Assembly (NCBI GenBank): GCA_045222555.1
Contig: JBGUYY010000072.1
Coordinates: 67,347-131,346, forward strand
Source of the DNA: Bacteroidales bacterium
GTDB taxonomy: Bacteria; Bacteroidota; Bacteroidia; Bacteroidales; WCHB1-69
Length of the DNA: 64,000 nt
Reading direction: 5' to 3'
Numbering within the stretch: the first letter of the stretch is position 1; the number at the start of each line of letters is the position of its first letter. A program made the position numbers and the translations under genes. Positions 1-64,000 of the stretch are shown piece by piece. Under the pieces are notes generated by a model, which was given only the letters and a program-made list of their open reading frames with translations, was not told the origin of the DNA and did no database searches.

Positions 1-1174
1 TCTTGAAGTCAGAAACGGGCACCATCGGGATCTTACCCACGCTGTCGCGGTCTTCCACCATGCCGGAACCGTCGTCCAACAGCTTCATGGTTTCATAGTA
101 GTTGCCTCTGAAGGGGTTGAACTCGTACACCTCGTCGTGTGAGGTCTGACGATAGACGTCCATCACCCATTCTGCGACGTTGCCGCCCATGTTGTAAAGA
201 CCGAAGTCGTTGGGCCAGTAGGAGTTGACGGGTGCTGGTATATCGGAAGCGTCGTTCAGGTAGCCGGCCACACCCATGAGGTCACCGCGGCCGCGGCGGG
301 TGTTGGCAACGAAGTCGCCATAGTAGCGTTTGTCGTCGGTACGGGTGTAGTGACCGTTCCACGGATAGAGCTTTCTTTCGAGCACACGCTCGTTGAGGGT
401 GTTTCCGATGAGAGCGTAAGCAGCATACTCCCACTCAGCCTCGGTGGGGAGGCGGTAGCGGGGCAGCAGGATACCGTCCTCCATCTTCACGTTGCGGTAG
501 TCGCCGGTGGAGATGTTGGTGAGACGGTTGTCGGTCTCCATTTCGTATGAATCATATACTAAATATGCGTCGGTGGTGAAGTAGAGTTCCGGTGACGGAT
601 CCGGGTTCCAGTCAATGAAGCCGAGGTCCACGAGGATCTGCTCGTTGACGCGGTCGGTACGCCATGCGGCATAGTTGGTGGCCTGCAGCCAGTTCACACC
701 GACAACCGGATAGTGGTTGTAGGCGGGATAGCGGAAGTAGTATTCCACCTGCGGCTCAGCGTAGGCCAGTTTCTCACGCCATACGTTCTCATCGGGACGG
801 GCCTCGTCAACGATGGTCTTGAGGTCGGCGGGGAGGAACACGCGTTCGAGCCAATAGAGGTATTCGCGGTAGTCGAGGTTGCTGATCTCGCACTCATCCA
901 TGTAGAAGGAGGAGATGGTGACACGGCGGGGGTTGTTGCCCCATTCGTACATGACATCCTCTTCCACGCGGCCGAAGGTGAAGGTACCGCCTTCGATCAG
1001 CACGAGGCCGGGACCGGTGGCCTGTTCAACGAAAGGATAGACCTCAAAGCCGCCGTTCTCTGCATTGTTGTATTCCCAGCCTGTGGTGGGAGAGTACTCC
1101 TTCTTACAGGAACTGAACAGCAGGGCCGTTGCGGCCAGCAGCAGTAAACCGGAAATTTTGCTCATCTTCTTCAT
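1..1174 (-). CDS. gldJ: GldJ-like gliding-motility/T9SS lipoprotein (FGE-sulfatase/SUMF1-type fold); N-terminal ~391 codons only, C-terminus runs off the left edge
   Basis: Own reverse-strand translation from ATG at 1174: MKKMSKISGLLLLAATALLFSSCKKEYSPTTGWEYNNAENGGFEV..GPGLVLIEGGTFTFGRVEEDVMYEWGNNPRRVTISSFYMDECEISN..YPVVGVNWLQATNYAAWRTDRVNE. Lipobox FSSC. Frame is open to position 1, so it is absent from the ORF track. Pattern matches my recollection of Flavobacterium GldJ. It sits next to porU/porV as in F. johnsoniae. Confidence 0.8.
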   Translation of the reverse strand, partial: MKKMSKISGLLLLAATALLFSSCKKEYSPTTGWEYNNAENGGFEVYPFVEQATGPGLVLIEGGTFTFGRVEEDVMYEWGNNPRRVTISSFYMDECEISNLDYREYLYWLERVFLPADLKTIVDEARPDENVWREKLAYAEPQVEYYFRYPAYNHYPVVGVNWLQATNYAAWRTDRVNEQILVDLGFIDWNPDPSPELYFTTDAYLVYDSYEMETDNRLTNISTGDYRNVKMEDGILLPRYRLPTEAEWEYAAYALIGNTLNERVLERKLYPWNGHYTRTDDKRYYGDFVANTRRGRGDLMGVAGYLNDASDIPAPVNSYWPNDFGLYNMGGNVAEWVMDVYRQTSHDEVYEFNPFRGNYYETMKLLDDGSGMVEDRDSVGKIPMVPVSDFK

Positions 1175-1231
1175 TGCTTCAAAAAATTTATAGTTCTAAC
1201 GATGTTTTTTCAATATTATTATGGAATGGGG

Positions 1232-2221
1232 TTAGAAAGTGGGGCAGACCAGGTCTTTCATCACTCTCTTTCTCTCAGGACACGGCAGCAGCAGCTGGAG
1301 TGACACCTCGTGCGCACCGCCGGAGAGGTTGGCCAGCTTGGAGACCGTGAGGTCGTAGGAGTAGGCCACGCGGATGCGTTCGTGCTGCAAACCGAACATG
1401 AAGATCACAGCATCGGGGTTGCGGAAGCTCTGGCGATACCAGATACCGACGGCAAAGGGATAGTAGTTGAGGTAGAAACCGTAGTTCAGCTGATGGAACT
1501 CCATCTGGTGCTGATAGATGATGTTCGGGCTGATGGAGACATCGCCGAAGGAACGGCTCTTGCGGCTGCGGCGTTTCAGATCGAAATAGCCACCCACGTG
1601 GGCGGTCCACTTGATGGGCAGACGGCTGACGGAGATGAAACCTTCGTACGGGCGGGTGACATGGTTGACGGCCAGACCGAAGTAGAAGTTCTTGGTGTAG
1701 CCGATGAAACCTGCGGAGAAGTCGGCGATGGCCTTTGACTGCTTGGCGGGCGCCGTCTCGTTGGTCTCATACACAAAACCGTATTTGGGGTCGATCATGT
1801 CGCCGAAGGTCAGCTTGTCCCAGTTGAGGGATTTCTGCTGGAAGGTGGCCTGCAAAGCGAAGCGCATGCTGAACTTGCGCGACACTTTCAACTTATAAGA
1901 ATAAATGATACTGGCTGCGTAGGTGTTGATGGTGCCTTGCCCCTGATGGTCGCCCATGAACAGCACACCGATACCGCCCGCCAGCTTGTCAAAGTGCTGG
2001 TCGTAGGAGGCGGAGTAGGTGAGGTAGGTGCCATGGATGTTGGGCCACTGGTCGCGGAAATGAGCCGTGATGCGCGGGCATACATTCGTGCCGGCAAATG
2101 CAGGGTTCAGGTACAACGGGTTGGCATAGAATTGGGAAAAGTGCGGATCTTGTGCCGAAACTTTCGTGCCGCTGACCAACGCCAACAACAGGAGCCCCAT
2201 AACGCAGATGATCTTTTTCAT
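1232..2221 (-). CDS. PorP/SprF-family type IX secretion system membrane protein
   Basis: 329-aa ORF. Signal peptide MKKIICVMGLLLLALVSGTKVSAQ followed by DPHFSQFYANPLYLNPAFAGT, the conserved N-terminal signature of PorP/SprF proteins. Confidence 0.85.
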   Translation of the reverse strand: MKKIICVMGLLLLALVSGTKVSAQDPHFSQFYANPLYLNPAFAGTNVCPRITAHFRDQWPNIHGTYLTYSASYDQHFDKLAGGIGVLFMGDHQGQGTINTYAASIIYSYKLKVSRKFSMRFALQATFQQKSLNWDKLTFGDMIDPKYGFVYETNETAPAKQSKAIADFSAGFIGYTKNFYFGLAVNHVTRPYEGFISVSRLPIKWTAHVGGYFDLKRRSRKSRSFGDVSISPNIIYQHQMEFHQLNYGFYLNYYPFAVGIWYRQSFRNPDAVIFMFGLQHERIRVAYSYDLTVSKLANLSGGAHEVSLQLLLPCPERKRVMKDLVCPTF

Positions 2222-2286
2222 ATCCTTGGTTTTATTCTAATTCGATGTGTGTTGCAAAAAACTTCGCCACAATATATTAAAGCTCG

Positions 2287-2294
2287 CAAAAATA
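2287..2294 (-). promoter_or_regulatory. Bacteroidota -7 box (TAnnTTTG on minus strand) upstream of porP/sprF
   Basis: Plus strand reads CAAAAATA (reverse complement TATTTTTG), 66 nt upstream of ATG 2221. Confidence 0.45.
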
Positions 2295-2416
2295 CGAATT
2301 ATTATGGACTTTACGCAGTTTTTTCTAAAAAGTTATCAACATTTTTTGATTTTTGCAATTTTATAAAAAGGCATTCGTTTATTTTGTGCATTTCTCGTAA
2401 TATTATCAAACGAAAT

Positions 2417-5400
2417 ATGAAACACTTTTCTTGGGTTGCTTTGGGAGTTTTTGGGTTGATTTTATTTCAACTTATTGATATTCAGGCTCAAAAAATTATA
2501 AAAAATATTTCCATCCAGTGGACGACCCCCATCACCTACCAGACTGAGAGGGAAGAGACGCTGTCGTTTATCGTTTTTGAGGGTTCAGTGGAGGATGACA
2601 CCTATCCGGTACTGCCCCGCTATTACGACCATTTTCCTGTGAGTGCCGACTTCAGCAATTACGAGGTGGTGGCCTCCAATGCCGTTTATGAACCTCTTTC
2701 CGAAAAAGAGAAGTCATTGATGCCTAAGGATTTCCGTCAGTCCGACATCGTCTATCAGGTTACTACGGTATATGAAAAGATGAAGCCCTACGCGGCGGTA
2801 GATTTCCTGCCCATTCGTGTGAACGGCGGCCGCTATGAGAAGCTGACTTCTGTTACGCTTTCCATCGAGGGAAAAGGCGTGTGCAAAGGTGGCAAGGCCA
2901 CTCGTGCCTACGCGGATCATTCGGTGCTGCGCAGTGGCAACTGGTACCGTGTGACGGTCGGCAAAACAGGAGTGTATAAGGTGACATACAATGATTTGTC
3001 ATCTTTGGGAATCTCGCTCTCCAATCTCTCTTCCGACAACATCTCCATTTTCGGAAACGGAGGTGGCATGTTGGCGGAGTCGAATGCCGTGCAGCGTCCC
3101 GACGACCTGCTGGAGCTGCCTATCGAGATGCACGACGGTGGCGACCACTCGTTTGATGCGGGCGACTACTTCCTGTTCTATGCCGAAGGACCGCACAGCT
3201 GGTCTTATTCCTATCAGGGCTTTACCCATAATTTCAATCTGTATGCGACGACGGCCTCCTATTTCATCAATGTGGATGCGGGCATCGGTCAGAAACTGCG
3301 GGTGGAGACGGAGGACAACAGCGCATTGACACCAACGGCAACTGCCTCAACATACACCAGTTATGGTTTTTATGAGGAGGATAAGTTCAACTTGGGAGAA
3401 GGCGGCCGCAATTGGTTTGGCGACAAGTTCGATGTGACCACCACGCGGCATTACACGCTTTCGTTGCCCTCCACACCGGTGGGCTCTATGCAGTTGAAAG
3501 TGGTTTGCGGCGCCAGCTCTGCCCGTGTCTCATCCTTCCAAGTGACGGTGAACGGCCAGGCGATAGGCTCCGTCAGCGTCCCCCTTTGCCCGAGTGACTA
3601 TCTTGGAAAGACCGCTGAACGTACTTTCAATGTTTCGGTGAGCGGAGGCAGCACCGATGTGCAACTCACATATAACAAGCCGATTTCGTCGGCGGTGGGC
3701 TTCCTCGACTACCTTGAGTGGCAAGTCGATTGTCAGTTGCGGGCGGGAAGTGGGCAGACGCCTTTCTGTAACCCGCAGACTGTGGGTGCCAATGCCGTAA
3801 CCCGCTATACGGTCAGCAACTTCTCATCCAGCATGAAGGTATGGGACGTCTCCGTCATGAACCAAATCCGCAATATGGCGGGAGCATTGTCGGGCGGGGT
3901 GTTCAGCTTTAACGCCCCCAGCGACACCTTGCACCATTTTGTGGTTTTCAGCGACAATGTCTGCTACAGCGTAACGCCTGCGGGTAAAATATCTAATCAG
4001 GACCTGCATGGCACCAGCCGGGTGGATATGGTCATTGTGGCGCATCCCGATTTCCGTTCGCAAGCCGAGCGGCTGGCCGATTTCCATCGCTCGAATGACG
4101 GGATGACGGTGAAGGTGGTGAGTCCGCAGCAAGTGTATAACGAGTTTTCCAGCGGCGAGCAGGATGTGTGCGCCATCCGCGACTATATGCGGATGATTTA
4201 TGAGCAGACTTCCGCGGCACAGCCCCAGTATCTGCTTCTTTTTGGTAGACCTTCGTATGATTATCGCGGAATAGAAGGGGAATGCCCCATTTATGTTCCT
4301 AATTATCAAAGTGTTTCTGATGCCAAGGAAGATCATTTCTTAGCCAATGATGATTTCTTTGGCTTGTTGGATTCCGATGAGGGGAACAGCAGTATTGGCA
4401 GAACGGTGGACATTGCGGTAGGACGTTTCCCGGTGAGCAGTGCCTCGCAGGCAAAGTTGGCAGTGGACAAGACCATCGAGTATGCTTCGCAGGTGGTGCT
4501 GGGGGAGAACACGCCTACCAGCAATTTCGGCGATTGGAAGAATGTGGCGACTTTTGTGGGCGATGATGAGGATGGTGGCGAGCATATGACAACGGCCGAT
4601 GCAGCAGCTCAATTGACGGAGGAGGGTGATCAGAACCTTAATATTGAAAAAATATATTTGGATGCATATCAGCAAGTTACCTATTCCTCATCGGCACGTT
4701 ATCCAGAGGTGACCACCGACATCAACAACCGGATGAATAAAGGGTGCCTGTTGTTCGTCTATGTGGGACACGGTGGCAAAAATGGGTGGGCTCATGAGCG
4801 CATCATCGAACTGACCGACATCAGCCGCTGGGCCAACCGCTACAACCAGCCCTGGATGCTCACTATGACGTGCGAGTTTGGCTGGTGCGACCGTTCGCTG
4901 GTGTCGCCGGCTGAGATGGTGTTTCTGAACAGCGGCGGTGGTGCATCGGCCATGATCACCACCTATCGAGTGGCCTATACGGGCTCCAACAAGACTTATA
5001 TCAAAAATTGGTGCACTAACCTCTTCCGTGAAGGAATCAACGCTCCGCTTACCATCGGTGAATGTAACCGTCAGGCCAAGAACGCGAACAATGGTGCCTA
5101 TGGCGGTTCCAATATGATATATGTACTGGGAGATCCTGCCACGAAACTTGCTGTGCCGCGCTATGTCGTGGTGACCGACTCTATCAACGGTATCGCAGTG
5201 GCGGATTTTACCGATACCCTTAAGGCATTGTCGCGGGTGCGTGTCAGGGGTCATGTGGAAGATGCAGAGGGACACCTTCTTCCTGATTTTTCAGGAGCAG
5301 TTTATCCGTCGGTTTATGATAAGAAAACGGTGAGTCACACCCTTCAGAACGATCCTTTGAGTTCATACGAGGAGTTTGAGGTGCAGAAAAATATTCTTTT

Positions 5401-6232
5401 CAAAGGCAATGTCACCGTGTCGGAAGGGAAGTTCGATTTTTCTTTCATCCTTCCTAAAGACATTAACTATTCGTATGGGAATGGAAAGCTGAGCTACTAT
5501 GCCTGCAGCCGTACTGCTGATGCAGCAGGGGCGTACAACGAGGTGCTGGTTGGCGGCATGAGCGACGAGACCATCACCGACGACAATGGTCCGGAAATGG
5601 ACCTGTACATGAACGACGAGCAGTTTGTGAACGGCGGCACGGTGAATCCTTCGCCTACGCTGTTGGTGAAGCTCAAGGATGAGTACGGGATCAACACTAC
5701 TGGCAATGGCATCGGCCACGATTTGGTGGCGGTGCTCGACGACGGCAACCAGATCGTGCTCAACAACTATTACGAAGCCGCCCGCGACAGTTTCAACTGC
5801 GGCACGGTTCGCTATCCTTTCGAAAACCTGAAACTCGGTACGCATAAGCTGAAAGTGCGCGCTTGGGACATCCTCAATAACGTGACTGAGCGTGAGTTGG
5901 AGTTTGTGGTGGTATCGGATGAAGGGCTGGTGCTCGACCATGTGCTCAACTACCCCAATCCTTTCACTACTCGTACCTCATTCTACTTTGAGCACAACCG
6001 ACCGGGCGAAGTGCTGGACGTGATGGTGACGGTTTATACCATCTCGGGGAAGGTGGTGCGCACGCTCGAATCCACCCAGTGTACGCAGGGCTTCCGTAGC
6101 GATCCCATCGTGTGGGATGGTCTCGACGACTTCGGCGACAAGATCGGCAAGGGCACTTATCTGTACCGGCTGCGGGTGCGCACCGCTGGCGGCGAACAGG
6201 CCGAAAAGATTGAGAAGATTGTGATTTTGTAA
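2417..6232 (+). CDS. porU: T9SS C-terminal signal peptidase/sortase PorU (peptidase C25, gingipain-like)
   Basis: ORF 1937..6232 trimmed to ATG 2417 (MKHFSWVALGVFGLILFQLIDIQAQ signal peptide); the upstream extension lies antisense to porP. About 1270 aa with a C25-like core (VIVAHPDF.., LLLFGRPSYDYR, VYVGHGGKNGWAHE). C-terminal T9SS-type domain LNYPNPFTTRTSFYFEH..GTYLYRLRV. Confidence 0.9.
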   Translation: MKHFSWVALGVFGLILFQLIDIQAQKIIKNISIQWTTPITYQTEREETLSFIVFEGSVEDDTYPVLPRYYDHFPVSADFSNYEVVASNAVYEPLSEKEKSLMPKDFRQSDIVYQVTTVYEKMKPYAAVDFLPIRVNGGRYEKLTSVTLSIEGKGVCKGGKATRAYADHSVLRSGNWYRVTVGKTGVYKVTYNDLSSLGISLSNLSSDNISIFGNGGGMLAESNAVQRPDDLLELPIEMHDGGDHSFDAGDYFLFYAEGPHSWSYSYQGFTHNFNLYATTASYFINVDAGIGQKLRVETEDNSALTPTATASTYTSYGFYEEDKFNLGEGGRNWFGDKFDVTTTRHYTLSLPSTPVGSMQLKVVCGASSARVSSFQVTVNGQAIGSVSVPLCPSDYLGKTAERTFNVSVSGGSTDVQLTYNKPISSAVGFLDYLEWQVDCQLRAGSGQTPFCNPQTVGANAVTRYTVSNFSSSMKVWDVSVMNQIRNMAGALSGGVFSFNAPSDTLHHFVVFSDNVCYSVTPAGKISNQDLHGTSRVDMVIVAHPDFRSQAERLADFHRSNDGMTVKVVSPQQVYNEFSSGEQDVCAIRDYMRMIYEQTSAAQPQYLLLFGRPSYDYRGIEGECPIYVPNYQSVSDAKEDHFLANDDFFGLLDSDEGNSSIGRTVDIAVGRFPVSSASQAKLAVDKTIEYASQVVLGENTPTSNFGDWKNVATFVGDDEDGGEHMTTADAAAQLTEEGDQNLNIEKIYLDAYQQVTYSSSARYPEVTTDINNRMNKGCLLFVYVGHGGKNGWAHERIIELTDISRWANRYNQPWMLTMTCEFGWCDRSLVSPAEMVFLNSGGGASAMITTYRVAYTGSNKTYIKNWCTNLFREGINAPLTIGECNRQAKNANNGAYGGSNMIYVLGDPATKLAVPRYVVVTDSINGIAVADFTDTLKALSRVRVRGHVEDAEGHLLPDFSGAVYPSVYDKKTVSHTLQNDPLSSYEEFEVQKNILFKGNVTVSEGKFDFSFILPKDINYSYGNGKLSYYACSRTADAAGAYNEVLVGGMSDETITDDNGPEMDLYMNDEQFVNGGTVNPSPTLLVKLKDEYGINTTGNGIGHDLVAVLDDGNQIVLNNYYEAARDSFNCGTVRYPFENLKLGTHKLKVRAWDILNNVTERELEFVVVSDEGLVLDHVLNYPNPFTTRTSFYFEHNRPGEVLDVMVTVYTISGKVVRTLESTQCTQGFRSDPIVWDGLDDFGDKIGKGTYLYRLRVRTAGGEQAEKIEKIVIL

Positions 6233-6315
6233 AAAATTATCATCCTTTCAAAAATAATATGAAAGTTTTTACGTTAATGGGTTGCGAAATTTTTATCCAA
6301 TCTAAAATAAAAACA

Positions 6316-7563
6316 ATGAAAAAAATCCTTGTAGTTGCTGTTGGCATCTTGTTTTTCTCGGTTCCTTCTCTGAAAGCTCAAATTAATCCTAATCAACTTA
6401 ATGGTCAGGAACTCAATACTATAACGACGGCCGTTCCCTTCCTGACGATTTCTCCCGACTCAAGAGGCGGTGCCATGGGCGATATGGGTGTGGCTACTTC
6501 CGCAGATGTCAATTCCCAGCATCACAATCCGTCGAAATATGTCTTCAACGAAAACAAGTTCGGCATCTCTTTTTCATACAGCCCTTGGCTGCGTAAATTA
6601 GTGAATGACATTAACTTGCTTTATCTTTCCACCTATTATAAGGTTACTGATAACGACGCGCTCTCTTTCTCACTGCGCTATTTTTCGTTGGGTGACATTA
6701 CGTTCACCGATAATGAAGGTAACGACATGGGCAGCCAGAAACCGAACGAGTTTGCCATCGACCTCGGCTATTCCAGAAAGCTGATTGACGAGCTTTCCAT
6801 CGCCATCACTCCGCGTTTCATCTACTCCAACCTGACGGCAGGTCAGTATGTGGAAGGTGTGGAAACGAATGCTGGTATGGCCGGTGCTGCCGATGTGTCT
6901 TTGTTCTATCAGCAGGATTTCGGTTTCAAGAACAACAACAAGATGAACAGCACCTTGCGTGCCGGTTTGAATATCTCCAACATTGGTAACAAGATGTCGT
7001 ACTCTTCAGGAACGTTGCGCCGCGACTTCCTGCCCACCAACCTCAAATTGGGTGTGAGCTATACGGTTCAGTTCGACGAGTACAACAGCTTGATGGCCGG
7101 CGTGGAGTGCAACAAACTGCTGGTACCCACCAACCCGGTATATCAGACCGACAGCACCGGTCATATTATGTACGATGCGGCCAACAAACCGATTATTGCC
7201 GCTGGTAAGGATCCCGATGTGTCTGTGGCACAAGGTATTTTCCAATCCTTCGGTGATGCTCCTGCAGGTTCGAAAGAGGAGTTCCACGAGGTGAACTGGG
7301 CAGTGGGTGTGGAGTATTGCTACCGCGACCTCTTGTTTGTGCGTGCCGGTTATTTCTACGAGCATCCCACCAAGGGTAATCGTCAGTTCATCACGGTGGG
7401 CGCAGGCCTTCACTACAGTATCTTCGGTCTGGATGTGGCCTACCTGTTCACCGTTGACCAGCACCATCCGTTGGAGAACACCCTTCGTTTCACCCTTTCG
7501 TTCGACCTCAAATCGTTCGACAAGCAGGATATCAAGACGCAGGGTCGTCTCAACAAGAACTAA
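6316..7563 (+). CDS. porV: T9SS outer-membrane shuttle protein PorV (LptO)
   Basis: Start moved to MKKILVVAVGILFFSVPSLKAQ. TAVPFLTISPDSRGGAMGDMGVATS motif and beta-barrel-like alternating sequence. Immediately follows porU, the canonical order. Confidence 0.9.
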   Translation: MKKILVVAVGILFFSVPSLKAQINPNQLNGQELNTITTAVPFLTISPDSRGGAMGDMGVATSADVNSQHHNPSKYVFNENKFGISFSYSPWLRKLVNDINLLYLSTYYKVTDNDALSFSLRYFSLGDITFTDNEGNDMGSQKPNEFAIDLGYSRKLIDELSIAITPRFIYSNLTAGQYVEGVETNAGMAGAADVSLFYQQDFGFKNNNKMNSTLRAGLNISNIGNKMSYSSGTLRRDFLPTNLKLGVSYTVQFDEYNSLMAGVECNKLLVPTNPVYQTDSTGHIMYDAANKPIIAAGKDPDVSVAQGIFQSFGDAPAGSKEEFHEVNWAVGVEYCYRDLLFVRAGYFYEHPTKGNRQFITVGAGLHYSIFGLDVAYLFTVDQHHPLENTLRFTLSFDLKSFDKQDIKTQGRLNKN

Positions 7564-7584
7564 TAGGCCAACGGCTTTCCGCTG

Positions 7585-8064
7585 ATGGAAGATTTCCGTG
7601 TAGGATTCGGCTATGACTCTCACCATTTGGCGGCGGGATTGAAGCTCCGTTTGGGCGGGGTGGAGATAGTGTCTGACCGCGGCTGTGTGGCGCACTCCGA
7701 CGGTGACGCGGTGATTCACGCCCTGTGCGATGCCCTGTTGGGTGCGGCGGCATTGGGCGATATCGGTACACATTTCCCTGACAGCGATGCGGCCTATAAA
7801 GGCATTAATAGTGCTGTATTGTTGCAGAAAACCGTGGAGTTGCTCCGACAGGAGGGATGGACGGTGAACAATGCCGATGTGACCATCGTGCTGGAACGTC
7901 CCAAGTTGGTGGACTACAAACCGTTGATTCAGGCGAGACTGGCCGATTTGCTCGGTATCGCGGCGGTTGCGATGTCGGTGAAGGCGAAGAGCAACGAAGG
8001 AATGGGTTTCACAGGCTGTGGCGAAGGTGTGGCGGTGATGGCGGCTGTGACGATTCGGCGGTAA
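7585..8064 (+). CDS. ispF: 2-C-methyl-D-erythritol 2,4-cyclodiphosphate synthase
   Basis: 159 aa. FRVGFGYDSHHL..HSDGDAVIHALCDALLGAAALGDIGTHFPDSD are IspF metal and substrate motifs. Confidence 0.95.
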   Translation: MEDFRVGFGYDSHHLAAGLKLRLGGVEIVSDRGCVAHSDGDAVIHALCDALLGAAALGDIGTHFPDSDAAYKGINSAVLLQKTVELLRQEGWTVNNADVTIVLERPKLVDYKPLIQARLADLLGIAAVAMSVKAKSNEGMGFTGCGEGVAVMAAVTIRR

Positions 8065-8088
8065 CATTTCATTTCAAATTCTGATACC

Positions 8089-9069
8089 ATGTTAACACCT
8101 TTAAAATTCAGGCCTCTATATTTTGAGAAAATATGGGGTGGGAAAAAGTTGCACACGATTTTGGGTAAAGATTTCGGCTCATTAGCCAATTGTGGCGAGA
8201 GCTGGGAGGTGTCGGGCATTGCCGGCAAGGAGTCGGAGGTGGCGGCGGGATTGCCGCTGGAAGGCAACACGCTGCCCGAGTTGGTGGAGGTGTACATGGG
8301 CGATCTGGTAGGGGAGAAGGTGTACGACGAGTTCGGCAATGACTTTCCGTTGTTGGTGAAATTTATTGATGCTCAGGATGATCTGTCGGTACAGGTGCAT
8401 CCCGACGATGCGCTAGCACAGCGGCGTTACGGTACGAATGGCAAGACCGAGATGTGGTATGTGCTGCAGGCCGATGTGGGCAGCGGGCTCTATGTGGGGT
8501 TCAAGGAGGGGGTGACGAAAGAGGATTACGAGCGCGCGTTGGCCGCGGGCGAGGTGGAGCAGTTGCTTGAGTTCTATCCGGTGACGGCGGGCGATGTATT
8601 TTTCATCCCGGCCGGCACGGTACATGCCATCGGCAAGGGCGTGCTGCTGGCCGAGGTGCAGCAGTCGTCAGACTGCACTTACCGCGTGTTCGACTGGAAC
8701 CGGGTGGATGCTGCCGGCAAGCCGCGCGAGCTGCATGTGGCGGAAGCACTGGAGGCTCTGCACTTTGGCGACGACACCGAATATCACATCCGCTATATCC
8801 CTACGTTGAATCACTCCGTTCCGGTGATTCGTTGCAACCAGTTCAATATCAACCTGCTCCATTTCGCGCAGCCGCTCGAAAAGGTGTATGCGGGTATCGA
8901 CTCCTTCATCATTTACATCTGTACGGAAGGCCGTGTAGTGTTGATCGATGAAGGGAAAGAGTATCTGCTTAGCAAGGGCGAGGTGATGCTGGTGCCGGCC
9001 ATTAGTACTGAGGTACAGCTGCTTCCGTTGGAGAAAAGCACGCTGATGGAGGTGTTTTTGGGGAACTGA
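8089..9069 (+). CDS. manA: Type I phosphomannose isomerase (mannose-6-phosphate isomerase)
   Basis: 326 aa. PLYFEKIWGG.., ..LSVQVHPDD.., GKTEMWYVL, AGTVHAIG cupin motifs of class I PMI. Confidence 0.85.
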   Translation: MLTPLKFRPLYFEKIWGGKKLHTILGKDFGSLANCGESWEVSGIAGKESEVAAGLPLEGNTLPELVEVYMGDLVGEKVYDEFGNDFPLLVKFIDAQDDLSVQVHPDDALAQRRYGTNGKTEMWYVLQADVGSGLYVGFKEGVTKEDYERALAAGEVEQLLEFYPVTAGDVFFIPAGTVHAIGKGVLLAEVQQSSDCTYRVFDWNRVDAAGKPRELHVAEALEALHFGDDTEYHIRYIPTLNHSVPVIRCNQFNINLLHFAQPLEKVYAGIDSFIIYICTEGRVVLIDEGKEYLLSKGEVMLVPAISTEVQLLPLEKSTLMEVFLGN

Positions 9070-9101
9070 AAATTGAGAATTGAAAACTGAAAATTGAAAA
9101 C
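9067..9101. repeat. Short tandem repeat, 14-nt unit TGAAAAYTGARAAT x2.5, starting at the manA stop codon
   Basis: tgaaaattgagaat / tgaaaactgaaaat / tgaaaac read directly. Resembles the GAATTGAGAAT-type intergenic microrepeats I recall from Bacteroidales. Confidence 0.6.
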
Positions 9102-9204
9102 GGGGAACAAGGATAGTTTTCTGATTTTTTTTGAATTTTTTAAGCAACATTTTTGTCGTTTTAATGTATAAAAACTAAATTATCTTTCGTGTTATCGAAG
9201 AAAA

Positions 9205-11232
9205 ATGGTTGAAAAAATGACAAAAAAGGCAATTTTGTGGTTGTTTTTTGTGGTTTTCTGCATGATGCCGTCGTTGCGTGCGCAGGTGGCGGTTACCTCA
9301 TCGTCGGGGCGTACGCCGGAGGATGTGGTGCGCACCATGTTGGTAGGCAACGGGGTACAGGTATCAAATGTGCGGTTCAATAATGTCACCACGGCTCTGA
9401 ATTCGACCAATGGGGCACAGTTGGGCTTCTTCACCAATAATACAAACACCTTTCCCACTTTGGGTTTCTCCAGCGGATTGATTATTGCCACGGGCGACAT
9501 CTTGAACGCGGTGGGACCTAATAATGAGGACGGGGCTGAGATTTCCGTTTCCAACAACGTGACCTGTTCGGAGTTGCAGGCGTTGGTGTATGACGATTTG
9601 TACTATCCCGCCGTTTTGGAGTTCGACTTTCTCACCACTGCCGACCAGGTGACCTTCAACTACATGTTTGCTTCGGAAGAGTATCCTGAATTTGTGGGTA
9701 TGGGCTACAACGATGTTTTCGGATTCTTTGTCACCGACCTCACCACGAACCAGACCACCAACGTGGCTCGTATTCCCAACACTACTCTGCCGGTTTCCAT
9801 CGACAATGTCAACGATTATTCCTATTCCCAGTATTACCATGAAATCAGTTATGGTTCTCCCTATATCCAGTATGATGCTTGTGTGGGGCCGCTGTCGGCT
9901 ACGTTTTCGGTAGTGCCGTGCCGCTGGTACCACATGAAGCTGGCCATCTCGAATGCGGGCGATGATCTCTATGGGTCTGCGGTGTTTATTGAAGGACAGA
10001 GTTTTACGGCCGTTGGTATGGAGGCTACGATTGTATATGATGTGGCGAGTCTACCTGTGGTTGTGCAAGACTGCAACACGGCTACGGTCACTTTCAACAT
10101 TCCGGAGGCTGTGAGTACGCCCACGGTCATCCCGTTGACCTACTCGGGTACGGCTGTCAATGGTGTGGATGTGCAGACATTACCCTCTTCGGTGACTATT
10201 CCTGCCGGACAAACTTCCGTTACCATCAACATCGTGGCTATTGGCGACTATACGCCCGACACGCTGATGTTGAACATCTATTATGAGACCATGTTGTGTG
10301 AGGAGGGAAGTACGGTGTCGATTATGGTTTGCAAGAACCAAGGTATAGAAATTGCGGCCAGCGACGTGCTGTTCTGTGAGCCAGTGGACAGCCTGCATGT
10401 GCAGCTGGTGAGTGGTGCGTGTGGCGAGGTGGTCTGGTCACCGTCGGATATGCTCACCAATCCGGATGCGCTGAATACGGGTTTCAACACGGAATACCTC
10501 ACTCCGACTACCTTCACGGTGACGGCGCATGACATTTTCCACTGCACCTCCAGCACGGTCACCTTCCAGTATGCGCATGGTGCCACGTTCAACGACACTA
10601 TCCGGGCCACCATCTGCGATGGGGCAGCTTTCAACCAATATGGTTTCCATGAATCGGAGACGGGTGTTTATACCCATTTCGAGCAGACTTCCTTTGGCTG
10701 CGACAGTATCGTGACACTGGTGCTGGAGTCGTATGCCGCGGATGCTGCCATTGAGGTGGGCGGCACCGACCTGTGCGACGACGGCTATGTGGAGCTGACT
10801 GCCGTGACCAGCAATGCCAATTTCCAATGGAGCAATGGTAGTACCGATCAGGTGCTCACGGTGACTCGTCCTGGCAATTATGTGCTGGATGCCTCCGATG
10901 GTCCCTGCCATGCCCGCGATATGGTGGTCATCGCCCCCTGTCCCGACGAAGAGATTTATATTCCTAATGCCATCACACCGACCAATATGGACGGTATTAA
11001 CGACTATTTCCAGATCTATATTCCAACCTCACTGGAGATTGTGGAGTTCGAAATCACCATCTATGACCGCTGGGGACGGTTGGTGTTCAGGTCTGAAGAG
11101 CCCGATTTCCGATGGAACGGCAAGGTCAACGGGAAATTCTTCCCCTCTTCCACCGTGCTCACTTATCGCATCATGATGAAGAGCCGTTGGCATCCCAAGA
11201 AGATTTACAAAGGGACGTTGACGATATTGTAG
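9205..11232 (+). CDS. Secreted T9SS cargo protein with type-B (gliding-motility-associated) C-terminal sorting domain; N-terminal choice-of-anchor-L-like region
   Basis: 675 aa with a signal peptide ending ..SLRAQ. C-terminus IYIPNAITPTNMDGINDYFQIY..ITIYDRWGRLVF..WNGK matches the TIGR04131-type T9SS type-B CTD. Alternative start at 9217. Confidence 0.8.
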   Translation: MVEKMTKKAILWLFFVVFCMMPSLRAQVAVTSSSGRTPEDVVRTMLVGNGVQVSNVRFNNVTTALNSTNGAQLGFFTNNTNTFPTLGFSSGLIIATGDILNAVGPNNEDGAEISVSNNVTCSELQALVYDDLYYPAVLEFDFLTTADQVTFNYMFASEEYPEFVGMGYNDVFGFFVTDLTTNQTTNVARIPNTTLPVSIDNVNDYSYSQYYHEISYGSPYIQYDACVGPLSATFSVVPCRWYHMKLAISNAGDDLYGSAVFIEGQSFTAVGMEATIVYDVASLPVVVQDCNTATVTFNIPEAVSTPTVIPLTYSGTAVNGVDVQTLPSSVTIPAGQTSVTINIVAIGDYTPDTLMLNIYYETMLCEEGSTVSIMVCKNQGIEIAASDVLFCEPVDSLHVQLVSGACGEVVWSPSDMLTNPDALNTGFNTEYLTPTTFTVTAHDIFHCTSSTVTFQYAHGATFNDTIRATICDGAAFNQYGFHESETGVYTHFEQTSFGCDSIVTLVLESYAADAAIEVGGTDLCDDGYVELTAVTSNANFQWSNGSTDQVLTVTRPGNYVLDASDGPCHARDMVVIAPCPDEEIYIPNAITPTNMDGINDYFQIYIPTSLEIVEFEITIYDRWGRLVFRSEEPDFRWNGKVNGKFFPSSTVLTYRIMMKSRWHPKKIYKGTLTIL

Positions 11233-11256
11233 GTCGGGGCGGTTTTGGGACGGTTG

Positions 11257-11296
11257 GACCAAAATGCATTTTGGTCATATTAGTTTTTCTTTTTTG
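11257..11296 (+). terminator. Rho-independent terminator after the T9SS cargo gene
   Basis: Perfect 20-nt palindrome GACCAAAATGCATTTTGGTC (11257-11276) followed by a T-rich tract. Confidence 0.6.
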
Positions 11297-11320
11297 CGAT
11301 TGGAATTTGCATGTGGTATT

Positions 11321-11376
11321 TGTAGAGACGGTGCGCATGTTGGAATTGTAGAGACGTTGCGCGCAACGTCTCTACA
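11321..11376. repeat. REP1 elements upstream of RAYT-1 (half-site plus full 30-nt palindrome)
   Basis: Half-site tgtagagacggtgcgca at 11321-11337. Full copy TGTAGAGACGTTGCGCGCAACGTCTCTACA at 11347-11376. Confidence 0.85.
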
Positions 11377-11452
11377 GAAACAGGAATTATCCCCCTCCCA
11401 TTGAGGAATGAAATTTATTTAAAAATATTCGTAAAAATTAACAAAATAATTG

Positions 11453-11460
11453 TATCTTTG
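11453..11460 (+). promoter_or_regulatory. Bacteroidota -7 box TATCTTTG upstream of RAYT-1
   Basis: TAnnTTTG match 28 nt before ATG 11488. Confidence 0.5.
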
Positions 11461-11487
11461 CCGCTCTAACTAATAATCTACTGCACT

Positions 11488-12102
11488 ATGTTTGACGAGA
11501 GATTTATGAATAAATATCGCATAGCCTCTGCCAGAGCCCAATGGCACGAATACAATGGCGGAGAGTATTTTGTAACTATTTGCACAAAAGACAGGGTTCG
11601 CTATTTCGGGGAAATTTCTAGTGGTAAAACGCGGGATGGCGCGAATGATATGAAAACAGAACCCAAAATGCGTTTGACTGAAATTGGGGAGTTTACGGAT
11701 TTGCAATTCCGAAATATTACAAAGCATTATCCGTATGCAAAAATTCCATTGTGGGTGGTGATGCCCAATCATATTCATGCTGTTGTGGTAATTGATAATA
11801 TAGATTGTAGAGACGTTGCGCCTGGTAATTGTAGAGACGTTGCGCGCAACGTCTCTACAGACAAAAACAACCATTCTATGCCGGTACATGCGCCCAAACG
11901 CAATACATTATCTGTGGTGATAAGGGGTATAAAATCTGCCGTAACAAAATATGCCAATGAAAATGGTATCCCCTTCGAATGGCAATCCCGATTCCACGAT
12001 AGAATCATACGCAATACAGAAGAAATGAATGAAATCGCAAAGTATATTGAAGAAAATGTAGCGAAGTGGCAGTATGATGAATTCTATGAGAAATCATTGT
12101 AG
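11488..12102 (+). CDS. REP-associated tyrosine transposase (RAYT, IS200/IS605 TnpA-like HUH protein) with REP1 copies embedded in frame
   Basis: 204 aa. AQWHEYNGGEYFVTICTKDR, HUH motif VVMPNHIHAVVVI, C-terminal IPFEWQSRFHDRIIRNTEEMNEIAKYIEENV. Flanked by REP1 palindromes. The internal segment CRDVAPGNCRDVARNVST is translated REP1. Confidence 0.85.
   Translation: MFDERFMNKYRIASARAQWHEYNGGEYFVTICTKDRVRYFGEISSGKTRDGANDMKTEPKMRLTEIGEFTDLQFRNITKHYPYAKIPLWVVMPNHIHAVVVIDNIDCRDVAPGNCRDVARNVSTDKNNHSMPVHAPKRNTLSVVIRGIKSAVTKYANENGIPFEWQSRFHDRIIRNTEEMNEIAKYIEENVAKWQYDEFYEKSL
11806..11859. repeat. REP1 half-site plus full palindrome inside the RAYT-1 coding frame
   Basis: Half-site tgtagagacgttgcgc at 11806-11821. 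Full copy TGTAGAGACGTTGCGCGCAACGTCTCTACA at 11830-11859. Confidence 0.9.
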
Positions 12103-12177
12103 AGACGTTTCGCGTAAAAATTTTGGTGACAATGTTGCGTATGATAATTGTAGAGACGTTGCGCGCAACGTCTCTAC
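12098..12177. repeat. REP1 half-site (contains the RAYT-1 stop codon) plus full palindrome downstream
   Basis: Half-site tgtagagacgtttcgcg at 12098-12114, with TAG stop at 12100-12102. Full copy TGTAGAGACGTTGCGCGCAACGTCTCTAC at 12149-12177. Confidence 0.85.
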
Positions 12178-12201
12178 TTGTTCACCAATAAATAAACAAT
12201 A

Positions 12202-12891
12202 TCACCAGCAGGGCAGTAGCAGGTCGCGCCATGGGATGTCGTGCGCCTCGCCGATGTCGTGGCGGGTGAGGATGCCCTTGTAGCAGTAGATGGCCTGCAT
12301 CAGCACGGGATTTTCTTGTAGGGCGTATCGCATTTCGCTGTTGAAAATAAGGGGGAAGATCAGCGACAGCACCAGGTCGCCGAGCGCGTTGCAGGCGGCG
12401 TAGGGACCGCCCTCCACATGGATGATATCTTGCAGCAGTTCACCATCTTCCACATTATGGACCAACCGTAACGAGAGGGCGGTGATGTTTTTTTTGTGGA
12501 GGATGGCCAAATGTTCGGGGGTGATGTTGGTGAGGGGGATGGGGGTGATAAGTATTTGACTGTCTTTTAGTTGATTGAGTTCTTCTGCGGTAAGTGGACG
12601 CAGGCTGATGAGAATGTCGGACTGTTGGATTACGTATCGGGCATCGTCTTCGATGAGGGCGCCGGCATCGGCGTAGTCGAGGTCGATGAAGTCGGCTCCT
12701 TTGCCCATGCCGCGTTCGGTGCGTACTGGCACGTGGTTCTCGACGAGCGTTTCTACGGAGTAGGGGGGGATGACGACCTCTTTGCGCGTTGTGAGTGCGT
12801 TGCCCTTGAGGATTCCGACGGCGAAACTGTGCTGTGCGGTGGCCTCACCTACCGCCTCCATCTGTGTCGCATGTTCGAAATCCTCTGTCAT
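12202..12891 (-). CDS. Alanine dehydrogenase/PNT N-terminal-domain-like protein (short, no obvious NAD domain)
   Basis: Pattern FAVGILKG..RKEVVIPPYSVETLVENHVPVRTERGMGKGADFIDLDYADAGALI..SDILISLRP resembles AlaDH_PNT_N. Start set at MTEDFEH; the ORF extends to 12921. Confidence 0.45.
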   Translation of the reverse strand: MTEDFEHATQMEAVGEATAQHSFAVGILKGNALTTRKEVVIPPYSVETLVENHVPVRTERGMGKGADFIDLDYADAGALIEDDARYVIQQSDILISLRPLTAEELNQLKDSQILITPIPLTNITPEHLAILHKKNITALSLRLVHNVEDGELLQDIIHVEGGPYAACNALGDLVLSLIFPLIFNSEMRYALQENPVLMQAIYCYKGILTRHDIGEAHDIPWRDLLLPCW

Positions 12892-12901
12892 GGCCGTGTG
12901 G

Positions 12902-13321
12902 TTAGTTGGGGATGGTCTCAAAAGTGCGCGATTGCGCCCCGTTGATGGTGATTCTTATCTTGACAAAATCGGGCTGAATCAGTTCTTCCACATTCTCAGG
13001 CCATTCCAAAAAGCAATAATTACCACTATAAAGATAATCTTCAGTTCCAATCTCGTAGGCGTCGGCGAGCTTTTCAATGCGGTAAAAGTCAAAGTGATAG
13101 ATGCTGTCACCCTCGCTGGTAAGATATTCATTTACAATGGCGAAGGTAGGACTCGAGGTGGTGTCTTCCACACCTAATTCATGACAAATTTCTTTGATAA
13201 AAGTGGTTTTCCCTGCTCCCATCTCCCCGTAAAAGCAAAATACACGGTCGTTAGGGAACTCCTGTAAAAGTGTCTTCGCCACGATAGGCAGTTCTTCTTC
13301 AGAGTGGATAGTGATTTTCAT
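12902..13321 (-). CDS. tsaE: tRNA threonylcarbamoyladenosine (t6A) biosynthesis ATPase TsaE
   Basis: P-loop FCFYGEMGAGKTTFIKEICHELGV and SPTFAIVNEY. Start set to MKITIH (13321) because a -7 box lies at 13340-13347, inside the longer ORF. Confidence 0.9.
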   Translation of the reverse strand: MKITIHSEEELPIVAKTLLQEFPNDRVFCFYGEMGAGKTTFIKEICHELGVEDTTSSPTFAIVNEYLTSEGDSIYHFDFYRIEKLADAYEIGTEDYLYSGNYCFLEWPENVEELIQPDFVKIRITINGAQSRTFETIPN

Positions 13322-13339
13322 ATCTTTACTAAAAGCGTG

Positions 13340-13347
13340 CAAAGATA
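13340..13347 (-). promoter_or_regulatory. -7 box (reverse complement TATCTTTG) for tsaE
   Basis: Plus strand CAAAGATA, 19 nt upstream of ATG 13321. Confidence 0.5.
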
Positions 13348-13487
13348 CAACTTTTTAACATATCTCGCACTCAATAATGAGAAAATTGGTTTCGTGATCA
13401 TGGTAAAGGAGGTCGTAAAAACAATATTGTTAAATGTTAATAATATATAAATTTTAATTAACAAATATATAATTATGATAATTTTTG

Positions 13488-13495
13488 TATTTTTG
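13488..13495 (+). promoter_or_regulatory. -7 box TATTTTTG upstream of the DUF1016 fragment and yraN
   Basis: TAnnTTTG match 28 nt before ATG 13523. Confidence 0.5.
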
Positions 13496-13522
13496 CAGTC
13501 GAATATGTGATAATTTATTGTA

Positions 13523-13921
13523 ATGAATAGTAAAATTAATAAAGAGGTGCCATGTAAGCAGGAAAAGTCATTGTTCAATGATGTCTGTAGCATCATTGAT
13601 GGTGCTCGCAGTCGAGTTGCTGTTTATGTTAATTCGGAAATCTGCATGGCTAGATGGTATGTGGGTAAACGCATTAAAGAGGATGTGTTGTATAACCAAC
13701 GTGCTGAGTACGGCAAACAAGTGGTTAGGAATCTTTCAAAAAAATTGACGGAAAGATACGGTAAGGGTTGGGGTTATGAGAGTCTAAAGCACTGCCTTCG
13801 CTGTGCGGAGGTTTTTGCCGAAGATGAAATTGGGTACGCGCTGCGTATCCAATTTACATGGACACAACGGGCTATAGCTATTGCAAAAGAACATTTAGCG
13901 GAACAAGTTAGTAAGGACTAA
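13523..13921 (+). pseudogene. Truncated YhcG/DUF1016-family (PDDEXK nuclease) gene; N-terminal third only
   Basis: LFNDVCSIIDGARSRVAVYVNSEICMARWYVGKRIKEDVLYNQRAEYGKQVVRNLSKKLTERYGKGWGYESL matches the DUF1016 N-terminal domain. Family members I recall are ~340-370 aa, whereas this ORF stops at 132 aa and loses resemblance after ~110 aa. Confidence 0.55.
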
Positions 13922-13925
13922 TGCG

Positions 13926-14288
13926 ATGACAGAAAAACAGATGACCGGCCAGTCGGGCGAGATGCTGGCCAAACAGTATTTATTAGACAAGGGTTACACG
14001 ATTTTGGAGACGAATTGGAGGTTCGGCCATTTGGAGGTGGATCTCATTGCGTTGAAGGAGGATGTGCTGGTGTTTGTGGAGGTGAAGACGCGGTCGAGCA
14101 ACAGTCTCACCGCGCCGGAGACCTCGGTGAATGCGCAGAAGCAGCGCAACATCATCCGTGCCGCCAACAGTTATGTGGTGCGCAACCAGTACACTTACGA
14201 TGTGCGGTTCGACATCATCACGGTGGTGACCACCCCGCAGGGGCCGCAGCTGGAGCACATCGCTGATGCCTATAAGCCGCGCTGGTGA
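13926..14288 (+). CDS. yraN: YraN-family (UPF0102) endonuclease-like protein
   Basis: 120 aa. GEMLAKQYLLDKGYTILETNWRFGHLEVDLIALKEDVLVFVEVKTRS is the classic YraN D..E-x-K core. Confidence 0.85.
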   Translation: MTEKQMTGQSGEMLAKQYLLDKGYTILETNWRFGHLEVDLIALKEDVLVFVEVKTRSSNSLTAPETSVNAQKQRNIIRAANSYVVRNQYTYDVRFDIITVVTTPQGPQLEHIADAYKPRW

Positions 14289-14364
14289 AACTGGCTGGGA
14301 AAGGACTAAAAAACGAAGGGTCTAAATTTTTCAGTAATTGTTGACGTAATTGCCAATAATGTTG

Positions 14365-14372
14365 TATCTTTG
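14365..14372 (+). promoter_or_regulatory. -7 box TATCTTTG upstream of hutU
   Basis: TAnnTTTG match 37 nt before ATG 14409. Confidence 0.5.
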
Positions 14373-14408
14373 CACTCTTTTTTTGAAGGCAATAAATTTT
14401 TTTAAGAT

Positions 14409-16412
<2,004 letters not shown>

Positions 16413-16442
16413 ATTGACTGTCTAACAAAACTTTATAAAATT

Positions 16443-17381
16443 ATGGCTAAATTAGCAGTGGTCGCTTTTGGTGGAAATGCATTATTGAGAAGCGGCCAGA
16501 AAGGTACTTATCAGGAACAACTTCAGAATGTGGCCCAGACGTGCAACTCACTGTTGGGTTTGTTGAAACAAGATTATAATATTGTCATCGGTCACGGTAA
16601 CGGACCGCAGGTAGGCAACGTGATGTTGCAGCACGAGGCGGGTAACAAGAGCTTCGAACTCCCCATCATGCCGATGGACTTCTGCGTGTCGGAGACACAA
16701 GGCTCGATTGGTTATCTGATTGAGCAGGCTTTCCGCAATCTTTTCGCCAAAGAAGGCCTCCAGAAGAATGTGGTCACGTTGGTGACGCAGGTGGAGGTGA
16801 ACGGCGAGGACCCGATGTTCAAGAACCCCACGAAGCCGGTGGGACCGTACTATACGGAGGAAGAGGCCGATGAGTATGCCGCTGAAACGGGTGCTATTTT
16901 CCGCGAGGATCCCAAAGGCAACGGCTGGCGCAAGGTGGTGGCTTCTCCGAAGCCGCTGAAGGTGTGCAACATCAACATCGTGAAGCAGCTGGCCGAGGCC
17001 GGCAATGTGGTCGTGACCGTGGGTGGCGGCGGCATTCCGGTAATTGTGAAAGACGGTCTCATCCATGGCGTGGAGGCAGTGATTGACAAGGACTTAGCAT
17101 CTGCGCTTACGGCTGTAGAGATCGGTGCTGATGAGTTCTACATCCTCACCGATGTGCCGAAAGTGTACCTTAACTTCAAGAAACCCAACGAGAAGGCACT
17201 CGACACCATCACCGTGGCAGAGGCGAAGCAGTACTTGGCGGAAGGTCATTTCACCGAAGGTTCGATGGCCCCGAAGATTCGGGCGGCTATTTACTTCGTG
17301 GAGAGTGGCGGCGCAGAGTGCATCATCACCGAAGCCGGACAGCTCGGAAATCCCGCGTGTGGTACGAGAATTGTGAGATAA
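16443..17381 (+). CDS. arcC: Carbamate kinase
   Basis: 312 aa. MAKLAVVAFGGNALL.., VIGHGNGPQVGN, ..VTVGGGGIPV.. are amino-acid-kinase-fold carbamate kinase motifs. Confidence 0.9.
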   Translation: MAKLAVVAFGGNALLRSGQKGTYQEQLQNVAQTCNSLLGLLKQDYNIVIGHGNGPQVGNVMLQHEAGNKSFELPIMPMDFCVSETQGSIGYLIEQAFRNLFAKEGLQKNVVTLVTQVEVNGEDPMFKNPTKPVGPYYTEEEADEYAAETGAIFREDPKGNGWRKVVASPKPLKVCNINIVKQLAEAGNVVVTVGGGGIPVIVKDGLIHGVEAVIDKDLASALTAVEIGADEFYILTDVPKVYLNFKKPNEKALDTITVAEAKQYLAEGHFTEGSMAPKIRAAIYFVESGGAECIITEAGQLGNPACGTRIVR

Positions 17382-17497
17382 ATCTCCGAAAAATACACCC
17401 TTGCTACAACGCGTGATAGGGTATTTAATTCTTTAATTGTTGATTATCAATAAATTAAAGAAAAATAGAAAGGAGTTGCAGATTTAAAATAAAGTTG

Positions 17498-17505
17498 TAA
17501 TTTTG
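17498..17505 (+). promoter_or_regulatory. -7 box TAATTTTG upstream of tRNA-Lys, embedded in a 9-bp inverted repeat (17472-17512)
   Basis: TAnnTTTG match 17 nt before the tRNA 5' end. GGAGTTGCA..TGCAACTCC brackets it. Confidence 0.5.
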
Positions 17506-17521
17506 CAACTCCAAAAACGGA

Positions 17522-17594
17522 GTCCCAGTAGCTCAGCAGGTAGAGCACATCCCTTTTAAGGATGGGGTCCTGGGTTCGAATCCCAGCTGAGACA
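17522..17594 (+). tRNA. tRNA-Lys (anticodon UUU)
   Basis: Hand-folded cloverleaf. Acceptor GTCCCAG/CTGAGAC (one C4:A69 mismatch). D-arm GCTC-AGCAGGTA-GAGC. Anticodon arm CATCC-CTTTTAA-GGATG. T-arm CTGGG-TTCGAAT-CCCAG. Discriminator A; no encoded CCA. Confidence 0.9.
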
Positions 17595-17599
17595 CAAGT

Positions 17600-17636
17600 C
17601 GCTCTAACACAACAAGTTAGAGCGATTTTTATTTTT
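17600..17636 (+). terminator. Rho-independent terminator after tRNA-Lys
   Basis: Stem CGCTCTAAC / GTTAGAGCG followed by TTTTTATTTTT. Confidence 0.75.
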
Positions 17637-17704
17637 AGGGTATGCAACCGATAGTGGTGAAAATATTTTTTCCAGATGGTGGTATGCCTTTTCGGGAAAA
17701 TCCT

Positions 17705-17712
17705 TATCTTTG
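17705..17712 (+). promoter_or_regulatory. -7 box TATCTTTG upstream of the ECF sigma operon
   Basis: TAnnTTTG match ~65-75 nt before the sigma-factor start. Confidence 0.5.
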
Positions 17713-17775
17713 CAGCGTTATTCGTTGCTACATCCTTAAAACAGAGGGTGGGCCACGGACATTGAAAACCTTGTT

Positions 17776-18366
17776 TTGGGAGCAATGTATGCGGAGTTGA
17801 AAAAACTTACTGACGCACAACTGATTGAGCGGCTGATTTCGAATGATGAATCCGCCATTGCTTACGTGTTCTATCATCAATACGAACCTCTTTTAAAATA
17901 TAATTTTAAAAAGACTGGGTGTTGTAAGGATATTGATTATGAGGATGTTATTCATGATTTGTTTTTGTATTTGAGTAAAAACGACTGGGAGAAATTACGG
18001 AAATATGATCCTAAATTACCCTTTGTGAATTGGTTTTCGGTGGTCTCATATCGTTTTTTTAAGGATTTGGCTGTTTCCATGATAGATTCTTCCCAGAAAA
18101 TCCCTATTTCTGAAATGGATGACCACTCTTTTTATTTGATGGGGAATAATCGTACAGAGGCCACGATAATGGATGTGAAGGCGGCCATTGCACAGTTGGA
18201 GCCTCCGAGAGACAGAGAGGTGGTAGAGGCGTTGGTGTTGAATGATGAAGAACCGGCGTATGTGGCCCAGCGGTTACATGTCACAGTGGATAATCTATAC
18301 AATATTAAAAGAAGGGCTTTGGCTAAGCTGATTCAGAAACACTTGCAGGATTATGTTAAAAAATAG
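17776..18366 (+). CDS. RNA polymerase sigma-70 family (ECF-type) sigma factor
   Basis: 196 aa. Region 2-like DLFLYLSKNDWEKLRKYD..PFVNWFSVVSYRFF and region 4 HTH PRDREVVEALVLNDEEPAYVAQRLHVTVDNLYNIKRRALAKLI. Alternative start at 17785. Confidence 0.8.
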   Translation: MGAMYAELKKLTDAQLIERLISNDESAIAYVFYHQYEPLLKYNFKKTGCCKDIDYEDVIHDLFLYLSKNDWEKLRKYDPKLPFVNWFSVVSYRFFKDLAVSMIDSSQKIPISEMDDHSFYLMGNNRTEATIMDVKAAIAQLEPPRDREVVEALVLNDEEPAYVAQRLHVTVDNLYNIKRRALAKLIQKHLQDYVKK

Positions 18367-19147
18367 TATGGAGAACGATCATAACATTTCAGACGAATTA
18401 TTAGCGAAGTACCTTAGTGGTTCAACTACGCCGGAGGAGACTGAACAGGTATTGGCATATCTTGCTGCTGATGATGAAAATATAGAGGATTTCAGCACAA
18501 TTTGCGAGGCTGTAAAATGCCAGCATGACTCAGAAAGGTCAGTCCACCAGCGCCGTTTGCGTCGCCGTATTCTCTGGATTGGCTCTTCAGTGGCCGCTGC
18601 CGTGGCCGTCATCTTCATCTGTCTCTTCGCACTCAAAATGGGTGGCGATGGCAATAATGCCAATCTGCTCGCTGATGCGAATGATAGCATCAGAAAGAGC
18701 TCGGGAAACACATCAACGATTTCCAGTGATTCTTTGGAAAATTCAAGGGTGAAGCCGTCGAATGGCACAGGAAAAGATGTTTTAGACAGTCGGATTCCTG
18801 TGCAGAAGGAGGTGCCGGCACCCACCTATGCAGATGGAATGAACCGTGCTCATTTTGCTCGTATGATTTATCCGTTCAAAGATGTGCAATATGTGACCGT
18901 GGGGAGGAAGTCCGTTGGTTTTAAGTGGGATAGTGATGCCGTGAAGGTGAGGTTGACGATACGGGATGACGTTTCAGATGAAAAGCTCCTGTTGGATGAA
19001 TGGATTTCTGGCAGCGACCATTTTAATTGGAGCCTTCCTCCAATTGAGGACCATGTCTTTTCATGGAAAATGATCTTTGTCTTTGAAGACGGCACTACGG
19101 TCATACGGCAGGGTCAGCTACAGGATGAGAATTTGATAATTGACTAG
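18353..19147 (+). CDS. Putative single-pass anti-sigma factor
   Basis: Follows the sigma gene, overlapping it by 14 nt or starting at ATG 18368, 1 nt after the stop. N-terminal cytoplasmic segment LLAKYLSGSTTPEETEQVLAYLAADDENIEDF, one TM helix ILWIGSSVAAAVAVIFICLFAL, and an extracytoplasmic C-domain. Confidence 0.55.
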   Translation: MLKNSMENDHNISDELLAKYLSGSTTPEETEQVLAYLAADDENIEDFSTICEAVKCQHDSERSVHQRRLRRRILWIGSSVAAAVAVIFICLFALKMGGDGNNANLLADANDSIRKSSGNTSTISSDSLENSRVKPSNGTGKDVLDSRIPVQKEVPAPTYADGMNRAHFARMIYPFKDVQYVTVGRKSVGFKWDSDAVKVRLTIRDDVSDEKLLLDEWISGSDHFNWSLPPIEDHVFSWKMIFVFEDGTTVIRQGQLQDENLIID

Positions 19148-19150
19148 AGG

Positions 19151-20977
19151 ATGATGCGCGGAACGAGAAAGTGTGGTTTGTTGTTGATCTGGGTGTTTCT
19201 GTTCACCCTGCTGGTGCCTTTGGCAGGACAGAACATCTCTGTAACTTCCTTCCGTGCCTTACCGGATGACCTGACGGCACGAGTGGAGCCGATAACCAAC
19301 GAAAACGGAAAGAAATGTGCGCTGGTACGAATTGTGACCACCGAGCGTGGTTTCGAGTTCGACACCGACCTGCTCGGACTTTGCACGGATGTGGATGAGA
19401 GCCATGCTGGTGAGGTGTGGATATGGCTGGCTCCGGGCTCCAACCGTATCACCATCCGCCATGCACAGCTCGGTGTGCTGCGCAATTACATATATCCAGT
19501 TCCTATTGAAAGTGCTTGTGTATATGAGATGGTGCTTGCCACTGGCCGTGTACACTCTTATGTGGAAGAACAGAATCGAAGCAACTTCCTTGCACTTACC
19601 ATCACACCTCCCGAAGCGATGGTGAAGATTGATGGAGAGGTGGTGACCATCGACGACGGTCAGCTGAGCAGTTTGTTGCCAGTAGGAGAACATCGTTACG
19701 AAGCGTATTGTACGCTTTATCATCCGAAGAGCGGCACCTTCACCATACTGCCCGACAAGAAAACGGTGCTTGATTTGGAACTTCTTCCCCATCATGGATT
19801 TCTGCAGGTGCTTTCAGAGCCCGAACAAGATGCCACAGTCTTTGTTGATGGTAGTAAAGTGGGCAGTACTCCGTACCTTTCTGACCGCTTGTCCAGTGGG
19901 GATCACACCGTTCAGGTGGCCAAAAGCATGTACAAGAATGCGACCGCACAGGTGACCGTCAAAGACGGACAAACCTCAGAAGTGGTGCTTGCCCTTGCTC
20001 CGAACTTTGCTGTACCGTATTTCATCTGCAAGGATGAAGAGGCTGAGATTTGGGTAAATGGTGAAAAGAAGGGGACTGGGGAGTGGAGTGGACGGCTGCC
20101 TGTGGGCACCTATCGGGTAGAGGTGCGCAAGGCTTCACATCGTCCCATTGTACGTCAGCTTGTGCTGGAACTGGGTGACAGCACTTCCGTAGTATTGGAC
20201 GCACCCACTCCCATCGAGGGAAATTTGCAGGTGAACAGTACTCCCATCGGGGCCGATATCCTGCTTGACGGTCAGAAGGTGGGTACTACACCCGAAATAC
20301 TGAACCACGTGTTGGTAGGCCGCCATGAATTGAAAGTCACCAAAGAGGGTTTTGTTCCTGATGTGAGCGATGTAACCGTGGAGGAGGGACAGCAGGCAGA
20401 GGTGTCGGTGAAGTTGAACGCTATACGTAGTATGGAACGACCGTTGCCCACCACAGGAGGTGATGCACAGGGAAGGCTACCCAGTACTCCTGCTTTACAA
20501 CGCACGCCTTTGAAGCTATTTTTTACGCTCAATGCCGCTTGTTCTGCCAGTCCGCAGTGGTCTTTCGGTTTCCGGATCGGCACATTGCGATTGTTTGGTG
20601 GGAACATATCACTGATGAGCAACTTCCATTTCAAGGCGTTGCATGCAAAAGAGCCGGAAGAGGGACAACTGTATGTTTTTTCCGAAAAGAAAGCCTCTCG
20701 GTTGGCGGTGACAGCGGGCGTGACCTGCCATCCAGCAACACCAGTGTTGCTCTTCCTAAATGTCGGTTATGGTTTCCGTAGCGTTTGCTACCAGAGTATG
20801 TCCGACAATGAGTATTATCGTTATTCGCCCCATTCCCTGCAAGGGGCAGAGTTGTCAATGGGACTGATGGCGAACATCAGGGGGCTTTTGCTTTCGGTAG
20901 AGGTGGAGACCCTCAATTTCAAATATGTTGAATTTAAATTCGGGATGGGAGGACTGATTAACTTACAAGAAGAATGA
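19151..20977 (+). CDS. PEGA-domain repeat protein (secreted or envelope)
   Basis: 608 aa with a signal peptide. At least three PEGA-like modules (ITPPEAMVKIDGEVV; SEPEQDATVFVDGSKVGSTPY; STPIGADILLDGQKVGTTPE..GRHELKVTKEGF). Beta-rich C-terminal region. Confidence 0.75.
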   Translation: MMRGTRKCGLLLIWVFLFTLLVPLAGQNISVTSFRALPDDLTARVEPITNENGKKCALVRIVTTERGFEFDTDLLGLCTDVDESHAGEVWIWLAPGSNRITIRHAQLGVLRNYIYPVPIESACVYEMVLATGRVHSYVEEQNRSNFLALTITPPEAMVKIDGEVVTIDDGQLSSLLPVGEHRYEAYCTLYHPKSGTFTILPDKKTVLDLELLPHHGFLQVLSEPEQDATVFVDGSKVGSTPYLSDRLSSGDHTVQVAKSMYKNATAQVTVKDGQTSEVVLALAPNFAVPYFICKDEEAEIWVNGEKKGTGEWSGRLPVGTYRVEVRKASHRPIVRQLVLELGDSTSVVLDAPTPIEGNLQVNSTPIGADILLDGQKVGTTPEILNHVLVGRHELKVTKEGFVPDVSDVTVEEGQQAEVSVKLNAIRSMERPLPTTGGDAQGRLPSTPALQRTPLKLFFTLNAACSASPQWSFGFRIGTLRLFGGNISLMSNFHFKALHAKEPEEGQLYVFSEKKASRLAVTAGVTCHPATPVLLFLNVGYGFRSVCYQSMSDNEYYRYSPHSLQGAELSMGLMANIRGLLLSVEVETLNFKYVEFKFGMGGLINLQEE

Positions 20978-21774
20978 TGTGTAAGATGTATTTTATTAGA
21001 GAATTTGCAGGACTGAAGCAGTGGATATGGTTGTTGGCCGGGTTGCTCCTGCTGACGCGGTGCGAGAAGGATCCGGCACCAGGAATCTACAGTGTCTGTG
21101 ACGGAAAATGGGAAACCAGTGATTTGTTGATTCATGATGCAGTAACTGACATTGATGGCAATGAGTATGATGCTGTGCAAATTGGGGAGCAGACATGGAT
21201 GGCTCAGAACTTGCGCACCTGCCGATATGCCGATGGCACTTCCGTTTATCACATAGAGGGAATGGGGGTGAATTATCCGCAGGGATCGGACAGTATGGGT
21301 CTTCATTACAACTGGGTGACGGCGATGCGTGGAGCGAACAGCAGTGATGCCAATCCCAGCTTTGTGCAAGGCATCTGTCCTGACGAGTGGCATTTGCCCA
21401 GCGATGCGGAATGGACGCAGCTAATCGAATATGTGAGCAGCCAAAGTACATACTGGTGTGGCGGAGATAACAGCAGTATCGGAAAGGCACTTGCCTCTTC
21501 TGTGGGATGGACGGAAAGTGGGAACGGATGTGCAGTGGGATACCATGCTGAATTCAATAATGCCACGGGTTTTTCAGCACTTCCCGCAGGGTTTACTGCC
21601 CCCGGATACAATTTTAACCATAACAATATTGGTGAATGCGCCTTCTTTTGGAGTGCTACGGAGTACGATGAGGATCATGCATGGGGACGCGAACTCTACC
21701 CTGCTGAAAGTGGCGTGTACAACAAAGCTAGTGACAAAACGCAGGGACGTTCCGTTCGATGTGTCAAAGATTGA
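20974..21774 (+). CDS. FISUMP (Fibrobacter succinogenes major paralogous) domain protein
   Basis: DIDGNEYDAVQIGEQTWMAQNL, GLHYNW, CPDEWHLPSDAEWTQL, GFSALPAGF, FWSATEY, RSVRCVKD are TIGR02145-type motifs. ATGA start/stop overlap with the PEGA gene. Confidence 0.8.
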   Translation: MMCKMYFIREFAGLKQWIWLLAGLLLLTRCEKDPAPGIYSVCDGKWETSDLLIHDAVTDIDGNEYDAVQIGEQTWMAQNLRTCRYADGTSVYHIEGMGVNYPQGSDSMGLHYNWVTAMRGANSSDANPSFVQGICPDEWHLPSDAEWTQLIEYVSSQSTYWCGGDNSSIGKALASSVGWTESGNGCAVGYHAEFNNATGFSALPAGFTAPGYNFNHNNIGECAFFWSATEYDEDHAWGRELYPAESGVYNKASDKTQGRSVRCVKD

Positions 21775-21859
21775 AGATTTTTTTGTAAATGATAGATTCG
21801 CGTTATTTCATCCCTATTTGTCTTTGTTAACCTAATTATTCATCTTAAAGCTAAAGAAA

Positions 21860-22585
21860 ATGAAAAAGATTGTATGTATGCTCTCCTTTGCATTTTTTGC
21901 CGCCTTGCTGATGGTGTCTATGCCATCATCCTATGCTCAGGTTACAAAGGAGGAAAAAAAAGAGGCAAAAGCGCAGTCTAAGAATCAAAAAAACACCGAG
22001 AGGAACCTGTACAGCAACTCACCGAAGGCTGCCCAAAAATTTGCCAAACAATTGGAAAAGGAGGGATGGAAATCGATGAATCTGCCTATCGCCAAGCAGG
22101 TGGAGACCACTTGGATGAAGATGTATGAGTTGGATCCGCTGACGGGCTACAACCGTTACATCACTGCTACCGAAGAGGCTACAGGCAATTCGTTTGCCGC
22201 TGCACAGGTGCAGACCGACAACATCTGTAAGGTTCGGATAGCAGGTCAGATTCAAACTACTGTGATGTCGGAGGTCAAGTTGGAGTTAGCCAACCACCAG
22301 CTCAGCGCACAAGATGCCGCCTCCATTACCAAAGTCCTGGAAAAAAGCACCAATATGGTGGCGCAAAAACTTGGACGCCTCACCAAAACCATGGAAATAT
22401 ACAAAATCGTAAAAGGCAACTATGTTGTGCGTGTGACAATGGTGTACGACATGAACAAAATCATGGATATGGTAAAGGAGGATGCCATCCAGCAACTCCG
22501 CAAGGAACTGGACGACTGGACACCCGCTTACGAGCAGATGATTGATACGACATTGGAGAATGCCAAAGCTAAAATTTTGCCATAA
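21860..22585 (+). CDS. Secreted hypothetical protein, LPP20-like
   Basis: 241 aa. Signal peptide ..MPSSYAQ and a Lys/Glu-rich linker. The remainder has an LPP20-like helix-plus-beta character (weak call). Confidence 0.4.
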   Translation: MKKIVCMLSFAFFAALLMVSMPSSYAQVTKEEKKEAKAQSKNQKNTERNLYSNSPKAAQKFAKQLEKEGWKSMNLPIAKQVETTWMKMYELDPLTGYNRYITATEEATGNSFAAAQVQTDNICKVRIAGQIQTTVMSEVKLELANHQLSAQDAASITKVLEKSTNMVAQKLGRLTKTMEIYKIVKGNYVVRVTMVYDMNKIMDMVKEDAIQQLRKELDDWTPAYEQMIDTTLENAKAKILP

Positions 22586-22614
22586 TTTATTAATTAAATA
22601 AAAATCAATTAGTT

Positions 22615-23208
22615 ATGAAAAGATTTTTTATCACATTGACATTAGTTGTTGCATGTGCAACCCTGATTTACTCATGCATAGGAAGTGTTGAGAACACAGA
22701 AACCCTTAATACAGAAAATGCTGAAAAACAGTCTAAAGAGGATGGAAAAAAGATCGATTCCACGGAAATAACCCACGGGGATTTTGCGTCAAGGGTATTC
22801 AAGGTTCATACAGTGGATGAATTTGGAGAAGAAACGGATGAAGTGAAAATTGGAATCATGTGCTTAGGAAAGTTTTCCAATTCTGCTACGACCAATTCCG
22901 AAGCCTCCTTGCAAATTGCAGCTTATCCAAACGATAAAAAGATATATTTTGCGTTGTATGAATACAATGACAACACCTCTTCCACTGACGATTTTAGTAT
23001 TACCCTTGAAAATGAGAATGGGGAAACATTGAAGGTCAATGATCGAAATTTTTCCAAAAACTACCAGAAAGTCATAGATTTTATGGGCAACTCCAGTGAT
23101 GTGAAAATCAAGATGAATGAGATTTGCGAATACTGTTCCCGTCCGACTACGGCGGCATTCAGAGTGTACAATCCCAAGGAATTTGTGAAGTTGTTTGACG
23201 AAAATTAA
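22615..23208 (+). CDS. Hypothetical lipoprotein
   Basis: 197 aa. Lipobox LIYSC after a hydrophobic signal. No family recognised. Confidence 0.5.
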   Translation: MKRFFITLTLVVACATLIYSCIGSVENTETLNTENAEKQSKEDGKKIDSTEITHGDFASRVFKVHTVDEFGEETDEVKIGIMCLGKFSNSATTNSEASLQIAAYPNDKKIYFALYEYNDNTSSTDDFSITLENENGETLKVNDRNFSKNYQKVIDFMGNSSDVKIKMNEICEYCSRPTTAAFRVYNPKEFVKLFDEN

Positions 23209-23231
23209 TTGACAAATCATAAGACACTGTC

Positions 23232-24707
23232 ATGAGGAGGTCGCTTTGGTTGAGTTGGTTGTGGGTGGCGCTGTTCCCAGTTTGCTGCTGGGCACAGGTG
23301 GAGGATGATTTCATCCCACAGTCTGATTTTGGGAGCTTTCAGCAACAAATGAACCAAAGGTTCGATCGCTTCCAAGATACAATCAACCACCGATTTGCGA
23401 AGGAGTTGGAGCGACAGTGGATGGAGTATCGAATTTTTACTGGGGAGGAGCAGCCGGTAAGGCCCAAACCGTTGGTGCAGCCTGTTGCCCCGCCCCATCA
23501 TCCTGTCAGCTCTGAGGAACTGCCGGTTGGAGATGTGCTACCGCTGCTGCAAGCATATCCGCAGCCCGCACTGATACAGTCTCCGGAGTTGCCTCCCACT
23601 CCCCAGGCGGGAATGATGCAGTTGCATCCCTCTTTTTTCAGCCAATCTATCACTTGTGATTGCCCTGCGGGTTATAGTGGCCTACAGTTGGCTGGCATCG
23701 ACGAGAAATCGGTGGCAACGTTCTGGATGGCGCTTGCACAAGAAGGGGTGGACTATTTTATTGCCCAGTGCCGCCATTGGGTGGCACAACTGCATCTGAA
23801 CGACTGGGCTGTGTATCAGCTGTCGGAGGCATTGGCGCAACAGCTGTATCCTCATCGGTACAACGAACAGACAGTTACAACGGTCTTCATTGTCAACCAA
23901 TTGGGACTTAAGGCAAAAATTGGCCGATGTAATCAGCAGCTTGTGAGTCTGTTGCCCGTAAATCATACTATTTATTCGCGTTCGTATCTCAGGCTACAGG
24001 ACACCAAGTACTATATTTTCACTTCTGTGGGCACTTCGGTGGAGGTGCAGTCAACCTATACTTACTCGTTGGATTTTCCGTCGGCGCAATCGGTTTTCGA
24101 TATGAACATCCATGAACCGCTGAATTTCGATACTACAGGGGGTGAACATGAGTTTTCCACCCGCTGGCACGGCACAGACATTTCCATCCGTGTGAACAGA
24201 GCGCTGATGGATTTCTATCATGCTTACCCTCAGGTGGAACTGGCTATATATGCCAATGCTGTTCCAGATGCCAAGTGGGCCGCGCAGTTGAAGCAGGCAC
24301 TTTCGCCCATGCTGGAAGGGCGCAACGAGTATGAGGCAACGGAGGTGTTGCTCAGTTTCATGCACCACACTTTTCGCTACGCCAACGACAAAGAGCAGTT
24401 CGGCTACGAAAAAACTTTCTTTTGTGAAGAGAATTTCTTTTATAGTGGCAGCGACTGCGAGGATTTTGCGGTCCTGTTCTCCTATCTGGTGCGGGAACTT
24501 GTCGGCTTGGACGTGGTGCTGCTGGATTACCAGAATCACATTGCTACGGCGGTGCATTTTCACGACCCTTCTGTTGAAGGCGACTTTTATATGCTCAATG
24601 GGAAGAAATATATTGTCTGTGACCCCACCTATTTCGGAGCATCGGTAGGGGAGTCTATGACGAATTATAAAAACGTGAAAGCCAAGTTGATAGAATTGAA
24701 AAAGTAA
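23232..24707 (+). CDS. Secreted protein with C-terminal transglutaminase-like (papain-fold Cys-His-Asp) domain
   Basis: 491 aa with a signal peptide. C-terminal segment ..FFYSGSDCEDFAVLFSYLVRELVGLDVVLL..NHIATAVHF..KYIVCDPTY has the C / H / D spacing of transglutaminase-like cores. Confidence 0.5.
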   Translation: MRRSLWLSWLWVALFPVCCWAQVEDDFIPQSDFGSFQQQMNQRFDRFQDTINHRFAKELERQWMEYRIFTGEEQPVRPKPLVQPVAPPHHPVSSEELPVGDVLPLLQAYPQPALIQSPELPPTPQAGMMQLHPSFFSQSITCDCPAGYSGLQLAGIDEKSVATFWMALAQEGVDYFIAQCRHWVAQLHLNDWAVYQLSEALAQQLYPHRYNEQTVTTVFIVNQLGLKAKIGRCNQQLVSLLPVNHTIYSRSYLRLQDTKYYIFTSVGTSVEVQSTYTYSLDFPSAQSVFDMNIHEPLNFDTTGGEHEFSTRWHGTDISIRVNRALMDFYHAYPQVELAIYANAVPDAKWAAQLKQALSPMLEGRNEYEATEVLLSFMHHTFRYANDKEQFGYEKTFFCEENFFYSGSDCEDFAVLFSYLVRELVGLDVVLLDYQNHIATAVHFHDPSVEGDFYMLNGKKYIVCDPTYFGASVGESMTNYKNVKAKLIELKK

Positions 24708-24717
24708 CCATGTAATT

Positions 24718-26595
24718 ATGATACAGGCCATCAAGCGATTTTTTCTGAGTTTATCTTTTATGGGATTAATGGCTATCCTTGTGGCGCAGACACCGGAACA
24801 AATGGTGCGCATTGTAGAGGACAACCGTATGGAATATTATGTTGGTCATGGTTATGCAGAAGGTTACGAACAGGCGGTGCAGCGGGCCAAAGCCCAGTTG
24901 GTAGAGGATATCGCCGTCTATGTACAATCCCGTACAACGGGAACTGTGTCCACGGAAACAGGCATATCGATGGAGGAACGCATCCACACCTATACCAATA
25001 TGACACAATTGCGTGAAGTTGAGACGGTTTTGGTTTCAGAACGCCCTACTTTTCATGTCTTTTGTTATGTTAAAAAGTCTGTCGTGCAGCAGATGTTTGA
25101 GGAGAGGAAACAGAAAATGAGAAGCTATTTCGATGAGGCCTGCAGGGCGGAGAAAAAGCTGATGATGGCGGAGGGACTTCGCTATTATTATTGGTCGCTG
25201 ATGGTTTTGAAAACCCTTCCTGAGGGCTCACACGAGACGTTCATAGATGATGAAGGACATCTCCAAAATATGCTGCTATGGCTCAATGATCATATCTCGG
25301 AAATTTTAAATAATATTGATTTTAGCCCCGTTACAATTTCAAGCATGGGTGAGTGTTCCACCCTTACCGGGGTGCATGAGCTGAAACAGGTGGAGCTTTT
25401 TGTGACATACCACGGCAGGCCGGTGTCGAATTGTGAGTACCAATACTGGACGGGCAGGGGTTATTCGCAACCAGTACGTGCGAAGGACGGTCGCGGTGTG
25501 GCTGAATTTTGTGGTGATGTGCCGCAACAACTCAGGTTTCGGGTGGAGTATGTTTTTGAAAATGATGCCCGTAACATTGACCCAGAATTGCGCGATATTA
25601 TTGCGATGGAAGGACGGCCTGCGTGGAACGATAATGTGCGCATGGTTGCTTTTGATGCCCCCTCTTTTTCGCAACCCACATCCGAGGTCCATACGGTTTA
25701 TATAGACGAAAAGCCCGAGACTTTCTCGAACTGTGAGGCCATTCAACAGCTTTCAGACGCACAATATGATTCATGCGCTCGACGCATGAATGCAGTGAAA
25801 GATGCTATTGTTGCCAAGGATTTTGAATCTGTGAAGTCCCTCTGCACAATGGGAGGGTGGCAGATGTTCAATTTGATGATGAAAAATGGGAACGCCACTA
25901 TTTTAGGTGATTCGAAGTGGAAATTCATCAGGGTGAGAGGTGAAATTCTGTGCAGAGGATTGTCCGTGAGTTTGAAATATCCGCGTAGCGGGAAAACCAT
26001 TGTGGAAAATGTGGAGTTTAGATTGGATTATAAGACATTAAAAATCAATTCATTGTCATATACACTCAATCAAGAAGCGGAGGATGATATTTTGAACGAA
26101 GAGAAGAAATGGGAGGCAAGCTCGCGGTTTCAGCTGATGCGTTTCCTGCAGGATTATCAGACCGCCTATGCTCTGAAACGGGCTGATTTTCTGGAGAGCA
26201 TTTTTTCAGAAGATGCCCTGATTATCGTAGGGGTGGAGCTGGAACGTGCCCCCAACCTTGAAAATAGGATTCTTCCCACCAACCAGAGTCAATACAAGTT
26301 TACTCAAAAAAGCAAGTCAGAATACATCGACAACTTGCGTCGGATTTTTGCCTCTGCTGAATTTGTAAACTTGCAATTAAAAGACAATGAAATACTTAAG
26401 GTTCCAAACAAGGAGATATACGGAATCCAGATCCGTCAGATTTATACCTCCAGCAGCTATGCTGATCAAGGGTATCTATTTCTCGTTGTTGATCTTCGGG
26501 ATGAGGAACACCCTATCATCCATGTGCGCACATGGCAACCCAACAAGGATCCGGATTTCGGATTTTTTGATCTCAGCAAGTTTACCATTAATTAA
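24718..26595 (+). CDS. Large secreted hypothetical protein (LPP20-like N-terminus, NTF2-like C-terminal region?)
   Basis: 625 aa with a signal peptide. N-terminal YYVGHGYAEGYEQAVQRAKAQLVEDIAVYV resembles LPP20-type domains. No enzyme motif recognised. Confidence 0.4.
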   Translation: MIQAIKRFFLSLSFMGLMAILVAQTPEQMVRIVEDNRMEYYVGHGYAEGYEQAVQRAKAQLVEDIAVYVQSRTTGTVSTETGISMEERIHTYTNMTQLREVETVLVSERPTFHVFCYVKKSVVQQMFEERKQKMRSYFDEACRAEKKLMMAEGLRYYYWSLMVLKTLPEGSHETFIDDEGHLQNMLLWLNDHISEILNNIDFSPVTISSMGECSTLTGVHELKQVELFVTYHGRPVSNCEYQYWTGRGYSQPVRAKDGRGVAEFCGDVPQQLRFRVEYVFENDARNIDPELRDIIAMEGRPAWNDNVRMVAFDAPSFSQPTSEVHTVYIDEKPETFSNCEAIQQLSDAQYDSCARRMNAVKDAIVAKDFESVKSLCTMGGWQMFNLMMKNGNATILGDSKWKFIRVRGEILCRGLSVSLKYPRSGKTIVENVEFRLDYKTLKINSLSYTLNQEAEDDILNEEKKWEASSRFQLMRFLQDYQTAYALKRADFLESIFSEDALIIVGVELERAPNLENRILPTNQSQYKFTQKSKSEYIDNLRRIFASAEFVNLQLKDNEILKVPNKEIYGIQIRQIYTSSSYADQGYLFLVVDLRDEEHPIIHVRTWQPNKDPDFGFFDLSKFTIN

Positions 26596-26730
26596 GAAAC
26601 GAACCTTTTAGCCGCGGGCGAAAAGCATATATCTTGATGAGGTTTGGGTAGAAGCAGGTCTTCATCATTACAACATATTATGATAATTTAGAATTGATCT
26701 CAACAAGAATACGAGAGTAGGATTTTTTTG

Positions 26731-26738
26731 TATTTTTG
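26731..26738 (+). promoter_or_regulatory. -7 box TATTTTTG upstream of the SHOCT-domain gene
   Basis: TAnnTTTG match 52 nt before ATG 26790. Confidence 0.5.
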
Positions 26739-26789
26739 CCAACTGCAAAAAAATAATTTAATAATTCGCAAAACTATAAAAAAATCGAA

Positions 26790-27398
26790 ATGAAGAAAAT
26801 TCTTGTACTTGTCTTATTCGCTAGCAGCATGTTTTCCTATGCGCAAACTGTCACTTACCAAGATCTTCGCGACCATCGTTCGGCAAAGGATCTCACTGGA
26901 AAGAAAGGGGGTGATGACATTACAGCCTACGAAGCTTCGGACGGTGTCACCTACAAGGTGGGCTCCACCATCACCTATGGTTATCCGACCAGCGGGAAAT
27001 ATTATCTCTATTTCAAAGATGTCACGGGCAGTTGGTTAAATGCCTTGACCGATGACGGAGAAACTACAGCAGGTCGTGCAGCTAATCAGGAGGTAGCCGA
27101 GCGTGTGGAGAATCGCGCTGGCGGAGTGGCCACCATCAAGAGAATACAGTGCGTGCCCGTGGATCCATACAATAAGCTGTCCTGCGGATGCAAAATCTAC
27201 CTCGTTTTGAATCGTGGGGGCTTGGCCTGCACCAATTTTGAAGAAGCTATTGCCGTGGGCGAAATTCAAACCCAAATGAAATCCTCTGATGCCGCTCTAC
27301 AAGAGCTGAAAAAGTGGAAGGAGAAATTGGATCTCCAAATCATCACCCAAGAGGAATACGATGCCAAAAAGGCAGAACTAATGAAATATATTGAGTAA
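26790..27398 (+). CDS. Secreted protein with C-terminal SHOCT domain
   Basis: 202 aa. Signal peptide ..FSYAQ. C-terminus LDLQIITQEEYDAKKAELMKYIE fits the SHOCT short C-terminal domain. Confidence 0.55.
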   Translation: MKKILVLVLFASSMFSYAQTVTYQDLRDHRSAKDLTGKKGGDDITAYEASDGVTYKVGSTITYGYPTSGKYYLYFKDVTGSWLNALTDDGETTAGRAANQEVAERVENRAGGVATIKRIQCVPVDPYNKLSCGCKIYLVLNRGGLACTNFEEAIAVGEIQTQMKSSDAALQELKKWKEKLDLQIITQEEYDAKKAELMKYIE

Positions 27399-29768
<2,370 letters not shown>

Positions 29769-29778
29769 AAAATAGTTG

Positions 29779-29786
29779 TATTTTTG
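29779..29786 (+). promoter_or_regulatory. -7 box TATTTTTG upstream of the M28 peptidase gene
   Basis: TAnnTTTG match 26 nt before ATG 29812. Confidence 0.5.
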
Positions 29787-29811
29787 CGCCCCAATTTTAA
29801 TCTTCAAAACC

Positions 29812-31068
29812 ATGAAAAAACTGATTCTTTTCCTGCTGGCATTGATAGCTCTGCAGTTGAATGCACAGGATTTAACCCACTACAAGCAGGTGGTCAAAGA
29901 ACTGACTTCCGAGAAATACCAAGGCCGCGGCTATGCCAAAGGCGGCGCCAACAAGGCGGGAAAATACCTGAAAAATGAGTATAAAAAAGCAGGCGTGGAT
30001 GAGGTGATCTGCCAGCCTTTCACCATTAATATCAATACATTCCCGGGCAAGATGGAGCTGTCGGTGGACGGCCGTGCGCTGACACCGGGCGTGGATTTCT
30101 CTATGCGCGAGTACTCACCGGGTGTGAAGGGTACCTACAAACTCTATTACGTGGACACCAACAATTTCGATGCTGATAAAATGTTCGCCGACTTGGCGAA
30201 GCCGGAGTACAAAGACTGTTTCGTGGTGTGCGACTTCTTTTTCTCCTACAAAAATTATCAGGTTTTCCAAAAGGTGTGGGGCGGAAACAGCTGCACCAAC
30301 GCGGGAATCATCCAGACGTGGGATCCGCTGCTGAAGTTCTACAAGGCGTACGGTGAGAAGGTCTTTGGCAAGCCTGTCATCTGGGCTACCTCCGACTTCC
30401 CGAAGGATGCTCAAAGCATCACCGTCAATATTGAAAACAAATTCCTGAAAGACTATAAACTTTTTAACGTCATTGCCAAGGTGGAAGGCAAGCGGCACGA
30501 TAGCTGCTATGTCTTCACGGCGCACTACGACCATCTCGGTAACCTCGGCAAGGATGTCTATTATGCGGGTGCCAACGACAACGCCTCCGGCACCGCCGCT
30601 ATCGTGACACTGGCGGCCTACTACGCTCAGAACCGTCCCGAGTATGACATGTACTTTATCTCCTTCTCGGGCGAAGATGCCAACCTGCGCGGCTCGGAGT
30701 ATTATGTGGAGCATCCTGTCGTGCCTTTGGCGCAGATCAAGTATTTGTTCAACATCGACATGATTGGCGACAACAATCCGGTGCAGTACTGTGAGGTGAG
30801 CGACGAAGGGCTGCGTGGTTACGATTTGTTAGAGAAGATCAACAAGGAAAAAAGTCTCTTTAAGGGGCTGAACCGTGGGGAGTTGGCCGGCAACAGCGAC
30901 CACTATCCCTTTGCCGTGCGCCATGTGCCGTGCATTCTCTTTGAGAATGAAGAGGGCGATGCTTTCAAGTACTATCACACCACATTCGACACCTACGAGA
31001 ACTTCCTTATCGATTCTTACGAGCCGATTTTCAAGTTGGTGAAGGATTTTGTGGAGAAATATGAATAA
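29812..31068 (+). CDS. M28-family zinc aminopeptidase
   Basis: Start at MKKLILFLLALIALQLNAQ. FTAHYDHLG, GANDNASGTAAIVTLA, FISFSGEDANLRGSEYY and FNIDMIG are M28 metal-ligand motifs. Confidence 0.8.
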   Translation: MKKLILFLLALIALQLNAQDLTHYKQVVKELTSEKYQGRGYAKGGANKAGKYLKNEYKKAGVDEVICQPFTININTFPGKMELSVDGRALTPGVDFSMREYSPGVKGTYKLYYVDTNNFDADKMFADLAKPEYKDCFVVCDFFFSYKNYQVFQKVWGGNSCTNAGIIQTWDPLLKFYKAYGEKVFGKPVIWATSDFPKDAQSITVNIENKFLKDYKLFNVIAKVEGKRHDSCYVFTAHYDHLGNLGKDVYYAGANDNASGTAAIVTLAAYYAQNRPEYDMYFISFSGEDANLRGSEYYVEHPVVPLAQIKYLFNIDMIGDNNPVQYCEVSDEGLRGYDLLEKINKEKSLFKGLNRGELAGNSDHYPFAVRHVPCILFENEEGDAFKYYHTTFDTYENFLIDSYEPIFKLVKDFVEKYE

Positions 31069-31075
31069 TCGATAA

Positions 31076-33253
31076 TTACAGCTCCCACTCTCCCGCTGGC
31101 ACCGTTCGTTCCCTGTCGGTTCCTGGGAACACGGTGGCGGTAGTGCCTTCGGGAACGGTCAGTTTCAGTTTTGTGCCGTTGATTTCTATGCGGATGGTAC
31201 CGTAGCGTGTGGGCTTGGTGACGCGCACCCAATCCATTCCCGCGCATGGCTGCGGGTCAACGAAGAAGTGCTCGTAGCCGGGATGTTCGGGGTCGGGACG
31301 GAGGCCTGCCAAAGCCTGATAGAACCAGATGCCCACTCCGTTGTAGCAGTTGTGCACGCGGCTGCGCTCGCCGTCCCACGACTCCCACGTGGTGGTGGCG
31401 CCGTTGTTGATCATATACAGATAGCCGGGATAGTCGGGTTGGCGCAGCAGTGTGGCCATCAGTAGGGTCTGTCGCTCGCGGATGCACCATTCGGTGAAGA
31501 CGGGCACCCCGACCAATCCCACCGCAAAATGGGCTTTGTACTTGCCGTAGCAGTCGTCCAGCAGTTGCGCCTTTACCTGTGCGGCGGTGGCGCTGTCGGG
31601 TGGAATATTCATCAGCAGGGCGTAGCACTGGTCCAGCGGGGTGCCGTTGGCGTAGGTGTGCGTTTCGGGGTGGTAGAAATGGCGGTGGATGGCGGCATTG
31701 AGTCTGTCGCGCCATTCGGAAAATTTCTGCTCGTCATCCCTGCGTCCCCACATTTGGGCCATCTGCACCATATCGCCGAGGCACTCGCTGAGGAAGCAGC
31801 TGGTGACGTGCAGCACCGATTCGCCTTGTACGTCCACCCCTTTGGGGGCGAGCCAGTCGCCGAGGAACCATGTGTGTCGCTCGTTGTCGGGCCACGGCTG
31901 TAGGATCTCGTCCTCGCAGTGCTGTTCGATGAAGTGCAGCCACTGTTTCATTTGATTGTAGTATTTGAAAACCAAATCATCGCTGCCGTAGTTGAGGTAG
32001 GTGCGCCACGGTGCTTTCACGATGAAGCCGCTCCAGTAGGGGCCGCCGCCGGTACGGAAGGCGGGTGCCACGTACGGCAGTTCGCCGTCGGGTTCCATCG
32101 CGTCGTCCCACGCCTGAAGCCAGTTGCGGTAGGTGTCGCGCACGTCGAACATCGTCTGCAGCGTCATCGTGGAGGAGTTGCCGTCGCCGCCGTAGCCCAT
32201 GCGCTCAAGGTGCGGGCAGTCCACCATGTAGCCGCTGAGGGTCAGACACTGCAGGGTGTATTGGATGAGGTTGTGGATGGCGTTGAGGCGCGGGTCGGAG
32301 CATTCGAAGGTGGAAGCTTCGGCGGGGTCGAGGGCGCTGATGGGCAGTGTCCGTGCCGCAAGGATATCCGCCCCCGTGATGCGCACATACCGGAAGGCGT
32401 GGTAGTGGAAACGGTTGGTGAAACGCTCCTCGCCGCTGCCCCGTGCCACGTAGCAGTCGCTTTCGGTGTGGGGTGGTACGGCCTCTCGGTGGTCAAGGTA
32501 CTCCATCGTCACCTCGGTGCCTGCAGGAAGGGAGGGAAAGTCGGCTTGGAACCAGCCCGTCACCACGCGGCCGAAGTCGAGAAGCAGCGAGTGATCGTCG
32601 AGACTTTCGACAGACATAGGTGTCAGCGTGTCGAGGATGCGGTTTCCCTTGAACTTCTGCGTTGTAACTGTCATGTCCGCTGACTCGAAGCGGGTGGCGG
32701 GACGCCATTCTGGCTGCACGCGGGCATCGAACCGTTCGCCGCCGAACTGCAGCGGCTGCCAGCTGCCGGTGTAACGATAACCGCTCGGTGAAGCCTCCCA
32801 CGTGCTGTCTATGCTGAAGACAGGCCATGCCAGGGCTTTGGAAACACCATTTTCTTTTTCTGAATAGGCCCATGCCGAAACCACTGCCGGTGTGCCGTAC
32901 ACACGTCCCCAACCTTGGCCCAGCCACAGCATAATTTCATTCTCGCCTTTATGCAAGAATTGAGTAATGGAATAAGTAACCCTCAAAGCCCTCTTGTCGA
33001 GTTGTGACACTGCGGGCTGCAGCACCTGCTCGCCCATTTTTACGCCGTTTACATACACCTCATGATAACCCAAGGAAATGACTTCAATAAAAAACAACCC
33101 GCTCGTAAGATCTTTTTTTGAAAGTTTGATTGTCTTGCGCAGCATCGGGGTCTCCGCCCAGCCCTCATCTGTGCGGCAACCGTAGAACTGCTGTGCGTTG
33201 AGAGGTAGCACAGACAGCAGCAGTAACAGACAGAAAAGAGTAATGCGTTTCAT
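31076..33253 (-). CDS. GH78-like alpha-L-rhamnosidase family protein
   Basis: 725 aa with a signal peptide. LLDFGRVVTGWFQ.., FRYVRITG, FECSDPRLNAI.., VDCPHLERMGYGGDG parallel the rhamnosidase N-domain and six-hairpin motifs (cf. DCPQRDERLGWTGD). Confidence 0.6.
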   Translation of the reverse strand: MKRITLFCLLLLLSVLPLNAQQFYGCRTDEGWAETPMLRKTIKLSKKDLTSGLFFIEVISLGYHEVYVNGVKMGEQVLQPAVSQLDKRALRVTYSITQFLHKGENEIMLWLGQGWGRVYGTPAVVSAWAYSEKENGVSKALAWPVFSIDSTWEASPSGYRYTGSWQPLQFGGERFDARVQPEWRPATRFESADMTVTTQKFKGNRILDTLTPMSVESLDDHSLLLDFGRVVTGWFQADFPSLPAGTEVTMEYLDHREAVPPHTESDCYVARGSGEERFTNRFHYHAFRYVRITGADILAARTLPISALDPAEASTFECSDPRLNAIHNLIQYTLQCLTLSGYMVDCPHLERMGYGGDGNSSTMTLQTMFDVRDTYRNWLQAWDDAMEPDGELPYVAPAFRTGGGPYWSGFIVKAPWRTYLNYGSDDLVFKYYNQMKQWLHFIEQHCEDEILQPWPDNERHTWFLGDWLAPKGVDVQGESVLHVTSCFLSECLGDMVQMAQMWGRRDDEQKFSEWRDRLNAAIHRHFYHPETHTYANGTPLDQCYALLMNIPPDSATAAQVKAQLLDDCYGKYKAHFAVGLVGVPVFTEWCIRERQTLLMATLLRQPDYPGYLYMINNGATTTWESWDGERSRVHNCYNGVGIWFYQALAGLRPDPEHPGYEHFFVDPQPCAGMDWVRVTKPTRYGTIRIEINGTKLKLTVPEGTTATVFPGTDRERTVPAGEWEL

Positions 33254-33268
33254 GTTTTAATTAGAAAA

Positions 33269-34306
33269 TCATTTCTTTCGACGAAGGGCATCCGCCACTT
33301 TTTTTGCAATGGCCAGTCTTCCCGTCTGTGTATAATGCTCTGTCGGGAAGTCGCGGTCTGAGAAGTCGCAGTCGCGCACAGCTCTCAGATTGTTCACCAC
33401 CATCACCCCTTGCGGTTTATATCGATCCTTGATATACTGCACATTCTGTTCCAACAGACCAATCAAATCGGGGCCGCACAGCGTGTCGATTTGGTCAACA
33501 TTTTCTGCCAAAATATTGAACACGGGTTGCCATCCACGCCGTTTGCATAGCTTTACGATATTATCAAAATCCTTGATTCGCGGATTGTTTTCATCCAGCT
33601 GACACGCGAAATGCTTGATGTGATGACAGGCCAGGGCAATCGAGTCCTCGGAAGGATGTACACCATTATGCAGGGTGCCGTTTTGGGCAAAGGCGTGGTC
33701 CCATTCGTTGGCGTTGTGATAGGGGACCGAGTGCGGAAGTGTGAAGGTCTGTTTTTCAAAACCATCAATGATAAGAGCAGAACGCTCTTCTTCTGTCCAA
33801 ACCGGATACACTTTGAAATCCAGTAACAAACGCCTGTACAATGCCGGTGCTCTCTTCATCATGATGCGCTCTTTCCGTAAGGCTGTCTCCAAGTTTGAGT
33901 ATATCCATTCGGAGGTGAATGAGCGCATATTCACGGTCACGATAACGGTTTTCACATCATTTTTTCTGGGAATATTGCGCATGATATCGTAATACACTCC
34001 CGCATGGCAGGCTCCTTTGGTGAGATTTCCCACATGGTGCCCGGGGAGAAGGTCCTCTATCATCATGCAAATATAACGGCGGTCGGTATCGGTTTTCGCA
34101 CAATAAAAATTGGAAGATTCGCCAAGATAAACAATGTCCACGCCCTCCGTCGCACGCTGCGACAGTTCCATCAATGAACAATTTTCATCTATATCTTTTT
34201 GATATAATGTAAAATAATAAACAATATCCAACACGCCCAGCAGTAGGACGAGCATCAGCAGCTTCAGCAGGATTTTTTTGATAATATGTCGCTTTTCTTT
34301 AGTCAT
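33269..34306 (-). CDS. Membrane-anchored hypothetical protein, probable SGNH/DltD/AlgJ-like partner of the adjacent MBOAT
   Basis: 345 aa with one N-terminal TM helix. VDIVYLGESSNF resembles SGNH block I. Its start codon abuts the MBOAT stop with 0-nt spacing. Confidence 0.4.
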   Translation of the reverse strand: MTKEKRHIIKKILLKLLMLVLLLGVLDIVYYFTLYQKDIDENCSLMELSQRATEGVDIVYLGESSNFYCAKTDTDRRYICMMIEDLLPGHHVGNLTKGACHAGVYYDIMRNIPRKNDVKTVIVTVNMRSFTSEWIYSNLETALRKERIMMKRAPALYRRLLLDFKVYPVWTEEERSALIIDGFEKQTFTLPHSVPYHNANEWDHAFAQNGTLHNGVHPSEDSIALACHHIKHFACQLDENNPRIKDFDNIVKLCKRRGWQPVFNILAENVDQIDTLCGPDLIGLLEQNVQYIKDRYKPQGVMVVNNLRAVRDCDFSDRDFPTEHYTQTGRLAIAKKVADALRRKK

Positions 34307-35728
34307 TTAAAATTGGAAATAGATAAACGGATATTGTTCCACAGATGAGAGTGTGATGATGGTGAAAATCAGCACGCCATAGACGAGCCAGCGGACAGCG
34401 GTCTTCTGTCGGCCGCACCACACATCGAAGCGGCTGTTGCGAATGACGATGTCGGCCACCACAAAGAGTGCCAGGGCAATCCATGCCACGGGTGCGACCT
34501 GCAGCTGGCAGGACATCGCCCCGTTGTGTAAGAGTGCTGAGAAGAGATCTCGCAAAGTGCCAAACGATGGTGCACGGAAGACGCTCCACAACAGGGTGAC
34601 CATGACGAAGGTCTTGGCAATGTTGCAGATTTTAAGGATGAACTGTCCGGTTTTGTTTTCGATTTTGTCAAAAAGATGGATGTTGCGGAGTCCGCGTTCG
34701 ATGATCAGCAGCACGCCGTATGCAAAGCCCCAGATCATGAACGTCCAGTTAGCGCCGTGCCAGATGCCGCATACGGTAAAGACAATCAGTGTGTTAATGG
34801 CCCATCGCGGCACGGAAACACGGTTGCCGCCGAGCGGGATGTAAAGGTAGTCGCGGAACCACGACGACAACGAGATGTGCCACCGCCGCCAGAACTCTTG
34901 TACGCTTCCGGACAGATAGGGTGTGTTGAAGTTGTCAATCAGCGTGAAGCCCATCGACAGGGCACAGCCCAGCGCAATGGTGGAATAACCGAAAAAGTCA
35001 CCATAAATTTGGAACGAATAGAACAGCATTCCCAAAAGGATGTCGCCGCTGCTGTAGGCATGCGGGTCGGCATAGATTTTGTCCACATACGTCCCCAGAT
35101 TGTCCGCCACCACCATTTTCAGGAATAGTCCGAACAAGATGAGCCTCAGTCCGTTGGCCACATTGTCGTACTGAAGTTCCTTTTTCTCGTGCAACTGTCG
35201 GAGCAGGTTCTGTGGCCGTTCGATAGGACCGGTGACCAGCTGCGGATAAAACATCACGTAAAGAGAATAGTAGCCGAAGTGCCGTTCGGCCTTCTGGTTG
35301 CCGCGATAGACCTCGATGACATAGCTCAGACTCTGAAAGGTGTGAAAAGAGAGACCGATGGGAAGCGCAATGTTGAGGATCGTATTCGGATGCGACCAGC
35401 CAAAATGTTGGGCAAGGGCTACAAAATTCGCACTGCAAAAGTTCAGGTATTTGAAGATGAAAAGGACGAGACAGGTAGAGATGATACTGACCACAAGGCA
35501 GGTCTTCTTTCGCGGGATTTGGTCTTTCCATTTTTCAATAAGAATACCTGCGGAATAGTCTATTGCTATGGTTATCAGTAGGATAAGAATGTACTTGGGA
35601 ATAAACCACATATAGAAGAAACAGCTGGCAGCCAACAGAAGGAACCAGCGCCACTTATGCGGCAGAAGATAGAACAGCAGTGTGACTATCGGGAAGAAAA
35701 TCAGAAATTCTAATGAATTGAAGAGCAT
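34307..35728 (-). CDS. MBOAT-family membrane O-acyltransferase (AlgI/DltB-like)
   Basis: 473 aa, polytopic. MLFNSLEFLIFFPIV.., FWRRWHISLSSWFRDYLYIPLGGNR.. are canonical MBOAT His-containing motifs. Confidence 0.9.
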   Translation of the reverse strand: MLFNSLEFLIFFPIVTLLFYLLPHKWRWFLLLAASCFFYMWFIPKYILILLITIAIDYSAGILIEKWKDQIPRKKTCLVVSIISTCLVLFIFKYLNFCSANFVALAQHFGWSHPNTILNIALPIGLSFHTFQSLSYVIEVYRGNQKAERHFGYYSLYVMFYPQLVTGPIERPQNLLRQLHEKKELQYDNVANGLRLILFGLFLKMVVADNLGTYVDKIYADPHAYSSGDILLGMLFYSFQIYGDFFGYSTIALGCALSMGFTLIDNFNTPYLSGSVQEFWRRWHISLSSWFRDYLYIPLGGNRVSVPRWAINTLIVFTVCGIWHGANWTFMIWGFAYGVLLIIERGLRNIHLFDKIENKTGQFILKICNIAKTFVMVTLLWSVFRAPSFGTLRDLFSALLHNGAMSCQLQVAPVAWIALALFVVADIVIRNSRFDVWCGRQKTAVRWLVYGVLIFTIITLSSVEQYPFIYFQF

Positions 35729-35751
35729 TCAGAAAGTGAGAATTTAGAGCG

Positions 35752-35759
35752 CAAAAGTA
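35752..35759 (-). promoter_or_regulatory. -7 box (reverse complement TACTTTTG) for the MBOAT operon
   Basis: Plus strand CAAAAGTA, 24 nt upstream of ATG 35728. Divergent from the GH89 promoter 12 nt away. Confidence 0.5.
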
Positions 35760-35770
35760 CAAAAAAATCG

Positions 35771-35778
35771 TAACTTTG
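35771..35778 (+). promoter_or_regulatory. -7 box TAACTTTG upstream of the GH89 gene
   Basis: TAnnTTTG match 29 nt before ATG 35807. Confidence 0.5.
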
Positions 35779-35806
35779 CAACCGCAATTTACCAAACCGA
35801 AATACC

Positions 35807-38131
35807 ATGACCAAACGGATTCTTTCCCTTCTTTTCTTATGTGTGTTTTTTGTTGTGGGCGCGATGTCGTCCATTTTTGCACAGAAAAGTGCGCAATGCG
35901 AACTGATGTCGTATGGCATGAGTTACAATGACGCCAGTGATTCGTTGGGGATGAGTGAAAGGGAGTGTGCTGAGTGTTCAGTGAAGAAGTTGGCATACAG
36001 AATTTTACAAGAGAAGGCTTATAATTTCCTCTTTGTCTGCAAACCCCAGCAGGAGGATTATTTCGTCATTGAGGAGGATCCGCAGTCTGCGGGCATCATC
36101 CGCATCACGGGCAACAACGCCAACTCGATCGCCACGGGGCTGAACTACTACCTGAAACATATCGCCGGCGTGCATGTGTCGTGGCTGCTGTGCGAGCCTG
36201 TGGAAACGCCCGTGACCTTTCCTGTGCCCGCCCATCCCATCCGCAAGGAGGCCCTCGTGAAAGACCGTTTCTTCTTGAACTACTGCACCTACGGCTATAC
36301 CATGCCGTGGTGGAAATGGGAGCAGTGGGAGCGGTTCATCGACTGGATGGCGCTGAACGGCATCACCATGCCGCTGGCCATCACGGGGCAGGAGGCCGTA
36401 TGGTACGAGGTGTGGAAGGAGTTCGGCATGACCGACGAGGAGATTCGCAGCTATTTCTCGGGACCGGCGCACCTGCCATGGCACCGCATGGCCAACCTCG
36501 ACGGTTTCGGCGGACCGCTGCCGATGTCGTGGCTGGAGGGACAGAAGGAGTTGCAGAAGCAGATTGTGGCCCGCGAGCGCGAGTTCAACATGACGCCGGT
36601 ACTGCCCGCCTTCGCCGGTCACGTGCCCAAACGGTTCGCCGAGATGCACCCCGATGTCGACATCCAGCAGCTGAGCGCGTGGTGCGGCTTCGAACCCACC
36701 TACTTCCTCAACTCCTCCGACCCGCTGTTTGCCCAAATCCAGAAGTCGTTTTTGGAGAAACAGACCGCCCTTTTCGGCACCGACCATATCTATGGCGTGG
36801 ACCCCTTCAACGAGATGGACCCGCCCAGCTGGGAGCCCGACTACCTCGCCAATGTGGCCCGCAACATCTACGGCTCGCTGCAGCAATGCGACCCCGCCGC
36901 CCGCTGGCTACAGATGACCTGGGTGTTCTACTACAAACGCCAATCATGGACACCGGAGCGATTGCGCGCCTACCTCACCGCCGTGCCACAGGACCAGCTC
37001 GTGCTACTCGACTACTTCTGCGAGAAGACGGAGGTGTGGCGCACCACCGAGGGCTTCTACGGACAGCCGTTCATCTGGTGCTACCTCGGCAACTTCGGCG
37101 GCAATACCATGCTGGTGGGCAACCTCAACGAGTTGGAGAAGAAGCTCGCCGCCGCCTTAGAGGAGGCGGGGCCGAACATGACCGGCATCGGCTCCACGTT
37201 GGAATCCTTCGACGTGAGTCCGCAGATTTACGAGTACCTCTTCGACCGTGCGTGGGAGAAGCAACCCGATGTGCATGAATGGGTTGCAGACTGGAGCTAC
37301 CTGCGTTCCGGCAACCACGACCATCCCGAAACATGGCAGTTGCTGAACGACAGCATCTATAAGGACTGGTCGTTTTACGGTCTCGGCACGCAGTTGGTGG
37401 CGCGGCCGTCGTTGGAAGGGCATGGCACCTACTACACCAAGCCGTATTATTCGTACAGCAACGATACACTGAAGCATATTTGCAAGAAATTACTACGAGA
37501 TTATCCCTATCTCGTCGCTCCTTTTGAGATATTTGATGGGACAGATGCCTACCGTTACGACCTCGTCAACCTTTTCTCGCAGTGGATGGGCAACCATTTC
37601 ATGGACATTCGCAACGATTTTACGGTGGCGTATAAGAACCGCAATATCAAGGAGATGAAGCGGCAGGTGAAGCTCGCCAACCAGTTGTTTGAGGATGTGG
37701 ACGCCTTACTCAACACGCATCCGGCCTTCATGTTGGGGCCGTGGATTGAGGCGGCACGTGCGTGGGGTGTGACGGAAGAGGAGAAAGACTACTACGAGCG
37801 GCAGGCGCGCACGTTGCTCACCATCTGGGGCGGACCGATTCTGAACGATTACGCCAACCGGATGTGGGGCGGCTTGGTGAAGGACTATTACGCCCATCGG
37901 TGGAACCTCTTCTTCGAGGCGGTCATTCAGGCGGTGAAAGAGGGCAAGGAGTTCGATGAAAAGACGTTTGGGGAAGAGCTCTCCAAGTTTGAGCGGGCCT
38001 GGACGGAGCGTCACACGAAGTATCCGGTGGAGCCGCAGGAGGCGGAAGGCAAAATAGACAAAAGCATCCCCCAATGGCACCCGACCTATCGGGCAGCCAG
38101 AATGATTTACGAGCGGTGGATGAGGGAGTAG
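35807..38131 (+). CDS. GH89 alpha-N-acetylglucosaminidase (NAGLU-like)
   Basis: 774 aa. ..YCTYGYTMPWWKWEQWERFIDWMALNGITMPLAITGQEAVW..YFSGPAHLPWHRMANL.. are NAGLU TIM-barrel signatures. Confidence 0.85.
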   Translation: MTKRILSLLFLCVFFVVGAMSSIFAQKSAQCELMSYGMSYNDASDSLGMSERECAECSVKKLAYRILQEKAYNFLFVCKPQQEDYFVIEEDPQSAGIIRITGNNANSIATGLNYYLKHIAGVHVSWLLCEPVETPVTFPVPAHPIRKEALVKDRFFLNYCTYGYTMPWWKWEQWERFIDWMALNGITMPLAITGQEAVWYEVWKEFGMTDEEIRSYFSGPAHLPWHRMANLDGFGGPLPMSWLEGQKELQKQIVAREREFNMTPVLPAFAGHVPKRFAEMHPDVDIQQLSAWCGFEPTYFLNSSDPLFAQIQKSFLEKQTALFGTDHIYGVDPFNEMDPPSWEPDYLANVARNIYGSLQQCDPAARWLQMTWVFYYKRQSWTPERLRAYLTAVPQDQLVLLDYFCEKTEVWRTTEGFYGQPFIWCYLGNFGGNTMLVGNLNELEKKLAAALEEAGPNMTGIGSTLESFDVSPQIYEYLFDRAWEKQPDVHEWVADWSYLRSGNHDHPETWQLLNDSIYKDWSFYGLGTQLVARPSLEGHGTYYTKPYYSYSNDTLKHICKKLLRDYPYLVAPFEIFDGTDAYRYDLVNLFSQWMGNHFMDIRNDFTVAYKNRNIKEMKRQVKLANQLFEDVDALLNTHPAFMLGPWIEAARAWGVTEEEKDYYERQARTLLTIWGGPILNDYANRMWGGLVKDYYAHRWNLFFEAVIQAVKEGKEFDEKTFGEELSKFERAWTERHTKYPVEPQEAEGKIDKSIPQWHPTYRAARMIYERWMRE

Positions 38132-38288
38132 GGACGCACGGCGTGCGGCCGGAATGGGGAAGCATCGCACCGTGCCCTAAAAGGGCGCAATTGGTTTGAT
38201 TTTCTTTCATGGTGCAAAAGTATAATTGATATTTTATAAAATATTATAAAAATTCAATGTTAACATCGTTTAATTTAAGAAAATATTG

Positions 38289-38296
38289 TATTTTTG
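38289..38296 (+). promoter_or_regulatory. -7 box TATTTTTG upstream of a 34-codon ORF and the Bro-N gene
   Basis: TAnnTTTG match 42 nt before ATG 38338. Confidence 0.45.
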
Positions 38297-38494
38297 CAGC
38301 CAAAATTTTCGCATTGATGAGATTTTTTTAATTAATTATGAAAATGAGCGATATTTTTACCCTATCGGAGAATTTTAAGCAGGAGTATTCTGCCACAATT
38401 GTTAAAGTTGGTGAACTGAAGGAGATTGAAGAAAACGCATGAATCTGCCGAAATTTTTTTGTAAACTTGCATCACTAAAATAAAGAACAACACC

Positions 38495-39253
38495 ATGAGC
38501 AACGAGTCTATCATTCAAGTATTTGAGGGTACCAATGTCCGCATCGTCTGGAACGAGGAAGAACAGGAATACTATTTCTCGATAGCGGATATTGTGCAAG
38601 TTTTGACAGATAGCACAGATGTCAAGCAATATATCAAGCGCATGCGCGCCCGGGACGCAGAGTTGAATTTGAGGTGGGGTACAATTTGTACCCCTACTCG
38701 AATGAAGGCTGCTGATGGGAAATACTATCAGACCCAAGCCGCCACGTTGGAGGGCGTTTTCCGTGTCATACAATCCGTTCCCTCCAAAAAGGCTGAGCCT
38801 TTGAAACAATGGCTCGCCGAAGTTGGCAAACAACGCATCGACCAGATGATTGACCCTGAGTTGACTTTCCAGATGGCCGTTGAGGACTACAGACGACAAG
38901 GTTATTCCGACAAATGGATTGAAAACCGCATGAAATCCATTCGTACGCGCAACGAACTTACCAACGAATGGAAACGCTCGGGCGTGAACGAACAAAAAGA
39001 CTTTGCCAAACTGACCGACATCCTCACCAAGGCATGGAGCGGCATGACTACTGGGCAATACAAGACTTACAAAGGCCTAACAAAAGAAAGTCTTCGCGAC
39101 AACATGACCACCTTGGAATTGGCTTTGAACACGCTTGCTGAGGCGGCCACCACCGAGATTTCCCGCCACTGCAATCCCCAAACGATGGCCGAGAATAAAC
39201 AAGTGGCACAAAGTGGTGGCAACGCAGCCAAACTCGCCCGAGAGGACATCTAA
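38495..39253 (+). CDS. Bro-N domain protein (phage antirepressor-like), ending at an in-frame TAA with coding-like continuation
   Basis: IQVFEGTNVRIVWNEEEQEYYFSIADIVQVLTDS..ATLEGVFRVIQSVPSKKAEPLKQWLAEVG fits the Bro-N fold. The same frame stays open for 30 more codons after TAA 39251-39253. Confidence 0.75.
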   Translation: MSNESIIQVFEGTNVRIVWNEEEQEYYFSIADIVQVLTDSTDVKQYIKRMRARDAELNLRWGTICTPTRMKAADGKYYQTQAATLEGVFRVIQSVPSKKAEPLKQWLAEVGKQRIDQMIDPELTFQMAVEDYRRQGYSDKWIENRMKSIRTRNELTNEWKRSGVNEQKDFAKLTDILTKAWSGMTTGQYKTYKGLTKESLRDNMTTLELALNTLAEAATTEISRHCNPQTMAENKQVAQSGGNAAKLAREDI

Positions 39254-39495
39254 AGAAAAATTGGACACAGTGTCGTCTCTTCCGAAAAGGCTTCCGATCA
39301 CCTCCTCCCTGCCGAGGATGTCGAAGTGAAGGAAATAGAGGAGTAAACTATACTGAAGGTTTTATCAATGAGGTTATTTTCAGCAGTCGCGGCAGGGATT
39401 GGAGCGAGCACGAGCGAAGCGAGTAAAGCGCAAAGCCCGACGGCGACCGCAGGGAGCCGGGCCGCCCAAATAATCATCGATCAAGGATTTACCCT

Positions 39496-41619
39496 TTAGT
39501 ATTTCGGCTCTACGCCCATGTTGTAGAAGATGAACGAGAAGATGTCCACGGTTTCTTCGATGGTTTTGTCGAGGGGCTTGCCGCCGCCATGGCCGGCATT
39601 GCTCTCGATGCGGATGAGGTGCGGACGGTCGCCGATGTTGCTGTTCTGCAAGGCAGCCGCGTACTTGAAGGAGTGTGCCGGTACCACACGGTCGTCGTGA
39701 TCGGCGGTGGTGACCAGGATGGCCGGATACTCCTTGCCGTTCTGTATGGAGTGAAGCGGCGAGTACTTGTAGAGGTACTCGAACATCTCCTTGCTGTCCT
39801 CGCTGGTGCCGTAGTCCACTGCCCAGTAACGGCCGATGGTAAACTTATGGTAGCGCAGCATGTCCATGACGCCCACCTGCGGGATGGCCACCGCAAAGAG
39901 GTCGGGGCGCTGGTTGATGACGGCGCCCACCAGCAGTCCGCCGTTGGAACCGCCCTGCAGGGCCAGTTTCTCCTTGCTGGTGTAGCCCTGTGCAATCAGG
40001 TGCTCTGCTGCGGCGATACAGTCGTCGAACACGTTCTGTTTCTGTAGTTTAGTACCGGCTTCGTGCCATGCGCGGCCGTACTCGCCACCGCCGCGCAGGT
40101 TGGCCACTGCCAGCACGCCGCCCTGCTCCAGCCATGCGATGCGGGTGACGCTGAAGCCGGGTGTGAGCGAGATGTTGAACCCGCCGTAGCCGTACAACAG
40201 CGTCGGGTTGCTGCCGTCCATTTTGATGCCCTTTTTGTGGGTGATGAACATCGGGACTTTGGTGCCGTCTTTCGAGGTGTAGAACACCTGCTCAGTGACG
40301 TATTCGTCGGAGTTGAAGTTGATTTCGGATTTCTTGTAGAGGGTGGATTTGTTGCTGGCGATGTCGTAGCGGTAGATGGTGGCCGGGGTGATGTAGGAGG
40401 TGACGGTGTAGAAGGTCTCGGTATCGTCGGCCTCGCCCGCGAACCCGCTGATGGTGCCGATCACGTTATTGTCGAGGTTACCGATCAGCTTGCCGTTCTC
40501 GTCAAAAAGCTTCACGAGCGAGCGGGCGTCCTTGGTGTAGTTGGCGATGAGTCGGTGGCCGACGTGGCTCACGCCGGCGAGCACCTCTTTGGCGACGGGG
40601 ATGACATCCTTCCAGTTGGCGGGTGCCGGGTTGTCCATCGGGATGCTGATGACCTTGTACTCCGGTGCGTCGTGGTTGGTCATCACGATGAGATTCCCAT
40701 CCACTTCATCCACCACGGAATAGTCATCCTCAAAGGTGGTCACCACCTTCACAAATTGTGTATTCTTTTTATCCAAGTCCTTAAAGTACAAACAATTGCC
40801 AGATGTTGACACGCTGCCGTAAATCACCAGATAGCGTTTGTTGACCACACTGGCCGAGAAGCTGAGGTCGGGGTTGGTGCGGTCTTCGTAGGCCAGCTGG
40901 TCGGCCTTCTGGTCGGTGCCGACCTTGTGGTAATAGAGTTTGCCGTTCTCGTTCACGCCGGAGAGTTCGTTTTTGGGTTCGGGGAAGCGGCTGTAGAAGA
41001 AGCCGTCGTCCTTCCAGGCGATGCCGGAGAACTTCACCCACACAAGATGGTCGTTGAGCACCTCGCCCGTCGCGATGTTCTTGACGTAGATTTCCTGCCA
41101 GTCGCTGCCGTTGCGCGAGATGGCGTAGCCGAGGTAGTTGCCGTCGTCGGAGATGTCGAGGGTGGAGAGGGCCACCGTGCCGTCGGTGGAGAGCTTGTTG
41201 GGGTCGAGCAGTTCCACCGCTTCGCCGTCGAGGGAGTTTTTATAGTAGAGAACGCTCTGGTTCTGCAGTCCGTTATTGCGGTAGAAGAAGTAGCGGTCGC
41301 CCTGTTTCCACGGGGCGCCCTCCTTCGGGTAGTTCATGATGTCCATCAGATGTTTTTTCATCTGTTCACGATAGGGGATTTGCGACAAAAACTTCTGAGT
41401 AACAGCGTTCTGTGCTTTCACCCAGTTGGCGGTTTCTTCTGAGTAGTCGTCTTCGAGCCAGCGGTAGGGGTCGGGAACGGCCGTGCCGAAATAGTGGTCC
41501 ACGGTGTCGCATTTTTTGGTTTCCGGGTATTGCACCGGCTCAATCTTTTGTTTCTGATGGCAGGATGTTAGCATGATGGTTGCACTTAAGATGAGGAGGG
41601 TAAAATAGATTTTTTTCAT
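39496..41619 (-). CDS. Prolyl oligopeptidase (S9A prolyl endopeptidase)
   Basis: 707 aa. DPYRWLEDDYSEETANWVKAQN, catalytic GGSNGGLLVG, ..ADHDDRVVPAHSFK.. Confidence 0.9.
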   Translation of the reverse strand: MKKIYFTLLILSATIMLTSCHQKQKIEPVQYPETKKCDTVDHYFGTAVPDPYRWLEDDYSEETANWVKAQNAVTQKFLSQIPYREQMKKHLMDIMNYPKEGAPWKQGDRYFFYRNNGLQNQSVLYYKNSLDGEAVELLDPNKLSTDGTVALSTLDISDDGNYLGYAISRNGSDWQEIYVKNIATGEVLNDHLVWVKFSGIAWKDDGFFYSRFPEPKNELSGVNENGKLYYHKVGTDQKADQLAYEDRTNPDLSFSASVVNKRYLVIYGSVSTSGNCLYFKDLDKKNTQFVKVVTTFEDDYSVVDEVDGNLIVMTNHDAPEYKVISIPMDNPAPANWKDVIPVAKEVLAGVSHVGHRLIANYTKDARSLVKLFDENGKLIGNLDNNVIGTISGFAGEADDTETFYTVTSYITPATIYRYDIASNKSTLYKKSEINFNSDEYVTEQVFYTSKDGTKVPMFITHKKGIKMDGSNPTLLYGYGGFNISLTPGFSVTRIAWLEQGGVLAVANLRGGGEYGRAWHEAGTKLQKQNVFDDCIAAAEHLIAQGYTSKEKLALQGGSNGGLLVGAVINQRPDLFAVAIPQVGVMDMLRYHKFTIGRYWAVDYGTSEDSKEMFEYLYKYSPLHSIQNGKEYPAILVTTADHDDRVVPAHSFKYAAALQNSNIGDRPHLIRIESNAGHGGGKPLDKTIEETVDIFSFIFYNMGVEPKY

Positions 41620-41664
41620 AGGGTCGGGATGTTTTGTGGTTTAAATGGTGGATAATTACGGGTG

Positions 41665-41672
41665 CAAAAGTA
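41665..41672 (-). promoter_or_regulatory. -7 box (reverse complement TACTTTTG) for the prolyl oligopeptidase gene
   Basis: Plus strand CAAAAGTA, 46 nt upstream of ATG 41619. Confidence 0.5.
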
Positions 41673-41690
41673 CGAAAAAAATGGATGGGT

Positions 41691-42230
41691 TCAAGGATGG
41701 TCCAGTCGCATTACCTTTACGGGGCGATCGGAGCCGAGCTGGAGGCGGCTGCAGTGGTTGATTTCGCCGGTGTCGCGGAAGCCGCATTTCTCCATTACGC
41801 GGCCGGAGGCGGGGTTGTCGGGGAAGTAGTCGCTCCAGATGGTGCGGAAGCCCTTTGTATTGAAGCAGTAGTCAATCAGCAGTTGCAGTGCCTCGGTACA
41901 GATGCCTTGGTTCCAGTAGGGTTTGGCGACCCAGTAGCCCGCCTCGACGTCGTTCACGCCGATGTCGATGTTGCTCTCGCCGTGGGCGTAGTAGCCGATG
42001 CAGCCGATGGGCTCGCCGTTCTCCTTCAGCTCGATAGCCCAGATGTGGTCGCTATGGAAGAGGGTGCGGATGATTTCGCGGCTCTCCTCCACGCTTTTGT
42101 GGGGAGGCCAGCCCGCGCGGGGACCCACATCGGGGTCGGAAGCGTACCGGAAGAGCGTTTCGGCATCGTCGTCGCGCCAGGGACGCAGGGTAATTCGGTT
42201 GGTTTGTAGCATATTATAGTCTTTCATCAT
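41691..42230 (-). CDS. GNAT-family N-acetyltransferase (RimJ/RimL-like)
   Basis: ITLRPWRDDDAETLFRYASDPDVG..W.. and NQGICTEALQLLIDYCF.. Likely start at MLQTNRITL (42212). Confidence 0.8.
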   Translation of the reverse strand: MMKDYNMLQTNRITLRPWRDDDAETLFRYASDPDVGPRAGWPPHKSVEESREIIRTLFHSDHIWAIELKENGEPIGCIGYYAHGESNIDIGVNDVEAGYWVAKPYWNQGICTEALQLLIDYCFNTKGFRTIWSDYFPDNPASGRVMEKCGFRDTGEINHCSRLQLGSDRPVKVMRLDHP

Positions 42231-42294
42231 TTGGCTCCGCAGACTTTTTTCTGCGAGTATCAGCGAGATTGGCGGGAGAATACACTATTCTCGG

Positions 42295-42846
42295 TTATTC
42301 TTTCTTTTCGGAATCACGCCGTTCAATGGATTCGTTACGCCATACGAGCCATTCTGGATACCACTTGGGGGCAATCGTTCGTAGCAATTTCTGGAATTTT
42401 TCTGGATGTTTTTCCTCCACAGATATTCCAACAGTCCATACTTCTTCTGCAATCCACCCGTCACACCAGTTGAACCATTCTACATAACGTTCCATCATAT
42501 CCAATGTGTCGGCTATCGCATATTTCCATACAGATTCAAATATATTTTTCTCGGACATCACCACATCATTTCCTTTTTTTTCACAGGCATACTCTTCCAA
42601 AATAGCAAAAATCAAAAATTCATCCCTGTTCTGAGGCATAAGGCTTTGTAAATGGTTCACAGAAATATCCTGTCCTGCCATCAAACTGTCTTGAATTGAA
42701 AGAATTTGCAGAAAATAATCAGGATTCGCATCAATTCTTTCTCGATTAGAATCAGAAAGGGCATAAATGGGTTCCCTTATTGCAGGCTGCGCCACGCTTA
42801 CTATAGAAGCAAACAGCAAAGAACTAATTATCAATATCTTTTTCAT
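42295..42846 (-). CDS. Secreted hypothetical protein
   Basis: 183 aa. Signal peptide MKKILIISSLLFASIVSVAQ. No family recognised. Confidence 0.5.
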   Translation of the reverse strand: MKKILIISSLLFASIVSVAQPAIREPIYALSDSNRERIDANPDYFLQILSIQDSLMAGQDISVNHLQSLMPQNRDEFLIFAILEEYACEKKGNDVVMSEKNIFESVWKYAIADTLDMMERYVEWFNWCDGWIAEEVWTVGISVEEKHPEKFQKLLRTIAPKWYPEWLVWRNESIERRDSEKKE

Positions 42847-42897
42847 GTTGTTGATAATAAATTAATTAATATATATTGCAATCCAAAAAACTTGCCG

Positions 42898-42905
42898 CAA
42901 AGGTA
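42898..42905 (-). promoter_or_regulatory. -7 box (reverse complement TACCTTTG) for the 42295-42846 gene
   Basis: Plus strand CAAAGGTA, 52 nt upstream of ATG 42846. Confidence 0.45.
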
Positions 42906-42992
42906 CAACATTTAAACTATTTTCGGGACTGGTACGAGAAAACTTTTCCTGAAGAGTTTCTTCTTGACAATCAGCGAGTTCGTCGGGAGAAT

Positions 42993-43472
42993 TCAAAACC
43001 TCCTTGTCCGGCGGCAGTAGGCCTCGTACTCCTCGCCGAAGTCGCGGCGGAGGCGGCGCTCCTCGCTGATGACCTGCGTCAACATGATGGCGAAGAAGAG
43101 CACCCACACGAGTGCGGCCTGCCAGGTCCACAGCCACACGACGGCGCCGGCGAGGTAGGTGAGTGTGCCGGTGAGCATGGGGTTGCGGTTGAGACGGTAG
43201 GGACCGTCGGTCATCAGGTGCTGCGTGCGGGGTGCCACCTCGTGCCCGAAAGCGTCCATCGGGTTGCCCTTGCCGCGCCGTTTCATATAGACGATGGTCC
43301 ACACGCTCAGCGACAGTCCGCCCAGCATCAGCACGCCGGTGATGGAGGCCCTCACGGCACCGATGTGCTCCAGTTTCGGCATCCCGGATGCCAGCCACAT
43401 CACGGTCGGCATCAACGCCACAAAGAGCACGCCGCCCAGTACATAACCGATAATTTCACGCAATAGTTTCAT
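42993..43472 (-). CDS. Isoprenylcysteine carboxyl methyltransferase (ICMT)/phospholipid methyltransferase-family membrane protein
   Basis: 159 aa, polytopic. ..GPYRLNRNPMLTG.. and EERRLRRDFGEEYEAYCRRTRRF are the ICMT-family C-terminal signature. Confidence 0.75.
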   Translation of the reverse strand: MKLLREIIGYVLGGVLFVALMPTVMWLASGMPKLEHIGAVRASITGVLMLGGLSLSVWTIVYMKRRGKGNPMDAFGHEVAPRTQHLMTDGPYRLNRNPMLTGTLTYLAGAVVWLWTWQAALVWVLFFAIMLTQVISEERRLRRDFGEEYEAYCRRTRRF

Positions 43473-43505
43473 GGTTCAAAAAATGTTATCCACTGGATTC
43501 CTATA

Positions 43506-43886
43506 TTACAACTTCGCCATAAACTTCGCGCTCTCCACCACGAACCGCTCGTGGATGCCCTCGCCGATGAGGGTGTCGCCCTCGAAGCACTTCACGGCGA
43601 ACACCAGGCGGCGGCGGTCCACCTCCACCAGTTCGGCGTCGCACCGGATGGTGGCGCCCACGGGACTGGCTTTCAAGTGCTTGATATTGACGGCGATGCC
43701 GACGGTGGTGTTGCCCTCACCAACCTTGTCGCACACGGCCATCAGGCAGGTTTTCTCCATCAGGGCAATCATGGCGGGGGTGGCAAACACCTCCAGTGCG
43801 CCAGAGCCATAGACTGCGGCGGTATCCTTGTGCTCCACCACCAGCTGCTCGCTGTGACGGAGTCCTTTCAAAGTGTTGTATTCCAT
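43506..43886 (-). CDS. Hotdog-fold thioesterase (FlK-like family)
   Basis: 126 aa. ..VYGSGALEVFATPAMIALMEKTC..EGNTTVGIAVNIKHLKASPVG.. Confidence 0.7.
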   Translation of the reverse strand: MEYNTLKGLRHSEQLVVEHKDTAAVYGSGALEVFATPAMIALMEKTCLMAVCDKVGEGNTTVGIAVNIKHLKASPVGATIRCDAELVEVDRRRLVFAVKCFEGDTLIGEGIHERFVVESAKFMAKL

Positions 43887-43911
43887 TGTTTTTGATCGTT
43901 AATATTCAAAT

Positions 43912-44136
43912 TTACTCCTCAGATTTGTCTTTTTTATTCGATTTTTTGATTTGTTCAATCCCTTCGTCAAAGAACCAAAACAAAATGGTAATGATTACGC
44001 TGCCGACCAGTCCCCCAATGATGGCCCTGCGCAAACTGAGTCCCGAGATTAACCAATCTGCCAGAAAGTATGCCACAGCAAGGACGACAAACATGATGAG
44101 ATAAACCACCCAACTTTTTTTCTTGAAAATTTTCAT
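43912..44136 (-). CDS. Small two-TM membrane protein (hypothetical)
   Basis: Start set at MKIFKKKSWVVYLIMFVVLAVAYF.. because a -7 box at 44157-44164 lies inside the longer ORF. Confidence 0.45.
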   Translation of the reverse strand: MKIFKKKSWVVYLIMFVVLAVAYFLADWLISGLSLRRAIIGGLVGSVIITILFWFFDEGIEQIKKSNKKDKSEE

Positions 44137-44156
44137 GACTGTTTTTTTTAGGGTGG

Positions 44157-44164
44157 CAAAAATA
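44157..44164 (-). promoter_or_regulatory. -7 box (reverse complement TATTTTTG) for the small membrane protein gene
   Basis: Plus strand CAAAAATA, 21 nt upstream of ATG 44136. Confidence 0.45.
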
Positions 44165-44251
44165 CTATAATTTCGGGAAATGCAAAAAGCAAATGATGGA
44201 GCGGTGCAAATTTTTTTTGAAGAAACCAATCATAATTCAAAATATTATTTG

Positions 44252-44259
44252 TAATTTTG
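44252..44259 (+). promoter_or_regulatory. -7 box TAATTTTG upstream of the AAA/DUF4143 ATPase gene
   Basis: TAnnTTTG match 31 nt before ATG 44290. Confidence 0.5.
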
Positions 44260-44289
44260 CAGCATAATTTCAAAGTGTTAATTTGAAAA

Positions 44290-45615
44290 ATGATAAACAA
44301 AACAGTTCTAAAACAGATATTGATATCCAATCAAAAGGATGTGGAGAATTATCAGGTAGTGCCTCGTGAATTACCTTCCGATGACTTCGAAAGGCGTGTG
44401 TTTATCGGTGTTCGAAGGGCAGGAAAATCATTCATGCTTTATCAGAAGATGCAGCAGATGCTTGCAGAAGGCCGCGGTTGGGATGGAATGCTCTATCTTA
44501 ATTTTGAGGATGACCGTCTGGCTGGTTTCACTGCTGAGGACTTTGAGTTGATTCTGGAGTGTCATGCCGAGATGTACGACCAGCGTCCCATGCTTTTCCT
44601 TGACGAGGTGCAGAATATCGACGGCTGGGAGAGGTTTGTGCGTCGTATGGCAGATGCAAAGTATCGGGTCTGGATTACCGGTAGCAACGCCAAAATGCTA
44701 TCGACAGAGATGATGACCACCCTCGGAGGCCGTTACCTTACCACAGAAGTCTATCCATATAGCTTTCAGGAGTTCCTTAATGTCAGGAATGTGCCCTACA
44801 ACGAACATGCCCTGTTGGACACCGAATCACGTGCCAAGATGTTGCGCCAATGGAATGAATACTTGCATTGGGGTGGTCTGCCTGAATCTGTTTGTCTCAG
44901 TGTGAAGCGTGACTATCTGACCAGCACCCTACAAAAAATTTATTTGGGAGATATTGCCAGCCGCAATAAAATCTCCAATGTCAATCTCCTGCGTCTGCTG
45001 CTTAAAAAATTGGCCGAGAGCGTCAGGCAGCCCGTTTCATACAACCGGCTCTCCAACATTCTGTCGTCAGTGAGCGGAAAGATAACCATGCCCACCGTCA
45101 GCAAATACATCGAGTATAGCGAAGACGCGTGGCTGCTCCTGCGTTTGCGCAATGTGTCTGCCGCCTTTGCCGACAAGGAGACTTTGTGCAAATACTACTT
45201 TGTTGACAATGGCGTACTCAACCTTTTCCTGCTTGATGGCGACACTGCACTCTTGGAAAACCTCACCGCCCTGACCCTTTTCCGCAAGTATGGCCATGAC
45301 AAAGATAACGAGCGTGTGTTCTTCTATAACGACAAGGTTGAGGTGGATTTCTATGTCCCAGAGGTCAAGCTGGCTGTACAGGCATCCTACAGTATCACTC
45401 AAGCAAAGTCCACCTTCGACCGGGAGCTGGAGGCCCTGAAAAAGCTGCCAAAGGTTTTGCCTTGCGACCGTCGCGTCATTCTGACCTACGATGAATCTGA
45501 CACCATCACCGATGGGTTTGGTACCATTGAGGTTATGCCACTTTGGAAGTGGATTTTCTCATTCAGTGAAAATACAACTTTTTCCAGTAAAAATGCGGAG
45601 AATAGAAACTTTTAA
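44290..45615 (+). CDS. AAA-family ATPase with DUF4143-type C-terminal domain
   Basis: 441 aa. Walker A GVRRAGKSF, Walker B LFLDEVQ. Overall pattern of the AAA_14 + DUF4143 orphan ATPases common in Bacteroidales. Confidence 0.75.
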   Translation: MINKTVLKQILISNQKDVENYQVVPRELPSDDFERRVFIGVRRAGKSFMLYQKMQQMLAEGRGWDGMLYLNFEDDRLAGFTAEDFELILECHAEMYDQRPMLFLDEVQNIDGWERFVRRMADAKYRVWITGSNAKMLSTEMMTTLGGRYLTTEVYPYSFQEFLNVRNVPYNEHALLDTESRAKMLRQWNEYLHWGGLPESVCLSVKRDYLTSTLQKIYLGDIASRNKISNVNLLRLLLKKLAESVRQPVSYNRLSNILSSVSGKITMPTVSKYIEYSEDAWLLLRLRNVSAAFADKETLCKYYFVDNGVLNLFLLDGDTALLENLTALTLFRKYGHDKDNERVFFYNDKVEVDFYVPEVKLAVQASYSITQAKSTFDRELEALKKLPKVLPCDRRVILTYDESDTITDGFGTIEVMPLWKWIFSFSENTTFSSKNAENRNF

Positions 45616-46217
45616 AAATAGACAGGCCTGCCTTCATCGGTATAGTTAGAGGGGAACCATCCTCGCGTGATTTTCTTGTAAAATCTTCTGAATGCTCTTC
45701 GGCTGTTGCCATATTTGTTTCCGTCGTAACGACTCAAACGTTTCCAAGGGGGTTGTAGAATATAGTTGATGTAATAGCTCTTTTTGTTGATATCGTTGAT
45801 ATTCACGAATTCGACACCATAAAAACCGCCCCATCTGAGGGTGTCACGGTAAGAATGATCTTTCCATCGATTCCAGCCTATCGCCTCCCGATATTGGAAT
45901 TCAAGATATACATTGGCAGAATCAGGGATGATGGAGCAAAGGTCTGGACATTTATCCGACCACCAAACAGAACCGTATGAGTACCTTTTGAAATTATAAT
46001 AGAAATCATAAGTGATAGTGTCTTTGTAAACCGCCGGATCAAACGAGATAAGCGTCCTCACCGAGAGGGGGAGTTTGCTGTTAATCATAATGATATAATC
46101 TGGCGGGCCGCACTGGAAACTATCGTCAAGCACCGCTGTTTTTACCGAGTCGTTTTGCGCTTTCAAAGCAAAAACGTTGAAGCAGATGAATAAGAGCAGA
46201 ATAATTTTCCTTTTCAT
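45612..46217 (-). CDS. Secreted hypothetical protein
   Basis: Start at MKRKIILLLFICFNVFALKAQ. -7 box at 46239-46246. No family recognised. Confidence 0.5.
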   Translation of the reverse strand: MKRKIILLLFICFNVFALKAQNDSVKTAVLDDSFQCGPPDYIIMINSKLPLSVRTLISFDPAVYKDTITYDFYYNFKRYSYGSVWWSDKCPDLCSIIPDSANVYLEFQYREAIGWNRWKDHSYRDTLRWGGFYGVEFVNINDINKKSYYINYILQPPWKRLSRYDGNKYGNSRRAFRRFYKKITRGWFPSNYTDEGRPVYF

Positions 46218-46238
46218 TTTCTGTGTATTAAGGATTGG

Positions 46239-46246
46239 CAAAAATA
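46239..46246 (-). promoter_or_regulatory. -7 box (reverse complement TATTTTTG) for the 45612-46217 gene
   Basis: Plus strand CAAAAATA, 22 nt upstream of ATG 46217. Confidence 0.45.
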
Positions 46247-46475
46247 CTAAATTTTGAATAATCACATAATAATTTCGTTACAAGATTCGCTATATATACA
46301 ACTAATATCATTTTATCATTAATTGATGATTTTAATAAATAAATGATAAAATAATGTTGATTATTTGTTTGCTAGCCCTTGCCGAAAAGTTCGGCTTGCC
46401 GGTCCGCACAGCCGAGGAAGTGTATGAAGAAATCCAACAGACGGTGGGGTGAGAGTTGTCAGTTATTCCGTTTTT

Positions 46476-47729
46476 TCAAATTCTTATCTGCTTCGGAAAA
46501 GCTTCTTCCCTCATGATTCCCCACATTTTGTCGATATAGGAAAGGGTGTAAAACTGCTCGTAATAATGGTAGTAAAACGCGCCTTTCATCGTCATGGAGT
46601 AGATGCCGTTATCTTTCGTGAGGAGTCCGAGTTTCTGTGCCAATCCGAACTCAAAGCCATACTTTTTCCCAAGCGGAACGCCAAAGAAATGTTCAAAATC
46701 TCGTTCATCCAATTGCATGCTGTAGAGGGTCCAGAAAAGGTAATACACCATCCGTTGCCTTTCGGTGAACCTGATGGTCAATGAGGTGGGCAATTCGTCA
46801 CTATCCAATCTCTTGCAGTATTCATCCACTGAAAAAGAGTTGATTTTGAATTGCTTTTTGAGCAGAGATGTGGCGGAACATCCAAATCCGAGGAAGTTGT
46901 CGCGTGTCATGGAAGAGTATTGGGCTTCTTTTTGATTCGAGAAAGTCCAAATGGAACTGCGATAATAGCCTTTCTGATTGAAGTAGTTCGTGATTTGGTC
47001 CAACAGTTCCCTTTTTTGTTTCTTAGGCATGGACTTCACCTCGCTTTGGGTAAAAGAGAAGTCGATGAACGGATAAATCGCCACATGGTTGGCGCCGCTC
47101 GCAAAAGCGGTGTCCACATCTGATTTGATGTCTTCGTATGTCTGGTCGGGGAGGGCGAAAATAAAATCCATGGAAACCGTTTCAAATTCCACGGTAGCCA
47201 AGGCATCTTTCAGTTGCAAGGCATCCACTTTCTTTCGAGCTAACAGCGTTTCATATTTTTCCAAAAACGACTGAACGCCAATGCTGATTTTGGTAACGCC
47301 TGCATTTTTCAGCCTTTTGAGCGTCTCGACATTCACATTGTCGGGATGCAATTCCACGCCAATCCCTTCTGTGATGATAAAATGCTCCTGAATCGCTGCA
47401 ATGATTTCTTCAATCCTATCCGCGATTAAAGCGGGTGTCCCTCCGCCGAAATACAAGCTGGTTGTTTCTTTTTTGCATTCATATTGTCCGCCAACTTTAT
47501 GGATTTCCTTGATCAGTGCGTCAATATACCGGTCACATTGTTCTTTTCGGTAAACCGTTTTACAATAGGGACAAAAAGTGCAGATGCTTTTACAAAAGGG
47601 AATATGGATGTAAAGTCCTAAGTTCTCGCACTCTTCAAAGGGCAAAAAATTGTCATATTCGTTTTGAAACGAAAAGGGTTTGAAGGATCGTGTGAGCCAC
47701 GCTCTGGTAATCGTTGTAGTGAAACTCAT
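46476..47729 (-). CDS. Radical SAM protein, HemN/HemW-like (oxygen-independent coproporphyrinogen III oxidase family)
   Basis: LGLYIHIPFCKSICTFCPYC (CxxxCxxC), ..LYFGGGTPA.., ..ISIGVQSF.. The ORF extends to 47768, but a -7 box at 47758-47765 argues for a start at 47747, 47744 or 47729. Confidence 0.8.
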   Translation of the reverse strand: MSFTTTITRAWLTRSFKPFSFQNEYDNFLPFEECENLGLYIHIPFCKSICTFCPYCKTVYRKEQCDRYIDALIKEIHKVGGQYECKKETTSLYFGGGTPALIADRIEEIIAAIQEHFIITEGIGVELHPDNVNVETLKRLKNAGVTKISIGVQSFLEKYETLLARKKVDALQLKDALATVEFETVSMDFIFALPDQTYEDIKSDVDTAFASGANHVAIYPFIDFSFTQSEVKSMPKKQKRELLDQITNYFNQKGYYRSSIWTFSNQKEAQYSSMTRDNFLGFGCSATSLLKKQFKINSFSVDEYCKRLDSDELPTSLTIRFTERQRMVYYLFWTLYSMQLDERDFEHFFGVPLGKKYGFEFGLAQKLGLLTKDNGIYSMTMKGAFYYHYYEQFYTLSYIDKMWGIMREEAFPKQIRI

Positions 47730-47757
47730 ATCACGTATTCCCATCATTTTTAGAGTG

Positions 47758-47765
47758 CAAAGATA
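47758..47765 (-). promoter_or_regulatory. -7 box (reverse complement TATCTTTG) for the radical SAM gene
   Basis: Plus strand CAAAGATA. Confidence 0.45.
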
Positions 47766-47863
47766 CACTTTTTCTCCGCATCACGAATCTGCGTTGTTGA
47801 AACCCTATCAAGATTTTGCGATAGTTGCCCGAATTTGTATGCTCCCCACTTGTCCCATAAAAT

Positions 47864-47873
47864 CCCCCCCCCC
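47864..47873. repeat. Poly-C(10) homopolymer in the intergenic region
   Basis: Counted directly: aatCCCCCCCCCCgaaaatc. Confidence 0.9.
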
Positions 47874-47989
47874 GAAAATCAGATGGCACACGGCATGCGT
47901 CTTCGCTGTAGAAGAAGGTGAAACAAAGTTTTTTTTCAATTTGAATTTTGTGGTGTGCAGCGTGATGAAGAGATGCTACAACGATAGGG

Positions 47990-48655
47990 TCATTTAATGC
48001 TCACTTTCACAAATACCAGATCACTCCCGCTGGCATGGAAATCCTTGCATTTCACAAAGAGTTCCCCCGTAATTGAATAGCAATACTCTAAAATATGAAG
48101 ATCCATCGGGACATATTGGTCTATTAGTTCAGGTATTGGTTCGTCTGGCTTCCAGCGGTATAGATACAAAAATGGTGGTGTGCTCAAGTGGTTTATTTCT
48201 CGCGTGGTAATCTGGTGGATGCAGCAATCAGTTGCCATTAGCCCGCCGTTTATGGCGCCTAAAGAGCGAAAAAGAGAGTCAATGAATGCTATTTTTGTAT
48301 CAACTGTAGCATCTAACTTTTTGTTAATCAATCTAAATTCTACAATGTAGGCAGCTTGAGCATGTTGAAAAGGCACCATCTTCCATTCAAGGTCGAAATC
48401 CGCTTCGTTAAAACCTTCGCTTACGAAGTATTGTTGATGCAACAAGCTGTCGATTTGCCTGCTTTCGGTTTGCGAAAGATCAGTCGACAAGTCTATACAA
48501 GAACAGAGAATCAGACTTTGCACAGCCTGATTGTAGTCTTCCTCCGCACATTTCACCACTGTCACTTGCGCATTTGAAAACACGGCTGTCAGTACTGCGA
48601 GAAAGAAAAGAATTACCCTTTTCATGTCAGATGTTTGGAAATGCTTCATTATCAT
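47990..48655 (-). CDS. Secreted hypothetical protein
   Basis: 221 aa. Signal peptide ..MKRVILFFLAVLTAVFSNAQ (alternative start 48625). No family recognised. Confidence 0.5.
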   Translation of the reverse strand: MIMKHFQTSDMKRVILFFLAVLTAVFSNAQVTVVKCAEEDYNQAVQSLILCSCIDLSTDLSQTESRQIDSLLHQQYFVSEGFNEADFDLEWKMVPFQHAQAAYIVEFRLINKKLDATVDTKIAFIDSLFRSLGAINGGLMATDCCIHQITTREINHLSTPPFLYLYRWKPDEPIPELIDQYVPMDLHILEYCYSITGELFVKCKDFHASGSDLVFVKVSIK

Positions 48656-48700
48656 TTTATCTTGTTATTCTGTCAATGTGAAACGTATCTATTTTGCCTG

Positions 48701-48708
48701 CAAAAGTA
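48701..48708 (-). promoter_or_regulatory. -7 box (reverse complement TACTTTTG) for the 47990-48655 gene
   Basis: Plus strand CAAAAGTA, 46 nt upstream of ATG 48655. Confidence 0.45.
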
Positions 48709-48892
48709 CAAAAAAATGAGCGATGTGGCAAAGTCGTTTTGAATCTGTGATTATTTCTGCGCCAGAATCGTTATCCCAGAGTGCGGCACGCCTGAGAATA
48801 GTATCATCGTGGACTCTTTTTTCAATTGACGATATAATTCACCATCCCGAAAAACAGATGGCACACGGTGAACCAGATGGCTGCCACCACAT

Positions 48893-48931
48893 CCCGAAAA
48901 TTATGCTAATAGAATTATTCTACTAGCATAA
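48893..48931 (-). terminator. Hairpin plus U-run terminator downstream of the nuclease-like module
   Basis: TTATGCTA..TAGCATAA arms with inner TAGAAT/ATTCTA arms (48901-48931). On the minus strand it is followed by TTTT (48897-48900). Confidence 0.5.
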
Positions 48932-48961
48932 TTTTATAAAAAAATCCGTGATTTTGCGTGA

Positions 48962-50050
48962 CTATTTCCAGTAGCGGGTTTCGAGATAGGTAAGCAGTTC
49001 TTTGTATTTTTCGTTACCTTTCAAGGGGGAGAGCAGGGCTTGGGGGTCGATGATACGGAATTTTGATTTGTCTTTCAAAGTTGGGATATATTTTACCTCA
49101 ATAGCATTTTTCAATTCAGTATGAGCATCTGGAACAACCATTATATGATGGAAATCCACAGCCTTAATTCCATTAATATCTTTTTGCTTTATGATTTGTT
49201 CCATCAGAAGAGTTTGTCGCATTAATTCATAATACGGATCTGCTTTGTACAAATCATCCCATTTTTTCAAATTAGACGTAGAGTCAATCAATTTGGGATA
49301 ACGATCTAAACTCTCTTCGTTGGCTTCTTTCCCATAGTAGGTTTCCGTATATTTCCATTCGATTGGTATTAGTATATTCTTATTATCCATCGTCTGAACA
49401 TACACCAGCGCATCTACAGATGTGCAATTTGCTCCTCGAGTTTCATAATTTTCGTGCAGCAAAGTTTTGTTTTTACAAACAAACTCAAATGAGATAAAAC
49501 CGTCATCTTTGTCAATGGGGGCTTGATATACTTTCTTTATTTTCAAACCTGTTGCATTTTCAATAATGACTTTAACTGCTGCATCGTCTTTTCTTAATGC
49601 AAAAAGATGATTAAGACAATGAATTTGTGAAGAAACAAGGTGTCCAGAAGGCAAATGTTTGGATTTGTTTTCTTTCCACCATACTATTTTCCCTTGTTCA
49701 AAGTACTTCAAACAATCATCCTGAATCTTTCCTAAAAGATTATATTTCCCGTTTTGAAGAACAAAATCACGTTTCTTCCCATCAAAATAGCCTTTGTTTT
49801 GGACAATTTTACTCAAATTCTTGTCATAGTATTGTAGCTGTTTTTTACGTTCCGAATAATAGTAATCTCTTGACATGGCTCTATTTAATTTATGACTACT
49901 ATTTAGATATATTAAATCATCTTTATATCCTTTTTTGAAACAACAAAAAGAGAATTCAATAAATTTGTCTTCTCCATTTTTATCTGCAAAAGCAAAAACA
50001 AATTTAGGACTTTCATTTGTGATTTCTAATGATTTATCAAGAATACCCAA
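48962..50050 (-). CDS. PD-(D/E)xK nuclease-like protein, downstream half of the module (no ATG; TTG start or continuation of the upstream ORF by frameshift)
   Basis: 362 aa. ..SVDALVYVQTMDNKNILIPIEWKYTE.. gives D..E-x-K spacing. AT-rich. First in-frame ATG is not until codon 59. Confidence 0.55.
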   Translation of the reverse strand: MGILDKSLEITNESPKFVFAFADKNGEDKFIEFSFCCFKKGYKDDLIYLNSSHKLNRAMSRDYYYSERKKQLQYYDKNLSKIVQNKGYFDGKKRDFVLQNGKYNLLGKIQDDCLKYFEQGKIVWWKENKSKHLPSGHLVSSQIHCLNHLFALRKDDAAVKVIIENATGLKIKKVYQAPIDKDDGFISFEFVCKNKTLLHENYETRGANCTSVDALVYVQTMDNKNILIPIEWKYTETYYGKEANEESLDRYPKLIDSTSNLKKWDDLYKADPYYELMRQTLLMEQIIKQKDINGIKAVDFHHIMVVPDAHTELKNAIEVKYIPTLKDKSKFRIIDPQALLSPLKGNEKYKELLTYLETRYWK

Positions 50051-50789
50051 GTCTTTTTTTTTGTTTTAGCAATTCCTTCATTTCTTTATAGAAATCACCC
50101 ATATTATCTCTCCCAATCGTACATTCATAACTGTCAATGTGATCCACTATTCCTGATTTCCCTTCAAGAGCGTTCAGTCCTTTTTTCAATTCAATTACTA
50201 TTAATTGACCTTTATGAATGGCGATGATGTCAAAGCGAGGTTTTTTCTTGTCTTTAACAGAACCATTATATTTAAAACTGGAGTCTGTACTTACCGCATA
50301 TTCCAAATCCAAAACCACATAATCGGTTTTTTTTCGATTAGCGAGAGCTATTTGCTGCTGTTCCTGTTTCTCTGCATGAGAAATGCCAAGTTGTTCATTA
50401 AGTGTCTCTTCCCAGTCGCGCATTATTTTTTTTGCTTGATTGAAATAGCATTCTACCTTTGAATGATCTAATGGAGAATTGGGATTCATCATCAAACCTT
50501 TCCTTTGCTCTACAAGTTTATCAATTATATGTTTTGCATCAACATCACCTTCCTTAGCCTTTGCTTGTAGATGTGTTTTACGTTCCTCATTACAATCTTT
50601 GTAGAAATAGAATTCATCAAGGTAGAAACTACGAGGATTGATTTTTAGAATATTTCCTCCCTGGTAATACACATTGATGTAGTTGTCTCTGATTTGCAAA
50701 TCCAGTTCGGAATCCGACAAAATGTACTCCAATAATGGTTTCCACTCTCCTTGGAGTCTTTTCATGAAACTGTCTGACAATTTTCTCAT
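50037..50789 (-). CDS. PD-(D/E)xK nuclease-like protein, upstream half of the module
   Basis: 250 aa. ..DYVVLDLEYAV..KKPRFDIIAIHKGQLIVIELKKG.. is the classic D..E-x-K core (compare YraN EVDLIA..FVEVKTR in this same window). Ends 5 codons after an A9 tract. Confidence 0.6.
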   Translation of the reverse strand: MRKLSDSFMKRLQGEWKPLLEYILSDSELDLQIRDNYINVYYQGGNILKINPRSFYLDEFYFYKDCNEERKTHLQAKAKEGDVDAKHIIDKLVEQRKGLMMNPNSPLDHSKVECYFNQAKKIMRDWEETLNEQLGISHAEKQEQQQIALANRKKTDYVVLDLEYAVSTDSSFKYNGSVKDKKKPRFDIIAIHKGQLIVIELKKGLNALEGKSGIVDHIDSYECTIGRDNMGDFYKEMKELLKQKKRLGYS

Positions 50790-50826
50790 AACTAATTATA
50801 ATTTAATAATTTAACATCTTAATAAT

Positions 50827-51174
50827 TTAATAATCCACACCACCGGCCTGATGCAACCGACAGGGTTCTTCTGTCTCCAACAATCCCTCCTCTTCCAAAA
50901 AAGTGTTGAAATCCGTATCGAAGACGATCTCCTCCGGCAGGGAAGGAATCTTGCTGCTTCCGGCAAAAATCTCCTCATTGGTCAGAAAAGCCTGCAGCCT
51001 TTTCATCAGGTGCGACTTGTTCTCCTCCACAAGCTCTAATACCGCGTCACTCAAAAAGTCGTGAAGCTCGTTTTGCAATTGTATCTTCTGTACCTCGCCG
51101 AATGACACATCGCTGGTTTCCAAATACGTTTCCCACTGCGGCATGTCATAACACAATTCAATCATTCCTTTCAT
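50827..51174 (-). CDS. Small acidic hypothetical protein
   Basis: Start set at MKGMIELCYDMPQWE because a -7 box at 51206-51213 lies inside the longer ORF. Glu/Asp-rich with no signal peptide. Confidence 0.45.
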   Translation of the reverse strand: MKGMIELCYDMPQWETYLETSDVSFGEVQKIQLQNELHDFLSDAVLELVEENKSHLMKRLQAFLTNEEIFAGSSKIPSLPEEIVFDTDFNTFLEEEGLLETEEPCRLHQAGGVDY

Positions 51175-51205
51175 ACTGCTTTTGCTTTTTCTGGATTTTC
51201 GGCTG

Positions 51206-51213
51206 CAAAGATA
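51206..51213 (-). promoter_or_regulatory. -7 box (reverse complement TATCTTTG) for the acidic-protein gene, possibly also the nuclease-like module
   Basis: Plus strand CAAAGATA, 32 nt upstream of ATG 51174. Confidence 0.45.
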
Positions 51214-51264
51214 TAGGGTTACTATGCCATTTTGTGACATAGTGATAAAAATTTAAAAGGGCAT

Positions 51265-51915
51265 TCATTCACAGCCATAAAAACGATCCGTCTCCCATTG
51301 CATCGGATTCCGCTCAATGTATAGGGCAATTTGGTTCATTTCTTCTCTGTTCCTTACAATGCGGTCGTGATACCGCGGTTGCCATGAAAAGGGAATTTGT
51401 CGGGCATTGGCGAATTTGGTAACAGCGGATTTGAACTGTCCGATAATATGCGATAATCGTCCGCAGCGATTTGCCCTGCGTTGCATTTCGGTGTCCTTCC
51501 CATCAGACGTGGAATTGCCGATTGTAGGGCTGTCACAATGTGGCAGCCCTACATTCCCGTTAATTTGTGCGTCTGTAGGGCTGTCATAATATGGCAGCCC
51601 TACAGATGGTGGCAGCCCTACAGATGGTGGCAGCCCTACAGATGATGGCAGCCCTACACCACCATCCAAAAAAATCACCATGTGGATATGGTTGGGCATA
51701 ACGACAAATAGCGGGATCTCCGCGTCGAGGTTTATTTCACTGATTTTCATTATACATTGGCTTGCGTACTTTCCCACATCTGTCAGTTGCATTGTTCCAT
51801 CAACAACTTCACCAAAAAAATGCAGCCGATCTTTCGTGCAAATGGTTACAAAGTATTCTGCGCCATTGTAATCGTGCCATTGGGCGCGGGGGGATTTTCT
51901 GTCGTGTAGTTTCAT
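51265..51915 (-). CDS. REP-associated tyrosine transposase (RAYT-2) with REP2 copies embedded in frame
   Basis: 216 aa. AQWHDYNGAEYFVTICTKDR, HUH VVMPNHIHMVIFL, IPFSWQPRYHDRIVRNREEMNQIALYIERNP. The internal GVGLPSSVGLPPSVGLPPSVGLPYYDSPT..GNVGLPHCDSPT is translated REP2. Confidence 0.85.
   Translation of the reverse strand: MKLHDRKSPRAQWHDYNGAEYFVTICTKDRLHFFGEVVDGTMQLTDVGKYASQCIMKISEINLDAEIPLFVVMPNHIHMVIFLDGGVGLPSSVGLPPSVGLPPSVGLPYYDSPTDAQINGNVGLPHCDSPTIGNSTSDGKDTEMQRRANRCGRLSHIIGQFKSAVTKFANARQIPFSWQPRYHDRIVRNREEMNQIALYIERNPMQWETDRFYGCE
51523..51658. repeat. REP2 array inside the RAYT-2 CDS: two 31-nt palindromes plus three 18-nt tandem half-sites
   Basis: TGTAGGGCTGTCACAATGTGGCAGCCCTACA (51523-51553). 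TGTAGGGCTGTCATAATATGGCAGCCCTACA (51574-51604). GATGGTGGCAGCCCTACA x2 plus GATGATGGCAGCCCTACA (51605-51658). Confidence 0.9.
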
Positions 51916-51960
51916 TATAGTTAGTTTAGCAAAGATTATATTTCATTCATCTACAGGTTT

Positions 51961-52028
51961 TGTAGGGCTGTCACAATGTGGCAGCCCTACAATCATAATA
52001 TGGAAGCCCTACAATATGGCGCCCTACA
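51961..52028. repeat. REP2 cluster upstream of RAYT-2 (one full palindrome plus two degenerate half-sites)
   Basis: TGTAGGGCTGTCACAATGTGGCAGCCCTACA (51961-51991), then ..atatggaagccctaca and atatggcgccctaca. Confidence 0.85.
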
Positions 52029-52033
52029 GGATG

Positions 52034-52651
52034 TCATAATGCGTCAACCCCACGTTGCAGCCTCTCCAAAAATCGGGCTGCGTCGCCACCGTCCATCTGC
52101 ACGTGGTGGAACTGGAACGACACGGGCAGCGTAGCCTTGAACCAGCGCTTGCGGTACTTGCCCCACATCACCATCGGGTTGAGGAACTTGTCGGTGTATT
52201 GGTTTACCACGCAGTCGAGCTCGGTCTGGATCATGGCGGAGGTGCCGACAATCATGTAGCCGTCGAGGAAGCTGCTCTGGCACTCTTCCGCCACCCGGGT
52301 GGTCAGTTCCAGATAGTCGCGGTTGAACTGCTGCAGGTCGGCGGAGAAGGGGATGTCGCACGAGTTGATGCCGCCCTTGCGGTTGCGCACCACCACGTTG
52401 ATGGCCATCTGGTCGTAGCGGAACAGCTTGCCGCCCTCGGGCAGCAGGTAGAGTTCCTCGGTTTCGGTGGCCGCCTTGCCGATGCACCAGCACATCAGTG
52501 TGTTGAACTTGACGTGCTGCTTTTTGCTGACCTTCAGCAAGTGGCTGACATTCATCGTTTTCACCAGTGTCACCATCGGCATCGGCGCATTCAGCCACAT
52601 CTCAAAGGCGAATGCCCGATTGGTCTCTTGCGGGTTGATTTCGTGTTTCAT
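52034..52651 (-). CDS. CatA-like (chloramphenicol acetyltransferase family) O-acetyltransferase
   Basis: 205 aa. ..FQFHHVQMDGGDAARFLERLQ matches the CAT catalytic HHxxxDG motif. Length typical of type A CAT. Confidence 0.7.
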   Translation of the reverse strand: MKHEINPQETNRAFAFEMWLNAPMPMVTLVKTMNVSHLLKVSKKQHVKFNTLMCWCIGKAATETEELYLLPEGGKLFRYDQMAINVVVRNRKGGINSCDIPFSADLQQFNRDYLELTTRVAEECQSSFLDGYMIVGTSAMIQTELDCVVNQYTDKFLNPMVMWGKYRKRWFKATLPVSFQFHHVQMDGGDAARFLERLQRGVDAL

Positions 52652-52706
52652 ATTTTTTCAAAAATCGCAATTTTTTCTTTTATAAAAAGGGTATGGGAAA
52701 ATAAAT

Positions 52707-53294
52707 TTATCGTATGAGGATTTCATTCCTATAGAATTCCCAGGTATCGGTGTGACCGTCAGGATAAGTGTAGCTCCATACTAACTCTTGCTCCGTAAGT
52801 TTAGCGAGGTGGAATTTGACCTCGCGCGCGATGCCACTGCGCACGTTCTGGATGATCGTGTTGACTAGCTCTTCGGCACGGTCGGGTTCTGAAAGGTACA
52901 CTCCAGGATCCATTTCCACCACTTCCATGCGGAAACTTTCCTCAATACCGGCAAAATAGAAGTCCTCTCCATCTAATCGCCAACGGCTCGGACTGATATA
53001 ATTGTACACACACGTCACTTTCCCACCATTGTTGAGAATAATCACATATTCCTGACGAGCGGAGTCCACCGCTGAGCCATCAGGGTAGAAATCCATGGTG
53101 CCAGTCTCGGAAGCGGTGATGTGCCCCTCCTTGGTGTCATAACTCCATCCGTGTTCGTAAGTGTAGTACCCCCACACCTGTTCGGAAGTGTTCCGCGTGG
53201 TGCGGCACGAGACCATCGCCAGCAAGAGCAGCGAAAAAGCAAGAAAACGTGTGATCTTATAACTTGACCCAATCATTAATTTCATTGAATTCAT
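52707..53294 (-). CDS. Hypothetical lipoprotein (lipocalin-like?)
   Basis: 195 aa. Lipobox LLLAMVSC. Confidence 0.45.
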   Translation of the reverse strand: MNSMKLMIGSSYKITRFLAFSLLLLAMVSCRTTRNTSEQVWGYYTYEHGWSYDTKEGHITASETGTMDFYPDGSAVDSARQEYVIILNNGGKVTCVYNYISPSRWRLDGEDFYFAGIEESFRMEVVEMDPGVYLSEPDRAEELVNTIIQNVRSGIAREVKFHLAKLTEQELVWSYTYPDGHTDTWEFYRNEILIR

Positions 53295-53304
53295 CTTTTA
53301 TACC

Positions 53305-53559
53305 TTATTCTGTTTGCTCCAGGGGTTTCTCTTCGTATGCGGACATGTCTTCGCCTGCCGCCCCCAGATGATAGTATAAGGTGGTATGCCAACTTTTCCC
53401 ATCAAATGTCCAATCAGCTTCTTCGCGGATCAGTTTTTTATCTTCATCAATAAAGTACTCTACTTTGTCGGGGTCAAAAAATTGTCTGCCGAGTGTCCCA
53501 GAGGGGATTTCCATCAGCACATCTCGTTTGTATAAGACAAATTTTCCTGGGGTGATCAT
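53305..53559 (-). CDS. Small hypothetical protein
   Basis: Start set at MITPGKFV, whose ATG overlaps the upstream stop (ATGA). Confidence 0.4.
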   Translation of the reverse strand: MITPGKFVLYKRDVLMEIPSGTLGRQFFDPDKVEYFIDEDKKLIREEADWTFDGKSWHTTLYYHLGAAGEDMSAYEEKPLEQTE

Positions 53560-53894
53560 GTCGTTTTTTTTTCGTGATAGACGACATATTGTTTGTTGCT
53601 CCATATTTCGCGGTCAGGGGTTAAGAGCCCCATTAAAAGCATAAGGGAAATTACATATACAGGTAGGCTGACGGCTGAAATGACGATGAGGGTCTGTAGT
53701 GCCCAGTGGAGTTTTCGTACGGCATAAAGCAACCACATCACACCATACGTGATGACTATAGCGAAGGTGGCAATATACAACCATCTGTCAAGCTGATAAT
53801 AGAGATGCATGGTGTTGAGAAACCATCTTAAAAATATTGATGCGGCTGTCAGTGCTGCTGCCAATATGCCGATAATTCTGCGTGTGATTACCAT
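53556..53894 (-). CDS. Small polytopic membrane protein (hypothetical)
   Basis: 112 aa with 3-4 hydrophobic helices. Confidence 0.45.
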   Translation of the reverse strand: MVITRRIIGILAAALTAASIFLRWFLNTMHLYYQLDRWLYIATFAIVITYGVMWLLYAVRKLHWALQTLIVISAVSLPVYVISLMLLMGLLTPDREIWSNKQYVVYHEKKTT

Positions 53895-53923
53895 TTTTTT
53901 ATAAATAATTAAAAATGAATGAA

Positions 53924-55381
53924 TTATGTATCAGCCTTCCCGCTTGTATTGTCTTCTTCTTTGGGTGAATGTCTGAAAATCTTGTACCCGATAAAGGCAA
54001 TGGTGATGGACATCAGGGGGGAGATGATGTTGAAGAAGCAGTAGGGAAGGTACTCCAAGGTAGGGACTTTCAGCACCATCGACTGTGTCATACCGCAGGT
54101 GTTCCATGGTACCAGCACCGAGGTGACGGTGGCGGAATCTTCGGTGGAACGGCTCAGCAGGCGACCTTCGTAGCCTTTGTCTTTATACAGCTGCTTGAAG
54201 ATGTTGCCTGTCAGCACGATGCTGAGGTACTGGTCGCCGGTGGCCATGTTGGCAAAGAGTCCCGTTCCCACGGTGGAGGTGACCAGCGAGCGGCGGCCGC
54301 TGATGCCGCGGGCCAATGCCGCCGTGATACTCCGCATCATGCCGCCGCCCGTCAGCGCTCCGCCGAAAGTGGAGGCACAGAAGATGAGAAACACTGTACT
54401 TAGCATCCCCTTCATGCCGCGGGTCTGCACCAGGCTGGTAAGCACGTCGTTGCCCGTGTCGATAGAGGTGCTGCTGTAGTAGGTGATCATCAGCGCACGG
54501 AAACTGCTGCCCTCGCCAATCTGTGTCACAATGTCGGACTGCACCACCAGCATGACAATGCCTGCCACCAAGGCCGACAAGAACAGGATGATGGCTGCCG
54601 GCAGCCGCAACGCGATGAGCACGGCGGTGAAGAGCGGCACCAGCAGCAGCCACGGACTGATGACAAAGCTGCTTTGCAGACCTTCGGCAAACGAGGCCGC
54701 CTGCGAACTTCCCCCACTTGCGTGGGTCAGGCTCGCCACAAGGAAGATGATCAGGGCGATGACGAACGAGGGGATGGTGGTGATGAGCATGTAACGGATA
54801 TGCTTGAAAAGCGGCACCTCGCCCACCGACGATGCCAGCACGGTGGTGTCGGAAAGCGGGGATATCTTGTCGCCGAAATAGGCACCCGAGATGATGGCGC
54901 CGGCAGTCCAGCCCACCGAGAAACCGTGTGCCGTGCCGATGCCGATGAGGGCGATGCCGACGGTGGCCACGGTGGTCCACGAGCTGCCCGTGACAAGCGA
55001 TACCAAGGCACAGATTAGGCATGCCATGAACAGGAACAACGACGGTGTGATGATCTTCATGCCGTAGTAGATCATGGTGGGGACAATCCCACTCAGCATC
55101 CAGCTGCCCGAGATGGCGCCGATGAGAAACAGAATCAGCACGGCGGTGCCGATGGTCTTGATGTTGTCGCCGATGGCTTCGCTGATGGTGGTCCATTTCA
55201 CCTTGTAGCCGACCATGGCGATGGCTACGGCCACAGCGGCAGCAAAAAGCAGGGCGGTCTGGCTGGCACCGTCGATGGCGTCGGAGCCAAACAGCCGGAT
55301 GACCAGCACCTGCAACACTACAAGCACCACGAAGGGCACGAGTGCGATGGTCCAATGGATGCGGGGTGGAGTGATGTTCAT
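53924..55381 (-). CDS. nhaC: Na+/H+ antiporter NhaC family
   Basis: 485 aa, polytopic. N-terminus and GxxxG-rich helices match my recollection of NhaC-family transporters. Confidence 0.8.
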   Translation of the reverse strand: MNITPPRIHWTIALVPFVVLVVLQVLVIRLFGSDAIDGASQTALLFAAAVAVAIAMVGYKVKWTTISEAIGDNIKTIGTAVLILFLIGAISGSWMLSGIVPTMIYYGMKIITPSLFLFMACLICALVSLVTGSSWTTVATVGIALIGIGTAHGFSVGWTAGAIISGAYFGDKISPLSDTTVLASSVGEVPLFKHIRYMLITTIPSFVIALIIFLVASLTHASGGSSQAASFAEGLQSSFVISPWLLLVPLFTAVLIALRLPAAIILFLSALVAGIVMLVVQSDIVTQIGEGSSFRALMITYYSSTSIDTGNDVLTSLVQTRGMKGMLSTVFLIFCASTFGGALTGGGMMRSITAALARGISGRRSLVTSTVGTGLFANMATGDQYLSIVLTGNIFKQLYKDKGYEGRLLSRSTEDSATVTSVLVPWNTCGMTQSMVLKVPTLEYLPYCFFNIISPLMSITIAFIGYKIFRHSPKEEDNTSGKADT

Positions 55382-55398
55382 GTTACATGATTAGGGCG

Positions 55399-55406
55399 CA
55401 AAAATA
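55399..55406 (-). promoter_or_regulatory. -7 box (reverse complement TATTTTTG) for nhaC
   Basis: Plus strand CAAAAATA, 18 nt upstream of ATG 55381. Confidence 0.5.
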
Positions 55407-55508
55407 AAACTTTTTTGGGTATGTGAAACAGCAAAGGAAAGGTTTTTTTTGCAGGCAGAGGAACGCTTTTTTCTTTGAAAAATCCATTATTTATAAAGAG
55501 AAAAGTTG

Positions 55509-55516
55509 TATCTTTG
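55509..55516 (+). promoter_or_regulatory. -7 box TATCTTTG upstream of the PPIase operon
   Basis: TAnnTTTG match 45 nt before ATG 55561. Confidence 0.5.
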
Positions 55517-55560
55517 CCATTTGAAAATTTTGTATTTTGGTAATTAATAAATTATTGATA

Positions 55561-57300
55561 ATGAAGAAAATAATCTTACCTATCCTGTTGTTTGCGGCCG
55601 TTTTAGGCCTTCAGGCACAAAACAAGAGCGATGTTTTGGTGATCATTGGCAACGATACGGTCACTGTGGATGAATTTGCAAAGGCCTATGGCAAGAACAA
55701 CAATTTGGCCACTGCTACGGAAAAAGACCTCCGCGAGTATCTGGATTTGTTCATCAATTTCAAGATGAAGGTGAAGGAAGGTGAGCTGCTGCAGCTCGAC
55801 ACTTCCCGCCAGTTTAAGATGGAGCTGAAGCAGTACCAGAACCAGTCGGCACAACAGTTTCTCGTTGACAAGGAGGTGACCAAGGAGCTGGAGGATGAGG
55901 TGCTGACCCGTGCCATGAGCGACATCCGCGCATCGCATATCCTTGTGAATTGCAGCGAGATGGCCAAGCCGCAGGACACGCTGGCCGCCTACAACAAGAT
56001 CAAGAATATCCGTAATGAAATCCTGTCGGGCTCTATCTCTTTCGCGGATGCAGCCGTCAAGTACTCCGATGACCCCTCCGCCCGCGACATGGTGAACCCG
56101 CAGACCCAGCGTCTGCATCCCGGCAACAAGGGCGACCTCGGCTATTTCACCGTCTTCGATCTGATCTATCCTTTCGAGACCGCCGCCTACAACACGCCGG
56201 TCGGACAGGTGTCGCAGCCGGTGCGCACGCAGTTCGGCTACCACATCATCTATGTGCAGGACCGCATCGACGCCATTCAGGAGATCGCTATCGAACAGGT
56301 GTATGTATCTGACTCGCTGGCGAAGAACGGCAACAAGCTGCCTACCACCACCTTCAAGCTTGCAGCCGCCCAGCAGGCACTGCAAAGCGGTACTGACTTC
56401 GGCGATGTGGCCCGCCAGTATTCGGACGACAGCGACGTGGCAGTGACCGGCGGCCGTCAGGAGCCTTTCGCCCCCAACCGCCGTCAAGGCGACTTTGTGA
56501 AGGCTATCCTCTCGCTCAAGGCAGGGGAGGTGTCGCAACCCATCGCTTCCCAGAACGGCTGGCATATCATCCGGGTAGTCAACATAAAACCGTTTGTGCT
56601 CGACGAGGACTCGCGCTATACGCTCATCAACCGCATCTCCCGCGACAGCCGCTCTCACAAGAGCAAAGGGGCTTTCATCGAGAAATTGAAAAAAGAGTAC
56701 AACTACAAAGAGCCCGGACGGGCCAAGGCGATGAAGGCCTTCTTGAAAAACATGCCCGCCGAGTTCTTCCAGAGCAAAGAGGCTGACCTCTCCACCATCA
56801 AAGGTATTGAGAAGCTTTCGCCGATGGCCACCTTCGCCGATGTGACCATCACCGCTGAGGAGTTCGGTAAGTACATCAACCGCTTCAAGGGAATGCGCCT
56901 CAACCAAGACGAGTTCGCCCCCTTCCTGGAGGAGCGTTTCGACATGTTCGTTCAGGATAAGATGAACCGCTACGAGAACGCCCACCTGTTGGAGAAATAT
57001 TCCGACCTCCGCGAGCTCGTTCAGGAGTTCCACGACGGTATGGTGCTGTACGAAATCAACACCTCCAAGGTGTGGGCGGCCGCCGTGCAGGATTCTGTGG
57101 GTTTGGAGAAATTCTATGCGGAAAACACCAGCCGCTACCTCGACCCCGCCACACAGCAGCCCAAGCCGCTCTCCGAAATCCGCGCCATCGTCATCACCGA
57201 CTTCCAAGAGTACCTCGACAAGCAGTGGATTCTTGAACTTCGCGAAAAGTACCAGCCTGTCATCAACGAAAAAGCTTTGTCTACCCTCATCAAAAAGTAA
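55561..57300 (+). CDS. SurA/PpiD-like periplasmic chaperone with parvulin-type peptidyl-prolyl isomerase domains
   Basis: Start at MKKIILPILLFAAVLGLQAQ. Parvulin motifs RASHILV.., FGYHIIYV, NGWHIIRV. Confidence 0.8.
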   Translation: MKKIILPILLFAAVLGLQAQNKSDVLVIIGNDTVTVDEFAKAYGKNNNLATATEKDLREYLDLFINFKMKVKEGELLQLDTSRQFKMELKQYQNQSAQQFLVDKEVTKELEDEVLTRAMSDIRASHILVNCSEMAKPQDTLAAYNKIKNIRNEILSGSISFADAAVKYSDDPSARDMVNPQTQRLHPGNKGDLGYFTVFDLIYPFETAAYNTPVGQVSQPVRTQFGYHIIYVQDRIDAIQEIAIEQVYVSDSLAKNGNKLPTTTFKLAAAQQALQSGTDFGDVARQYSDDSDVAVTGGRQEPFAPNRRQGDFVKAILSLKAGEVSQPIASQNGWHIIRVVNIKPFVLDEDSRYTLINRISRDSRSHKSKGAFIEKLKKEYNYKEPGRAKAMKAFLKNMPAEFFQSKEADLSTIKGIEKLSPMATFADVTITAEEFGKYINRFKGMRLNQDEFAPFLEERFDMFVQDKMNRYENAHLLEKYSDLRELVQEFHDGMVLYEINTSKVWAAAVQDSVGLEKFYAENTSRYLDPATQQPKPLSEIRAIVITDFQEYLDKQWILELREKYQPVINEKALSTLIKK

Positions 57301-57302
57301 AC

Positions 57303-58136
57303 GTGAAACGCGCCTGCCTCCTCTTCCTGCTCCCGCTTTGCCTGCTGGCCAGTTGCCGGCACGATGACCGCGTAGTGGCTGAGGTGCACAACCACAAGCT
57401 CTATGCCTCTGAGGTGGGACAGCTCGTGCCGTCTGGACTGAGTGCCGCCGACAGCGCCGACTTCGCCAAACATATCATCAACGACTGGATTATGGAGCAG
57501 GTGATTCTGGCAGAAGCGGATAAGACCTTGACAGTTAAAGAGAAAGTGTTTGATGATGAGCTGGAAGAGTACCGCAAGACTTTACTCAAGAACCGTTATT
57601 TTGAGAAAATCACCTCCGATCCCGAGAAATTCAAGGTGAGCGATGAGGAGGTGAAGGAAATTATCAAGCAGAGCAAGGTCAGCTTGGTGCCCGACAAGGA
57701 GATCGTGAAGATCAACTATGTGAAGCTGCCCCGTCAGTCGGCGGTGCGCGAAGAGCTGAAGGAGATTCTTTTCGACGAGTCCCGCCGACTCACCGAGAAG
57801 GAGCGCATCGCTGAGCTGTGCGCCGACTCCATCGAGTACTTCATCACCGACGACCAGTGGCTGTTCTGGGAGGACATCCAGCTGGAAACGGGCATCACCC
57901 TCGACCGTAACTTGCAAGGACTGGACTTCCCCCTCACAATGGAAAAGGTGGTGAATGAGGATGAGTACCTGATGGTGATCCTTGACTTCCGGTCGGAATC
58001 CACCGGCGAGGAGTCGAAAGACTACTTCGAGAGCGTGCGTACCATGCTCATCCAGAAAAAGAAAAATGAATTCATCCAAAAAAAGATGAAAGAATTATAC
58101 CAAGAAGCAGATAAAAAAGGTAAAATTAACCAGTAA
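57303..58136 (+). CDS. Hypothetical lipoprotein (SurA N-terminal-domain-like chaperone?)
   Basis: GTG start 2 nt after the PPIase stop. MKRACLLFLLPLCLLASC lipobox. Confidence 0.45.
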   Translation: MKRACLLFLLPLCLLASCRHDDRVVAEVHNHKLYASEVGQLVPSGLSAADSADFAKHIINDWIMEQVILAEADKTLTVKEKVFDDELEEYRKTLLKNRYFEKITSDPEKFKVSDEEVKEIIKQSKVSLVPDKEIVKINYVKLPRQSAVREELKEILFDESRRLTEKERIAELCADSIEYFITDDQWLFWEDIQLETGITLDRNLQGLDFPLTMEKVVNEDEYLMVILDFRSESTGEESKDYFESVRTMLIQKKKNEFIQKKMKELYQEADKKGKINQ

Positions 58137-58141
58137 ACACC

Positions 58142-59755
58142 ATGACATTATCCTATACCGCAGTTATCATCATCTCCATTATACAAGTCGTCGGCTTCCA
58201 GCTCGGTCTGTGGACCATCTTCAAGAAGGCAGGACTGAAAGGGTGGCTTTCCATCATCCCGGTTTACCGCACATGGCTTTGGCTGCGCAAAGTCATCGAC
58301 CGTCCTTGGTGGTGGATGATCTTCTGGGTCATGCCCTTCATCGGCGTGTTTATGGTGTATTATATGATTTGGGAAACGATAAGATGCTTTAACAAAAGAA
58401 GTTACCTGTATCTTATCCCAGGCACATTCTTCTACTTCTTTTATCTGCCCTATTTAGGATTGGCCAAGAAAGAGAAATACACACCCAAGTCGGAGCAGCC
58501 GGAGTTCAAGAAGTCGTGGGCTCGTGGATGGGGCGATGCCATCATCTTCGCAGTGGCGGCAGCCTTCATCGTGCGCTCCTTCATCTTCGAGCTATACACC
58601 ATCCCCTCCTCCTCCATGGAGGGCACCATGATGGTGGGTGACTATCTGGCAGTGAGCAAACACCATTACGGTCAGCGCATCCCGCAGACGGTCTTTGCCC
58701 TGCCCTTCATGCACCACACGCTGGTGCTTACCAAGACCGTGCCTTCGTATGTGGACTGGATTGAACTGCCCTACATGCGTATTCCGGGAACTTCTTCCGT
58801 GAAAAACAACGATCCTATTGTCTTCAACTATCCCGACGGCGACACGGTGGCCATTGAAATGCAGAATTGCAGCTATTATGACATTGTGCGTGCCTTTGAC
58901 CGCATCATGGATCCCAACGTTGGGGAGACCGAGGCAGATGCCATTGCCAGAAGCTATGGGCAACCCAGTGCTGCCAGTATCCGCAGTCGGTTTCAGGGAC
59001 AGTCGGGACATGATGTGGTGGGTAAGCTGTTTACGGTCAAGTACCGTCCTACTGACAAGCGCGAAAACTACGTCAAGCGCTGTATTGCCATCCATGGCGA
59101 CAAACTGGAGATTAAGGATGGTGTGGTGTATATTAATGGGAAGAAGGCACCGGTGCCTGAACGCCGCCAGTTCTGCTATCAGGTGCCCAATGGCGGTATC
59201 TCTCCGCGCACCATCAAGAAGATGCGTATCAATGCGCAGGATGTCCGTAGCGACGCAGCAGGCAACCAGTATCTCCATCTTTCTGATGAACAGGCCTCCC
59301 ACCTTCGTGATATGGGCAAGATACTCAATTTGCAAATCGAGCAGGAGGGTGTCTACTCTTCTGATATCTTCCCCCATGACCCGCGCTACAAGTGGAATAA
59401 GGACAATTTCGGCCCCGTCATCATCCCCGAAAAAGGAGCAACGGTTGAACTGAACGACTCCACTATCGTGCTGTATGAAAGGATTATCAAGAATTATGAG
59501 TTGAACGATTTGGAGGTGAAGAACGGCAAGATTTACATCAACGGGGAGGTGGCGACGAGCTATACCTTCAAGATGAACTACTATTTCATGATGGGCGACA
59601 ACCGTCACAACTCTGCCGACTCGCGCTGCTGGGGCTTTGTGCCGGAAGACCATATTGTTGGAAAGCCTGTGTTTGTGTGGATGTCGTTAGACAAAGACCG
59701 CAGTTGGGGAGATGGCAAGGTGCGTTGGAAACGGATGTTTCGTGTTTGTAAATAA
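58142..59755 (+). CDS. lepB: Signal peptidase I (S26) with an N-terminal multi-TM extension
   Basis: SSSMEGTMMVGD (catalytic Ser box), YVKRCIAIHGDKL (Lys box), GDNRHNSADSRCWGFVP. ~130-aa N-terminal membrane region, DUF5684-like. Confidence 0.85.
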   Translation: MTLSYTAVIIISIIQVVGFQLGLWTIFKKAGLKGWLSIIPVYRTWLWLRKVIDRPWWWMIFWVMPFIGVFMVYYMIWETIRCFNKRSYLYLIPGTFFYFFYLPYLGLAKKEKYTPKSEQPEFKKSWARGWGDAIIFAVAAAFIVRSFIFELYTIPSSSMEGTMMVGDYLAVSKHHYGQRIPQTVFALPFMHHTLVLTKTVPSYVDWIELPYMRIPGTSSVKNNDPIVFNYPDGDTVAIEMQNCSYYDIVRAFDRIMDPNVGETEADAIARSYGQPSAASIRSRFQGQSGHDVVGKLFTVKYRPTDKRENYVKRCIAIHGDKLEIKDGVVYINGKKAPVPERRQFCYQVPNGGISPRTIKKMRINAQDVRSDAAGNQYLHLSDEQASHLRDMGKILNLQIEQEGVYSSDIFPHDPRYKWNKDNFGPVIIPEKGATVELNDSTIVLYERIIKNYELNDLEVKNGKIYINGEVATSYTFKMNYYFMMGDNRHNSADSRCWGFVPEDHIVGKPVFVWMSLDKDRSWGDGKVRWKRMFRVCK

Positions 59756-59786
59756 AGTGTTGATTTTTAATAAAATATAAAAATTA

Positions 59787-61367
59787 ATGGCCTCCAAGTT
59801 CAAAATCCCGCACACCTTCACCATTGTGTTTTTCATTGTGGTGGCTTGTGCCATCCTCACGTGGGTGGTGCCGGGAGGCGAGTTCCAGCGTGATGCGGCG
59901 GGGAATGTGGTGGAAGGGACCTACCATCAGGTGGAGAGCCAGCCCCAGACCTGGCAGGTGTTCACGGCCTTTTTCGCCGGTTTCAAGAAAGCCGCCGATA
60001 TCATTGTCTTCATCCTGATGATTGGCGGAGCCTTCTGGATTCTCAACGAGACCAACGCCGTGACGCGGGGCATCTACTCTTTTTTGGACTTTACACAAAA
60101 GCTACAGCGCTTTAAGCCCTTTGAAAAGATGGGGGTGAATAACCTTGTGATTATCCTTATTATACTATTATTCAGTGCTTTTGGTGCGATATTTGGGATG
60201 AGCGAGGAGACGTTGGCCTTTGTGGCAATATTCGTGCCGTTGGCCATCTCCATGGGGTACGATTCGGTGACGGGCGTGCTGATGTGCTATGTGGCGGCGC
60301 ATGTGGGCTTTGCCGGTGCGCTGTTCAACCCGTTCACCATCGGCATTGCGCAGGGTTTGTCGGGATTGCAGCCTTTCTCGGGCTTGGGTTATCGCTTGAT
60401 ATGTTGGCTCATCCTTACCTTGATCGCCATCATCTTCACCTTGTGGTATGCCCACCGCGTGAAGCGGCATCCTGAGAAGTCGATCATGCACGAGGCCGAC
60501 TCGTACTGGCGCGACAAGGTACTGCAGCAGCAGGAGCAGGAGCACCGCCGGTCGAACTATGCCACATGGATTGTCTTCGGTTTGGTGAGTGCTTTGCTGC
60601 TGTTCTTAGCAATACGTTTCCCCTTCACCGACATTACGTTAGGCGGCCACAAGAGTCACCTGCTCATCTTCCCCATTGTGGCGGCGGTGTTTACGGTGTG
60701 GGGTGTTTTTGCTGCCCGTCGGTCGTCGCAGAGTTACATCATGTCGCTGTTGTTTCTGACGATTGTGATGCTGGTGGTAGGAGTCTTGGGGTATGGATGG
60801 TATGTGAAAGAGATTGCAGCGCTGTTCTTTGCGATGGGCATTGCGGCAGGATTCGCTTACGGACTGCGGTTCGACAAGATTATTAGGCAATTTTTGGAGG
60901 GATGTAAGGATATGCTGAATGCGGCGTTGATTGTGGGCATGGCGGGAGGTATCATCATCATCTTGCAGGACGGGCATATCGTTGATACGCTGTTGTACGG
61001 CTCTTCCACGGCGGTGGCGCACAGCGGGAAGGAGGGTGCGTTAGGGGGTATCTACCTTATCCAAAACCTGCTTAACCTCATCATCCCGTCAGGTTCTGCC
61101 AAGGCCGCCCTCACCATCCCTATGATGGCCGAGTTCTCCGACTTGATTGGTATTTCGCGGCAAACCAACGTGTTAGCCTTCCAGTTCGGCGATGGATTTA
61201 CCAACATGATTACTCCCACCTCGGGCGTGCTCATTGGTGTGTTGGGCATAGCTCGCATTCCGTACGCCAAGTGGGCGAAATTTATTTTCCCATTTATCCT
61301 TTTCCTGATAATTGTAGGATTTTTGTTACTTTTGCCAACCATTTATTTACCTTTAGACGGATTTTAA
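59787..61367 (+). CDS. yfcC: YfcC-family (C4-dicarboxylate anaerobic carrier-like) membrane transporter
   Basis: 526 aa, polytopic. N-terminus KIPHTFTIVFFIVVACAILTWVVPGGEFQRD is typical of YfcC. Confidence 0.75.
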   Translation: MASKFKIPHTFTIVFFIVVACAILTWVVPGGEFQRDAAGNVVEGTYHQVESQPQTWQVFTAFFAGFKKAADIIVFILMIGGAFWILNETNAVTRGIYSFLDFTQKLQRFKPFEKMGVNNLVIILIILLFSAFGAIFGMSEETLAFVAIFVPLAISMGYDSVTGVLMCYVAAHVGFAGALFNPFTIGIAQGLSGLQPFSGLGYRLICWLILTLIAIIFTLWYAHRVKRHPEKSIMHEADSYWRDKVLQQQEQEHRRSNYATWIVFGLVSALLLFLAIRFPFTDITLGGHKSHLLIFPIVAAVFTVWGVFAARRSSQSYIMSLLFLTIVMLVVGVLGYGWYVKEIAALFFAMGIAAGFAYGLRFDKIIRQFLEGCKDMLNAALIVGMAGGIIIILQDGHIVDTLLYGSSTAVAHSGKEGALGGIYLIQNLLNLIIPSGSAKAALTIPMMAEFSDLIGISRQTNVLAFQFGDGFTNMITPTSGVLIGVLGIARIPYAKWAKFIFPFILFLIIVGFLLLLPTIYLPLDGF

Positions 61368-61373
61368 CCTACC

Positions 61374-62279
61374 ATGAAAAGATACGTATTTTTGATAGCC
61401 ATTTTGTTGTTCACCACGGCTTATCGAGCTTATTCACAGTATGATAATTATTACTTCTACAATAGCTTTGAGGCTTGGGAAGGCGGCCTTGACTTTGGTG
61501 TGAACTCCTTTTACGGAGACATCAATGACAACACCAACAAGATTTTTCCTGCCACTCCGTTCCAGGCATCCTTCTACAAAGACCGCCATTTTGTGGTCGG
61601 CGGCTACTTTGGCAAGCGCATGACACCCTTCTGGACGCTCGCTTTGGACATGAAATTCGGTCGAGTTTCTGGCAAGACCAAATATGGCATTGATGAGCAT
61701 TCTGCGGTAGCCTTTCGCACCTCATGGAATACGGAGGTGGTGATTTCCAATACGTTGGATATCCTTTCCATGTGCAACCTCAACACCAATTGGGCGTTAT
61801 ATCCCAAGATTGGCTTTGGGGTATATGCGTTCCGTTCGACGATGTGGGATGTGAACACTGGTGAGGTTTTGGGAGCTTTCCCGGGCGAGGCGGTTTTCAA
61901 TACCAACCGCAACGAGACGTTGGCGACGGGCTACCGCGCTGTGTTTGCCATGCCGGTGATGATAGGGGCAAGTTACCGTCCGTTGCCCGAACTGCGCATC
62001 TTCCTCGAGACGGGCATCACGTGGTCCTGTACCGACATGCTGGACGCTTACCAGTCGAATGCGCGGGCTTTCGAAGGGGTGTGGAACACGATGATAGGGG
62101 TGAGCTACCAGTTTGATTTCAAGCCTTATTTGCGGGGCAATCCGCGCAACAACACCGCCAACGATGCTTTGAAAGACGATGGCGTGACGAAGAAGTACAA
62201 GAAGATGCGTTACAAGTCGAACCTCGGCACGGGCAAGCCGCGCTACAGCAAGAGCAGTGCAATGAAGAAGCACCAATAG
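61374..62279 (+). CDS. Outer-membrane beta-barrel protein (hypothetical)
   Basis: Signal peptide ..AYRAYSQ. Alternating aromatic/Gly beta-strand pattern. Basic C-terminal tail. Confidence 0.45.
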   Translation: MKRYVFLIAILLFTTAYRAYSQYDNYYFYNSFEAWEGGLDFGVNSFYGDINDNTNKIFPATPFQASFYKDRHFVVGGYFGKRMTPFWTLALDMKFGRVSGKTKYGIDEHSAVAFRTSWNTEVVISNTLDILSMCNLNTNWALYPKIGFGVYAFRSTMWDVNTGEVLGAFPGEAVFNTNRNETLATGYRAVFAMPVMIGASYRPLPELRIFLETGITWSCTDMLDAYQSNARAFEGVWNTMIGVSYQFDFKPYLRGNPRNNTANDALKDDGVTKKYKKMRYKSNLGTGKPRYSKSSAMKKHQ

Positions 62280-62308
62280 GGTAGGGAAGACCGCGATTTT
62301 TTGGATTA

Positions 62309-63319
62309 TTACTCTTCTCTCTTCTCCATCATACCCCGTATTTGTTTGTCGAAATCGGAGTCGATACGTTGTGTCTTGTTGAAAATGTCGTACTCGCTCT
62401 CTGCCTTTGTTTGGGCCTCGGCTGCTGAGATGTGTCCTTTGTAGGGCAAAATTTTATAGTCGTTGAAAGCGAGAAATTTCTCCACACTGGCGGCAAACTG
62501 CTCCATCGTGAATGCATTGTGCAGTTCTATCTGGTTTTCGATATAGTCGAAATAAGACGTTACGGCACGTTCCAGCCGGTGGATCTCATTTTCGGGCAGA
62601 TAGTTCTTGGCTATCGACACATCGCTTTTCAGGATGCGGCCGTCTGGGGCGTTCTTCCACGTGGAGAGCCCCATATTCTCCTTGGTATGGTCGGCACTAT
62701 GGTAAATGATTTCCGCTGCCGTCTGGCCAGTGATGGCGTAATGGAAACGGTTCTGAATCATAGCGTAGAAATCGTGCGTGGTAGGCGCATTTTTGTCGTA
62801 GTCGATGCTGCACTCGGCATAGATATCGGTGATCTGCTGCCAGATGCGTCGCTCGCTGGCACGGATGGAACGAACCCTTTCGAGCAATTCGCGGAAATAA
62901 TCTGTTCCAAAGACAGCTGTTCCTTGTTTCAAGCGTTCATCATCGAGGATGAATCCCTTGCGGATATATTCGTTGAGGATCTTGGTCGCCCACTGGCGGA
63001 ACTTGGTGGCACGGGCGGAGGAAACACGGTATCCGACGGAGATGATAACGTCGAGATTATAATATTCCACGTCCTCTTCCACCTCGCCTCTTATTCCTCG
63101 GTTCACGATGGTTGCAAATTTTGCAACAGTCGCTTCTTTAGAGAGTTCGCCTTCCTTGAAAATGTTGGCAATATGTCTGCTGATGCCAGATTTGTCAACT
63201 CCAAACAGCTGTGACATCACCTTTTGGGTGCACCATACATTTTCGTCTTTCATCACTACCTGCACACGGCCTTCTTCATCGGGCAGATTGTAAAGCAAGA
63301 ATTCAATTTCAGTTTTCAT
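62309..63319 (-). CDS. rhuM: RhuM-family virulence-associated protein
   Basis: 336 aa. EIEFLLYNLPDEEGRVQVVMKDENVWCTQKVMSQLFGVDKSGISRHIANIFKEGEL.. is the RhuM N-terminal signature. Confidence 0.85.
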   Translation of the reverse strand: MKTEIEFLLYNLPDEEGRVQVVMKDENVWCTQKVMSQLFGVDKSGISRHIANIFKEGELSKEATVAKFATIVNRGIRGEVEEDVEYYNLDVIISVGYRVSSARATKFRQWATKILNEYIRKGFILDDERLKQGTAVFGTDYFRELLERVRSIRASERRIWQQITDIYAECSIDYDKNAPTTHDFYAMIQNRFHYAITGQTAAEIIYHSADHTKENMGLSTWKNAPDGRILKSDVSIAKNYLPENEIHRLERAVTSYFDYIENQIELHNAFTMEQFAASVEKFLAFNDYKILPYKGHISAAEAQTKAESEYDIFNKTQRIDSDFDKQIRGMMEKREE

Positions 63320-63397
63320 GATGTGTTAGATTTTGATGTTATAAAGTAGAATGAGTTGGTTCGTGTTGGTTGTTGGCATTCTGCACTATTGTGGGTG

Positions 63398-63405
63398 CAA
63401 AAGTA
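63398..63405 (-). promoter_or_regulatory. -7 box (reverse complement TACTTTTG) for rhuM
   Basis: Plus strand CAAAAGTA, 79 nt upstream of ATG 63319. Confidence 0.45.
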
Positions 63406-63822
63406 AGAAATTTTATCGGTTCATGGATGTTTACACAGGCAATAATGTACAATTTCTTCACGCCTCCATTTGCAAGGCGGCGGTGAGCCTGAACCCGCAA
63501 GGCGTGTCATTGTGCTATTTTTGTGTGTCGAAGACACACCATCTCAGTAACCCCTGACAAACGAAACGAAGTGGAGTGCAGTCTGGGGTACGGCGGTCAC
63601 CCGCGATATAAAGCGTGTCGGAGACACGCGACTATTGATCACCATCACGTGCCTGAGCCTGTTGAAGGCACCGCGAATGGCGTGGAAAGGTGGGGGTTCC
63701 GTTACTGTGCTGTGCTTGCAACAGGATGGTGGGGTGCATAGAAAAATAGGATGGGCTGTGAAGGTTACAGATTGTTGTGTACCTTCTAAAAGTTGGCTTT
63801 GTCGTAGAAAGAAATGCGGACG

Positions 63823-64000
63823 TTATCTTTGAACATATATAGCTTTCCCTGAAAGATTTTTTGATGTTATGGGAATATAAACGCCATAAGAAATAACCCC
63901 ACCACTATTAGAGGTACTCACATTTTCAAGAATAATTCCGTTTGCTCCAATTTTTGCGGCCTGGCATTTCAATTCTTCCACTGCGTAGTTTAAACGATCT
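63823..64000 (-). CDS. Partial CDS (C-terminal 58 codons) of a hypothetical protein; N-terminus beyond the right edge
   Basis: Own reverse-strand translation: DRLNYAVEELKCQAAKIGANGIILENVSTSNSGGVISYGVYIPITSKNLSGKAIYVQR*, stop at 63823-63825. Confidence 0.5.
   Translation of the reverse strand, partial: DRLNYAVEELKCQAAKIGANGIILENVSTSNSGGVISYGVYIPITSKNLSGKAIYVQR

Follow-up and report, generated by a model that had tools for sequence, protein, structure and literature searches.

The analysed window, a 64,000-nt stretch of a Bacteroidales contig, carries on its minus strand a nuclease gene (48962..50789) that a +1 frameshift splits into two open reading frames and, directly upstream on the same strand, a small acidic ORF of 137 aa (50827..51240). 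An ORF check confirmed the two parts of the split gene at 50037-50789 (ORF1, 250 aa, with an ATG start) and 48962-50050 (ORF2, 362 aa, with a TTG start), ORF2 lying in the +1 frame relative to ORF1. Just past the stop codon, at 48899..48935 (minus strand), there is an AT-rich hairpin with a 14-nt repeat, TTATGCTA...TAGCATAA, followed by TTTT. It probably acts as a terminator and closes the conserved 3' arm of the site described below; DNA homology with all syntenic relatives stops at about 48891 (48836 in L027). The neighbours of the nuclease gene are a radical-SAM gene, a gene for a CAT-like acetyltransferase, a RAYT-like gene and hypothetical genes. An earlier note, made from the letters of the window alone, had described these surroundings as variable, and indeed a RAYT/REP element is inserted upstream and a downstream membrane-protein gene has decayed to a 25-aa remnant. 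It was also correct in stating that no methyltransferase, ATPase or helicase is adjacent to the nuclease gene in the window.

Deletion of one A from the homopolymer at 50054..50062 (minus strand, A9), which follows residue 245, fuses ORF1 and ORF2 into a protein of 608 aa, as had been suspected. More than 100 homologues of 595-650 aa span 100% of this repaired protein (best identity 83%), and their alignment is unbroken over the junction LLKQKK/DLGILDKS. By this alignment, what had been read as two ORFs is a single gene for a 608-aa protein with two PD-(D/E)xK-type modules, and the additional A (A8 to A9) breaks it inside the core of the first, the N-module. At this position most intact homologues carry AAACAAAAACAAGAC (KQKQD); two (P0021 and P0024) read KQKKD, for which back-translation from the protein implies an A8 run, and the window has one A more. 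A9 recurs in an independent Logan assembly, with 100% identity across 4,993 bp, and is also reflected in the gene calls of an NCBI contig. The break costs the N-module its fourth core strand and the following helix, and leaves ORF1 with a tail of five out-of-frame residues. Apart from the A-run the gene has no other lesion, all its invariant residues are kept, and its dN/dS against close homologues is 0.15-0.20. The copy in this strain has most likely been inactivated, and recently. Its inactivity is something that we infer, since a bypass of the frameshift is conceivable, as is translation of the C-module alone from M297. For annotation, the window holds one frameshifted gene and a conserved small partner gene, not two orphan nucleases.

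Such a bypass belongs to an alternative that we regard as doubtful, in which the A8/A9 run is a slip-strand phase-variation switch, or the frameshift is bypassed to give a small, tolerable dose of a toxic nuclease. The routes would be RNA-polymerase slippage on A9, or +1 tRNA-Lys slippage on AAA-AGA, giving ...KQKK-DLG.... Transcriptional slippage is documented in bacteria on runs of at least nine A, and slippage here could give full-length product, at most as a minority. A break that consists of a single-base length change in a nine-A run with ORF2 in the +1 frame is what such a switch would look like, and the lack of a second lesion, the identity of A9 in two assemblies and the A8 implied by the KQKKD alleles are consistent with it. 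However, no A8 version turned up for this strain (the closest intact homologue shares only 83% identity), and since a C lies within the run in most homologues, the tract is not a conserved feature. Two further A8 runs elsewhere in the gene are explained by its being AT-rich and Lys-rich, there is other decay around the locus, and Bacteroidales are better known for phase variation by invertases. Ribosomal frameshifting by -1 on A_AAA_AAA can be discarded: that frame, which corresponds to A10, runs into a stop after 11 codons.

The earlier note had read a D..E-x-K core in each half, and the motifs that it quoted are present: RFDIIAIHKGQLIVIELKKG in ORF1, at residue 185, and SVDALVYV and ILIPIEWKYTE in ORF2. 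As a pattern by itself D..E-x-K is not significant, as it occurs in 81-88% of composition-preserving shuffles of these Lys/Glu/Asp-rich proteins; the motifs carry weight because their residues are invariant in homologues. Non-conservation of the D, E and K residues had been named as an argument against the nuclease reading, and they proved invariant in 146 of 146 sequences for the N-module and in 119-120 of 120 for the C-module. Together with confident AlphaFold models, in which the D/E-x-K residues sit on beta2 and beta3 of an alpha-beta-beta-beta-alpha-beta core, this upholds the view that both halves are of PD-(D/E)xK type with conserved catalytic-type residues.

The N-module (residues 1 to ~295; 49904..50789, minus strand) consists of a helical/beta N-subdomain followed by the PD-(D/E)xK-type core, whose catalytic-type residues are, on the minus strand, D161 (50307-50309), E163 (50301-50303), D187 (50229-50231), E200 (50190-50192) and K202 (50184-50186). 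The 146 sequences are distant N-module representatives, all of which conserve D187, E200 and K202; D161 is also invariant. The AF2 model of the module (pLDDT 86.5, pTM 0.85) places D187 on strand E185-192 and E200 and K202 on strand E195-203, flanked by helices H139-150 and H232-246, so that it has the features by which PD-(D/E)xK nucleases are recognised: the core fold, D on strand 2 and (D/E)-x-K on strand 3. The N-subdomain (residues 1-135) is predicted to contain two helices, a three-stranded sheet and long helices, and is not Rossmann-like. In a Pfam profile search the N-module matched no family, with a weak Hjc match only (E 0.08); the PADLOC Csx1 profile gives a local match (8e-5) over the D..ExK strands. 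Foldseek matches of the N-module are weak (best E 0.015, TM at most 0.27), and nearly all of them are PD-(D/E)xK nucleases. Searches of PDB and BFVD with the full-length and N-module models returned nothing at E <1e-3 (best E overall 4e-3 to 1.5e-2, TM-scores <0.3), and therefore no specific structural homologue can be claimed. The N-module family comprises 2,422 clusters at 50% identity, mostly unannotated proteins of ~300 aa. Elsewhere, and likewise following a WYL gene, the module has MBL/beta-CASP as its second nuclease instead.

The C-module (residues ~345-608; 48965..49756, minus strand) is, by its profile scores, a member of the Pfam family REase-ARP. ORF2, for which the earlier note could name no family, scores far above the cut-off of 27 bits against PF22558 (REase-ARP; 123.6 bits, 1.5e-35) and also matches PF20796 (PDDEXK_13; 62.1 bits, cut-off 27, 7e-17), and NCBI/UniRef name its relatives “PGN_0703 family putative restriction endonuclease”. 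Its key residues, on the minus strand, are E435 (49484-49486), D459 (49412-49414), E477 (49358-49360) and K479 (49352-49354). E435, D459, E477 and E482 occur in 120 of 120 proteobacterial relatives and K479 in 119 of them; all are present in the window protein, and the key residues are also invariant among Bacteroidales homologues. The hallmarks of the family are all kept, namely SSQxxCxN, E435, R451-G452, T456-S457, D459, E477-W-K479-Y-T-E482 and R524-Q525. REase-ARP/PDDEXK_13 is a family defined computationally only. A literature search found no paper on REase-ARP, PF22558, PF20796, PDDEXK_13 or the function of PGN_0703, which was met solely as a landmark beside a riboswitch; it found no definition of “ARP”, and the CoCoNuT and NAD-ADPr papers do not mention ARP. 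No NCBIfam model matches any component of the cassette described below, and searching PDB sequences with the family profile brought up spurious PPR-repeat matches only.

The nuclease gene was found in 224 of 185,579 species genomes, almost all of them Bacteroidales. Plasmids gave one distant match and phage genomes no tblastn match, which argues against a phage-borne or homing nuclease. The nuclease had been taken to stand alone; its relatives have conserved partners, namely a HAD_SAK_2 protein or a calcineurin-like phosphoesterase (metallophosphoesterase, MPE), and a WYL regulator. These were counted in 52 two-module Bacteroidales loci, with the modules fused or in adjacent genes, and in 28 C-module-only loci. 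HAD_SAK_2 or MPE is present in 41 of the two-module loci, the N-domain of the HAD partner alone in six and the WYL regulator in 30, and the corresponding figures for C-module-only loci are 3/28 (HAD/MPE) and 5/28 (WYL). The order HAD_SAK_2, nuclease, WYL is seen in Pfam-annotated contigs, and HAD is fused to REase-ARP in one protein (P0116) and to the N-module in another (P0287). The WYL (+WCX) protein, of ~300 aa, adjoins effector genes and is nearly always on the same strand. The MPE partner matches the PADLOC candidate PDC-S10 (3.9e-40) and the WYL protein matches PADLOC WYL models. Of the DefenseFinder/PADLOC comparison proposed earlier, the PADLOC part yielded no model for the nuclease itself: PADLOC-DB v2.0.0 had no match for ORF2, the full-length P0005, the HAD partner or the alternative N-module. 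Anecdotally, cassette neighbours include type I HsdM, Fic, RhuM, YhcG, Vsr, HipA, AAA_15/21 ATPases and Mrr_N. Judged by these loci, a low-GC, mosaic cassette found in Bacteroidales of gut and rumen is built around the two modules, usually with a phosphoesterase and a WYL regulator as further members.

Given its NCBI name, the protein might be a conventional restriction endonuclease with its methyltransferase gene at another locus, as an orphan or relocated component of a restriction-modification (R-M) system, which we consider unlikely. Stand-alone proteobacterial members do lie directly upstream of a large N6/N4 DNA methylase, and a ResIII type III-like helicase is annotated in two of three proteobacterial loci checked, the third (on a Phenylobacterium plasmid) having an RE_endonuc domain only, upstream; overall, the neighbours of REase-ARP in Proteobacteria include ResIII, GmrSD_N and methylase. 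However, the same-operon methyltransferase of classical type II/III R-M systems is seen only in these distant relatives, and one proteobacterial member is also without it. No credible methyltransferase is found at a distance of up to ~6 kb in any of 80 Bacteroidales loci (in a motif-only regex scan) or beside the gene in the window, as the earlier note had it. The sole type I HsdM seen was assigned to a neighbouring system, and the recurrent partners are the phosphoesterase and the WYL regulator.

In the window both the HAD domain and the WYL gene are absent. The small acidic ORF, which the earlier note had counted among gene remnants, corresponds by homology to the first ~95 aa of the HAD_SAK_2 partner, with 37-42% identity to the HAD partners of L001 and L005 (BLASTP, E 4e-15 to 5e-18). 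Its conserved start is probably the ATG at 51172-51174, which gives a protein of ~115 aa. It is intact in eight syntenic genomes; of 28 pairwise comparisons, 27 give a dN/dS of 0.17-0.48 and one, between near-identical copies, gives 0.83. The idea that the 137-aa ORF is junk was rejected after this test; it is a partner N-domain under purifying selection. By gene content, the window holds a reduced cassette typical of one rumen clade, with the N-domain of the HAD partner only and no WYL gene.

That this domain is kept without the HAD domain, under purifying selection, on the same strand and ending 37 nt upstream of the nuclease gene, and that the protein is strongly acidic (23-27 D+E residues), would suit a toxin-antitoxin-like or addiction module in which it neutralises the nuclease, say by mimicking DNA or by direct inhibition; the pair would then persist selfishly or serve as an abortive-infection trigger. 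The mobility and mosaicism of the cassette fit this too. Yet in most relatives the small domain is the N-terminus of a HAD phosphatase, and searches of Pfam and PADLOC connect it with no known antitoxin, making an antitoxin function improbable.

Since the modules are adjacent separate genes in 26 of the 52 two-module loci, often with ATGA overlaps, ORF1 and ORF2 could in principle be a naturally split, functional two-subunit system; ORF2 does hold the entire C-module, with an ATG (M297) where natural C-subunits begin. We consider this quite improbable, because the natural boundary is at about residue 295 (...SHKL/NRAMS...), some 50 residues further downstream than the break in the window, which comes after residue 245, through a 1-nt length change, and truncates the N-module core as described above. 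Moreover, all close homologues (55-83% identity) are fused and continuous here.

The segment is strongly AT-rich, as had been pointed out from two spot counts that are exact: 15 G+C per 60 nt at 49981-50040 against 35 at 52201-52260. The region has a GC content of 0.33, against 0.50 for the window, and is the lowest among 621 sliding 1.9-kb windows. The composition of the nuclease gene (GC 0.32-0.375) is foreign across hosts with GC contents of 0.40-0.53, and the gene shows segmental mosaicism. In one rumen clade its position never varies, with the same CAT-like gene on one side and the same downstream region on the other, at one chromosomal site where conserved 5' and 3' arms surround a hypervariable middle. 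Alleles at this site are 35-77% identical, whereas flanking genes are 89-95% identical, and on this comparison the fixed site is one where alleles are traded between conserved arms.

The earlier note had set against a defence role the case that homologues are core genes with conserved housekeeping synteny. Synteny is conserved within one rumen clade, but the alleles there are swapped. Synteny and purifying selection in the clade of the window would also fit a vertically kept cellular function, and the Pfam name of the partner HAD family is taken from RNA-repair proteins (the “Swiss Army Knife” HAD was reportedly defined by a 2016 RNA-repair paper in NAR), but a housekeeping DNA-repair or RNA-processing nuclease of the lineage is highly improbable for a gene that is so rare among species genomes, foreign in composition in every host, far more divergent than its flanks and dispensable, as the frameshift here and an in-frame stop in L035 show.

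We think it fairly probable that the locus is a frameshifted, probably inactive and reduced copy of a mobile defence-type cassette of two nucleases, phosphatase and WYL regulator. An AT-rich, mosaic, allele-swapped gene at a fixed site fits a defence-type module. The intact cassette may act as an anti-mobile-element defence or abortive-infection module, in which both active sites would cut nucleic acid, most likely one DNA strand per active site, as in tandem or heterodimeric type IIS/IIT enzymes. Restraint would come from transcriptional control (WYL) or the small partner, not from self-methylation, and the phosphoesterase would either process the ends produced or destroy nucleotides. A defence-type role is the part of the earlier proposal, a type IV-like or new single-gene defence, that remains the best reading; its single-gene part is not supported, given the partners in relatives, nor is its type IV part. 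Type IV systems likewise lack a methyltransferase, but neither a modified-base reader (SRA, Mrr_N, YTH, PUA etc. were considered) nor a McrB/GmrS-type NTPase was detected in the protein or its recurrent partners.

More tentatively, the WYL/phosphoesterase/N-module/second-nuclease cassette may be a distinct anti-mobile-element immune system of gut and rumen Bacteroidales with the N-module as its constant core. This core would take on exchangeable partners, both second nucleases (REase-ARP or MBL/beta-CASP) and phosphoesterases; the system would do without self-methylation and would owe its diversity to alleles swapped at fixed sites between conserved arms. The small acidic N-domain kept in the window's clade would be a docking or inhibitory subunit. 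If it is an immune system, a methylase-free design of two nucleases plus phosphatase would be added to the defence repertoire of the Bacteroidales, which dominate gut and rumen and only a few of whose defence systems have been put to the test. Two large families, computational-only or unannotated, would gain a function as well, and from the interchangeable parts (either HAD or MPE, either REase-ARP or an MBL nuclease, in fused or split form) clear predictions follow.

Among known systems, typical REase-ARP members are stand-alone proteins of ~320 aa, whereas the C-module of the window is fused to a second nuclease-type module; and where proteobacterial members adjoin a DNA methylase, it has none, and its cassette relatives have a phosphoesterase and WYL regulator instead. 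BsmI and Mva1269I (tandem-domain) and BspD6I, BbvCI and BtsI (two-subunit) are type IIS/IIT enzymes with two different catalytic sites. The cassette resembles them in having two PD-(D/E)xK modules, each with a full catalytic set, in one chain or two adjacent genes, and Nt.BspD6I and BsmI are among the top structural matches, although weak ones (E 0.08-0.3, TM <0.25); unlike them, it comes without a cognate methyltransferase and without a recognisable DNA-recognition domain. Can2, Card1 and Csx1 are the top Foldseek matches of the N-module (E 0.015-0.15), a likeness confined to the generic nuclease core. A CARF-nuclease reading of the Can2/Csx1 matches was rejected, as the Pfam search gave no CARF or SAVED domain, and, unlike these proteins, the cassette has no CRISPR context in the locus annotations examined. 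With WYL-regulated defence operons of the BrxR/CapW type (WYL is described in PMC4012209) the cassette shares a WYL protein beside effector genes, in 30 of the 52 loci, though the window and its clade are without a WYL gene. Finally, PUA-Calcineurin-CE-HAD is a defence module with a HAD phosphatase and a calcineurin-like phosphoesterase, which has a PUA sensor and no nuclease and acts by dNTP depletion (bioRxiv 10.64898/2026.01.15.699771). The core of our cassette, in contrast, is two nucleases, with one phosphoesterase at a time, and the likeness, which is by enzyme type, lies in the HAD or calcineurin-like enzyme as recurrent partner; PUA-Calcineurin-CE-HAD is thus a precedent for such enzymes as defence effectors.

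The two minus-strand ORFs at 50037-50789 (ORF1, 250 aa, ATG start) and 48962-50050 (ORF2, 362 aa, TTG start), both confirmed at the positions where an earlier note had placed them, are one gene rather than the two described there. Removal of one A from the A9 run at 50054-50062 (minus strand), the frameshift site where ORF1 ends and ORF2 starts, gives an uninterrupted ORF of 608 aa, and the homologue alignment is unbroken across the junction (...EMKELLKQKK/DLGILDKSLEI...). With the 608-aa product as query, 382 relatives were found; among the best 120, more than 100 have a length of 595-650 aa, 100% query coverage and identity of up to 83%. At the junction, the DNA of intact homologues reads AAACAAAAACAAGAC (K-Q-K-Q-D), and two intact proteins (P0021 and P0024) have K-Q-K-K-D, implying, by back-translation from protein only, an A8 run, one A shorter than that of the window. 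It is likely from these sequences that a Q-to-K change made the run slippery and that a +1 slip followed. An independent Logan assembly of run SRR25030101 (100% identity over 4,993 bp) has the identical A9, which is also mirrored in the gene calls of an NCBI 454-kb contig and is therefore no accident of a single assembly pipeline. There is no further lesion, since all 48 invariant alignment columns are kept in the window protein; together with a nuclease dN/dS of 0.15-0.20 against close homologues, this indicates that the frameshift is recent.

The AlphaFold2 model of the full-length protein, made with the family alignment, is confident (pLDDT 85.7) and has two domains, residues 1 to ~300 (N-module) and ~345-608 (C-module), joined by a poorly ordered linker. 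The C-module scores 123.6 bits (cut-off 27; E 1.5e-35) for Pfam PF22558 “REase-ARP” and also matches PF20796 “PDDEXK_13”. Its hallmarks (SSQxHCLNHLF, E435, RG451-452, TS456-457, D459, E477-W-K479-Y-T-E482 and YExxRQ) are invariant in Bacteroidales homologues and in 120 stand-alone proteobacterial relatives (K479 in 119 of the 120), which NCBI and UniRef name “PGN_0703 family putative restriction endonuclease”. The C-module is a bona fide member of the catalogued REase-ARP family, a putative nuclease family. The earlier statement that neither half belongs to a nameable family consequently fails for ORF2 and stands for the N-module: Pfam and NCBIfam have no family for it and PADLOC no convincing one, its sole profile matches being Hjc (0.08) and a Csx1 “nuclease” model (8e-5, confined to the motif).

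Modelled alone (pLDDT 86.5, pTM 0.85), the N-module has an alpha-beta-beta-beta-alpha-beta core composed of H139-150, E158-165, E185-192 (with D187), E195-203 (with E200 and K202), H232-246 and E258-268. The family to which it belongs is large and has no annotation: among 1.84 billion cluster representatives, a profile search gave 2,422 clusters at E<=1e-3 and 1,275 at <=1e-10, mostly stand-alone proteins of 280-330 aa, and D161, D187, E200 and K202 are found in 146 of 146 representatives (E163 in 145). A sequence search of the PDB gave no match, and Foldseek found no close neighbour for either model (best E 4e-3 to 1.5e-2); the weak matches are nearly all PD-(D/E)xK nucleases (Can2/Card1, Nt.BspD6I, BsmI, R2 endonuclease, MGME1, McrC, HamA, Shedu and RecU/Hjc). 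The D..E-x-K motifs were quoted exactly in the earlier note. The pattern alone is not significant, because it turns up in 81-88% of shuffles of these Lys/Glu/Asp-rich proteins; its weight derives from conservation and structure, and the PD-(D/E)xK character proposed for both halves is upheld by residues invariant in the 146 and 120 relatives and by the core fold in the model.

In 26 of 52 two-module loci, two neighbouring genes encode the modules, often with an ATGA overlap, and the natural boundary lies at about residue 295-297 (...SHKL/NRAMSRDYYY...). The break in the window falls after residue 245, depriving the N-module of its fourth core strand and the next helix, and is not a natural gene boundary. 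The C-module might be translated independently from M297, an ATG that sits at the start position of natural C-subunits. Slippage at A9 could also restore some full-length product, either through RNA polymerase slipping on the run or through a +1 slip of tRNA-Lys at AAA-AGA, the latter of which would yield precisely KQKK-DLG; a -1 shift is excluded, as that frame stops after 11 codons. No A8 variant of the window strain was found. The most likely outcome of the frameshift is that N-module function has been abolished in the window.

When one genome was scanned for each of 185,579 species, 224 species proved to have relatives, the hosts being almost all gut or rumen Bacteroidales MAGs. Pfam-annotated homologue contigs show one arrangement with a HAD_SAK_2 protein (316 aa), the nuclease and a WYL(+WCX) protein (~300 aa); in the other, with which the window is syntenic, a CAT-like acetyltransferase gene, a small ORF and the nuclease are followed farther off by a radical-SAM gene. 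Neighbours were labelled in the best 80 loci with iterated profiles, and the nuclease, previously thought to stand alone, proved to have partners. A phosphoesterase, either HAD_SAK_2 or a ~196-aa calcineurin-like metallophosphoesterase (MPE), lies within 2.6 kb in 41 of the 52 two-module loci, six have the HAD N-terminal domain alone, and 30 have a WYL gene; C-module-only loci (n=28) have a phosphoesterase in three cases and WYL in five. Fusions further tie the parts together: HAD with REase-ARP (P0116, L057), HAD with the N-module (P0287), and the N-module with an MBL/beta-CASP nuclease in one ~740-aa protein (P0282, P0301, P0355). The order in Prevotella is WYL, N-module gene (hhalign probability 98.7%), MBL nuclease; at 3092-6305 of one Prevotella MAG locus (L097), a parallel cassette has the N-module and an MBL/beta-CASP (RNase J-like) protein, in place of REase-ARP, adjacent behind WYL. 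A divergent second N-terminal module, also with D...E-L-K, takes the N-module's place in 15 loci. The MPE matches PADLOC defence candidate PDC-S10 (3.9e-40), the sole system-candidate match among the cassette parts, none of the others being in PADLOC v2 as a named system.

Seven loci (L037, L038, L040, L041, L043-L045) share the order WYL, N-module, C-module, MPE (PDC-S10), all with a YspA-type SLOG gene upstream on the opposite strand. Five of them (L040, L041, L043-L045) have a Vsr mismatch endonuclease gene after the MPE, directly in four and with a Fic gene intervening in L041; no Dcm-type methylase was seen beside Vsr in these loci. Elsewhere, cassettes are damaged or rearranged, with an in-frame stop within the C-module (L035, 447-2339), a split HAD partner (L055) or inverted module order (C, N, HAD; L048), so that inactivation is not peculiar to the window.

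Neither a WYL gene nor a HAD domain was found anywhere in the window by tblastn. The small ORF upstream of the nuclease (50827-51240, minus strand, 137 aa), formerly taken for a gene remnant, shares homology with the HAD partner over the latter's first ~95 residues (37-42% identity, E 4e-15 to 5e-18). The same HAD-less ORF precedes the nuclease in eight genomes, syntenic or sharing this architecture, and is intact and acidic (23-27 D+E) in all eight; 27 of 28 pairwise comparisons give a dN/dS of 0.17-0.48, and the remaining one (0.83) is between near-identical copies. It is a maintained protein and not debris.

DNA comparison with syntenic relatives reveals two conserved arms, a 5' arm of the CAT-like gene, the small ORF and the very start of the nuclease, and a 3' arm of the final 100-200 nt of the nuclease plus ~70 nt, up to a terminator-like hairpin near 48891; the sequence between is hypervariable or unalignable. 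Same-site nuclease alleles are 35-77% identical, against 89-95% for the CAT-like and radical-SAM genes, and protein identity is mosaic (in P0011, 79% at the N-terminus, 21% in the linker and 91% at the C-terminus). The nuclease gene has a GC of 0.32-0.375 in hosts of 0.40-0.53. In the window, both G+C spot counts made earlier were exact, and the region, at GC 0.33 against 0.50 overall, has the lowest GC of 621 sliding windows of 1.9 kb across the 64 kb. Arms, allele identity, mosaicism and GC together point to a horizontally exchanged, diversifying cassette, in line with the acquisition suggested earlier.

The locus is also variable, as had been noted, and shows local decay in the window strain. 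Of the downstream 154-aa membrane-protein gene a 25-aa remnant is left (48831-48905), with 56% identity to the C-terminal end of the protein of 152-165 aa encoded after the nuclease in syntenic relatives; in place of the missing remainder there is an ORF for a signal-peptide protein of 221 aa (47990-48655). A C10 homopolymer (47864-47873), the sole G/C run of at least 8 in the window, lies between this ORF and the radical-SAM gene start (47768), and may be a promoter-region tract prone to slippage. A RAYT/REP element of ~800 bp, shared with L051 alone, separates the CAT-like gene from the small ORF. Its RAYT-like ORF (51265-51915, minus strand, within 51265-52060) has an 18-nt unit repeated 3.7 times in its region, translated as PSVGLP repeats, and REP-like palindromes (TGTAGGGCTGTCACAATGTGGCAGCCCTACA) occur both within the coding sequence (51522-51658) and just upstream (51960-52016). 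A second RAYT-like copy is at ~11527-12090. In the closest syntenic MAG (L004), the homologous RAYT has a different internal repeat, DARGDS, and two CAT-like copies (499-1836 and 6898-7527) are 88.5% identical to each other, one beside a RAYT gene; these duplicates suggest RAYT/REP-associated rearrangement around the locus.

No methyltransferase was found among the window neighbours, as reported before, nor a linked one in the 80 Bacteroidales loci by motif scan. In Alphaproteobacteria, distant stand-alone members are immediately followed by a large N6/N4 methylase, and two of three also have a ResIII helicase upstream. Given this context, the REase-ARP family is plausibly a DNA restriction nuclease whose partners were swapped in the Bacteroidales branch. 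The operon in L093-L095 (Methylobacterium and a MAG) comprises a ResIII(+RE_endonuc) helicase, an optional GmrSD_N, REase-ARP, a ~980-aa N6/N4 methylase and a UvrD-like helicase; in L092 (Phenylobacterium plasmid pA), the upstream region yielded only a RE_endonuc domain, and the methylase ORF (529 aa) and its upstream neighbour are absent from the plasmid's gene table. The L092-L095 arrangement is type III-like R-M with an extra nuclease.

Both modules are probably active nucleases, because complete catalytic sets are kept across very wide divergence. In occurring either fused or split, the pair is reminiscent of tandem and heterodimeric type IIS/IIT enzymes, in which each site nicks one strand, and on this likeness the simplest model would be that one protomer or heterodimer makes a double-strand DNA break. 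Self-protection that needs no methylase might come from WYL-mediated repression until a signal, from the small partner domain, or from a need for a foreign DNA feature. HAD and MPE may process nucleic-acid ends, as suggested by the Pfam name “Swiss Army Knife RNA repair” HAD, a class for which end processing is described, or may destroy nucleotides, by analogy with the HAD and calcineurin-like enzymes of the PUA-Calcineurin-CE-HAD defence system, which do so (bioRxiv 10.64898/2026.01.15.699771). Neighbours in these loci (type I HsdM, Fic, RhuM, YhcG, HipA, AAA_15/21 ATPases, Mrr_N and more WYL genes), taken as individual sightings, would fit a defence-island setting. PADLOC v2 has no entry for the cassette syntax (WYL, phosphoesterase, N-module, second nuclease, no methylase), and no description of it was found in the literature searched. 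The window copy itself is reduced and broken; it is the family-level picture that merits testing. The cassette would work like a restriction-type nuclease system, differing from classical R-M in having no methylase, from type IV systems in having no reader or NTPase, and from CARF nucleases in having no CARF.

Follow-up and report, generated by a model that had tools for sequence, protein, structure and literature searches.

In-frame REP palindromes in the beta3-alphaC loop of two subclass 2.4 RAYT genes from an uncultured Bacteroidales-like genome

REP-associated tyrosine transposases (TnpA_REP, or RAYTs) of subclass 2.4, which corresponds to RAYT group 4 of Bertels et al. 2017, were reported to have in-frame REP insertions in the loop between strand beta3 and helix alphaC, with REPs of a 'double-foot' GTAG...CTAC form (Quentin, Siguier, Chandler and Fichant, 2018, BMC Genomics 19:475, PMC6006769). 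In that paper the beta3-alphaC insertion was taken to be a tolerated loop at the periphery. For REPs inside subclass 2.4 genes, reported in 2018, no explanation is known to have been given since, and a 2021 paper on TnpA_REP recognition (PMC8266576) does not treat in-gene REPs. GTAG-tagged palindromes and their clusters have also been described in frame in coding regions, where they add 10-80 extra residues (Di Nocera et al., 2013, PMC3733652). Two other systems resemble the loci studied here in their transposase and in the hairpins beside it, namely the E. coli TnpA_REP (YafM; subclass 2.2; REP/BIME), where cognate hairpins with a 5' GTAG flank the gene, and the IS200/IS605 elements (IS608 and ISDra2 TnpA), which have the same catalytic fold and ssDNA-hairpin chemistry and whose hairpins border the gene. 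To our knowledge, mobilisation of a REP by a RAYT has never been witnessed in vivo.

We analyzed a 64-kb stretch of DNA (hereafter the window) that carries two RAYT paralogs, RAYT-1 and RAYT-2, with 47% identity to each other (alignment A3). The RAYT-2 coding sequence (51265-51915, minus strand) is an intact 216-aa ORF of the subclass 2.4 type whose translation contains exactly the peptide GVGLPSSVGLPPSVGLPPSVGLPYYDSPTDAQINGNVGLPHCDSPT, while RAYT-1 occupies 11489-12102 on the plus strand (start at 11489 or 11506). The HUH metal-binding motif of RAYT-2, PNHIH (aa 74-78; 51682-51696, minus strand), lies on strand beta3 and aligns with PEHMH of 4er8, and its catalytic-tyrosine motif, YIERNP (aa 199-204; 51304-51321, minus strand), aligns with YIYINP of 4er8 in a phmmer alignment. 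Across alignments A3 and A4, RAYT-2 residues Y199, I200, N203, H76, W178 and Q179 are invariant and H78 is nearly so (at least 90%). Both proteins have PNHIH, in agreement with the HuH motif NH[IFV]H, and both have the WQ motif downstream of helix alphaC (FSWQPRYHDRIVRN in RAYT-2 and FEWQSRFHDRIIRN in RAYT-1). The tyrosine motif departs from the YIxNNP consensus at one or two positions (YIERNP in RAYT-2, YIEQNP in its close homologs, YIEENV in RAYT-1), with the Tyr, Ile and Asn conserved.

The NCBIfam model REP_Tyr_transpos matches RAYT-2 with an E-value of 8e-13, although the scores of RAYT-2 and RAYT-1 fall below the curated cut-offs both for this model (48.5 and 52.9 bits, cut-off 80) and for Pfam Y1_Tnp (20.7 and 19.3 bits, cut-off 23) because the loop insert splits the domain match. 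As an equivalog, the NCBIfam model stands for other subclasses; both proteins therefore fall outside it, though they are clearly homologous. In the AlphaFold model of RAYT-2 the core has a pLDDT above 90 and residues 87-139, between the strand at 76-83 and the helix at 142-171, are below 50; the 50-odd REP-coded residues of the loop are thus predicted to be disordered. The best PDB match found by Foldseek is 4er8_A, TnpA_REP with a bound REP hairpin (E 6.4e-6, probability 1.00), followed by the TnpA proteins of ISDra2, IS200 and IS608. The first-pass annotation of this DNA, which had called both genes RAYTs, is borne out in that both are RAYT-type HUH/Y1 transposases. The core of RAYT-2 has a dN/dS of 0.11-0.30 relative to its orthologs, which points to purifying selection, and judged by sequence both proteins look like working transposases of subclass 2.4. 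An exact-protein look-up of RAYT-2 across public assemblies gave no match; a protein 99% identical to it (P0004) led to the metagenome scaffold L001, which is considered below.

The RAYT-2 locus is organized as had been described at first pass, with two full palindromes and three 18-nt half-site units in frame in an intact ORF and further copies upstream. The 12-mer REP2 arm GGCAGCCCTACA, at up to one mismatch, occurs 10 times in the window, always within 51523-52013, where shuffling predicts 0.23 occurrences and none of 100 shuffles reaches 10; an eleventh, weaker half-site lies at 52018-52028. Inside the gene, palindrome A (51523-51553; TGTAGGGCTGTCACAATGTGGCAGCCCTACA) is read as VGLPHCDSPT and is separated from palindrome B (51574-51604; loop variant TAATA), which is read as VGLPYYDSPT, by a spacer (51554-51573) that codes for DAQINGN and is part of a composite REP doublet. 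Three tandem 18-nt units follow (51605-51658), read as (VGLP[SP]S)x3, each with one half-site arm (51611-51622, 51629-51640 and 51647-51658). These arms are spaced by exactly 18 nt, and the 3' arm of palindrome B (51593-51604) fits the same register. The upstream cluster (51961-52028), located between the start of RAYT-2 and the stop of a CAT-family gene (52034), comprises a full palindrome (51961-51991) and half-sites at 52002-52013 and 52018-52028, with spacings of 15 and 22 nt that are not multiples of 3. All three full copies, two in the gene and one upstream, are 31 nt long, have the same orientation with the T.G pair on the plus strand, and form ssDNA hairpins of -12 to -16 kcal/mol (z -5.7 to -8.3 relative to shuffles). 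The mRNA of the RAYT-2 loop is likewise more stable than its shuffles (z -3.1). A REPIN, in the sense that Bertels and Rainey reportedly gave the term in 2011, is an inverted REP doublet with a short spacer; we rejected this arrangement here, the in-gene pair being direct and the three full copies all in one orientation. Nothing points to dispersed REP2 within the 64-kb window, where no copy was found outside the RAYT-2 locus and where the sharing of 11-mers between the loop DNA and the far flanks is at chance level. An Rfam scan of 50500-52600 returned only sub-threshold miRNA-like and sRNA-like matches (34 bits, gathering score 90), which we treated as palindrome artefacts.

RAYT-1 has a comparable arrangement built from a different repeat, REP1. 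Its arm TGTAGAGACGTTGCG occurs 9 times, all within 11321-12178, as compared to 0.08 expected. The in-gene stretch (11806-11859), read as CRDVAPGNCRDVARNVST, consists of a half-site (11806-11820) and a full palindrome (11830-11859); an upstream cluster (11321-11376) holds a half-site and a full palindrome, and a downstream cluster (12098-12178) a half-site, a spacer and a full palindrome. With arm counts of both families this far above the shuffled or expected numbers, a chance origin is rejected, as had been argued at first pass, and the embedded palindromes are indeed the same REPs as those that flank each gene. The claim that both inserts sit in frame in the same loop holds as well. Specifically, in each protein the REP-coded stretch starts 8-9 residues beyond the second histidine of PNHIH, and it stops short of the conserved helix (LSxxIxGxKSAVTK). 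What is not supported is the description of the two REP families as unrelated, as REP1 and REP2, both 20-40 nt palindromes with a conserved GTAG foot, share a common architecture, a 28/29-nt double-foot palindrome of the form GTAG(A/G)G...C(T/C)CTAC.

These features place RAYT-1 and RAYT-2 next to subclass 2.4, from which they show no essential difference and of which they are new members from an uncultured Bacteroidales-like genome. The likeness includes the occurrence in Bacteroidetes, the NH[IFV]H (here NHIH) and WQ motifs, a tyrosine motif that resembles YIxxNP, a beta3-alphaC insertion of variable length built of short DNA repeats, and flanking cognate palindromes of 28-29 nt (GTAG...CTAC; 5' GT[AG]G, 3' C[TC]AC), with a REP2 cluster upstream of RAYT-2 and REP1 clusters on both sides of RAYT-1. 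The E. coli TnpA_REP (PDB 4ER8) is the best structural match, with aligned HUH and Tyr motifs, but sequence similarity is no more than marginal (E 0.058, and 16% identity when aligned by structure), its beta3-alphaC loop is short (~12 residues) with no in-gene REP, its REPs are bulged and single-foot, and the protein has a C-terminal extension. Relative to IS200/IS605 elements, the RAYT loci have neither distinct left and right ends nor tnpB, each paralog has a single copy in the window, the CDS itself contains the hairpin, and the palindromes disperse alone, far from transposase genes. Finally, whereas the intragenic REPs of PMC3733652 and the Rickettsia palindromic elements occur in sporadic host genes, the host gene here is the REP's own transposase and occupancy is nearly universal in the subfamily. 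The embedded arrangement is already published for subclass 2.4 (PMC6006769), and any claim to its discovery is thus already in the literature. What is new beyond that paper are the occupancy figures, the constancy and covariation of the 28-nt palindrome, the use of two reading frames, the concentration of half-site arrays at RAYT loci, the exchange of composites between intergenic and in-gene positions, a strain-level indel and extra insertion sites in the RAYT-1 clade.

We surveyed loop occupancy among protein homologs and at genome loci. By regex-based and hence approximate counts, REP2-type peptides are present in the loop of 95 of 99 RAYT-2 homologs and GTAGAGAC-type peptides in that of 100 of 115 RAYT-1 homologs. 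Among the 80 best tblastn matches, a choice that favours intact genes, and after exclusion of 11 of 83 surveyed genes for which the WQ-based anchor of the loop end failed, hairpins of 8 bp or longer occupy the loop in 65 of 72 intact genes, which belong to diverse phyla, and the remaining 7 have none. Of these 65 hairpins, 42 carry a GT[AG]G/C[TC]AC foot and 29 are double-foot, and mostly they are a 28-nt GTAG-N20-CTAC palindrome; hosts include Bacteroidota, Chloroflexota, Patescibacteria, Nostoc and others. Down to ~50% identity, almost every member of a protein clade has that clade's REP type in its loop. Arrays of this kind recur in dozens of independent assemblies, and among Bacteroidales of the gut and rumen in-gene REPs are very common. 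Within the loop the REPs vary in position (6-52 aa after the HUH motif), copy number and orientation (VGLP..DS and VGLS..GS forms), the distance from HUH to W in the surveyed genes is 42 aa at its shortest and 128 aa at its longest, and in a few members (L040, the second copy in L066, and P0030) the frame is broken inside the array. At many of these loci no further copy of the 12-nt arm is present, whether one looks within 400 nt or within 10-20 kb. Across the family the exact point of insertion within the loop is not conserved. As the REP peptides are clade-wide and the hairpin occurs in many phyla, the occupied state is older than this genome and goes with the protein clade; the embedded REP is a hallmark of a transposase subfamily, neither new nor a convergent event, and 'convergent self-colonisation', as the first-pass annotation had it, does not describe it.

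Constraint on the palindrome is evident at the level of DNA. In the survey of the 80 best tblastn loci the GTAG foot stands in phase 0 or 1 of the reading frame and never in the phase that would read TAG as a stop, so that the palindrome is read only in its two stop-free frames. These give unrelated peptides (CRD... or VET...; VGL... or RLP...) from a conserved DNA palindrome. Among 19 distinct loop palindromes 98% of positions are paired, with compensatory changes in 7 of 12 pairs, which none of 500 shuffles matches. A comparison of the window with the ortholog L134 gave no synonymous change in 16 stem codons, as opposed to a 24% difference in synonymous codons of the core (P ~0.013). Half-sites are spaced by 15, 22 and 26 nt where extragenic versus 18 and 24 nt inside the RAYT-1 and RAYT-2 genes.

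REP2 is also found away from RAYT genes. A metagenome scan of related contigs gave 128 REP2 palindromes, of which 120 are at loci that have no RAYT gene and 8 are in or within 500 nt of one; dispersed copies are mostly single, and 116 of the 128 full copies have no half-site array nearby. The median ORF spanning a REP2 copy is 92 aa as compared to 395 aa at random positions. REP2 is thus a real, dispersed and mostly extragenic repeat family. Some of its copies on related contigs are in frame within T9SS sorting domains and an FNR-type linker, and the one dispersed REP1-like copy in the window (29430-29457) is in frame in a GH97 gene, cases that speak for a general tolerance of REPs in coding frames.

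We ran a strain comparison for the 18-nt array and found it to be variable, as the first-pass annotation had supposed. The window and L001, a near-identical strain, differ over ~750 nt of pairwise alignment by one substitution and a single 105-nt indel, a difference that could partly reflect repeat collapse in short-read assembly. The segment missing from L001 (51554-51658) is flanked in the window by the direct repeat TGTAGGGCTGCCA, and palindrome A is retained in both. In L134 the in-gene units are identical to the upstream units. Upstream of the gene in L153 a similar spacer, AAGGTGCAAAATAACGGGACC, stands between two copies of REP2, and L134 has such a spacer inside the gene; a whole REP-spacer-REP composite is thus found in the intergenic DNA of one ortholog and within the coding sequence of others.

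Local insertion or exchange of REPs into a permissive loop, filtered by the reading frame and accompanied by slippage of the array, is in our judgement probably the best explanation of these observations. According to this explanation the beta3-alphaC loop is structurally dispensable and is largely encoded by copies of the RAYT's own cognate double-foot GTAG REP. REPs would be copied or exchanged locally, either by the RAYT acting on single-stranded hairpins close to the gene that encodes it, or by gene conversion between the flanking REP cluster and the gene, or by both, and some copies would land in loop-coding DNA. Selection would then retain only those insertions that keep the frame, avoid the TAG frame and fall in the permissive loop, and the half-site arrays would grow or shrink by slippage or recombination between 13-nt direct repeats, with in-gene changes in multiples of 3 nt. 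The hairpins may stay perfect through being refreshed from, or recognized like, the genomic REP population. As many loci have no second arm copy nearby, refreshing from neighbours is not evident there. We know of no demonstration that any subclass 2.4 RAYT mobilises REPs. Note that an occupancy of at least 90% and perfect palindromes across phyla exceed what a purely neutral 'tolerated insertion' would predict, a point that counts against this explanation.

The same excess speaks for a rival explanation, in which the in-gene hairpin would be a selected cis-element of the RAYT system and not a passively tolerated insertion, be it an autoregulatory operator, an mRNA hairpin bound by RAYT, or a protected 'master copy' that links the REP to its transposase. 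We consider this unlikely but deserving of weight, as it accommodates the ~90-96% occupancy from Bacteroidota through Chloroflexota and Patescibacteria to Nostoc and others, the near-constant 28-nt GTAG-N20-CTAC length with its perfect stems and compensatory changes, the stems free of synonymous change between the window and L134, the many loci lacking a nearby second arm copy, the near confinement of half-site arrays to RAYT loci and the stable loop mRNA. It is harder to reconcile with the intact genes that have no loop hairpin (7 of 72), with the variable position, copy number and orientation in the loop, and with the same REPs in frame in unrelated genes; moreover, a ratchet would also yield high occupancy, in that an in-frame insert is hard to remove cleanly while the local supply continues. 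A narrower version, which we regard as doubtful, takes the hairpin to be a selected site that the RAYT itself recognizes, as ssDNA or mRNA, and by which it senses or limits its own gene, or else a protected REP master copy. If this were true then the half-site arrays would be footprints of RAYT cleavage and rejoining in cis, and so a natural readout of an activity that is not known to have been observed directly.

Other readings fare far less well than local insertion or exchange into the loop. Two independent and recent colonisations of this genome, by unrelated REP families converging on one loop, are suggested by the presence of different palindromes in the same loop of two paralogs within one 64-kb window, and the turnover of the array does indicate that insertion and expansion events recur. 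However, each REP type is clade-wide to ~50% identity and subclass members in other phyla are occupied too, so the occupied state is inherited; given also the foot, length and architecture shared by REP1 and REP2 and a trait already described as subclass-wide (PMC6006769), this reading is refuted by the clade-wide occupancy and we hold it to be very improbable. That the frame is always kept and that the encoded peptides (VGLPxS, DSPT and similar) are linker-like and rich in P, S, T and G might be taken as selection on the protein, for example on a linker or interaction motif, but the two frames encode unrelated peptides with the DNA palindrome conserved, the loop has a pLDDT below 50 and copy number differs between near-identical strains. 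A protein-level repeat function is rejected by the use of two frames, and we give selection on the peptides very little credence. Least credible to us is that the locus is a decaying pseudogene or the array an assembly artefact. Repeat arrays do misassemble easily, Pfam and NCBIfam scores are under their cut-offs and a few family members are frame-broken within the array; on the other hand RAYT-2 has an intact ORF with all catalytic motifs and a structural core modelled at high confidence, similar arrays occur in dozens of independent assemblies, and the insert, by splitting the domain, accounts for the low HMM scores. The core dN/dS leads us to reject the pseudogene reading.

The RAYT-2 locus indicates that REPs inside the gene change from strain to strain and are exchanged with the intergenic cluster beside it. 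With REPs that are widespread and variable in this way, these small genes offer a convenient natural system for asking if RAYTs work in cis and if the hairpin takes part in regulation. There are also consequences for annotation, as these proteins miss the Pfam and NCBIfam cut-offs because the insert splits the domain, and their arrays may collapse in short-read assemblies. Members of the RAYT-1 clade have further insertion sites at the N-terminal hairpin turn and at the C-terminus, and in RAYT-1 itself the TAG stop codon (12100-12102) is supplied by the GTAG foot of the downstream REP1 half-site.

We found RAYT-2, a REP-associated tyrosine transposase (HUH/Y1) gene on the minus strand (51265-51915), to be an intact open reading frame of 216 codons whose translation contains the motifs PNHIH (aa 74-78), SWQPRYHDRIVRN and YIERNP (aa 199-204). 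A scan of the 64-kb window with the 12-nt arm GGCAGCCCTACA of its palindromic repeat, REP2, at no more than one mismatch gave 10 matches that all fall within 51523-52013, as compared to an expectation of 0.23 from dinucleotide shuffles, none of which (0/100) attained ten; REP2 was found nowhere else in the window. By sequence reading, two full 31-nt palindromes (51523-51553 and 51574-51604) are located inside RAYT-2 and a third (51961-51991) lies 46 nt upstream of its start codon, with all three sharing one orientation. The gene also contains three extra arms (51611, 51629 and 51647) at exact 18-nt steps that continue the register of the second palindrome's 3' arm, and two degenerate half-sites (single arms; 52002-52013 and 52018-52028) are present upstream. 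The REP block translates as VGLPSS VGLPPS VGLPPS VGLPYYDSPT DAQINGN VGLPHCDSPT. The arm scan, coordinates and translation thus confirm the first-pass annotation that REP copies exist in and upstream of RAYT-2 and that the internal ones are read in frame. As single-stranded DNA, every full copy of the locus is predicted to form a hairpin of -12 to -16 kcal/mol (z -5.7 to -8.3). One position of the stem forms a T.G pair on the plus strand, which for each of the three full window copies (51523-51991) is the non-coding strand of RAYT-2, and a C.A mismatch on the coding strand.

The plus strand paralog RAYT-1, which starts at 11489 or 11506, ends at 12102 and is 47% identical to RAYT-2 in the homolog protein alignment A3, shares this layout but has a palindrome of its own (TGTAGAGACGTTGCGCGCAACGTCTCTACA, REP1). 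All nine REP1 arm matches in the window fall in 11321-12178, versus 0.08 expected, and a unit composed of a half-site followed by a full copy is present upstream of, within and downstream of RAYT-1, with the internal copy read as CRDVAPGN CRDVARNVST. The earlier proposal was right that this pattern is non-random and has a mechanistic or selective cause. The RAYT-1 stop codon TAG (12100-12102) comes from the GTAG end, or foot, of the downstream REP1 half-site (12098-12112); in some homologs, such as P0135, a C-terminal REP is instead translated through in frame.

Both proteins match NCBIfam REP_Tyr_transpos (RAYT-2, E 8e-13; RAYT-1, E 3.5e-14) and Pfam Y1_Tnp, with neither reaching the curated cut-offs of these models because the insert splits the domain. 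A phmmer alignment against PDB sequences pairs PNHIH with PEHMH, and YIERNP with YIYINP, of E. coli TnpA_REP 4ER8, thus placing the RAYT-2 insert between chain residues ~68 and 80. An AlphaFold model of RAYT-2, built from an input alignment of 82 sequences, has a confident core (pLDDT ≥90 in 118 residues) with the HUH motif on strand 76-83 and a helix at 142-171, while the REP-coded residues 87-139 have a pLDDT <50. The top Foldseek match in the PDB is 4er8_A (E 6.4e-6), which is TnpA_REP in complex with a REP hairpin, followed by the IS200, IS608 and ISDra2 transposases. Non-loop codons exhibit dN/dS values of 0.11 and 0.30 relative to the orthologs at loci L134 and L153, respectively; RAYT-2 is not a decaying gene.

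Searches returned 3,530 RAYT-2 homologs and 3,018 RAYT-1 homologs. All 20 of the closest RAYT-2 homologs (71-83% BLASTP identity) have VGLP..DSPT-type peptides, in varying copy number, in the same loop between the HUH strand and the next helix (the beta3-alphaC loop), and homologs of ~50% identity have VGLPYHDSR, VGLSYYGSR or RLPQCDSPT, which represent the same arms. In their loops, RAYT-1 homologs have CRDVARNVST, CRDGVHTVST, CRDAINRVST or VETGRAPSLQ, all of which translate GTAGAGAC-footed palindromes with inner stems that vary complementarily. By pattern matching, REP2-type loop peptides occur in 95 of 99 parsed RAYT-2 homologs and GTAGAGAC-type peptides in 100 of 115 RAYT-1 homologs with almost no crossover, indicating that REP type tracks protein clade. 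Pattern matching of the RAYT-1 homologs also detected a second REP-coded insert in an N-terminal beta-hairpin turn (after FGEI...) in ~28/115 and a C-terminal insert in 5/115 (these homologs include P0135, P0157, P0186 and P0198), so the beta3-alphaC loop is not the sole permissive site.

At the DNA level we surveyed the 80 best tblastn matches on one-genome-per-species contigs (Bacteroidota, Chloroflexota, Patescibacteria, Nostoc, Poribacteria and others), nearly all of which are a single intact ORF. A hairpin of ≥8 bp is present between the HUH DNA and that of the downstream WQ motif in 65 of 72 parsed genes and absent from the loop of seven intact ones. The foot GT[AG]G/C[TC]AC is found in 42 of these 65 hairpins, at both ends in 29, and the double-foot copies are, with few exceptions, exactly 28 nt long (GTAG-N20-CTAC). 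In 19 distinct loop palindromes, which had been chosen as hairpins beforehand, 98% of cells are paired and 7 of 12 stem pairs show compensatory double changes, a result reached by no shuffle. The GTAG of surveyed genes occupies phase 0 or 1 relative to the reading frame and never the phase that reads TAG, and the first footed hairpin begins 6-52 aa past HUH (median 16). The hairpin thus has no fixed place within the loop. Loss of frame inside or next to a loop REP array is rare; at L040:8448-9411 the WQ and Tyr parts are not in frame, and a second copy at L066:13424-14059 is in two frames split at the loop.

[quoted passage not shown] A subsequent biochemical study of how REPs are recognised does not deal with in-gene copies. 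The in-gene phenomenon is therefore already published, and RAYT-1 and RAYT-2 are newly added members of a known group. Loop occupancy is an inherited trait of the whole subfamily, and REP1 and REP2 are diverged members of one architecture, so the first-pass reading of convergent self-colonisation by two unrelated REP families does not fit.

A scan of metagenome contigs for full REP2 palindromes revealed at least 120 loci with at least 128 copies. Among the 128 copies listed, 120 are in loci lacking a RAYT, three are inside a RAYT gene and five are within 500 nt of one. For the longest ORF spanning each copy, the median length is 92 aa versus 395 aa at random positions in the same loci, indicating that the copies are mostly extragenic. 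The T.G/C.A position, which lends the otherwise symmetric double-foot REP2 a strand identity, is kept in 119 of the listed copies (93%; L082-L201). REP1-type palindromes are present on at least five of these contigs, at 136-170 nt from REP2 on four (L100, L117, L152 and L155); the two families occur together and lie close to each other in related genomes, and both are genuine dispersed families. REP2 is also read in frame as VGLPQCDSPT in the C-terminal T9SS sorting domain of a BspA-LRR and of a CotH protein, and in the segment that links the FAD- and NAD-binding domains in a Fer2/FNR-type oxidoreductase; unrelated genes with in-frame REP2 are found on rumen-type metagenome contigs at L190:8859-11960(-), L156:742-2790(-), L111:4823-6523(+) and L186:2969-4336(-). 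The same is true for the sole GTAG-footed palindrome of the window not at a RAYT gene, the REP1-like double-foot copy GTAGAGACGTGCTGCAGCGCGTCTCTAC (29430-29457), which codes in frame for 10 residues (aa 671-680) between the catalytic and C-terminal domains of a 782-aa GH97 glycoside hydrolase (plus strand ORF 27420-29768). In-frame REPs are thus tolerated outside RAYT genes (T9SS domains, FNR linker, GH97).

Intergenic and in-gene REP clusters exchange. Specifically, the 18-nt unit CCTGTAGGGCTGCCATAT is identical in the gene and upstream of it at L134, and a composite of half-site, full copy, ~21-nt spacer and full copy that is in-gene in the window and L134 has a similar counterpart in upstream intergenic DNA at L153. 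Half-sites of RAYT-1 and RAYT-2 are spaced by 18 and 24 nt within the genes versus 15, 22 and 26 nt in flanking clusters, so that frame filtering is visible. No extra half-site lies within 80 nt of 116 of the 128 full REP2 copies listed, and 8 of the 128 are in, or ≤500 nt from, a RAYT gene; half-site arrays are a feature of RAYT loci. In regards to array copy number between strains, a comparison proposed earlier, metagenome scaffold L001 differs from the window over ~750 nt by a single substitution plus a clean indel of 105 nt (51554-51658) flanked by the direct repeat TGTAGGGCTGCCA. This indicates recent array turnover, although the indel may reflect repeat collapse in a short-read assembly.

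The best-supported explanation, which we consider reasonably probable, is the published account with added detail, in which local REP exchange, a frame filter, a structurally dispensable loop and slippage act together. It builds on observed anatomy, fold, loop disorder, purifying selection and REP2 dispersal, as well as on family-wide occupancy, frame usage, covariation, composite exchange and the strain indel. REPs would be copied or swapped locally near the RAYT gene, possibly with the RAYT itself as the copying agent and favouring its own neighbourhood; copies landing in the loop would persist only if in frame and not in the TAG phase, and arrays may grow and shrink via slippage between half-site direct repeats.

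The main rival, which we regard as rather unlikely, is that selection acts on the in-gene hairpin itself, which would serve as an autoregulatory site or a protected master copy. Very high loop occupancy, perfect stems and loci with no second copy nearby fit this reading, but intact genes without a hairpin exist, position, number and orientation all vary, and the same REPs occur in unrelated genes. A protein-level function of the peptides is highly improbable. Constraint acts on the loop-REP DNA rather than the peptide: two frames give unrelated peptides, stems covary and stem codons are unchanged (between the window and L134, 24% of core synonymous codons differ versus no changes in 16 stem codons, P ~0.013). 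Recent convergence in the source genome is also highly improbable, as is a pseudogene or artefact, the former of these last two being opposed by the non-loop dN/dS values. Of residual value are how widespread the trait is among gut and rumen Bacteroidales, the evidence that intergenic and in-gene clusters continue to exchange, and a putative function of the in-gene hairpin.

A chimeric RAYT at L097:7542-8208(+) has N- and C-terminal parts that are near-identical to the RAYT-2 clade and a middle (HUH strand plus loop) that resembles homolog P0115 with another REP family (CRDALHASPL...ARGASLQ, GTAGGGACGCA-type), with a REP2 palindrome 55 nt upstream. Such a structure suggests that RAYT paralogs recombined, swapping the REP-bearing module. 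Finally, in regards to the RAYT-2 neighbours, the upstream gene (minus strand, 52034-52651) codes for a CAT-family acetyltransferase with the REP2 cluster directly after its stop codon. Downstream (48962-51240, minus strand) are 137-aa and 250-aa ORFs, both without a Pfam match, and then a REase-ARP / PD-(D/E)XK nuclease (E 1.5e-35), which together may constitute a restriction or defence module.
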